From Atribacteraceae bacterium (GTDB taxonomy: Bacteria > Atribacterota > Atribacteria > Atribacterales > Atribacteraceae), in the NCBI GenBank assembly GCA_035477455.1, contig DATIKP010000078.1, positions 1 through 11,850 of the forward strand: 11,850 bases of DNA, in the 5' to 3' direction. Below, piece by piece: positions 1 through 11,850 of the stretch. Under the pieces are notes generated by a model. That model worked only from the letters and a program-made list of their open reading frames with translations, made no database searches and was not told where the DNA came from. The position numbers and the translations under genes are program-made. Within the stretch, counting starts at the first letter, position 1. Every line of letters starts with the position of its first letter.

Positions 1-56
1 TGAGGCGTTGCTGATGGCAACGGGGCCTCGCTGAAATGAGTTTTTGCAGCAAAATC
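1..56 (+). repeat. Copy A of a 56-bp inverted repeat. It is the reverse complement of 6294..6349 at 54/56 identity (mismatches at positions 31 and 50). It contains the nested hairpin gaggc-ccc-gttgc-tgatg-gcaac-(g)gcctc and the 13-bp palindrome TTTTGCAGCAAAA at 42..54. It may extend left of the window.
   Basis: Reverse-complemented 6294..6349 by hand and aligned it to 1..56. Similarity is lost from position 57 onwards. Confidence 0.8.
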
Positions 57-100
57 AAAGATCTGTTATCTGAGCCCCCGCAAACCCCCGATCTCACCCG

Positions 101-460
101 TCAGTCCCCGGATTCACTTTCCTGGACGAGAGAGCCTGCGAGGTTCCGGTACAGATATTCCGCCAGCCCGATACCGTTGGCCCGGCTCGCCGACCTGGCA
201 ACCTCATCGACGAACATGTCTTTAAACCATCGCTCGTGCTTACTCAAAAAAGGGGATTCCGTGACCAGGACCGGCTGGATCGAACGCTTGAACATAAAAC
301 CGAGAAAGTACGATTCAAATTCACCGCAGGCTTTTTTCAATCCATCCTGAAGCGGCCCGCTTCCCTTCCTGTCGAGCACCAAAAGCGGTTCTTTGGGTAT
401 TCGATCGATTCGTAGCATGGTAAGCTCCTTCGTATTCCGGAGGGTATTATTACTCGACAA
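101..460 (-). CDS. flgJ: Flagellar rod-binding protein (FlgJ N-terminal rod-binding-domain-like, stand-alone, 119 aa)
   Basis: ORF 101..460(-). The motif ...GEFESYFLGFMFKRS... and the C-terminal ...ANGIGLAEYLYRNLAG... match the rod-binding family pattern (FEALFLqqMLKSMR ... GGLGLAdmL). It sits directly downstream of flgI with an 11-bp overlap, as in flgI-flgJ operons. No muramidase domain is present. Confidence 0.7.
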   Translation of the reverse strand: MSSNNTLRNTKELTMLRIDRIPKEPLLVLDRKGSGPLQDGLKKACGEFESYFLGFMFKRSIQPVLVTESPFLSKHERWFKDMFVDEVARSASRANGIGLAEYLYRNLAGSLVQESESGD

Positions 461-1568
461 TCAATTCCCCCTGGAGGGCGCCGGCTTTATTCAGCGCCTG
501 TAAAATAGCAATTAAATCCCGGGGACCGACCCCCAACGCATTCAAAGACATCACCAAATCGTCAATAGTCGTCGTACCCTCGATCCTGGACAGTCCCACT
601 TCTTCTTCCACGACCTCCACTTGCGTTTCCGGAACCACTACAGTTTCTCCGGGCGAAAAGGGCGGTGGCTGAGATACCAGAAAACGGGTTTGAATGGTCA
701 CGGTTAAATCCCCATGAGAGAGGGCCACCGGAAGAATCCGCACGTTCCCTCCGATGACCACCGTGCCGGTCCTCTCGTTCACCACGACCCGGGCGGGTAC
801 GTCAGGAGTAACCGGGATTTCCCCGATCAGCGCCATCAGGGACGATACCCGGTGCAGGTACTGGTCCGGTATGGTGATTTCAATCCGGTTGGCATCGAGG
901 GCTCGGGTCCGCCGACCCCCGATTTCATTGCTGATCGCCTGAGCGATCCGGGTGGCGGTGACAAAATCCGGGTTCTGTAACAACAGGGTAATCGTCCCCC
1001 GGGTCGGGTCATAAAATCTGGTGTCCACCGTTCGTTCGACAATCCCACCATTAGGAATCATGCCCACTGTCGGATGGTTACGTTGCACCTGGGCTCCGCC
1101 GCCGCCCGCGGCAAAACCACCGATGGAAAGCGGTCCTTGAGCGACCGCATAGACCTTTCCATCCACGGCTTTCAGCGGGGTCACCAGGAGGACGCCCCCC
1201 TGGAGAGTTTCGGAATCGCCCAGGGAGGAGACGCTTACATCAATGGTTTCCCCCGGCCGGATAAAGGGAGGAAGTTCGGCGGTCACGATCACCCCCGCAA
1301 CATTCCGTGACCGGATCTGATGTGGATCGACCGTGATCCCCAGTAGCTGGAGCATGTTCGCCAAGCTCTGATTGGTGAACAGACTGTTACGACTGTCCCC
1401 GGTCCCGGACAAACCCACCACCAGCCCGTACCCGATTAGCTGGTTCCCCCGTTCCCCCTCAAATCGGGTGATATCTTTGATCCGGACCGTTTCCGCGTTG
1501 GCGGTGAACGTGAGAAACAGGCTGATCACCAGAAGGAGAGAAGCTCTTCTAAGTGTATTGATCACCAT
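450..1568 (-). CDS. flgI: Flagellar P-ring protein FlgI (372 aa, N-terminal signal peptide)
   Basis: Full-length ORF. The N-terminus MVINTLRRASLLLVISLFLTFTANA is a signal peptide. It is followed by ...IKDITRFEGERGNQLIGYGLVVGLSGTGD..., and the C-terminal ...GELIVE is typical of FlgI. The ATG at 1568 has a G-rich SD just upstream (aaaggggtg). Confidence 0.93.
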   Translation of the reverse strand: MVINTLRRASLLLVISLFLTFTANAETVRIKDITRFEGERGNQLIGYGLVVGLSGTGDSRNSLFTNQSLANMLQLLGITVDPHQIRSRNVAGVIVTAELPPFIRPGETIDVSVSSLGDSETLQGGVLLVTPLKAVDGKVYAVAQGPLSIGGFAAGGGGAQVQRNHPTVGMIPNGGIVERTVDTRFYDPTRGTITLLLQNPDFVTATRIAQAISNEIGGRRTRALDANRIEITIPDQYLHRVSSLMALIGEIPVTPDVPARVVVNERTGTVVIGGNVRILPVALSHGDLTVTIQTRFLVSQPPPFSPGETVVVPETQVEVVEEEVGLSRIEGTTTIDDLVMSLNALGVGPRDLIAILQALNKAGALQGELIVE

Positions 1569-1615
1569 CGCACCCCTTTATCCTTTATCCTCTAACGGAC
1601 ACCGAACCGGTCTTC

Positions 1616-2224
1616 CTAAAAAAGGAAATCAAGAACGGATCCAAAAATGCCGTTCAATAGGCCGACCAAGCCACTGCGCTCCCTCGGCCGCAGAGTCCCA
1701 TCCAGTTTGATCACCGCATCGAGCACCTGGGTGGACAAAACCGAATTGTTCGCCGTAATGTCTCGGGGGCTGACTACCCCTTCAATGGTGAGGATTTCCC
1801 GCTGCTTGTTGAGGATCATCTCCTTGCTCCCCTTGATCCGGAGATTGCCGTTTTCCAGAACCTCGCTGACCTGGCAAGTAATCACCCCTCTCAGAGAAAA
1901 GTTCCGACTTTCCCCCCGTTGTGCCTGCCGGGAAGTCTCGCTGGATAAACCGGCAGGAGGAATGAAATCGAAGATCCCCGCTCCAGCCGCCAGGTTGATG
2001 TTGGTGCTCCGTCCCCCGCTGGATTGAGCATCACCGGAACCGGTTGTGTGCTCACTGACAATCACCATGATCGGATCCCCCGGACGCGAGGCTCTGAAAT
2101 CCGAGTAGGGATCCGCAAACCAGCCGTCATCGCTCCAAAGCGACTCCCCCCGGACCGGAAGGATCAGGCCACCGGCCAGAGTCGCACCGAGCACCAGGCT
2201 AAGTAATAACCGGTCATGTCTCAT
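1616..2224 (-). CDS. flgH: Flagellar L-ring protein FlgH (202 aa). It has no lipobox cysteine.
   Basis: Full ORF. The FlgH-like core GDPIMVIVSEHTTGSGDAQS...NLRIKGSKEMILNKQREILTIEGVVSPRDI is present. The start ATG overlaps the flgA stop (ATGA, 2221..2224). The signal peptide has no Cys; the only Cys in the protein is far downstream. Confidence 0.88.
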   Translation of the reverse strand: MRHDRLLLSLVLGATLAGGLILPVRGESLWSDDGWFADPYSDFRASRPGDPIMVIVSEHTTGSGDAQSSGGRSTNINLAAGAGIFDFIPPAGLSSETSRQAQRGESRNFSLRGVITCQVSEVLENGNLRIKGSKEMILNKQREILTIEGVVSPRDITANNSVLSTQVLDAVIKLDGTLRPRERSGLVGLLNGIFGSVLDFLF

Positions 2225-3246
2225 CGTATCTCCACCTCCACCAATCTTTCCCCAATGACTTGGGCCTGAACCCGTTTCCGGGATTCCGGATTCTCTACGA
2301 CAATGCTCTCTCCCAACGATCCGTTTCCCCGGGCACGGCCGGTGGCGGTCACGGTAACCAAGCCATTCCTGGCTACCATGGTTACCAAGTCCCCCCGCTC
2401 GATCAAGGTTTCCTTCTGAACCTTCTCCGGAGAGATTACTTCACCGGGACGCATAGCCCGTCGGACCTCAAGCCCGATGACCTCATTCAGAGAAGCGAAA
2501 CCCTGATCATTACCCGCGGACAACGCTTCCGGCAAGACCTGCACTTGGTCGGCGCCAATTACGTCACCCGGCCGGAGATGGTCTATGGTTCTGACGGTGT
2601 CCCGAAAAACCTTGAGGCCAAAGGTCACGCTTTCCCGCTGTTCGTAGCCTCCCGCTGCGCTCACGGTAAAGTGAGCGGTCCCCCGGCCCCACGGCTTAAG
2701 TCCGGAAGGAATGAAGAGTTGGAGGGTGCTCTCGGGAGGAACGGTCAGGTCCTCGGTGGCTCCCAGCGGCTGGATTTCCACCGCTTGGGCGAAGGGAAAG
2801 AGGCGTAAGAGTTCTTCTTCAATCATGGTGCTCATGGCTGACCAGGGGATAATCTCACCGGCAAAGACCACGCGAGAATACTCCGCTCCGGAAAAATGGA
2901 TAAAAGCGAGGCCGGGAATCCTTCTCGCCGCCACCCGGTCGAAGATTTCCTGGGGACGGATCATCCGGGCTTCCCCGGGAGCGGGGACATAACCCAAGTC
3001 GAGCCGGCGTAGTTCCCCCTCCCAGTAAACATCCGGATAAGAAATCTCCGCCACTTCCCCGAGAACGAGGCTCTCGGCCAGGAGCGTCACGTTCGGACGG
3101 AGAGCAACAGACAGGGTCAGGGCCCAGACCGGTCCTACCCAGCCCCCGAGAAAAAGCACAATACCGGCGAATAACCAACCCACTGCGTATTTCATCGCGC
3201 GCATCCGGTTACCGCTTGAGATTGTTCGAAATCTGGAGCATTTCAT
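2221..3246 (-). CDS. flgA: Flagellar P-ring assembly chaperone FlgA (SAF-domain C-terminus). The start is uncertain: ATG at 3246, 3204 or 3195.
   Basis: The C-terminal ...RGDLVTMVARNGLVTVTATGRARGNGSLGESIVVENPESRKRVQAQVIGERLVEVEI matches the FlgA/SAF pattern. The longest ORF overlaps flgG by 38 bp. The internal start at 3195 (MKYAVGWLFAGIVLFLGGWVGPVWA) gives a clean signal peptide and a 14-bp gap after the flgG stop. Confidence 0.85.
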   Translation of the reverse strand: MKCSRFRTISSGNRMRAMKYAVGWLFAGIVLFLGGWVGPVWALTLSVALRPNVTLLAESLVLGEVAEISYPDVYWEGELRRLDLGYVPAPGEARMIRPQEIFDRVAARRIPGLAFIHFSGAEYSRVVFAGEIIPWSAMSTMIEEELLRLFPFAQAVEIQPLGATEDLTVPPESTLQLFIPSGLKPWGRGTAHFTVSAAGGYEQRESVTFGLKVFRDTVRTIDHLRPGDVIGADQVQVLPEALSAGNDQGFASLNEVIGLEVRRAMRPGEVISPEKVQKETLIERGDLVTMVARNGLVTVTATGRARGNGSLGESIVVENPESRKRVQAQVIGERLVEVEIR

Positions 3247-3997
3247 CAGCTGTGGTTATAGCCTTGGCGTTGACTTCGTAGGCCCGCTGGGCACTGATCA
3301 TCCGCACCATCTCTTTGACTATCTGAACGTTGGACATCTCCAGAAAACCCTGTGCCAGGCTCCCAAAGCCAGCCAGGCCGGGTACCCCCATCTGTGGTTC
3401 TCCAGAGGAGGCGGTGGCCCGATAGAGGTTCCGCCCCAGGCTGGTCAGGCCGGCCGGATTAATGAAACGTACGAGTTCGATCACGCCGACTTCCTGGGGT
3501 TCGATTTCCCCGGGAATCTGGACGGACACGATCCCATCCTGCCCAACGGTTATCGATTCCGCCTCAGGGGGAACAGTAATCGGCGGTTCCAACAAAAACC
3601 CATCATTGGTCACCACCTGTCCCAGGGCGTCGAGTTTGAAAGAGCCGTCCCGGGAATAGGCGATTTCACCATCCGGCAGCAGAATCTGGAAAAAGCCGTT
3701 TCCTTCAATGACCAGATCAAGGGGGTTGCGGGTCTCATACATGTCTCCCTGAAAAAACATTTTCTGTACGGCCGCCGGGCGCGTACCCAGACCGACTTCA
3801 ATGCCTACCGGCACCTGGGTCGCTTCCGTGGTCGGAGCGCCGCTGACCCGAATGGTCTGATACATAATATCCTGAAAATCCACCCGGCTCTTTTTGAAGC
3901 CCGTTGTATTCACATTGGCGAGATTGTTGGCGATCACGTCGATATCCAGTTGTCTGGACATCATTCCGGTCGCCGCGGTCCACAAAGCCCGTATCAT
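3209..3997 (-). CDS. flgG: Flagellar basal-body distal rod protein FlgG (262 aa)
   Basis: N-terminal MIRALWTAATGMMSRQLDIDVIANNLANVNTTGFKKSRVDF and C-terminal ...VNAKAITTADEMLQISNNLKR are canonical for the rod/hook FlgG family. An SD ggggaggga lies 5 nt upstream of the ATG on the minus strand. Confidence 0.93.
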   Translation of the reverse strand: MIRALWTAATGMMSRQLDIDVIANNLANVNTTGFKKSRVDFQDIMYQTIRVSGAPTTEATQVPVGIEVGLGTRPAAVQKMFFQGDMYETRNPLDLVIEGNGFFQILLPDGEIAYSRDGSFKLDALGQVVTNDGFLLEPPITVPPEAESITVGQDGIVSVQIPGEIEPQEVGVIELVRFINPAGLTSLGRNLYRATASSGEPQMGVPGLAGFGSLAQGFLEMSNVQIVKEMVRMISAQRAYEVNAKAITTADEMLQISNNLKR

Positions 3998-4078
3998 GGA
4001 TACTCCCTCCCCCGTTCAGGCCTCCGCCGTGCGGTCCGGCCTGGTTATTCTCTCTGTCGATCGACGACGGACACTCTC

Positions 4079-4837
4079 TTAACGAAGCCGGGCGATATCG
4101 TTCACGGCCCGCTGTAAGGCCAAATCCTGGGACTGGATCGCCCGTTGCGCGGCTTCAAATTTACGCAGAGTCTCGATCATGGTCACCATAGCTTCAACAA
4201 CGTTCATATTCGAGCGTTCAAGCGAGCCCTGCACGACCCGAAAACCAACCGCCTCCCGAGGTTCAACCAGATCGTCAACCGGGAAAAAGTTATTGAGACC
4301 GCGCTTCACGAGGAGATTCCGATCGTCAAAATCGACTACCCGCAGTTGGTCGACCTCCTCATCATCGACCCGGATCCTCCCCTGGTCATCGACCAGGAAC
4401 GTTCCCCCCGGAGGAAGAACGATCTCCCCGGTTGTCCCCAATACCGGGAACCCATCCACGTTTACCAGGCGGCCATCGGTATCGAGGGCAAAATTCCCCG
4501 CCCGGGTATACCCCTCACCTTCCGGGGTGGCGACCACAAAAAACCCCCCTCCCTGCAGAGCGAAATCAAGATGATTTCCGGTAGTCTCGATCCGCCCTTG
4601 CGAAAAATCGGTCTGGTGTTCACTAATCAGCTGGGCCCCTATCGACAGACTTCCGATGGAGATCGGCGACTGCTCATCGGTAAACCGGGAGATCGCCCTT
4701 TCGTAAACCGCTTCCGCTCGCAAGAGATCCGCCTTGAACCCCGGTGTCTCGATATTTGCCAGGTTATTGGCCAGCACTCCCTGCTTGATTTCGAATACGT
4801 TCATTCCCGATGCAGCGGTATAAATTCCCCGGATCAC
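4079..4837 (-). CDS. flgF: Flagellar basal-body rod protein FlgF (FlgF/FlgG family). The start is called at GTG 4837 rather than at the ORF-track start 4933.
   Basis: From the GTG the protein begins VIRGIYTAASGMNVFEIKQGVLANNLANIETPGFKAD, the conserved FlgF N-terminus. A perfect SD AAAGGAGG lies 7 nt upstream of the GTG at 4835..4837 (minus strand). The extra 32 aa of the ORF-track model have no family resemblance. Confidence 0.85.
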   Translation of the reverse strand: MIRGIYTAASGMNVFEIKQGVLANNLANIETPGFKADLLRAEAVYERAISRFTDEQSPISIGSLSIGAQLISEHQTDFSQGRIETTGNHLDFALQGGGFFVVATPEGEGYTRAGNFALDTDGRLVNVDGFPVLGTTGEIVLPPGGTFLVDDQGRIRVDDEEVDQLRVVDFDDRNLLVKRGLNNFFPVDDLVEPREAVGFRVVQGSLERSNMNVVEAMVTMIETLRKFEAAQRAIQSQDLALQRAVNDIARLR

Positions 4838-5083
4838 TCGCTTGCCTCCTTTCTGGGTTATAACTGGACATGAAGTCAAGAATTCTCGTTCTGTTAGTCT
4901 CTGTTGGAAGGTATGGATAAATATACTTGCCAAAAATAAGAATCAAAACAGAGCCTGCCTTTTCAGAAAAACCATTACATACCATCCTCACCCTCTCCCT
5001 CCCCCCTCCTTACCACGGACTTCCCCCTGAACCAAATCTTCCATTGCCATCTCGACAAAGGGACAGGAAGAAACCGGGCGGTA

Positions 5084-5092
5084 TGATATAAT
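5084..5092 (+). promoter_or_regulatory. Extended -10 element TGaTATAAT, a candidate promoter for the divergent DUF3782-like gene
   Basis: tgatataat at 5084..5092 is a perfect TGnTATAAT match. It lies about 60 nt upstream of the ATG at 5151/5160. No clean -35 was found, but an extended -10 can work without one. Confidence 0.4.
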
Positions 5093-5159
5093 AGGTGCTG
5101 CAGAATATAGGCCTGATGCCCGCTCGCTGATCGTCCCGGCCGGAAGGGAGATGAAAAAC

Positions 5160-5837
5160 ATGCAAGAAGTGAAAGAAAAAGTCATTGATCTCGAAAAGAC
5201 CTTAAATGACTTCATCCTCCATACCAACCTCGGTTTTGCCAAGGTTCAGAATGCGCTCATCGAACAACGTTGGGCTCTGGACAAACTCAAGGAAGAGATG
5301 GTGGCTTACCGGGAACATTCGGCTCAGGAGATGAAAGAATTCAAGGAAGAGATGGTGGGCTCCCGCCGGGAACTCAACAAGATGTGGGGGGACCTGGCCA
5401 ACCGCCTGGGGACCGTGGCGGAAGACATCGTGGCTCCCAACCTACCGGTGATCGCCCGGCGGTATTTCGGCTGTGTCGGAGAACCGCTGACTCTGTATGT
5501 GCGCTCCTTCCGGTTCAAACGGAAAGACCGGTCCCAGCAACGGGAGTTCGATGTAATCGCCGAGTACGAAGAAATCGTGCTCTTCAACGAAACCAAGACC
5601 ACGTCCCGGCAAAGCTATATCGATGACTTTCTCGCCTTTCTCCCCCAACTCCCGGACTACTGGCCGGAGTTCACGGGAAAAAAGATCATCCCCATCTATG
5701 CCGCCCTGTATATCCCGGAAAACCAGGTGGCCTACGCCACCCAGCGGGGTCTTTACGTTTTGGCCCTGCGTGGAGAAACCATGGATCTCCTCAACTACCA
5801 TGCGGTCAAACCGGTCGAAGAACCACTGAGCGACTGA
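5160..5837 (+). CDS. Hypothetical protein with an N-terminal coiled-coil and a C-terminal PD-(D/E)XK-like nuclease fold. It resembles the DUF3782-type family. An alternative start is ATG 5151.
   Basis: Residues 1-75 are heptad-rich (KEKVIDLEKTLNDF...LDKLKEEMVAYREH...FKEEMVGSRRELNKMWG). Nucleotides tcaaggaagagatggtgg are duplicated at 5287..5304 and 5341..5358. The C-terminal part has ...REFDVIAEYEEIVLFNETKTT..., a D-x(12)-E-x-K arrangement. The KMWGDLANRLG...V pattern is what I remember of the Thermus/archaeal DUF3782 paralogs. The GGGAG SD is spaced 9 nt from ATG 5160. Confidence 0.65.
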   Translation: MQEVKEKVIDLEKTLNDFILHTNLGFAKVQNALIEQRWALDKLKEEMVAYREHSAQEMKEFKEEMVGSRRELNKMWGDLANRLGTVAEDIVAPNLPVIARRYFGCVGEPLTLYVRSFRFKRKDRSQQREFDVIAEYEEIVLFNETKTTSRQSYIDDFLAFLPQLPDYWPEFTGKKIIPIYAALYIPENQVAYATQRGLYVLALRGETMDLLNYHAVKPVEEPLSD

Positions 5838-6293
5838 GCGATCCTTTCGTTTATCCCACCCGCAACGTGACCGGGCGGGGTCCTGCCACTGGAACAACTT
5901 CCAAAAGAAGGGGGTCAACCGGATATAACCGATTTTTTGCATGATCCTTCCTCTATCCATCGCTTCCCACCTTCTTCGCCTGCGGCGAAGATTTCTGCCA
6001 GTGCCGCCCGGTACCGGGGGCACATAGGGACCGTTCTTCTGTTCCAGAGGGACGTGGTCGTTTTTCCGGTAGGGCGGGCGGCGGGCCTAAGGAGATCCCC
6101 CGCCTTTACCCTTTACCCTACGCCCAGGAAGGCCCGGCTCCAGTCCGGAACCCCATCTCCCCGGGAGAGGTGCGTAACTTCTCGCTGGCTGGTATCCTTT
6201 TCATGGGTGGATGGCCCAACTCTTTAGATTTCCCTCAAATGTACTGTAGCACAACGGCCATCCACTTTTTGTTTTTACAGGAATTGTAAGACA

Positions 6294-6349
6294 GATTTTA
6301 CTGCAAAAACTCATTTCACCGAGGCCCCGTTGCCATCAGCAACGCCTCA
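6294..6349 (-). repeat. Copy B of the 56-bp inverted repeat; see copy A at 1..56
   Basis: Manual reverse-complement alignment gives 54/56 identity. It lies at the junction between GC-rich (left) and AT-rich (right) DNA. Confidence 0.8.
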
Positions 6350-6401
6350 TCTGGCATTTTCTTGCACGCATCAATGACCACGTCCGGTTGCAGTGCTGCT
6401 G

Positions 6402-6428
6402 AAAAGGCCATCCTTGGCCTTTTTACTT
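6402..6428. terminator. Possible bidirectional intrinsic terminator: aaaaGGCCA-tcct-TGGCCtttt followed by tac
   Basis: A 9-bp perfect stem (core GGCCA/TGGCC) with a 4-nt loop. Both strands have T-runs after the stem. It is short, so this is a weak call. It lies downstream of the DUF3782-like gene and of repeat copy B. Confidence 0.3.
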
Positions 6429-6488
6429 CGAAAATGCGGTGATTTCGGCGGCTGATTCAGGCAGCTCAGGCCCAGGCTTCCTTCGTTC

Positions 6489-6502
6489 TTTTGCAGCAAA
6501 AT
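6489..6502 (+). repeat. Third, partial direct copy of the repeat core: TTTTGCAGCAAAAT, a 14-bp exact match to 42..55 that includes the 13-bp palindrome
   Basis: Exact 14-mer shared with 42..55. The following bases are loosely similar (aatcaa(a)gat...gatct). Confidence 0.45.
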
Positions 6503-7277
6503 TACTTATTGCAGTAGAATCAAGATATGATCTAAACGGATCAAGAGAAAAGTCTTAACAAAATATCTTTTCTATGTTATCTTTGAATTAAGTGGTAAGC
6601 TTTTGGAGTTTTTTGATGGCTACAACCACAACAAAAGGTTGAAGAAAATAGATACCTCGCCTTTACAGGCGGGAAGTGCCCGCTAGATTAAATTATAAAA
6701 CACAGCGGAATACCTAAAAGAAACCAAAGATATAGTCTTACAACGTATCGTTATCTAACAATTATAAATGAATACCATATCAATCACCGGGATTTTTGTG
6801 CGAACCGGTTGTATTATGCGGTTTTTTATGCCGTCAGTGCCGCGTTGACCAACCGGAACCAGCACTAGCGGAAAACTTTAGAATCCGGGTTGCATTTCAG
6901 CGAGAATTTGTTAAAACTAATTTATTCTCCTCTTATGGCGGAATTATACGACGCATTACTTTGTGACCGTGAAGAAGCCGATACATGGTTTATTCGGAAT
7001 TCGATCCAAAAATTTTGCAGGAGGAATCGACTCAATTTAAAGAGTTCCTTAATGTTTTTCTTTTCAAGAGTCAGTACAAAAAGAAGAGCATTCAAAAAAA
7101 ATATTTGTAAGAGGTGAATTTAAGCCTCCGGTATGTTTATAGTGGATAACGGGGAAAAGGAGAACATTGATCGCCGTTCCATGACTACTTCTCTCTTGTT
7201 GACTTGATCATTAATTTTAGGGGGCCAGTCAGATGATGGGTCAAAACTACTAGCGGGTGAGACGGTGAAGGAGCAAA

Positions 7278-10271
7278 ATGCGTAAGGGAGAGAGTTTCAG
7301 CGATATTCTCATTCAAGCCCTGCCGGTCTTCTTCGTCGCTATCGATGTCGATGGCAAGACGATGATGATGAATGAGGCGATGCGAAACGCGCTCGGCTAT
7401 ACCGTTAATGAGGTGTTAGGAAAGGATTATCTGACGAATTTCGTCCCCCAGAGTGACCGCGGATCGCTCTCCCAAATATTCGAAAAACTGGCAGGTTCGC
7501 GCGAGCCGATGGTAAACGAGAATCGTGTGCTGACCAGGGACGGCCGAGAACTTCTCGTCGAATGGCATGGCCGGCCGATCTTCACCGAAGAAGGCGAATA
7601 CGACTTCTTCTACGGGATAGGGATCGACATCACCGAACGGAAGCGGAACCAGAGGAAGATCGCGCACCTTAACCTTGCACTGCGCGCCATCAGTAACGTC
7701 AACCAGTTCATCGTCACCGAGAAGGAGCGCGATCGACTGGTACAGGGTGTCTGCGACAGGCTCAGCGAGGCGCACGGCTATCATACCGCCTGGATCGGTC
7801 TACTCAATGAAGAAAAAGGCCTTATTACGGTAGGACAGTCCCCCTCAAGCCAGGAGTCCATAGCGCCGACCGCCCATCTGCTGCGCGGTCGGTTGCCGAT
7901 CTGCGCCCAGAAGGCACTGGCGCAACCTGGAGTCCAGGTAAGCGCAGAGCCACATGCAGAGTGTGCTGGCTGTTCTCTGTCCGGCACGCATCGTGGTCGG
8001 GGAGTGATGGCCATCCGGTTGGAACATGCGGGAAAGGTCTACGGAATGCTCACTGCGTCCATCCCCGCCGATTTCATTTTCGATAAGGAAGAGTACGAAC
8101 TATTCGCTGAAGTCGCGCTGGACATCGCGTTTGCCCTGAGCAACATCGAGCTGGAAGCTAAGCGCCAGCAGGCTGAGGAAGCCCTCACCCGCAAGGTGCA
8201 AGAGCTGGATGCCCTTAACGCAGCCTCGCAGGTGGTGAACGCCTCTCTCGATCTGGATCAGGTGTTGGGAAAGATCGTGTCGCTGGCGAAAGAGGCGGTG
8301 GGCGCCGATTACACCAGCATCCTGCTGGTCGATGAAAAAAGCGGCACGGTGCGTAGCTTTGAGAATTTTCCAGATGTACCGTCAATCGAGGATCGCGCTC
8401 AGGAGCATGGCCTTACCCGTCTGGTCATGGGCACAGGACAGATGGTGATCGTCGATGAGATCGGTGAGGACGGTACGATTGTCCCGGAACTGGGTGCCGG
8501 GGTGCCGCGCCTGGTCAATCCGCATATGGTGGGGACAAATATCAAGTCGGTAGCCTATCTGCCGCTAACCGGCAAGGCCGGTTCGATTGGAGTCCTCCAC
8601 CTGCGCAACCTGCGGCCGCAAGCATTTCGTGGTCAAGAAACGCTGCTGACCACCTTTGCCAATCAGGCGGCTATTGCCGTAGAGAACGCACGGCTGTACG
8701 AGACGGTCTCCCGGGAACTCACCGAGCGCAAGCGAGCGGAGGAGGCGTTGCGGAAGAGCGAAAGACGTCTTCGGACAATGAACAGGGTGCTTGCGAAGCT
8801 ATCGCGAAGTATGAAGATAAAAAACGGCGATCCGGGCGCCTTCCTGAAGGAGATTACCGAGGTTGCGGCCCGCACGCTCGAGGTTGAACGGGCCAGCATA
8901 TGGTTATACGATGAAAAAGGTATAAAGATTCAGTGCCTGGACCAGTATGAACTGGGTGCCGGAAGACATGCCCAGGGCTTCGAGCTGGTTCAGGCAGACT
9001 ATCCCGCTTACTTTCGGGCCTTGGAAGAGGAGCGCGCTATCGTGGCCGACAATGTACTCACCGACCCCCGAACCAGAGAACTTTCGGAGTCTTACCTTTT
9101 TCCTCACGGTATTACCTCCATACTCGATGCCCCGCTTCGGTTGGGCGGCCGAACGGTAGGGGTCATCGCTCATGAACATGTCGGGCCCGCTCGCCGGTGG
9201 ACGCCGGATGAGCAGAATTTCGCCGGATCGCTGGCGGATTTCGTCTCGCTGGCCATGGAAGCGCAGGAGCGCTGGCAAGCGGAGGAAGCGCTGGCGGAGT
9301 CGCAGTGGAAGATAGAGAACCTGAACAAGATAACCCGCCGCTTGGCGGTTTGCGCAACGGAAGATGAAGCCTATCGATTGACTATGGAGGCGGCGGAACG
9401 AATCCTGGGGTTCTTGCTCTGCTTCCTGGATATCGTGGAAGGAGACCGGATGGTGGTGAAAGCGACCTCATCGGAATTGCCTCCCGGGACGGCCGTGGAG
9501 AGGTCTCTGGCGGAGGATGAACTGGCGGCCAGGACCTACCATACCGGTAAAACGATTGTCTTTGGTAGTCCGGATGAGGTTCCCGAAGCCAGGCCGGCAA
9601 GGAAGGATTTCCGCTCGGGGATCTGCGCGCCGATTGGCGATATCGGGGTTTTTCAGGTCGTTGCCACGGATGTCGGTGCCTTTACCGAAGATGATGTACA
9701 CCGGCTTGAGCTTCTGCTCGGACAAACCGCCGAAGCGATCAAGCGGATTCGTCTGCAGAACGAACTGAGGGAACAGGCCATCCGCGATCCGTTGACCGGG
9801 GTCTACAACCGCCGCTACTTCACCCAGACAATCGAGCAGGAAGTCTCCCGCGCTGTGCGGCATAAGCGGCTGATCGCCTTCCTGATGATCGACGTCAACC
9901 GGTTTAAGGAGATAAACGATCGCTTCGGCCATCAGACCGGTGATCGCGTTCTGCAAGCGGTGGGAAGACTTCTTGCTCAGCAGGTGCGCGAGGAAGACAT
10001 CGTGGTCCGCTACGGCGGTGATGAATTCCTGATTGTTCTGCCCGAGACTGATGGCGGAGAGGTAGACACTGTAAAAAAGCGGATCGGTACAGCGATTGCC
10101 CGGATTAATGAAACGAGCAAGTTGATCGACTTTCCGGTTACCCTGTCGCTTGGTTGTGCTTACTGGAATCCGGGTGGCTCGGAATCGATCGAGGAAGTTC
10201 TGGCCTGGGCGGACCAGCGGATGTATGGGGAGAAACGGAAACAGGGTTCAGGCCATAGGTCAAAACCATGA
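7278..10271 (+). CDS. Multidomain diguanylate cyclase: PAS, Cys-containing GAF-like domain, three GAF domains and GGDEF (997 aa)
   Basis: SD GAAGGAG lies 4-5 nt before the ATG. The N-terminal PAS region covers about aa 8-125. A GAF-like domain of about aa 140-290 carries C159, C209 and the CAGC motif (C229/C232, nt 7962..7973). Classical GAF cores lie at about aa 310-480, 510-670 and 690-820, separated by coiled-coil linkers. The C-terminal GGDEF domain starts near aa 836 (RDPLTGVYNRRYF). The motif R-Y-G-G-D-E-F is at nt 10008..10028, and the I-site RxxD (REED) is at nt 9987..9998. Confidence 0.93.
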   Translation: MRKGESFSDILIQALPVFFVAIDVDGKTMMMNEAMRNALGYTVNEVLGKDYLTNFVPQSDRGSLSQIFEKLAGSREPMVNENRVLTRDGRELLVEWHGRPIFTEEGEYDFFYGIGIDITERKRNQRKIAHLNLALRAISNVNQFIVTEKERDRLVQGVCDRLSEAHGYHTAWIGLLNEEKGLITVGQSPSSQESIAPTAHLLRGRLPICAQKALAQPGVQVSAEPHAECAGCSLSGTHRGRGVMAIRLEHAGKVYGMLTASIPADFIFDKEEYELFAEVALDIAFALSNIELEAKRQQAEEALTRKVQELDALNAASQVVNASLDLDQVLGKIVSLAKEAVGADYTSILLVDEKSGTVRSFENFPDVPSIEDRAQEHGLTRLVMGTGQMVIVDEIGEDGTIVPELGAGVPRLVNPHMVGTNIKSVAYLPLTGKAGSIGVLHLRNLRPQAFRGQETLLTTFANQAAIAVENARLYETVSRELTERKRAEEALRKSERRLRTMNRVLAKLSRSMKIKNGDPGAFLKEITEVAARTLEVERASIWLYDEKGIKIQCLDQYELGAGRHAQGFELVQADYPAYFRALEEERAIVADNVLTDPRTRELSESYLFPHGITSILDAPLRLGGRTVGVIAHEHVGPARRWTPDEQNFAGSLADFVSLAMEAQERWQAEEALAESQWKIENLNKITRRLAVCATEDEAYRLTMEAAERILGFLLCFLDIVEGDRMVVKATSSELPPGTAVERSLAEDELAARTYHTGKTIVFGSPDEVPEARPARKDFRSGICAPIGDIGVFQVVATDVGAFTEDDVHRLELLLGQTAEAIKRIRLQNELREQAIRDPLTGVYNRRYFTQTIEQEVSRAVRHKRLIAFLMIDVNRFKEINDRFGHQTGDRVLQAVGRLLAQQVREEDIVVRYGGDEFLIVLPETDGGEVDTVKKRIGTAIARINETSKLIDFPVTLSLGCAYWNPGGSESIEEVLAWADQRMYGEKRKQGSGHRSKP

Positions 10272-10393
10272 GCGCTATTCTCATAAAAGTCCTGTCGGTA
10301 CCTTCGTCGCCGATCATGTCGATGGCAAGATGATAACGAGCTTACAGGCGCTTCGGCTGGCGCAGGCCAATAGGCGAGTGCACCAGCCATTAT

Positions 10394-10579
10394 TCATCCT
10401 GCATCTTTCGTCATTTTTATATTCTTTTTCCTTTGCTTTACGCATTCGGTTAAAAGGTATTCAATTTGCCCGTTGATGGAACGAAAGTCATCTTCCGCCC
10501 AAGCCGCCAATTCCTTCCAAAGAGAAAGCGACAACCGCAATAACAACTGCTTTTTATCTCTGTCGTCGTTGGGCATCAT
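10394..10579 (-). CDS. Ribbon-helix-helix (Arc/CopG/MetJ-like) DNA-binding protein, about 61 aa
   Basis: ..[41 protein letters not shown].. fits beta-strand plus two helices (compare RLPeELheaLkeaAeaegRSlNaEIvarLe). The ORF-track start at 10582 is TTG; the first ATG is at 10579. It lies 17 nt after the SPFH stop codon on the same strand. Confidence 0.65.
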
Positions 10580-10596
10580 CAAGGTTCTTCGTTTAA

Positions 10597-11616
10597 CTAT
10601 GAATACAAAGTACCACTGTTGACAATCGGCTGGACGTCCCGATTTCCGCAGAGGACCACGAGTAGATTACTGACCATTGCCGCCTTGCGTTCTTCGTCGA
10701 GCTTTACGATGCCGTTCTCACTCAGTTTGGTCAGTGCCATTTCCACCATACCCACCGCGCCTTCCACGATCAACTGCCGGGCATCGACTATGGCTGAAGC
10801 CTGCTGTCTTTGGAGCATGGCGGCGGCGATTTCCGGTGCGTAGGAAAGATGGGTAATGCGGGCCTCCATAACTTCCAGTCCGGCCATCTCCACTTTTTCC
10901 TGAATTTCTACCCGGAGTTTTTCCGCTACCTCCTGACTGCTGCCGCGTAAAGACATTTCACTGTCTTGGTCAGGTGTGTCGTAGGGATAGTTCCGAACTA
11001 TGTTACGCAGCGCGGAGTCACACTGTATGGAAAGAAACTCCTTGAAATTGTCGACATTAAATACCGCCTTGGCTGTGTTAACTACTTTCCAGATTACAAC
11101 CACCCCTATAATGATCGGGTTGCCCAGTTTGTCGTTTATTTTTTGCTGGTCATTGTTTAGCGTAATGGCTTTCAGCGAGATGACCTTACTCGGTGCGGAC
11201 AGGCGCTGAGCCTTGTCCAGTCCGGCCGACAGAATAGCGGTAGCAATGCCAGTCGTGGAAGCGGCCGGATTCAGGGCGCTGACAAAGGGATTGACAAAGA
11301 AAAACCCTTCGCGCTTAAGCGATCCGTAGTATTTTCCAAAAAGGGTCAAGACCAGCGCCTCATTAGGACGCAGTACTTTCAACCCGGCAAAGATGATGGA
11401 TCCGACAAATAGATAAGCAAGCCCTGCAACGATCAAAATGGTGCCAAGTGCGTTATCCCCGCCGGCTTCAAATCTCATAATCCCTCTAACCATTGCCGCG
11501 ACTGCGGCTCCCATGAGGATTATATTGAGGAGCAAAATGGGCATGCCGGCCATGGCTGGCGGGCGGATTTCCTCGTGATGCACCAGGCCTTCACGTACTA
11601 TGGCTTTTTCAGACAT
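10597..11616 (-). CDS. SPFH / band-7 (stomatin-prohibitin-flotillin-HflKC) domain membrane protein, about 339 aa. The start is called at ATG 11616; the ORF-track start 11622 is TTG.
   Basis: Two N-terminal hydrophobic helices ([38 protein letters not shown]) are followed by [30 protein letters not shown]... and a long SPFH-like core. Helical C-terminal segments follow ([26 protein letters not shown]...). The SD AGGAGA lies 9 nt upstream of ATG 11616. Confidence 0.85.
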
Positions 11617-11801
11617 AATCAATCATCTCCTTACAATATGTATTTGATATTATAATAATATTATTTATATAGTATGATGGAGCCACATAATTGTCAAGTG
11701 TTTATTGCACAGGATGTAATTGCTGCGTACTCCGGAGCAAATCGCCCGGTGTTCCGGCCGAAGCCGGCCGCCTCCGGGTTTATGAGCAGCGTACGCTATC
11801 C

Positions 11802-11850
11802 ATGCACAAAATTAAAGAAGTCCTGCGCTTAAAGTATGATGGGGGGGTTA
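11802..11850 (+). mobile_element. N-terminal 16 codons of a probable IS21-family IstA-like transposase (MHKIKEVLRLKYDGGL...), truncated by the window end
   Basis: Hand-translated from ATG 11802. The pattern M-x-KI+E+LRL-x4-GLS is the N-terminal HTH start I associate with IS21-family IstA proteins. Only 48 nt are visible. Confidence 0.4.

What the first reader, a model, noticed from the sequence alone, without database searches (positions are those of the whole stretch)
1..6349. A 56-bp inverted repeat brackets the whole flagellar rod/ring operon and the divergent DUF3782-like gene
Positions 1..56 and 6294..6349 are reverse complements with two mismatches. Relative to each outward-reading transcript (the flg operon on the minus strand, the nuclease-like gene on the plus strand), the repeat sits downstream of the last gene in the same orientation. 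Each copy holds a nested hairpin (gaggc/gcctc around gttgc/gcaac) and a 13-bp palindrome, TTTTGC-A-GCAAAA. A third palindrome-containing fragment is at 6489..6502. Copy A touches the window edge, so its true length is unknown. Candidate explanations are: (1) a multicopy REP/MITE-like element that works as a transcription-end or mRNA-stability structure; (2) terminal inverted repeats of a roughly 6.3-kb mobilised or invertible segment carrying flagellar genes; (3) footprints of the duplication that introduced the nuclease-like paralog. A palindromic core in all three copies also suggests a dimeric DNA-binding protein site.
Basis: seen in the sequence. Interest (0 to 1): 0.7.

Follow-up and report, generated by a model that had tools for sequence, protein, structure and literature searches.

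The report
Two copies of a small foldback repeat
The 56-base inverted repeat is real, but it is most likely two oppositely oriented copies of a small non-coding mobile-type repeat (one complete at about 228 bp, one cut off by the contig end), not a device that frames or flips the flagellar operon.

Summary
In detail: positions 1-56 and 6294-6349 are reverse complements at 54/56, where chance predicts none. The window is a whole 11,850-bp contig of an Atribacteraceae MAG, so copy A is cut by a contig end.

Copy B is not a free-standing 56-mer. It is the left arm of a unit of about 228 bp (6294-6521):
- The unit has imperfect terminal inverted repeats (19/25; 1 of 2000 shuffles does as well).
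- The two arms are about 71% inverse-identical.
- The whole unit folds into one long hairpin (z = -5.9) with an A-tract/GC-stem/T-tract hairpin at its apex.
- It has no intact ORF.

Two spurious ORFs from JGI metagenomes (P0241, P0242) match its translation at 68-70% across in-frame stop codons. Similarity among all four copies ends at the same tip.

No recombinase, no target-site duplication and no link to the DUF8196 gene were found. Inversion or mobilisation of the flagellar block is not supported, although that block has lost the neighbours it has in related Atribacterota. The copy number in the source genome could not be measured. Ordinary; low interest.

The parts
1..56 (-). Copy A: outer 56 nt of one arm of the repeat, read on the minus strand as GATTTTGCTGCAAAAACTCATTTCAGC + hairpin. 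It is cut by the contig end, so the rest of this copy is unseen.
   Evidence: 54/56 match to 6294-6349. The window is the whole 11,850-bp contig.
6294..6521 (+). Complete MITE-like foldback unit of about 228 bp (tips uncertain by about 10 nt). It consists of a left arm, an apex hairpin, and a right arm with a doubled terminal motif.
   Evidence: Terminal 25-mer 6294-6318 has an inverted partner at 6497-6521, 19/25; 1 of 2000 shuffles and 1 of 1608 window controls do as well. The whole unit folds as one hairpin at -86.8 kcal/mol, z -5.9 on the plus strand and z -4.3 on the minus strand. Arms are 58/82 identical in inverse orientation, alignment score 11 against 3.0 +/- 1.6 for shuffles. No ORF with homologues; stops in all reverse frames.
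6294..6349 (+). It is the outer part of the left arm of the unit.
44..56 (+). Terminal motif TTGCAGCAAAATC at the tip of copy A.
   Evidence: Pattern TTGCAGYARAATC gives 6 matches at up to 2 mismatches against 0.69 expected. Five of the six lie in the repeats: the four tip motifs plus the palindromic minus-strand reading at 40-52.
6294..6306 (-). Terminal motif TTGCAGTAAAATC at the left tip of the unit.
6491..6503 (+). Inner motif copy TTGCAGCAAAATT in the right arm.
   Evidence: It is the position that aligns with the left tip in the arm-to-arm alignment.
6509..6521 (+). Outer motif copy TTGCAGTAGAATC at the right tip of the unit.
2..29 (-). Nested 10-bp hairpin with a 3-nt bulge (GAGGC-CCC-GTTGC-CATCA-GCAAC-GCCTC) in copy A.
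6321..6348 (+). The same hairpin in copy B. In the fold of the whole unit this stretch pairs instead with 6452-6470 of the right arm.
6400..6425 (.). Apex hairpin AAAAGGCCA-tcct-TGGCCTTTT, with an A-tract on one side and a T-tract on the other. It has the shape of a bidirectional intrinsic terminator.
   Evidence: -15.0 kcal/mol, z -4.4 on the plus strand; -11.9 kcal/mol, z -2.4 on the minus strand. The pattern scan does not call it.
101..418 (-). Context, not part of the element: the rod-binding FlgJ-like gene, last gene of flgF-G-A-H-I-J. Copy A begins 44 nt after its stop.
   Evidence: Pfam Rod-binding 1.8e-09. NCBIfam FlgJ models. AAGGAG lies 6 nt before the ATG at 418 (read from the sequence).

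Best explanation
The repeat is a small, non-coding, dispersed foldback element of the MITE type. A complete copy of about 228 bp sits at 6294-6521, in a gene-poor stretch full of decayed genes. A second copy, in the opposite orientation, sits just after flgJ and is cut after 56 nt by the contig end. That second copy could be another MITE copy or the end of the autonomous parent element. The apparent 'bracketing' of the flagellar rod/ring operon follows from two insertions that happen to point in opposite directions.

Shown here: the repeat itself, the terminal inverted repeats, the four-fold terminal motif, the two-fold pseudo-symmetry with its long-hairpin fold, the lack of coding capacity, homologous copies in other metagenomes that end at the same tip, and the contig ending inside copy A.

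Inferred, not shown:
- The element is moved in trans by a transposase encoded elsewhere, which binds the TTGCAGYARAATC tips (one site at the left end, two at the right).
- It is multicopy in this genome, and that is why the assembler stopped in copy A.
- When transcribed from a neighbouring gene, its long hairpin and the A-tract/GC-stem/T-tract apex hairpin can end or stabilise transcripts in either direction. The copy after flgJ may therefore uncouple flgFGAHIJ from the downstream flagellar genes.
For: - The repeat is far beyond chance.
- The left-tip 25-mer has an inverted partner 200 nt downstream, 19/25; 1 of 2000 shuffles and 1 of 1608 window controls do as well.
- Motif TTGCAGYARAATC occurs at all three visible tips plus once more inside the right arm, against 0.69 matches expected at up to 2 mismatches.
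- 6290-6525 folds as a single long hairpin, z -5.9 and z -4.3 on the two strands. The arms are 58/82 identical in inverse orientation.
- No credible ORF: the only frame open through the core ends in stops in both copies. No Rfam family matches.
- An exhaustive phmmer search found one cluster, P0241/P0242, on 2+2 JGI contigs. tblastn aligns these proteins to window 6423-6292 at 67-70% across two in-frame stops, and to copy A at 2-55. All four copies diverge right after ...CAGCAAAAT. That is DNA-level homology with a shared boundary.
- The window is a complete contig, so copy A is at an assembly break.
- The surroundings are decayed or mobile-looking: a frameshifted HEPN-like remnant, and the flg block has lost the neighbours it has in relatives.
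Against: - Copy number in the source genome is unknown. The hairpin pattern gave only one unrelated chance hit in each of the genome and metagenome collections and none in the viral one. The source MAG itself is evidently not in those collections, so this says little about copy number.
- No target-site duplication flanks 6294-6521: GTAAGACA on the left against AAGATATG on the right, read.
- No parent transposase was found. The IS6-family lead fails on the GG tips and the fully conserved TGT.
- The six-frame composite protein search found nothing, although that search was probably diluted by its design.
- The DNA of the JGI homologues could not be fetched, so their ends, their TIRs and any compensatory changes rest on protein-level inference only.
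- Independent Logan contigs from the same run break at 502, 5316, 6654 and 10693 with no repeat there. Assembly breaks in this sample therefore do not always mean repeats.
Confidence: 0.6

Rival explanations
1. A non-mobile, host-maintained structured 3' module of the REP/ERIC type. It would be transcribed at the ends of operons and would act as a long double-stranded RNA hairpin that stops transcription or blocks 3' exonucleases. It would have spread by duplication or gene conversion rather than transposition.
For: Both copies lie downstream of, and in the same orientation to, an outward-reading gene. The fold signal is very strong on both strands. The apex hairpin has terminator shape. No target-site duplication and no transposase were seen.
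Against: Copy B starts 456 nt after the nearest gene end, and a terminator-like site already lies at 6032-6054. The 56-mer hairpin has no U-tract. Tips marked by a repeated 13-nt motif, doubled at one end, are typical of transposase-binding ends rather than RNA modules. Related Atribacterota have no such element after flgJ.
Confidence: 0.15
2. The two arms are the functional ends of a 6.3-kb unit. Either it is an invertible segment flipped by site-specific or homologous recombination between the arms, or it is a composite transposon carrying flgFGAHIJ and the DUF8196 gene.
For: The arms are inverted and 96% identical. The flgF-J block has lost both neighbours seen in relatives: tatD upstream and the yvyF-like gene overlapping flgJ downstream. 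The motif has a palindromic core.
Against: There is no recombinase or transposase gene in or beside the segment. Copy B has its own inverted partner 200 nt away and is a self-contained unit. Re-inverting 57-6293 would place flgJ next to a HEPN-like remnant and a GGDEF gene, not next to yvyF/flgM, so it would not restore the ancestral order. Only 30 nt of exact identity is a poor substrate for RecA. Inversion would not change expression of either outward-reading unit in any obvious way.
Confidence: 0.05
3. The repeats are decayed copies of a real small protein gene, the P0241/P0242 family of 82-88 aa, read on the strand opposite to flgJ. The conserved sequence would be its 3' half plus its 3' flank.
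For: The ORF is open for 82-88 codons in the JGI copies. One of the two A/B mismatches is synonymous in this frame, CGC/CGG. P0241/P0242 are 67-70% identical to the window's translation.
Against: Similarity continues in the same frame past the stop codons of the window copies, NEFLQQN against NELLQQN/NEFFQQN. That is expected for DNA-level conservation, not protein-level conservation. In the window the start codon lies inside the apex hairpin. No Pfam or PDB family matches, and only weak NCBIfam hits (E 0.026-0.11) appeared. Only one cluster was found among 1.84 billion representatives.
Confidence: 0.08
4. The first 56 nt of the contig are an assembly artefact, a spurious extension or chimeric join copied from 6294-6349.
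For: Copy A lies exactly at a contig end. The terminal 30 nt are identical to copy B, which is what a k=31 graph would leave at a repeat boundary (inference). No independent contig covering 1-501 could be retrieved.
Against: The two mismatches at positions 31 and 50 mean the sequence was not simply copied from copy B. The junction with unique flgJ-flanking sequence is clean, and the tip coincides with the element boundary defined independently by P0241/P0242.
Confidence: 0.05
5. The repeat is a footprint of the duplication or insertion that brought in the nuclease-like (DUF8196) gene.
For: DUF8196 genes occur in many copies in some genomes (Thioploca, Jettenia, Kuenenia names), and one lies inside the bracketed segment.
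Against: The closest homologue with context (L007) shows no similarity outside the coding region and no motif. Copy A follows flgJ, not a DUF8196 gene. Copy B is separated from the gene by 456 nt of unrelated sequence.
Confidence: 0.03

Closest known systems
Bacterial MITEs (for example Correia elements of Neisseria, RUP of Streptococcus pneumoniae, Nezha of cyanobacteria). The comparison rests on my own knowledge of these families.
   Same: Size of 100-400 bp, terminal inverted repeats, no coding capacity, ability to fold into one long hairpin, intergenic location, more than one copy, and possible terminator or RNA-processing side effects on neighbouring genes.
   Different: No target-site duplication is visible, no parent IS has been identified, and the copy number in the genome is unknown. 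The right end carries two tandem copies of the tip motif and the left end only one. There is no sequence similarity to any named MITE: no hit in plasmids and no Rfam family.
ERIC/REP-type intergenic repeats of enterobacteria (own knowledge)
   Same: Imperfect palindromes in transcribed intergenic regions, often after the last gene of an operon, with effects on mRNA stability or termination.
   Different: REPs are 20-40 nt and come in hundreds of copies with a RAYT transposase. ERIC is about 127 bp. This unit is 228 bp with defined tip motifs. RAYT association and copy number could not be tested.
IS6/IS26-family ends and their MITEs. PMC7986276 gives 15-20 bp IRs with GG tips and cTGTt and caaa motifs, and reports MITEs of 227 and 336 bp.
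   Same: The tip GATTCTACTGCAAT resembles GGTTCTGTTGCAAA (10 of the first 14 bases, by my own comparison). The caaa motif is present. The unit length of 228 bp is like the reported 227-bp IS6 MITE. IS6 elements typically flank segments as pairs.
   Different: The tips are GA, not GG. The fully conserved TGT reads TAC or TGC here. There is no 8-bp target duplication and no IS6 transposase in the window (together with the sequence).
DNA-invertase (Hin/Gin) or tyrosine-recombinase invertible switches (own knowledge)
   Same: Inverted repeats flank a segment next to flagellar genes.
   Different: There is no recombinase gene. The arms are far longer than the 26-bp hix/gix sites and do not resemble them. 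The segment carries whole operons reading outward, not a promoter.

Membership tests
MITE (miniature inverted-repeat transposable element) | Small size, below about 500 bp | tested here: met
   The unit 6294-6521 is 228 bp, bounded by tip motifs.
MITE | Terminal inverted repeats | tested here: met
   19/25 between 6294-6318 and 6497-6521; 1 of 2000 shuffles and 1 of 1608 window controls do as well. The arms overall are 58/82 identical in inverse orientation.
MITE | No transposase or other coding capacity | tested here: met
   ORFs are 46 codons or shorter, with stops in every reverse frame. There are no family hits.
MITE | Many dispersed copies with unrelated flanks in one genome | tested here: inconclusive
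   There are two copies with unrelated flanks in 11.85 kb, and related copies on 2+2 JGI contigs with different flanks. The rest of the source genome could not be searched, because the scans do not contain it.
MITE | Target-site duplication flanking the element | tested here: not met
   The flanks GTAAGACA and AAGATATG share no direct repeat adjacent to the tips (sequence). The tips are uncertain by about 10 nt, so a short 2-4 bp duplication cannot be excluded.
MITE | An autonomous IS with the same ends exists | not testable with these tools
   No transposase in the window carries these ends. Copy A runs off the contig.
IS6/IS26 family (as parent) | GG dinucleotide at the tips; cTGTt with TGT fully conserved; caaa motif (PMC7986276) | tested here: not met
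   The tips read GATTTTACTGCAAAA, GATTTTGCTGCAAAA and GATTCTACTGCAATA. They start GA, not GG, and carry TAC or TGC in place of TGT. Only caaa is present (together).
IS6/IS26 family (as parent) | 8-bp target duplication | tested here: not met
   See the flanks above.
REP / BIME | A 20-40 nt palindromic unit, in hundreds of copies, with an associated RAYT (TnpA_REP) gene | tested here: inconclusive
   The unit is 228 bp, not 20-40 nt. Copy number and RAYT presence are not testable.
Intrinsic (Rho-independent) terminator, as a reading of the 56-mer hairpin | GC-rich stem immediately followed by a U-tract | tested here: not met
   The hairpin 6321-6348 is followed by ATCTGGCATTTTC. The scan does not call either copy. 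The apex hairpin 6400-6425 does have this shape.
Site-specific invertible segment | A recombinase gene within or adjacent, and short recombination sites as inverted repeats | tested here: not met
   Genes between and beside the arms are flgF/G/A/H/I/J, DUF8196, GGDEF and Band7. None is a recombinase.
Known RNA families (Rfam 15) | A covariance-model match at or near the gathering score | tested here: not met
   No hit at gathering score in the whole window. Only E 7-9 noise appears in 6150-7300.

The most novel reading that the evidence does not exclude
The two inverted copies are not bystanders. Recombination between them, or transposition using their outer tips as a composite unit, moved or flips the 6.2-kb flgFGAHIJ + DUF8196 block. 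That would explain why this block alone has lost both of the neighbours (tatD upstream, the yvyF-like gene and flgM downstream) that are conserved in other Atribacterota. It would be a case of a core flagellar rod/ring operon carried on, or switched by, a MITE-bounded segment.
Probability: 0.06. Interest if true: 0.6.

Novelty: new member of a known kind. Interest (0 to 1): 0.2.

Why it matters
The practical value is mainly for annotation and assembly. The result explains why this contig ends where it does. It warns that the flagellar cluster of this Atribacteraceae MAG is split by a repeat right after flgJ. It also identifies two IMG 'hypothetical proteins' (P0241, P0242) as probable translations of the same non-coding repeat. 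If the element proves abundant in Atribacterota, a phylum with few cultured members and no described MITEs in the searched literature, it would be a useful marker of genome plasticity and a possible source of terminator or RNA-hairpin effects on neighbouring operons. It does not at present point to a new mechanism.

Tried and rejected
- **Pattern scans.** I scanned for the hairpin pattern GAGGCN3GTTGCN5GCAACGCCTC. The genome and metagenome collections gave one hit each. The metagenome hit lies in GC-rich sequence with nothing in common beyond the pattern; neither locus shares any other sequence with the window, so I treat both as chance. The viral contigs gave none.
- **Exact-protein look-ups to reach sequence left of position 1.** Look-ups of FlgI, FlgJ-like at 105 and 119 aa, the 228-aa and 225-aa forms of the DUF8196 protein, the 31-aa ORF, and a guessed cut product all failed. 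Only two internal Logan contigs of SRR9289417 were found, matching window 502-5316 and about 6654-10693.
- **Composite six-frame protein query of the element.** Nothing scored at E <= 10. The result is probably a false negative caused by word-index dilution, because exhaustive phmmer with one frame did find P0241.
- **Transposase C-terminus idea** ('...EALLMATGPR*' as the end of an IS gene). No family, PDB or NCBIfam support. The weak NCBIfam hit to an O-acetylhomoserine enzyme model (E 0.026-0.086) was not reproduced in Pfam or the PDB, so I dropped it.
- **IS6-family parent.** Rejected on the tip features.
- **Sigma-54 promoter reading** of TGGCATTTTCTTGCA after copy B. The GG-GC spacing is one base short of the consensus (read from the sequence, own knowledge).
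- **Other readings** (CodY box, attC, dif, hix/gix, group II intron domain V, IS200/IS605 ends). Each was considered from memory and dropped for lack of fit.
- **Structured RNA in 5838-6293.** z is only -1.2 on either strand.
- **Element conserved next to DUF8196 homologues or in related flagellar loci.** No.
- **blastn of the unit against plasmids.** No match.
- **Literature.** No paper mentions SRR9289417 or MITEs in Atribacterota.

Full report

Yes. The repeat finder reports arms 1-56 and 6294-6349 as by far the longest inverted repeat in the window: 56 nt, 96% complementary, 6237 nt apart. The next best pair is 26 nt at 73%. The 28-nt hairpin core occurs exactly twice and never in 200 shuffles. 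Read on the strand of the upstream gene, both copies begin GATTTT and end GCCTCA. They differ at two positions.

The nested hairpin folds at -13.4 to -17.8 kcal/mol, z about -3.3. TTTTGCAGCAAAA is exact at 42-54 and at 6489-6501, and carries one mismatch in copy B.

**2. Where the window comes from, and the genes around the repeat**

The 225-aa protein and FlgI of the window are 100% identical to NCBI proteins HSV31353.1 and HSV31348.1 of a 'MAG TPA: Atribacteraceae bacterium'. Their only contig is 11,850 bp long. The window is therefore a whole contig, and position 1 is an assembly end. Two Logan contigs of run SRR9289417 carry exact copies of the window's FlgG and GGDEF proteins; the first aligns at 100% to window 502-5316, and the second corresponds by coordinates to about 6654-10693.

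Genes in the window (with starts refined):
- Minus strand: flgF 4079-4837, flgG 3209-3997, flgA 2221-3195, flgH 1616-2224, flgI 450-1568, and a rod-binding FlgJ-like gene 101-418.
- Plus strand: a DUF8196 (PF26618) protein 5160-5837, and a PAS-GAF-GGDEF protein 7278-10271.
- Minus strand: a Band-7 protein 10597-11622.

The nearest FlgI relatives are Atribacterota at 71-75% identity, so the flagellar genes are not a binning error. In two such relatives the gene order is metG, tRNA-binding protein, tatD, flgF-G-A-H-I-J, a 135-aa zinc-ribbon gene that overlaps the end of flgJ, then flgM-N-K-L, fliW and csrA. In the window neither tatD nor the zinc-ribbon gene is present. A divergent DUF8196 gene lies upstream of flgF. 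Downstream of flgJ there are 44 nt, then copy A, then the contig end.

**3. What copy B really is**

Copy B is not a stand-alone 56-mer.

- **Terminal inverted repeat.** The first 25 nt of copy B have an inverted partner at 6497-6521 (19/25). Only 1 of 2000 dinucleotide shuffles, and 1 of 1608 control 25-mers from the window, do as well.
- **Tip motif.** TTGCAGYARAATC occurs at 44-56 (+), 6294-6306 (-), 6491-6503 (+) and 6509-6521 (+). Up to two mismatches give 6 matches against 0.69 expected.
- **Two-fold symmetry.** The left arm aligns with the reverse complement of the right arm at 58/82, score 11 against 3.0 +/- 1.6 for shuffles.
- **Fold.** 6290-6525 folds into one long hairpin of -86.8 kcal/mol, z -5.9 on the plus strand and z -4.3 on the minus strand. 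In that fold the local 'nested hairpin' is replaced by pairing with the right arm.
- **Apex.** At the apex sits AAAAGGCCA-tcct-TGGCCTTTT (6400-6425; -15 kcal/mol, z -4.4). It has the shape of a bidirectional intrinsic terminator.
- **No coding capacity or RNA family.** The unit has no ORF longer than 46 codons and no Rfam match.

**4. Copies elsewhere**

On the strand opposite to flgJ one frame reads ...PDVVIDACKKMPDEALLMATGPR*, and it stops in both copies. An exhaustive phmmer search with this 45-aa frame against 1.84 billion representatives returned a single hit, P0241 (82 aa, E 5.6e-05, 68% identity). Its 90% cluster also holds P0242 (88 aa). Each was seen on two JGI contigs, up to 57 kb long.

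tblastn aligns P0242 to window 6423-6292 at 70% over 44 codons, running straight through two in-frame stop codons of the window. It also aligns to copy A at 2-55. Conservation that ignores stop codons is DNA-level conservation.

All four sequences (copy A, copy B, P0241, P0242) agree up to ...CAGCAAAAT (QQN) and are unrelated after it. That places the element's tip where the repeat in the window ends. P0241 and P0242 have no Pfam or PDB relatives, and their weak NCBIfam hit was not reproduced. I read them as spurious ORFs called across related copies of the element.

**5. Best explanation**

The anatomy is that of a MITE-like foldback repeat: a small unit, tip motifs in inverted orientation, two-fold pseudo-symmetry, no coding capacity, at least two copies with unrelated flanks here and more elsewhere, and a contig that stops inside one copy. 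The 'bracketing' of the flagellar operon follows from two copies lying in opposite orientation.

The following steps are inferred, not shown:
- mobilisation in trans by a transposase that binds the tips;
- multicopy status in this genome as the cause of the assembly break;
- terminator or RNA-hairpin effects on neighbouring transcripts, in particular uncoupling of flgFGAHIJ from the downstream flagellar genes.

Weak points:
- No target-site duplication is visible.
- No parent IS has been found.
- The genomic copy number is unknown.
- Logan contig breaks in this sample also occur where there is no repeat.

**6. Rivals**

- **Host-maintained REP/ERIC-like RNA module.** This is the main alternative. 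It shares the structural evidence but fits the tip motifs less well, and copy B lies 456 nt from the nearest gene end.
- **Invertible or composite-transposon reading.** It has no recombinase. Copy B is self-contained. Re-inverting the segment would not restore the ancestral gene order. Broken synteny on both sides of flgF-J keeps it from being excluded outright.
- **Decayed small gene.** This is unlikely, because conservation runs past the stops.
- **Assembly artefact.** This is unlikely, because of the two mismatches and because the boundary coincides with the one defined independently by P0241/P0242.
- **Link to the DUF8196 gene.** Not supported.

**7. Comparison with known families**

The element works like a bacterial MITE (Correia, RUP and Nezha as examples, from my own knowledge). 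It meets the tests of size, TIRs and non-coding status. It fails the target-duplication test and is inconclusive on copy number.

Its tips resemble IS6-family ends (GGTTCTGTTGCAAA), and that family has a 227-bp MITE. However, the defining GG tips and the conserved TGT are not met (PMC7986276), so I do not assign it to IS6.

It is not a REP in the strict sense (wrong size) and not a canonical terminator (the 56-mer hairpin has no U-tract).

**8. Verdict**

This is a new member of a known kind, a previously undescribed MITE-like repeat in an Atribacteraceae MAG, of ordinary biological interest.

Noticed in passing
window 6770-7095 (+): A frameshifted remnant of a HEPN-domain gene. Pieces in two frames read ...NRLYYAVFYAVSAALT..., ...AFQREFVKTNLFS..., ...LYDALLCDREEAD..., and ...EFDPKILQEESTQFKEFLNVF.... 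A stitched translation hits Pfam HEPN at E 0.006 and 17 bits, below the 22-bit cut-off. The 1-kb stretch 6228-7277 therefore holds a repeat plus a pseudogene and no intact gene.
   Followed up: partly
window 11802-11850 (+), with possible end sequences from about 11691 (TGTCAAGTG...): The right end of the contig stops 16 codons into an ORF, MHKIKEVLRLKYDGGV. From memory this looks like the N-terminus of IS21-family IstA transposases. If so, both ends of the contig stop in repeats. An HMM scan of the short peptide gave nothing, so this is unverified.
   Followed up: partly
window 1-5150 compared with L005 3129-8039 and L006 6866-11794: Other Atribacterota keep the order metG, tRNA-binding protein, tatD, flgFGAHIJ, a 135-aa zinc-ribbon (yvyF-like) gene overlapping the end of flgJ, then flgMNKL, fliW and csrA. 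In this MAG both junctions of the flgF-J block are broken: there is no tatD upstream and no overlapping zinc-ribbon gene downstream.
   Followed up: yes
window 5160-5837 (+): The 'nuclease-like' gene belongs to DUF8196 (PF26618, from precomputed Pfam on its homologues); the local Pfam copy gave no hit. Its C-terminal half carries a D...E-x-K pattern (FDVIA...NETK) typical of PD-(D/E)XK nucleases (read from the sequence). Among the named homologues, several distinct proteins come from Thioploca and Jettenia MAGs, which suggests more than one copy per genome.
   Followed up: partly
window 5838-6293: This 456-nt stretch has 58-65% G+C, sits between the DUF8196 stop and copy B, and has no credible ORF, no family hit and no fold signal (z -1.2 on both strands). 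Its origin is unexplained. The 96-aa ORF at 5937-6227 is Pro/Arg/Ser-rich and has no homologues in Pfam or NCBIfam.
   Followed up: partly
P0241 and P0242 (JGI/IMG 'hypothetical proteins', 82 and 88 aa): These two database proteins appear to be translations of non-coding copies of the same repeat family. They align to the window across stop codons. They are probably false gene calls.
   Followed up: partly
window 5284-5311 and 5338-5365: An in-frame 54-nt-spaced direct repeat (28 nt, 86%) lies inside the coiled-coil N-terminal half of the DUF8196 gene, giving (K/E)EEMV(A/G).... The first copy lies just inside the Logan contig end at 5316.
   Followed up: no

Follow-up and report, generated by a model that had tools for sequence, protein, structure and literature searches.

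Opposite the first gene of a flagellar rod operon, an Atribacteraceae MAG carries an open reading frame for a protein with an N-terminal coiled coil and nuclease-like motifs, which raises the question of what kind of protein this is and whether its position next to flgF bears on its role. The source contig is a complete 11,850-bp piece of the MAG, and its whole length is referred to here as the window. The open reading frame lies on the + strand at 5151..5837 and encodes 228 aa; the corresponding NCBI protein (P0001) is 225 aa long, is 100% identical and starts at ATG 5160. The coding ORF was confirmed as genuine. The following features were assigned to the gene and its upstream region.

5084..5092, + strand: candidate extended -10 promoter element TGATATAAT, a motif match only
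5142..5150, + strand: Shine-Dalgarno-like purine run GGAAGGGAG, from reading of the sequence
5160..5837, + strand: CDS for the DUF8196-family coiled-coil PD-(D/E)XK protein, 225 aa and a stop codon (228 aa if translation begins at ATG 5151)

The purine run GGAAGGGAG is located 9 nt from ATG 5160 and 0 nt from ATG 5151, and in the family alignment the N termini of the homologs align at MQEVKEK. Because of this 9-nt spacing and of the position of the homolog N termini, ATG 5160 is favored over ATG 5151 as the likely start codon. The extended -10 element, which had been described as near-consensus, is in fact a perfect TGnTATAAT and the sole perfect one in the 11,850-nt window when both strands are scanned. 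Since about 0.4 such elements are expected in the window by chance, the case for TGATATAAT rests mainly on where it lies, 68 nt ahead of ATG 5160. A consensus scan also detected a GGGACA-16-TATGAT site at 5060-5087, which overlaps TGATATAAT. Rfam and tRNA scans of the window returned nothing credible. The GC content of the gene is in line with that of its neighbors, and there is therefore no compositional mark of recent transfer.

The protein had been described as DUF3782-type, and the Pfam HMM search did not uphold this assignment. The DUF3782 model (PF12644) scored 15.0 bits against a gathering threshold of 24.4 (E = 0.028, residues 49-108), and membership of this protein in DUF3782 was rejected. 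In the precomputed Pfam annotation, P0001 and most of its homologs carry a family of their own, PF26618.1 (DUF8196), and the UniRef name of the homologs is "DUF8196 domain-containing protein." Scans of the protein against local Pfam (apparently without the PF26618 model), NCBIfam, PADLOC and PHROGs gave nothing above threshold. A large protein database yielded 440 homologs at E<=1e-3, the nearest relative being 59% identical. DUF3782 was not among the families found in a Pfam scan of 38 closer relatives; among 145 diverse DUF8196 relatives it was matched by four at E<=1e-3 (best E = 5e-6), and NERD was weakly matched by a single one of these representatives. The matches are consistent with a link between DUF8196 and DUF3782 that is real but indirect or distant. 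The DUF3782 label fits the architecture of this protein but is wrong as its family assignment.

A profile of the nuclease domain matched 1,983 clusters (50% identity) with E<=1e-3; of these, 811 reached E<=1e-10 and 273 reached E<=1e-30. The domain is located at or near the C terminus in nearly all of the best 150 clusters, and the tail that follows it has a median length of 9 aa and a maximum of 118 aa in the 145 relatives. No mention of DUF8196 by name was found in the literature searched, in which only Hartmann et al. 2016 (PMC4786415) touches on this architecture of stalk and nuclease. The gene is a further member of a catalogued family without a described function, as had been anticipated; DUF8196 is catalogued only as a domain of unknown function.

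We mapped the nuclease domain and its putative catalytic residues as follows. Residue numbers (E91, D134, E147, K149) follow the 228-aa frame, and conservation was counted in 145 diverse clusters, below ~50% identity and mostly 30-45% identical to the query.

5415..5789, + strand: PD-(D/E)XK nuclease-fold domain, residues 89-213
5421..5426, + strand: E91-D92 codons gaa gac in the first core helix (E in 140 and D in 141 of the 145 relatives)
5550..5552, + strand: codon of D134 in strand 2, which supplies the "D" of PD (D in 144 of the 145 relatives)
5589..5597, + strand: codons of E147-T-K149, the (D/E)xK motif, in strand 3 (E147 in 132 and D in 8 of the 145 relatives; K149 in 142)

The D...ExK arrangement noted from the sequence is present in the stretches EFDVIAE and LFNETKT, with 13 residues from D134 to E147. 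D134, E147, K149 and E91, and also D92, are invariant or near-invariant in three alignments, which contained 38, 113 and 145 relatives; the four catalytic positions show no variation in the first two of these. In the AlphaFold model the catalytic positions fall in H89-106, E130-138 and E142-148, and the domain displays the alpha-beta-beta-beta-alpha-beta core fold of the PD-(D/E)XK superfamily together with its motif, to which helix 1 contributes a conserved acidic residue, strand 2 the D and strand 3 the (D/E)xK. The architecture of a coiled-coil stalk followed by a C-terminal PD-(D/E)XK domain is thus backed by the AlphaFold model, two fold searches and the E...D...ExK set, and the structural check of the nuclease fold that had been suggested at the outset came out in its favor. 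When searched against PDB sequences, a whole-protein profile gave coiled-coil noise only, and a nuclease-domain profile gave two non-significant matches, the better of which (E = 0.25) was to a formyltransferase. Because no solved structure is detectable by sequence, the PD-(D/E)XK assignment rests on fold and motif. At this level the protein is predicted, from two independent lines of evidence, to be a PD-(D/E)XK nuclease, and we infer nuclease catalysis itself.

Binding modules have often been derived from PD-(D/E)XK folds, and the protein could accordingly be a catalytically dead, structural coiled-coil protein that keeps a nuclease-like fold. The full E/D/ExK set, however, is found in at least 140 of the 145 relatives, which is the pattern expected of a selected active site, and we consider a dead enzyme highly improbable.

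The N-terminal part of the protein contains two further features.

5154..5411, + strand: N-terminal helical stalk, a predicted coiled coil, residues 2-87 in the 228-aa numbering (AlphaFold)
5284..5365, + strand: in-frame stalk repeat detected by a repeat finder, two 28-nt copies (5284-5311 and 5338-5365)

AlphaFold predicted one unbroken helix of 86 residues spanning residues 2-87 (block pLDDT 69-89), in agreement with the N-terminal coiled coil described previously. The two copies of the 28-nt direct repeat are 86% identical, share the exact 18-nt core TCAAGGAAGAGATGGTGG and are spaced by 54 nt, or 18 aa, so that the reading frame is kept. By our estimate, chance alone would produce about 0.001 exact 18-mer pairs in a sequence of 11.85 kb. 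The two units encode (L/F)KEEMV(A/G) at an 18-residue period. The initial annotation had taken the repeat for an 18-aa duplication visible as an 18-nt DNA repeat; the exact 18-nt core is there, but only ~6 of the 18 residues, (L/F)KEEMV..R, are identical between the two units, and the feature is therefore an 18-residue-period repeat and not a clean 18-aa duplication.

Stalks of the same kind were seen across the family alignment, with the first ~30 residues fairly conserved and the rest made of FK(D/E)EMxx heptads or 18-residue units that vary in number, the F and M of the heptads being spaced 4 and 3 apart. The 18-nt repeat marks two units of a family-wide, variable-number stalk repeat of 7 or 18 residues. 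In the 145 relatives, the nuclease domain is preceded by an extension of 4 to 221 aa (median 92 aa). Two of the homologs, P0003 (214 aa) and P0005 (279 aa), differ in length by 65 aa made of 18-residue units, and the DNA of their loci is ~92% identical around the gene. The number of stalk repeats changes quickly in the DUF8196 family.

We propose that the stalks pair or bundle in parallel, which would bring two or three nuclease domains together, and that the domains so assembled would act as a divalent-metal-dependent endonuclease on nucleic acid, most probably DNA. The gene would have an accessory role of the conflict type, in defense or addiction, and not a housekeeping one. We regard this combined reading, in which parallel stalks assemble two or three domains into an active metal-dependent endonuclease with an accessory, conflict-type role, as the probable one; nuclease activity, stalk oligomerization, a DNA substrate and the conflict-type role would each be a part of it.

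Several known systems resemble the proposed arrangement in part. DUF3782 pools the coiled-coil stalks of a prokaryotic PD-(D/E)XK endonuclease family (Hartmann et al. 2016, eLife 5:e11861, PMC4786415), and the present protein resembles that family in having a PD-(D/E)XK domain behind an N-terminal coiled-coil stalk. The bacterial representatives have plain stalks without the nonad beta-layers of the crenarchaeal ones, and the trimeric structures are of nonad-type stalks only (PMC4786415). The present protein differs in that it contains no [aliphatic]-A-T-K-x-[DE] beta-layer motif on reading of its sequence. Among minimal PD-(D/E)XK nuclease domains with solved structures, those of AF1548 (1y88), Can2/Card1, N.BspD6I/R.BspD6I, NucS and FokI (its cleavage domain) show only 9-19% sequence identity, without an HMM-level match. 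Guidance of those enzymes comes from CARF sensors, DNA-recognition domains or partner subunits, whereas the present protein has nothing but a coiled coil besides its nuclease domain. CoCoNuTs (coiled-coil nuclease tandems), which Bell et al. 2024 (PMC11090510) present as a branch of the multi-gene McrBC systems of type IV restriction, bear a conceptual likeness in that long coiled coils and nuclease domains are combined in prokaryotic conflict systems; DUF8196 differs in being a single gene with no conserved neighbors and no PADLOC match.

The position of the gene was compared with related flagellar loci. flgF occupies 4079..4837 on the - strand (252 aa, the same as the NCBI call), and the nuclease gene is indeed divergent from it, across an intergenic region of 322 nt. 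With this arrangement, the product could be linked to the flagellum and share its regulation with the rod operon by way of the divergent promoter region between them, since the rod/ring operon begins with flgF and the 322-nt region is common to both genes; copies near pilus or pseudopilin genes in two other lineages point the same way. The relatives of FlgF are all from Atribacterota, and the loci compared were those of two Atribacterota MAGs, Atrimonas thermophila and one further MAG. In these Atribacterota the order flgF-flgG-flgA-flgH-flgI-flgJ is conserved and is followed by a small ORF, flgM and flgN, with flgK and flgL coming next where the contigs reach. Wherever the contig of a related locus reaches past flgF on its upstream side, the operon begins with flgF.

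The same operon is, however, preceded by other genes in the related Atribacterota, namely DUF6062/CrcB in one lineage and an AP endonuclease and an aminotransferase in another, and a DUF8196 gene upstream of flgF is absent from the five related loci that extend upstream. Translated comparison with the Atribacterota loci revealed similarity at 140-4883 and none from 4883 to 7278, and no remnants of ancestral neighbors were detected in 4838-7278. Since the similarity ends at 4883, synteny breaks off upstream of flgF, and the nuclease gene found at this breakpoint is a lineage-specific insertion. Flagellar genes were not found among the neighbors in 79 genome loci or in five homolog contexts examined individually, and the region 4800-5200 contains no sigma-28-like or sigma-54-like motif, only the sigma-70-type extended -10. 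With no conserved linkage to flagellar genes among the homologs, a flagellar accessory or basal-body protein was rejected. We conclude that the adjacency to flgF is coincidental, a product of genome rearrangement, and the significance that the initial annotation had attached to the spot opposite flgF did not hold; a flagellum-linked protein is very unlikely.

At least 587 DUF8196 loci were detected among 185,579 species genomes (one genome per species). They occur in the anammox Brocadiaceae, Beggiatoaceae, Desulfobacterales (Desulfonema, Desulfamplus), Thermodesulfovibrio and other Nitrospirota, Cytophagales, the Chlorobi group, Chloroflexota, Spirochaetota and Bacillota, and one Heimdallarchaeota MAG also carries a locus. 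Among the best 80 of the at least 587 loci, a Thioploca MAG has at least five copies on four contigs, including a tandem pair, and two copies each are present in Desulfonema magnum, a Dethiobacter MAG and a Thermodesulfovibrio MAG; anammox bacteria are also among the genomes with several copies. In the Dethiobacter MAG, an intact copy is accompanied by a frameshifted copy 2 kb further on. Proteins of this architecture had been expected to form many paralogs in some thermophiles and cyanobacteria. Multicopy genomes do occur, as in Thioploca, but no cyanobacterial locus was found among the best 80 of the at least 587 genome loci.

Clustering of the ORFs within 4 kb in 79 genome loci identified no recurring partner beyond generic superfamilies, and among the 164 Pfam families carried by the 117 immediate neighbors, five was the highest number of occurrences of any one family. 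The hypothesis of a conserved neighbor was ruled out by these two analyses. The protein had no match in PADLOC-DB v2 at E<=1, and the 117 immediate neighbors were not enriched for defense, with no PADLOC model matched by more than four of them. The four-member matches (AriA, mad3 and mad8) are probably produced by four neighbors that are ABC_tran/AAA_21 ATPases. Residence in defense islands was ruled out, as the immediate neighbors gave few PADLOC matches.

A gene without a fixed neighborhood and with multiple or tandem copies, one of them frameshifted, might also be a selfish mobile nuclease gene that spreads or persists by cutting DNA, in the manner of a homing endonuclease or an Rpn/YhgA-type recombination-promoting nuclease. 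Around the three closest homologs (58-59% identity) there are toxin-antitoxin genes, PemK/MazE and HicB, as well as an IS3 transposase, which the closest homolog adjoins, and the islet holding two of the three interrupts a type IV pilus cluster. These surroundings, like the multiple, tandem and frameshifted copies, also speak for the accessory behavior of the proposed main reading. The window itself contains a putative mobile element. A 56-nt repeat has arms at 1-56 and 6294-6349 that are 96% complementary, and the arm at 6294-6349 forms the left end of a ~212-nt imperfect palindrome, 6294-6505. Shuffled controls fold much less well than this palindrome does (z = -4.84), so that it reads as a MITE-like element, and it is located 457 nt downstream of the nuclease gene.

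Against mobility, DNA similarity between same-genome paralogs is confined to the ORF, and no common flanks or terminal repeats were found around them. Searches by tblastn of 50,697 phage and 72,556 plasmid records gave no match, and the protein had no match to PHROG models. In Kuenenia the position of the gene, among housekeeping genes, is stable in four assemblies. The suggestion that each paralog might be followed by the same 56-bp repeat was not borne out: the repeat was absent from all 86 DUF8196 family loci examined and was ruled out as a companion of the gene family, and no exact match to it was found in JGI metagenome contigs. A transposable or homing element was rejected, given the missing common flanks and the missing phage, plasmid and PHROG matches, and we regard a selfish mobile nuclease gene as unlikely.

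The stable position in Kuenenia would instead suit a structure-specific DNA repair or recombination nuclease that serves genome maintenance, comparable to NucS/EndoMS or a Holliday-junction resolvase. A Thioploca copy adjoins priA, and the D-x13-ExK spacing is like that of Hjc-type resolvases. Against such a role, the family is very patchy (the at least 587 loci being spread over 185,579 species genomes), a single genome may hold several paralogs, one of the copies is a pseudogene, and the related Atribacterota loci that were examined lack the gene. Repair genes did not recur among the 117 immediate neighbors. A repair nuclease is thus quite improbable. The overall picture is that of a self-sufficient, patchy accessory gene with fast turnover, and none of the features typical of transposons, prophage genes or known defense islands were seen. 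For the selfish, defense or RNA-processing role that the initial annotation had suggested as a possibility, the searches of neighbors, phages, plasmids and mobile elements thus gave no signal.

Beyond the proposed stalk-assembled endonuclease, DUF8196 might constitute an uncatalogued single-gene conflict system, in which the length-varying stalk would serve as a repeat-number "ruler" or sensor that holds the nuclease inactive or targets it, and which would have expanded preferentially in filamentous, multicellular or large-genome bacteria (Beggiatoaceae, Desulfonema, anammox bacteria, Chloroflexota and Chlorobi). This is a speculative extension, and we think it doubtful. The locus itself is of small import: it adds one Atribacterota member to DUF8196 and removes a spurious flagellar link, and the two traits that had set it apart, its place by the flagellar operon and the repeat, are incidental. 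The family is more interesting than the single copy, with ~2,000 clusters, a stand-alone nuclease fold, intact active-site residues, a stalk whose length differs between near-identical genes, and no partner gene. A functional assignment of any one member would extend to the whole family.

The palindrome also bears on the limits of the contig. The contig start lies within a second, inverted copy of it, directly after flgJ, at the point where flgM follows in related genomes, and this second copy probably explains the assembly break there.

Three surface-appendage neighbourhoods were found for genes encoding DUF8196, the family of the nuclease gene: pseudopilin loci, a type IV pilus cluster and the flagellar locus of the window. 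In five related loci, a gene for a GspG-type pseudopilin lies 63-281 nt downstream of the DUF8196 gene (for example, 3720-4154 in L035), and judging from sequence position these loci appear to be anammox (Brocadia-group). In the Dethiobacter-type assemblies (L001 and L002), the type IV pilus cluster is interrupted by the DUF8196 gene. Each of the three neighbourhoods probably represents one lineage-specific position.

The Dethiobacter copies were compared between the two closely related assemblies. A second DUF8196 copy (10815-11416), which is frameshifted, is located 2 kb downstream of the intact copy in the L002 metagenome-assembled genome. Between the intact copies of L001 and L002 there is a length difference of 65 aa, made up of 18-residue repeats in the stalk. 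The frameshifted copy and the repeat difference therefore indicate recent duplication, decay and repeat expansion.

The window contains the following features:
1-56 and 6294-6505: inverted repeat of 56 nt, arms 96% complementary, the second arm (6294-6349) beginning a palindrome
5838-6293: GC-rich interval of 456 nt, from the stop codon of the nuclease gene to the palindrome
~6400-7250: AT-rich stretch, 37-43% GC versus 55-59% in the surroundings
7278-10271, + strand: diguanylate cyclase of 997 aa with PAS, GAF (four stretches) and GGDEF domains, downstream of the nuclease gene

The palindrome at 6294-6505 is ~212 nt long and imperfect, and it looks MITE-like because it folds with a z-score of -4.84. 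The contig start falls within a second, inverted copy of this element, directly after flgJ, and in related genomes flgM-N-K-L come next after flgJ, at the point where the contig begins here. The inverted copy probably caused the assembly break. The 56-nt repeat had no exact match among JGI metagenome contigs and was not found in 86 related DUF8196 loci.

The GC-rich interval (5838-6293) lacks a convincing ORF, gave no hit in Rfam and tRNA scans and is not similar to the loci of related Atribacterota. The AT-rich stretch contains ORF fragments at ~6760-7060 (+ strand), which are spread over two frames and carry an in-frame stop. When the fragments were stitched together, the sole Pfam match was HEPN, which was below threshold (15.7 bits versus 22, E = 0.017); the stretch could hold the decayed remains of a HEPN-type toxin gene.

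By raw count, 11 of the 79 genome loci, Kuenenia included, encode GGDEF/HDOD-type proteins no more than 4 kb away from the DUF8196 gene. Another neighbour, a protein of ~190 aa, is encoded at most 1.3 kb away from the DUF8196 gene in six related loci (for example, 1578-2162 in L056), and by eye we take it to be a putative Uma2/DUF820-type orphan endonuclease.

The remaining features of the window are as follows:
10597-11622, - strand: SPFH/Band 7 protein, 341 aa
10394-10582, - strand: ORF of 62 aa, directly downstream of the SPFH/Band 7 gene on the same strand, 14 nt past its stop codon
3454-3477 and 10100-10123: 24-nt direct repeat, 88% identical, within flgG and the GGDEF gene

The 62-aa ORF had no Pfam match. 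The 24-nt repeat probably arose by chance.

Follow-up and report, generated by a model that had tools for sequence, protein, structure and literature searches.

Background

What occupies the 1.44 kb that separate two genes in this genome, and does it serve the second of them? Within the window (the whole stretch of 11,850 nucleotides analysed here), the stop codon of a DUF8196 gene at 5837 and the start of a plus-strand diguanylate-cyclase (PAS-GAF-GGDEF) gene at 7278 delimit an interval, 5838-7277. The initial annotation described it as gene-free, held that no open reading frame in it was protein-like, and suggested that it harbours sRNAs, a riboswitch-like leader or regulatory DNA bound by nucleoid proteins; it also mentioned that the interval could be the scar of a degraded mobile element. 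In our opinion, the interval is very probably a patchwork of decaying accessory DNA, with a dead HEPN gene and a miniature transposon (MITE) in it, and not a dedicated regulatory leader. The pseudogene and the transposon together cover 43% of it.

Composition and coding content of the interval

It is true that the interval contains no intact open reading frame with native coding statistics. The codon-usage score does not exceed 0.09 bit/codon in any frame of 5851-7275, against 0.18-0.46 for the nine real genes, and six-frame scans with Pfam and NCBIfam models were empty. The GC-rich spacer that lies 3' of the DUF8196 gene (5838-6225, 388 bp, 27% of the interval, 59.3% GC) has no native coding signal in any frame and resembles none of the retrieved loci, plasmids and phages. 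A blastn search of the interval against plasmids and phages gave no match either, and the DNA downstream of DUF8196 homologues shows neither synteny nor conservation. A scan of the genome collection with FlgF found relatives of at most 40% identity. Atribacterota relatives with 55% FlgF identity have the flagellar operon in common with this genome, and in the relatives it ends with fliW-csrA; they share nothing upstream of flgF and carry no copies of the repeat described below.

The division of the interval into a GC-rich left part and an AT-rich right part, as first annotated, is borne out by the GC values of the segments. The boundary had been placed exactly at repeat copy B, and that copy at about 6240. 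In fact the GC content drops at about 6226, and the repeat, which is itself 48.9% GC, begins 68 bp later at 6294. The AT-rich DNA proper consists of 6226-6293 and 6523-7110 with the repeat excluded, and has 36.3% GC, while the remaining contig has 54-56%. Its left edge (6226-6293, 38% GC) is separated by the repeat from the rest of the island.

The remnant of a HEPN gene

The right part of the AT-rich island holds the remains of a protein-coding gene. A HEPN-domain (PF05168/UPF0332-type) pseudogene occupies 6722-7110 on the plus strand, 27% of the interval, and carries three frameshifts, an in-frame TAG at 6867-6869 and no start codon. With intact homologues as queries, tblastn returned four collinear fragments that alternate between two frames, with E-values down to 2e-15 (2e-15 and 9e-11 for the homologues used): amino acids 22-59 at 6758-6866 in frame 2, 64-79 at 6883-6930 in frame 1, 83-97 at 6938-6982 in frame 2, and 98-134 at 6985-7086 in frame 1. 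No single frame reaches Pfam reporting when left unstitched, and a stitched reading of three fragments reaches 24 bits with the Pfam HEPN model, for which the cut-off is 22 (E 4.7e-5). In a search of 5.8 billion sequences, the stitched remnant aligned with intact 134-aa HEPN proteins at 48-52% identity (E 2e-23). At the nucleotide level, tblastx and blastn matched the remnant to the HEPN genes of three homologue loci (L030-L032), with about 78% identity over 50 nt for L030 and L031. The 75-aa open reading frame at 6890-7117 and its neighbours, dismissed in the initial annotation, thus hold genuine HEPN coding remnants, and the recognisable frameshifted pseudogene by which that annotation proposed its own reading could be disproved is present at 6722-7110.

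The remnant aligns across nearly the whole 134-aa protein of the UPF0332/PF05168 family found in MNT-HEPN modules, and the blocks DFCxNRLYYAVFYAVSA, REFVKTG, LYDALLxDREEADY and FDP are conserved in it. Solved relatives include AF0298 (PDB 2hsb) and the HEPN domain proteins 9xbd and 9xbc; P0001 matched these PDB chains with E-values from 4e-9 to 2e-6. In the block DREEADY, the remnant and the intact homologues alike have the arginine and no histidine at the canonical Rx4-6H spacing, and this may be a HEPN subfamily that does not use the classical motif. PADLOC, run on the stitched remnant, the DUF8196 protein and two intact HEPN homologues, returned weak HEPN-type matches for one homologue only.

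The copy in the window differs from these modules in its lesions and in having no detectable MNT partner. No ATG, GTG or TTG stands at the expected start, and no uninterrupted reading frame of about 130 codons exists. Given the frame changes, the TAG and the missing start, this copy is a pseudogene, and the sequence comparisons above show both its homology and its lesions. One may object that the HEPN gene is really intact and that its frameshifts are errors of metagenome assembly, since the contig stems from a third-party MAG assembly. We consider this extremely unlikely: four independent lesions fall within some 330 bp, the start codon and the partner gene are missing in addition, and all nine neighbouring genes, a 997-codon open reading frame among them, are uninterrupted.

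An NTP_transf_2 (MNT) gene of 90-114 aa lies directly upstream of the intact HEPN gene in all three homologue loci. The corresponding place in the window would be 6528-6721 (about 36% GC). There, tblastn and Smith-Waterman comparisons with shuffles, using three MNTs, found no significant MNT remnant, and repeating the search after in-silico excision of the MITE stayed at noise level. Because no MNT remnant was detected, the proposal that a complete toxin-antitoxin module once existed here rests on the gene order of the homologues. As a pseudogene lacking a detectable MNT partner, the HEPN copy cannot act as a toxin or defence gene.

The loci of the HEPN homologues have 31-40% GC. Compared with these loci and with the rest of the contig, the composition of the island suggests a foreign, horizontally acquired origin, and it is the foreign HEPN pseudogene that would make the interval AT-rich. 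The suggestion of a mobile-element scar was essentially correct, the interval holding what is probably a decayed toxin-antitoxin module together with a MITE. Toxin-antitoxin modules are typical mobile and accessory cargo.

Is there a regulatory leader?

The interval lies directly upstream of the cyclase gene and is co-oriented with it, AT-rich DNA is a typical target of xenogeneic silencers, and the segment 7229-7340 has a diverged duplicate at 10248-10362, so that some of the upstream DNA was copied together with the 5' end of the gene. It is therefore natural to ask whether the PAS-GAF-GGDEF gene has in this interval a long cis-regulatory leader, either riboswitch-like or a target of an H-NS-like protein, or whether dedicated sRNA genes are sited here. 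In our view this is very unlikely. The 214 nt that lead up to and span the cyclase start (7087-7300) fold no better than shuffled sequences (z = +0.9), and 5838-6240 does little better (z = -0.89). Rfam at E <= 1 gave nothing in 6522-7277, and at permissive E-values across the whole interval it gave only a weak sub-threshold match of 19 bits inside the repeat; no relevant family exceeded its threshold in the window, and above threshold the related loci yielded only two unrelated tRNAs. Further, a large part of the interval is pseudogene and transposon, and the arrangement is absent from Atribacterota relatives that have the same flagellar operon. The duplicated 7229-7277 is best treated as part of the cyclase gene unit, since it was duplicated along with the 5' end of that gene; it belongs to the region directly 5' of the gene (7111-7277, plus strand), which carries a Shine-Dalgarno sequence AAGGAG at 7268-7273.

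Every one of the small motifs that had been listed as possible regulatory structures does exist, no more than a few bases from the place assigned to it, but the hairpins among them do not exceed chance or fall inside the HEPN remnant. The fold of 6076-6125 has z = -0.40, and the GGCGGG/CCCGCC stem is absent from its minimum-free-energy structure; 6650-6690 has z = -0.87. The stem at 6800-6862 is stronger (z = -2.7) and lies within what is left of the HEPN coding sequence (DFCANRLYYAVFYAVSAALTNRN). A 10-bp inverted repeat (6207-6216 with 6256-6265), followed by a T-run, gave z = -1.7, and promoter-like and terminator-like sites occur in the interval at the shuffled expectation. With Rfam null apart from the one sub-threshold match, an unremarkable fold at the cyclase start and an AT-richness that belongs to the pseudogene, the proposal of an sRNA, riboswitch-like leader or nucleoid-protein DNA is left unsupported, and we return to the patchwork of a dead gene and a transposon.

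A MITE-like element

The second component of the patchwork is a complete element of 228 bp, copy B, at 6294-6521 on the plus strand. Its left terminal inverted repeat, GATTTTACTGCAAAAACTCATTT (6294-6316), pairs with the right one, AAATTACTTATTGCAGTAGAATC (6499-6521), over 23 nt at 83%. A second partner for the inner motif at 6295-6308 is 6489-6502 (14 nt, 93%), and the right end thus has the terminal motif twice. The end motif GATTYTRCTGMAR was found at five of the eight ends of four complete copies, with the window copy lying outside that search: at both ends of two copies on the metagenome contig L038 and at one end of the copy on L039.

Flanking copy B are AAGACA (6288-6293) on the left and AAGATA (6522-6527) on the right, a target-site duplication of 6 bp. 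Such duplications flank all four complete copies with a match of at least five of six positions, for which the chance is about 0.005 per copy; besides the pair in the window, they read ATTATT/ACTATT, AAAGCT/AAAACT and AATAAA/AATAAA, with one mismatch in three of the four.

Copy B folds into a rod at -85.3 kcal/mol, compared with -59.1 +/- 4.0 for shuffled sequences (z = -6.58); the minus strand gives z = -4.48. The consensus fold of four copies consists of two hairpins closed by a long, imperfect stem with some 36 predicted pairs, and this structure is maintained across copies by four compensatory pairs. The element measures 228 bp, and 282-283 bp in the two copies that bear a central palindrome. 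All six reading frames are equally conserved and stop codons are aligned; therefore the element is non-coding.

This last point bears on the idea that the repeat is the duplicated 3' end of a protein-coding gene, an explanation that we regard as having next to no probability. Both copies in the window can be read as the end of an open reading frame ('...EALLMATGPR*' on the plus strand at 1-33, and a minus-strand frame at 6316-6411), a phmmer search gives a predicted protein of 82 aa that is 68% identical, and a 22-mer of the repeat matches a NrdJ-like open reading frame that contains 'ALLMATG'. But the similarity to P0265 runs across stop codons (GPR*NEFLQ*N versus WLRRNELLQQN), and since it crosses stops and is equal in all frames, it is homology at the level of DNA, and P0265 and P0266 are spurious calls. 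The 22-mer match was the only one in the metagenome scan; it lies in a high-GC sequence (L037) that has just these 22 nt in common with the repeat, and we judge it coincidental.

Copies and probable mobility of the element

Five copies are known, on three contigs: two in the window and three on two unrelated JGI metagenome contigs (L038 and L039). Copy A, at 1-56 on the minus strand, has the opposite orientation to copy B, is truncated at the contig start and lies 45 nt 3' of a flgJ-like gene; its 56 nt are 96% identical to 6294-6349 (nhmmer E 1.1e-12) and its inner boundary is sharp at position 56. Copy B, whose boundaries are sharp, matches L038 6893-7122 over its full length (82.6% identity, E 1.6e-62), and L038 4985-5266 and L039 9923-10205 at 85-87%. 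The flanks of all five copies are unrelated to one another, so these are dispersed copies, and each of them is intergenic and 3' of a gene end. A scan of viral contigs for the core of the element gave no match.

The flanking duplications and inverted repeats suggest that the copies spread by transposition. Mobility is deduced from these features and from the scattered copies, because no autonomous transposon with matching ends was found. One candidate, the DDE_Tnp_1 gene in L039, was rejected as the transposase of the MITE, as no matching inverted repeat lies upstream of it. The identity of 82-87% between copies on contigs of 42-44% GC and those on the present contig of 54% GC suggests recent horizontal spread. 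That a second copy stands at the contig start probably explains why the assembly breaks there, and the MITE probably fragments assemblies of such MAGs.

In several respects the element resembles the Correia elements of Neisseria, RUP of Streptococcus pneumoniae and ERIC/IRU of enterobacteria: it is small and lacks coding capacity, it has terminal inverted repeats, a short target-site duplication and scattered intergenic copies, and it is extensively self-complementary, with a terminator-like hairpin in the window element. Its sequence, however, is unrelated to theirs, one of its ends has the terminal motif in duplicate, and its sources are an Atribacteraceae MAG and two metagenome contigs (42-44% GC, unassigned). 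Moreover, it has no known parent IS, and its core resembles a described RNA motif. Correia elements duplicate TA as their target, and in this too the element differs, with its 6 bp.

A different mode of mobility is conceivable, one that depends on Y1 transposases: the element would then be a REPIN/REP-type repeat moved by a RAYT, or else derive from IS200/IS605 as a palindrome-associated element. The strongly palindromic architecture, shared with REPINs and RAYT-associated REP sequences along with intergenic location and multiple copies, speaks for it, as does a 263-aa Y1_Tnp (PF01797) gene 1.1 kb from one L038 copy. As is known from IS200/IS605 and REPINs, elements mobilised by Y1 enzymes lack terminal inverted repeats and do not duplicate their target site, whereas clear inverted repeats and 6-bp duplications mark all four complete copies here. 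The Y1 gene of L038 is not flanked by the element, neither the window nor L039 has such a gene, and the element is roughly double a typical REPIN in length. We therefore hold a Y1-dependent origin to be highly improbable and continue to treat the element as a MITE.

Likeness of the core to the TwoAYGGAY motif

On the minus strand, the core of the element at 6364-6426 forms a double hairpin with GGA-containing loops that resembles TwoAYGGAY (RF01731). The first hairpin is AAAAGGCC-AAGGA-UGGCCUUUU; an AG linker follows, and then the second hairpin with a CCGGAC loop. The first hairpin, at 6402-6423, is also predicted to resemble a bidirectional intrinsic terminator, and it is preserved through the compensatory change from AUGCC/GGCAU to AGGCC/GGCCU. 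Like TwoAYGGAY, the core has two adjacent hairpins with (A/C)NGGA(Y) loops joined by an AG linker, inside an unusually long closing stem; the P1 stem of the published motif is 'often very large (e.g., 24 base pairs)' (Weinberg et al. 2010, PMC2864571). Both are multicopy within a genome, the Rfam seed including at least five copies from Psychromonas ingrahamii. There are also differences. The RF01731 scores are 19.0 bits for the window copy, 27.3 for one L038 copy and 35.8 for the other (full length, E 0.0022), all below the gathering score of 43. The AYGGAY loops are matched in part only: neither window loop, AAGGAU or CCGGAC, fits, and of the two L038 loops ACGGAC fits and CAGGAC does not. 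The known taxa of the motif are Clostridia, gamma-proteobacteria and human gut, in contrast to Atribacterota here, and the published motif is not described as a transposon with flanking duplications.

Could the 228-bp element then be first and foremost a structured RNA with a function, of the TwoAYGGAY type, whose multiple copies are incidental? Such a view, which is compatible with the MITE, would let the minus-strand GGA-loop hairpins serve as a CsrA decoy or target, or the central hairpin as a bidirectional terminator. The published SELEX core for CsrA is CARGGAUG, and the first loop of the window copy, CAAGGAUG, fits it. CsrA binding has also been predicted for TwoAYGGAY (PMC4333381), and the flagellar operon of Atribacterota relatives has fliW-csrA at its end. 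Sub-threshold matches to RF01731 in all three copies tested, with a like architecture, hairpins held by compensatory changes and the position of all copies behind gene ends agree with an RNA function as well. Yet the score of the window copy is low, the literal AYGGAY is restricted to one L038 loop, the orientation of the copies to their neighbours is mixed, and the GGA strand of both window copies runs antisense to the genes on either side. Inverted repeats and duplications indicate transposition, for which no RNA function is needed. On balance, a primarily RNA-based role seems unlikely to us, and we keep to the MITE as the description of the element; if transcribed, it could act as an sRNA-like module.

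Proposed history of the locus

The following order of events is the one we infer. An Atribacteraceae genome of about 55% GC would have acquired a low-GC MNT-HEPN module horizontally, between the DUF8196 and the diguanylate-cyclase genes. The HEPN toxin gene would afterwards have been inactivated; today it shows three frameshifts, a stop codon and no start. Once the toxin no longer worked, nothing would have kept the MNT antitoxin gene in place, and decay or deletion may then have removed it beyond recognition. Later, the non-autonomous 228-bp MITE, its body almost fully self-complementary, would have inserted in the AT-rich remnant and duplicated a 6-bp target, and a second copy of the same MITE would have come to lie after flgJ, at what is now the contig start.

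Implications

For annotation, the consequence is that a conspicuous 'empty' AT-rich leader of 1.4 kb consists for the most part of a dead toxin gene and a miniature transposon, and is not a target for riboswitch mining. The local GC dip would be the footprint of a horizontal acquisition, and the decayed HEPN gene an ordinary case of toxin-antitoxin erosion. Beyond this locus, the MITE is of modest interest, as mobile elements of Atribacterota are poorly catalogued, and its core would tie an orphan RNA motif of 2010, TwoAYGGAY, to a transposon architecture.

A bolder idea, to which we assign a low probability, is that the element represents an undescribed, horizontally spreading MITE family that carries a TwoAYGGAY-type double hairpin as cargo. 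If this is true, the published TwoAYGGAY RNAs, with their oddly long P1 and many copies, would generally be the core of a transposon. If, in addition, there is transcription of the strand with the GGA loops, every insertion would place a CsrA-binding site or a bidirectional terminator beside host genes. In this genome the insertions would include one inside the flagellar operon, an operon that in the relatives ends with fliW-csrA, and the element would rewire post-transcriptional control by transposition.

The interval contains a decayed HEPN gene

The window is one complete contig (11,850 bp) from a third-party assembly of an Atribacteraceae MAG. The 1,440 bp (5838-7277) between the DUF8196 (PF26618) gene (5151-5837, plus strand) and the PAS-4xGAF-GGDEF cyclase gene (HSV31354.1; 7278-10271, plus) had been described in the initial annotation as gene-free, with an abrupt GC-to-AT switch at a repeat copy. 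Indeed, there is no intact gene here: under a log-odds model of codon usage built from the nine genes of the contig, real genes score 0.18-0.46 bit/codon and every frame within 5851-7275 stays at or below 0.09. The compositional contrast is also real, with a GC content of 59.3% in 5838-6225, 38.2% in 6226-6293, 48.9% in the repeat (6294-6522), 35.9% in 6523-6689, 36.1% in 6690-7110, 44.9% in 7111-7277 and 54-56% in the remaining contig. However, these values place the start of the drop 68 bp ahead of the repeat, which is thus an island of intermediate GC within AT-rich DNA.

The stretch 6722-7110 (plus) is a recognisable frameshifted pseudogene, a finding that the initial annotation had itself named as one that would refute its reading; for this part of the interval the refutation applies. 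When the three forward frames are read in parallel, the HEPN-typical blocks DFCANRLYYAVFYAVSAAL, RVAFQREFVKTNL, ELYDALLCDREEAD and FDPKILQEESTQFKEFLNVF appear across two of them. The stitched reading scores 24 bits against Pfam HEPN PF05168 (cut-off 22), and its matches among 5.8 billion proteins are HEPN proteins only, 99-139 aa long, the best with 48-52% identity and E 2e-23. As a check on stitching bias, intact homologues were compared with the raw window by tblastn. The resulting fragments are collinear, with E down to 2e-15: HEPN residues 22-59 lie at 6758-6866 in frame 2, terminating at an in-frame TAG (6867-6869), residues 64-79 at 6883-6930 in frame 1, residues 83-97 at 6938-6982 in frame 2 and residues 98-134 at 6985-7086 in frame 1. 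The remnant therefore has three frameshifts and one nonsense codon, and its start codon is no longer recognisable. The nearest solved structures are the HEPN proteins 9xbd and 9xbc and the UPF0332 protein AF0298 (2hsb). Part of the 75-aa ORF that the initial annotation put down to base composition is real HEPN coding sequence.

In three of three homologue loci an NTP_transf_2 (MNT) gene of 90-114 aa lies immediately upstream of the HEPN gene, so the homologues are classical MNT-HEPN pairs. No MNT remnant was detected in the window, either directly or after in silico removal of the repeat; the AT-rich DNA at the expected position (6528-6721) is presumably an MNT gene decayed past recognition. 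The homologue loci have 31-40% GC and the AT-rich island without the repeat 36.3%, which fits a module acquired horizontally from a low-GC donor and then left to decay. Such an origin would also account for the AT-richness of the island, with no need for a regulatory role.

The small motifs listed earlier as possible regulatory structures are all present, but fold z-scores and site counts give nothing remarkable. The stem proposed to sequester a Shine-Dalgarno-like sequence is absent from the minimum-free-energy structure (6076-6125, z = -0.40), and neither 6650-6690 (z = -0.87) nor the entire GC-rich part (z = -0.89) folds unusually. The stem at 6800-6862 reaches z = -2.7, but it lies inside the pseudogene coding remnants. 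Promoter-like and terminator-like sites in the interval are no more and no less common than in shuffles. Just before the cyclase gene, 7111-7277 has a good Shine-Dalgarno sequence (AAGGAG, 7268-7273) and no unusual structure (z +0.9). The GC-rich spacer, 5838-6225, has native GC and showed no coding signal, six-frame domain match or similarity to any retrievable sequence; at 388 bp it is unusually long, and coding, fold and similarity searches offer no explanation for it.

Neighbouring genes

The DUF8196 protein has an N-terminal coiled coil and, in its C-terminal half, a D...E-x-K-like motif (FDVIAE...VLFNETK), which is suggestive of a candidate PD-(D/E)XK nuclease. Its homologues number more than 440 and lie among toxin-antitoxin and IS genes; Thioploca, Jettenia and Kuenenia each have several per genome. 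The 5' end of its gene is the break point of a Logan contig from the same organism. Antisense to its 3' half and extending into the GC-rich spacer is a 193-codon ORF (5442-6023, minus) with an internal ATG at 5944 and GAGGAAGG just before it; it lacks coding signal in the codon-usage model and is probably a GC-driven artefact.

Right after the cyclase stop, 10248-10362 is a diverged, frameshifted duplicate of the cyclase 5' UTR and first ~28 codons (7229-7340), reading 'VKTMSAILIKVLSVP' / 'FVADHVDGKMITSLQALRLA' against 'MRKGESFSDILIQALPVFFVAIDVDGKTMMMNEAMRNA' at the cyclase N-terminus. This is probably what is left of a tandem cyclase paralogue after its deletion. An SPFH gene follows (10597-11622, minus).

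The repeat is a MITE-like element

What had been called repeat copy B is only the left-hand part of a larger element, 6294-6521 (plus). Copy A, at 1-56, is inverted and runs off the contig start; it is 96% identical to 6294-6349 and has a sharp inner edge. A duplicated gene 3' end was first suspected ('...EALLMATGPR*' in both copies). A phmmer search with the 46-codon open stretch of the repeat matched one 82-aa predicted protein, but the similarity to it runs on past the stop codons of the window. The DNA behind this protein and its cluster mate proved to be further copies, two on one metagenome contig (L038) and one on another (L039). One L038 copy matches over its full length (230 bp, 82.6% identity, E 1.6e-62). 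By tblastx all six frames are equally conserved, with stops aligned, hence the element is non-coding. A 22-nt exact match at 2412-2433 of another contig (L037), within a high-GC NrdJ-like ORF ('LGALLMATGHAYDS'), was rejected as a copy; the similarity ends there, so that chance or shared codons account for it.

The element shows the defining features of a MITE. Its ends are 23-nt inverted repeats (83%), with a 14-nt terminal motif present twice at one end. Every complete copy is flanked by 6-bp direct repeats, AAGACA/AAGATA in the window and ATTATT/ACTATT, AAAGCT/AAAACT and AATAAA/AATAAA elsewhere; the chance of such a match between random 6-mers is ~0.5%. Flanks are unrelated at every copy, and all copies lie shortly downstream of gene 3' ends. 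L038 and L039 have 42-44% GC and the window 54%, so the element has moved between rather different genomes. Its fold is a long rod (-85.3 kcal/mol vs -59.1 +/- 4.0 for shuffles, z = -6.58), which is kept in the four-copy consensus fold with four pairs altered on both sides. The copies at L038 4985-5266 and L039 9923-10205 carry a central extra near-perfect palindrome of ~53 bp (GGGACACATCGC...GCGATGTGTCCC), which is either an insertion nested in the element or the mark of a subfamily. No parent IS was found; L038 has a 263-aa Y1_Tnp gene (PF01797, IS200-like or RAYT-like; 3076-3867) at a distance of 1.1 kb from one MITE copy, and no copies stand on either side of it.

Copy A lies 45 nt downstream of the flgJ-like rod-binding gene (101-460, minus), which adjoins flgI, flgH, flgA, flgG and flgF (450-4933, minus). 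This flagellar operon (1-4933) includes P-ring and L-ring genes (flgI, flgH), as do those of two Atribacterota MAGs. In these relatives it continues flgJ-DZR-flgM-flgN-flgK-flgL-fliW-csrA; in the window the MITE copy stands after flgJ, at the place of the overlapping DZR gene. Copy A may plausibly have caused the assembly break.

Resemblance to the TwoAYGGAY motif

An Rfam search gave no match above threshold in the MITE core. Below threshold, its minus strand matches TwoAYGGAY (RF01731, gathering score 43) in every copy tested: 35.8 bits over the full model for one L038 copy (E 0.0022 in a 2.3-kb search, 0.029 in 30 kb), 27.3 bits for the other and 19 bits for the window core (6364-6426, minus). 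Core and motif share two hairpins side by side whose loops contain GGA, with an AG linker between them and an extremely long stem closing the whole; P1 was described from the start as 'often very large (e.g., 24 base pairs)' (Weinberg 2010). CsrA binding by TwoAYGGAY is a prediction only (PMC4333381), and fliW-csrA ends the same flagellar operon in the Atribacterota relatives. Could the core then act as a CsrA-binding RNA or as a terminator? The shared two-hairpin architecture speaks for it, but all scores fall short of membership, the loops in the window (AAGGAU and CCGGAC) do not fit AYGGAY, the GGA strand has mixed orientation relative to neighbouring genes, and transposition alone explains the copies. 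In our opinion, such a role is improbable.

The published motif may itself belong to a repeat. Its seed (Weinberg 2010, supplementary alignment) includes at least five sequences from Psychromonas ingrahamii (NC_008709) that are similar to each other over >100 nt outside the motif, so that, judging from this alignment, TwoAYGGAY seems to be a piece of an interspersed repeat.

Probable history and significance

In the most likely scenario, a low-GC MNT-HEPN module would have landed in front of the cyclase gene, its HEPN toxin would then have been inactivated, the MNT antitoxin would have decayed after toxin loss, and the MITE would have entered the remnant last. The HEPN homology and lesions are shown, as are the anatomy and distribution of the MITE-like element; we infer both this order and the horizontal origin of the module. 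Among the suggestions of the initial annotation, its fallback, the scar of a degraded mobile element, was the best. The HEPN relic is ordinary and the MITE-like element is new, but of a known kind; its tie to the orphan RNA motif TwoAYGGAY is mildly interesting.

Follow-up and report, generated by a model that had tools for sequence, protein, structure and literature searches.

A conserved SPFH–ribbon-helix-helix gene pair with a predicted operator on its own promoter, in an Atribacteraceae contig and across bacterial phyla

Results

We analysed an 11,850-bp window that is the whole contig of an Atribacteraceae MAG. The locus of interest comprises a gene for an SPFH/Band-7 membrane protein and, downstream on the same strand, a gene for a small Arc-type ribbon-helix-helix (RHH) protein. 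The SPFH stop codon and the RHH start codon are 17 nt apart (an alternative TTG start at 10582 would reduce the gap to 14 nt), and the open reading frames match the two-gene module described in the initial annotation. The upstream stretch is AT-rich, as that annotation had also reported (23.8% GC over 11617–11700, with the string that it quoted present there). The features of the locus, with those of its surroundings that are discussed below, are as follows.

10597–11616, minus strand: SPFH/Band-7 membrane protein gene, 339 aa, ATG at 11616 (open reading frame list and Pfam)
10394–10579, minus strand: Arc-type RHH gene, 61 aa, proposed autorepressor (open reading frame and family profile)
11692–11697, minus strand: predicted −35 hexamer TTGACA (promoter prediction; 10 of 12 positions match, with a 17-nt spacer)
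11669–11674, minus strand: predicted −10 hexamer TACTAT (promoter prediction)
11656–11663, no strand assigned: predicted operator sub-site 1, TAATATTA (consensus TGATATCA), over the predicted transcription start
11645–11652, no strand assigned: predicted operator sub-site 2, TAATATCA, 11 bp from sub-site 1
11634–11641, no strand assigned: candidate third sub-site ACATATTG, in 11-bp phase with the other two; doubtful, with the ATAT core only and 4 of 8 positions mismatched
11627–11632, minus strand: Shine–Dalgarno sequence AAGGAG, 10 nt upstream of the SPFH ATG (read from the sequence)
10355–10388, minus strand: GC-rich hairpin with a 10-bp stem and without a U-tract, beginning 6 nt past the RHH stop codon (fold z-score −2.5)
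11802–11850, plus strand: start of a divergent open reading frame, MHKIKEVLRLKYDGGV, 16 codons, running off the contig end; outside the module

The TTGACA hexamer is kept at the equivalent place in most related loci. A terminator scan 3′ of the RHH gene called no intrinsic terminator and returned only the GC-rich hairpin, which may mark the 3′ end of the transcript, stabilise it, or act as a common stop for it and the convergent GGDEF gene. Scans of the window for Rfam families, tRNAs and tandem repeats produced nothing relevant.

The SPFH protein matches Pfam Band_7 (PF01145) over residues 83–283 with 92.5 bits against a cut-off of 23.6 (E = 4e-26), and is thus a member of the SPFH/Band-7 superfamily. 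It also has the N-terminal membrane anchor and the long C-terminal helical region of that superfamily. Two hydrophobic helices lie near the N terminus, at residues of about 24–45 and 59–79 (mean Kyte–Doolittle 2.3–2.4), and the predicted secondary structure, taken from a low-confidence model, has helices at 24–50 and 55–78 and a 40-residue helix at 261–300. The C terminus is highly conserved and nearly invariant in the family. K+R is 3.6 in the N-terminal tail, 0.7 in the loop and 2.9 past the second transmembrane helix, a charge distribution that, by the positive-inside pattern, would place the SPFH domain in the cytoplasm. Because the monomer structure model is of low confidence (pLDDT 48), cage architecture and topology are read from sequence rules alone.

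Database comparisons placed the protein outside the characterised groups that we searched. An NCBI entry from an Atribacteraceae MAG, named 'SPFH domain-containing protein', matches it with 100% identity, and the exact protein is on record on no other contig. An NCBIfam search returned HflK only (E = 0.016) and no characterised subfamily model; a PDB search with the single sequence found no match, and one with the SPFH profile found marginal stomatin and HflK matches only, of which the best was PH1511 stomatin (E = 0.018). Subfamilies SPFH6–12 of Hinderhofer et al. 2009 (PMC2636767) lack NfeD and have no documented members, and the window protein probably falls within one of these small undocumented subfamilies.

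The RHH protein is laid out as a β-strand (KKQLLLRLS), helix A, an RSINGQ turn, helix B and a short basic tail. In the narrower of two family alignments (A2), 29 of the 61 positions are invariant, whereas the C-terminal tail is short, K/R-rich and variable and includes no conserved toxin-neutralising domain. Taken alone, the window protein matches Pfam RHH_5 (E = 0.016) and ParD_like (E = 0.021), both below the cut-offs, and RHH-type models (RHH_5, HicB, ParD_like or Arc) weakly match 11 of 12 family members (best E = 4.7e-5). The family profile is collinear end to end with the Arc repressor of P22 (hhalign probability 82%, E = 1e-5, 44 columns), and the invariant residues Q11, L13 and R15 align opposite Arc Q9, N11 and R13, which we take to be the base-contacting residues. 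The best PDB matches of a broader profile (A3) are pArc (E = 0.0033) and Arc chains. At the sequence level, the strand-helix-helix signature fits the Arc/MetJ RHH profiles. Dehydrosqualene synthase, the sole PDB match of the narrow A2 profile, was dismissed as a chance match, as the broader A3 profile finds Arc. An AlphaFold2 monomer of the RHH protein came out as one continuous helix (pLDDT 86.6) instead of strand-helix-helix; we suspect an artefact, as a protein that would be an obligate dimer was folded as a single chain and the alignment was shallow.

To ask how general the pairing is, we compared 80 related loci, each from a different species; together they span at least five phyla and include Bacillota, Spirochaetota, Desulfovibrionaceae, Coriobacteriales and Alistipes. 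In all 80 the SPFH gene is followed on the same strand by the RHH gene, and the gap is about 130 nt or less in 77 of them; these are the best-scoring 80 of at least 586 loci, so the sample is biased toward close relatives. Approached in reverse, from the RHH side, the upstream gene is Band_7. Pairwise identities of the two proteins co-vary (Mantel r = 0.70, with none of 999 permutations as high), and SPFH identity to the window protein is 54–74% across phyla. Homologues from B. thuringiensis, Deinococcus and Prevotella, at 40–45% SPFH identity, retain both the small RHH gene and the operator described below. The SPFH family comprises at least 8,000 sequence clusters.

When we clustered the genes of the 80 loci, taken with 6-kb flanks, no third gene proved to be conserved. 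The neighbours are heterogeneous housekeeping genes: each Pfam family has at most 4 members among 146 flanking proteins, and the 25 commonest families, which are those listed, do not include NfeD, which leaves room for one or two sporadic copies. The adjacency of the SPFH and RHH genes is far beyond chance, and the pair is a genuine, widespread two-gene unit. The initial annotation had remarked on an SPFH gene paired with an RHH gene instead of NfeD, and had suggested a search for NfeD-like genes beyond the window; the arrangement proved to be a conserved module, and that search, made in the related loci, brought none to light among the listed families. On both counts the pairing withstands the refutation that the annotation itself had set out.

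The upstream regions share an operator, newly identified here, of tandem 8-bp palindromes (TGATATCA) that repeat with an 11-bp period on the operon promoter. At up to 3 mismatches in 16, 68 of 78 upstream regions carried TGATATCA-N3-TGATATCA, a number that rose to 77 when a wider stretch was searched; in controls it appeared in 4 of 1,560 shuffles and 5 times in 813 kb of other sequence from these loci. Only periods of 11 and 22 bp give the signal. The first operator site doubles as the extended −10 element (TGATATCAT) in 42 loci, and in 13 the sites occupy the −35/−10 spacer, whereas the operator of the window, TAATATTA-N3-TAATATCA at 11645–11663, covers the predicted +1. Of 77 related loci, 24 have a third site in register, and a single locus carries four. 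The two-site match is unique in the window, where 0.01 would be expected by chance, and it is degenerate, with 3 mismatches in 16 and G changed to A in both sites. Judged by their repeats, phasing and overlap with the promoter (−10, spacer or +1), the sites in the 77 loci look like an operator of the Arc/MetJ type. An operator palindrome somewhere in 11623–11700 had been predicted; it is there, and strikingly conserved in the family.

A BLAST search with the operator only independently found an operon on a Ligilactobacillus salivarius megaplasmid that encodes an Arc-like RHH protein and an SPFH protein in reversed gene order, the SPFH protein being without the N-terminal hairpin. The L. salivarius RHH protein has 119 aa, and we considered whether its C-terminal extension is an NfeD-like OB domain, an idea that sequence searches of Pfam and PDB did not bear out. 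The motif is not exclusive to the SPFH–RHH module, because conjugative plasmids of Campylobacter carry similar TGATATCA arrays, and the 4 kb inspected there contained no SPFH gene.

As the initial annotation had observed, the pair is lower in GC than the neighbouring genes (SPFH 51.5% and RHH 41.8% versus 53.7–58.3%). The difference in GC3 is small (0.585 and 0.524 versus 0.60–0.69). Of the horizontal transfer proposed on this basis, composition speaks weakly for a recent event, as GC3 and codon usage are near those of the host genes, whereas transfer across phyla over evolutionary time is likely, given the SPFH identity between phyla and the co-divergence of both genes. The divergent reading frame at the contig end presumably resembles the N termini of IS21-family IstA. 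Exact 41-nt and degenerate scans of metagenome contigs and a degenerate scan of viral contigs gave no match to this fragment, and an NCBIfam search with its 20-aa translation found nothing. Adjacency to a possible insertion sequence is seen in this contig only, and the suggested link between the pair and an IS was not borne out.

Discussion

In the reading that we consider probable, the SPFH scaffold faces the cytoplasm, and a minimal Arc-type repressor from the same operon keeps that operon under negative autoregulation. A sigma-70-type promoter (TTGACA, 17 nt, TACTAT) would drive both genes as one self-contained operon. Its first product would be the SPFH/Band-7 scaffold, which the N-terminal two-helix hairpin would anchor so that the SPFH domain lies in the cytoplasm, and its second the 61-aa Arc-type RHH protein, translated from 17 nt downstream. 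RHH dimers would then occupy the two (elsewhere up to four) TGATATCA palindromes cooperatively, one helical turn (11 bp) apart, and, sitting on the −10/+1 region of their own promoter, would occlude RNA polymerase. We infer both DNA binding and repression from sequence: the repeated TGATATCA site lies on the operon's own promoter, so the RHH protein most probably turns off the operon that encodes it. The conserved operator thereby lends support to the word 'autoregulated' in the initial annotation. Because repressor and scaffold would share one mRNA, negative feedback would keep SPFH output at a set level, and its purpose would be to limit or tune a scaffold that is probably harmful in excess. 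Since the RHH protein is without a sensor domain, either nothing lifts the repression, which would then be pure homeostasis, or SPFH itself titrates the RHH protein.

Titration leads to a further reading, which we think rather unlikely, in which the SPFH assembly sequesters the RHH protein at the membrane as a membrane-anchored anti-repressor, so that the RHH protein is at once autorepressor and the SPFH partner that replaces NfeD. It would account for the invariance across phyla of almost half of a sensor-less protein, which is beyond the usual needs of DNA reading and dimer packing, but such conservation could equally be explained by a fixed operator and by dimer/tetramer interfaces in a very small protein. 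The SPFH C terminus is nearly invariant too, and the SPFH domain and the RHH protein are both predicted on the cytoplasmic side of the membrane. The two genes co-diverge, although this is expected of any co-inherited operon, and the link to an Arc-like RHH protein recurs in L. salivarius with a hairpin-less SPFH protein and the gene order reversed. Contact between the two proteins is, at the level of sequence, conjectural. By analogy with the control of PspF by PspA, the state of the scaffold or the membrane might set expression of the TGATATCA-controlled operon, a partner switch to which we give a similarly low probability. If true, it would be a widespread signalling device coupling an SPFH microdomain scaffold to gene expression, and we found no description of one.

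The initial annotation had also raised phage defence and addiction, and neither reading held up. That the pair is an anti-phage defence or abortive-infection module on mobile DNA is very unlikely. The lower GC than in flanking genes, the adjoining possible transposase start and a patchy spread across phyla that suggests transfer would fit such a module, and a few flanking proteins do match defence models. These matches among the 146 neighbours are sporadic, however, mostly of generic ATPase type and without enrichment, and the neighbours are diverse housekeeping genes; PADLOC-DB v2 returned 0 families at E ≤ 0.1 for the SPFH and RHH proteins themselves. Both sequences are very highly conserved, unlike fast-evolving defence genes. 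Searches with tblastn found 7 weak records in phages, none of them annotated, and 31 in plasmids, mostly megaplasmids or mislabelled chromosomes.

Still less probable is a toxin–antitoxin or addiction-like pair in which the membrane SPFH protein is toxic and the RHH protein is antitoxin and autorepressor. The two-gene autoregulated operon with an RHH protein recalls such systems, as do the weak matches to the ParD_like and HicB models, the NCBI label 'HicB family antitoxin' on the B. thuringiensis homologue and, in this contig, the possible IS next to the pair. Against this, the RHH protein has no conserved neutralising domain, only a DNA-binding fold followed by a short basic tail that varies, its partner is Band_7 only, and SPFH proteins are not known to form a toxin family. 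The unusually strong conservation of both proteins, their housekeeping surroundings and the rarity of the module on plasmids and phages speak against it as well. We regard it as extremely improbable that the regulator sits by coincidence beside an ordinary stomatin-type operon whose NfeD lies beyond the window: with only 234 nt of contig left before the SPFH start, the window's own surroundings are hidden, but for the family the neighbourhood analysis has already refuted this, through adjacency in every one of the 80 loci and their 6-kb flanks, no conserved third gene, no NfeD among the listed families (at most 4 of the 146 flanking proteins per Pfam family) and an operator that ties the RHH gene specifically to the SPFH promoter.

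Compared with known systems, the autorepressed scaffold that we favour resembles the SPFH–NfeD operons (QmcA–YbbJ, YqiK–YqiJ, FloT/YuaG–YuaF and FloA/YqfA–YqeZ), which are SPFH1, 2 and 5 of Hinderhofer et al. 2009 (PMC2636767), in combining a membrane-anchored Band_7 protein with a small dedicated partner in a tight two-gene unit that is widely distributed and prone to lateral transfer. It differs in that the partner is a cytoplasmic Arc-type DNA-binding protein and not a membrane NfeD/OB-fold protein; in the window, the SPFH gene has the RHH gene downstream and the contig end upstream. With Arc and Mnt of P22 it shares a minimal RHH protein of about 55–60 aa and sub-sites one helical turn apart over the promoter, and with Arc in particular a collinear profile that includes the β-strand positions and the RS-x-N helix cap. 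Identity to Arc is only ~25%, however, the operator differs in sequence, being built of up to four perfect 8-bp palindromes (TGATATCA) in tandem, and the module is chromosomal, kept across phyla and in the service of an SPFH gene instead of phage immunity. The tandem TGATATCA palindromes also recall the tandem met-boxes of MetJ.

The phage-shock pair PspA–PspF offers a conceptual model, a membrane-integrity scaffold under a dedicated feedback regulator, and the PspA–YdjGHI system of B. subtilis includes the SPFH protein YdjI (PMC8581546). There is no sequence relationship, the regulator here is an RHH repressor and not an AAA+ activator, and sequestration would be hypothetical in our case. RHH antitoxins (ParD, CopG-like proteins and the C-terminal domain of HicB) share with the module a two-gene operon and an autorepressing RHH protein, as we propose for it. 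Unlike type II toxin–antitoxin systems, it has no neutralising extension or recognisable toxin, its gene order is reversed relative to most such pairs, and it is highly conserved in a housekeeping context.

Bacterial SPFH proteins are abundant, and the function of most is obscure. To our knowledge, nearly all that has been learned about them derives from NfeD-linked or FtsH-linked members, and our literature search found no paper linking SPFH proteins with RHH, Arc or CopG partners. Here an NfeD-less SPFH family is accompanied by an Arc-type regulator of its own and by an operator that has hardly changed across phyla. The promoter–operator pair could serve as a reporter for inducers of the scaffold, the RHH protein as bait for scaffold–regulator contact and the TGATATCA motif to define the regulon. 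Tractable or medically relevant homologues are found in the Bacillus cereus group, in DNA labelled Listeria and Enterococcus, and in Prevotella, Bacteroidales and gut Lachnospiraceae. The Bacillus cereus/thuringiensis homologue is recorded as WP_000660677.1 with WP_001085171.1, and complete genomes with the module include Sellimonas catena NZ_CP173695.1 and Candidatus Contubernalis alkaliaceticus. In database records the small RHH gene is often unannotated or misnamed, for example as 'PTS ascorbate transporter subunit IIC' or 'HicB family antitoxin'.

An SPFH gene paired with a small ribbon-helix-helix gene

The window spans the entire contig (11,850 bp) of an Atribacteraceae metagenome-assembled genome (MAG), and an exact-protein look-up with its SPFH protein found no second contig carrying it. 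Open reading frames and the Pfam Band_7 match (E = 4e-26, 92.5 bits against a cut-off of 23.6 bits) agree with the initial annotation of an SPFH gene encoding two transmembrane helices, followed on the same strand by a small ribbon-helix-helix (RHH) gene. The AT-rich stretch noted upstream is likewise there (23.8% GC at 11617–11700), including the string quoted from it.

Features at the SPFH–RHH locus
10355–10388: GC-rich hairpin in the gap that separates the convergent RHH and GGDEF genes; 10-bp stem, minus strand lacking a U-tract
10394–10579, minus strand: RHH gene, ORF of 61 aa, starting 17 nt after the SPFH stop codon
10597–11616, minus strand: SPFH/Band_7 gene, ORF of 339 aa, ATG at 11616
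11627–11632, minus strand: Shine-Dalgarno AAGGAG, 10 nt before the SPFH ATG
11802–11850, plus strand: start of an ORF called an IS21-like fragment, 16 codons only, running off the contig

The SPFH protein begins with two hydrophobic helices, and its sequence assigns it to the Band_7 superfamily and to no characterised subfamily: NCBIfam returned HflK only (E = 0.016), and the best PDB profile match was the stomatin PH1511 (E = 0.018). It probably falls among SPFH6–12, small NfeD-less subfamilies described as 'undocumented' (Hinderhofer et al. 2009, PMC2636767). The AlphaFold2 model of the protein, with a pLDDT of 48, was too poor to use.

By its layout, the 61-aa partner is a predicted minimal RHH protein, with a basic N-terminal tail, a beta-strand (KKQLLLRLS), helix A, an RSINGQ turn, helix B and a short, variable basic tail; 29 of 61 positions are invariant in family alignments. 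The window protein alone matched Pfam RHH_5 and ParD_like below threshold only, and 11 of 12 family members gave weak matches to RHH_5, HicB, ParD_like or Arc (best E = 4.7e-5). With hhalign, a profile that included distant members could be aligned over its full length to P22 Arc (probability 82%, E = 1e-5), and Arc chains ranked top in a PDB search. The alignment pairs the invariant Q11, L13 and R15 with Q9, N11 and R13, the residues through which Arc contacts bases. The AlphaFold2 monomer model, one uninterrupted helix over residues 3–60 (pLDDT 86.6), conflicts with this alignment; the probable cause is that an obligate intertwined dimer was modelled as a single chain and from few aligned sequences. 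The window protein reads LSLSLW where most relatives read LSPSLW, so that Leu replaces a helix-capping Pro.

The pair is conserved across phyla

Each protein has more than 8,000 relatives among the matches listed, from several phyla, with 65–75% identity for SPFH and 72–93% for RHH. Scanning one genome per species gave at least 586 confirmed SPFH loci, of which we retained the best 80, from Bacillota, Treponema and Sphaerochaeta, Desulfovibrionaceae, Coriobacteriales and Alistipes. An RHH homologue lay downstream on the same strand in every one of these 80, at a distance of about 130 nt or less in 77 and commonly of 5–45 nt. When we started instead from two RHH proteins, in MAGs labelled Solirubrobacterales and Fermentimonas, a Band_7 gene again lay upstream of each. 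SPFH and RHH pairwise identity matrices were correlated (Mantel r = 0.70; none of 999 permutations as high), indicating that the two genes are passed on together, by descent or by transfer. When all flanking ORFs of the 80 loci were clustered, no further gene proved to be conserved beside the pair; a generic ABC ATPase, at 11 loci, formed the next cluster. Among 146 immediate neighbours scanned with Pfam, no family occurred more than four times and NfeD was not among the families listed. The pairing without NfeD, flagged initially from the window alone, is thus a conserved two-gene module, and these results speak against the ordinary stomatin operon with a coincidental regulator that was named initially as the alternative.

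A GGDEF gene lies beside or near the pair in the window (7278–10271) and at two unrelated loci, those of the Solirubrobacterales and Fermentimonas MAGs (L084, 2462–4780; L086, 9993–12177). As GGDEF is absent from the recurrent families of the 146 neighbours, this proximity is probably coincidence.

A phased operator overlaps the promoter

K-mer counts over the 200 nt that precede each SPFH gene brought up the palindrome TGATATCA at once. The tandem form, TGATATCA-N3-TGATATCA with at most 3 of 16 mismatches, occurred in 68 of 78 upstream regions (57 with at most one mismatch), compared with 4 of 1,560 shuffled regions and 5 matches in the rest of the loci (813 kb). The signal was specific to the 11-bp period and its double, 22 bp. 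When the upstream regions were slightly extended, two to four in-register sites were found at 77 of 78 loci. In the window, the operator palindrome predicted within 11623–11700 is present.

Predicted promoter and candidate operator of the window
11697–11692 and 11674–11669, minus strand: promoter TTGACA, 17-nt spacer, TACTAT
11663–11656: candidate sub-site TAATATTA
11652–11645: candidate sub-site TAATATCA
11641–11634: third in-register element, ATAT core alone retained

No other two-site match of this kind occurs in the 11.85 kb, where chance would give 0.01. Across loci, the sites overlap the core promoter: the first forms the extended −10 (TGATATCAT) about 15 nt after TTGACA in 42 loci, sites occupy the −35/−10 spacer in 13, and in a few, including the window, they fall 2–10 nt past the −10, over the transcription start. 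Scanning for a canonical intrinsic terminator of the operon detected none.

The operon is probably negatively autoregulated

The suggestion that the module regulates itself is strengthened by this phased operator on its own promoter, and negative autoregulation is, judging from sequence, the probable arrangement. At the promoter of their own mRNA, RHH dimers would bind neighbouring palindromes spaced by one helical turn and would thereby occlude RNA polymerase and clamp SPFH output. The mode of action is probably like that of Arc or Mnt, although this RHH family is a distinct, highly conserved clade, and the tandem palindromes recall the MetJ operator.

The RHH protein has no sensor domain, which leaves either a purely homeostatic loop or titration of the repressor by the SPFH scaffold itself. 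Family-wide counts of Lys plus Arg (3.6 in the N-terminal tail, 0.7 in the inter-helix loop, 2.9 after the second transmembrane helix) follow a positive-inside pattern that places the SPFH domain, by prediction, in the cytoplasm, the compartment of the RHH protein. This shared location, the unusual invariance both of the surface of the RHH protein and of the C-terminus of SPFH, and the recurrence of RHH pairing with a different SPFH protein hint at titration; contact between the two proteins is conjectural, however, and we regard titration as unlikely.

Full-text literature searches turned up no paper that links SPFH proteins to RHH, Arc or CopG partners. In this operon a putative autorepressor, rather than NfeD, is the dedicated partner of SPFH. 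Above all, the operon offers a practical way into experiments on an SPFH family that is large and uncharacterised.

Transfer, addiction and defence

Horizontal transfer, raised initially, held in part. GC is lower in the pair (SPFH 51.5%, RHH 41.8%) than in its neighbours (53.7–58.3%), but recent acquisition is disfavoured: GC3 (0.585 and 0.524) is close to that of the neighbours (0.60–0.69), and the codon-usage distance of the SPFH gene (0.101) lies inside the host-gene range (0.076–0.121). Acquisition via an insertion sequence (IS) is further weakened because adjacency to a putative IS is confined to this contig. The 16-codon ORF start resembles IstA N-termini; three scans at the DNA level and one NCBIfam search did not confirm it as an IS21-like fragment. 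The contig probably ends at a possible IS because repeated elements break assemblies. Among the matches listed, the closest relatives of the SPFH protein are labelled Limnocylindrales and Dethiobacter (72–73% identity), making an older inter-phylum transfer likely.

An addiction-like module found no support: the RHH protein has no neutralising tail, no toxin family is present, and the highly conserved module sits among housekeeping genes and is rare on plasmids and phages. Phage defence likewise found no support, as PADLOC, a scan of the kind proposed initially, matched neither protein and hit neighbours only sporadically and generically.

Elsewhere in the window, a 228-aa ORF (5151–5837, plus strand) with a coiled-coil-like N-terminus gave only weak matches, to DUF3782 and CCDC90-like, and none above threshold in Pfam, NCBIfam or PADLOC. 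The ~1.4 kb from there to the PAS-GAF-GGDEF gene (5838–7277; GC 0.455 overall, 0.375–0.395 around 6400–7200) holds no ORF above ~100 aa, and Rfam, tRNA and tandem-repeat scans of it were empty; it could be a place of gene decay, encode an RNA not yet recognised, or act as a long leader with a regulatory role.

Operator-linked modules beyond the 80 loci

More distant homologues in Bacillus thuringiensis, Deinococcus and Prevotella (40–45% SPFH identity) retain a small downstream RHH gene and the phased operator. NCBI names these genes 'HicB family antitoxin' (in Bacillus, 'toxin-antitoxin system HicB family antitoxin'), 'PTS ascorbate transporter subunit IIC' (Deinococcus) and 'hypothetical protein'; the first two are probably misannotations. 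The B. thuringiensis record (NZ_CP151870.1, 'plasmid unnamed3'; L081) is labelled a plasmid, yet the genes around the pair are housekeeping genes of the chromosome: pcrA, heptaprenylglyceryl phosphate synthase, purD and purH.

BLAST with the operator only retrieved Ligilactobacillus salivarius megaplasmids. On pMP1046A (L088, 1995–3239), an operator array precedes a 119-aa protein, an N-terminal Arc-like RHH with a 70-aa C-terminal extension, and then a 270-aa SPFH protein without the N-terminal hairpin. This operon is an independent recurrence of the RHH–SPFH–operator link. The extension looked by eye like an NfeD-type beta domain; Pfam and PDB sequence searches did not support this.

Conjugative Campylobacter plasmids carry 11-bp-phased TGATATCA/TAATATCA arrays at five to seven places. 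On C. coli pCCDM116S (NZ_CP017870.1; L089, 1975–2045), no SPFH gene is annotated in the 4-kb stretch around the array, which lies between traL and a small hypothetical gene adjoining a Fic gene. The Campylobacter arrays suggest that a related operator of the RHH type takes part in controlling plasmid transfer.
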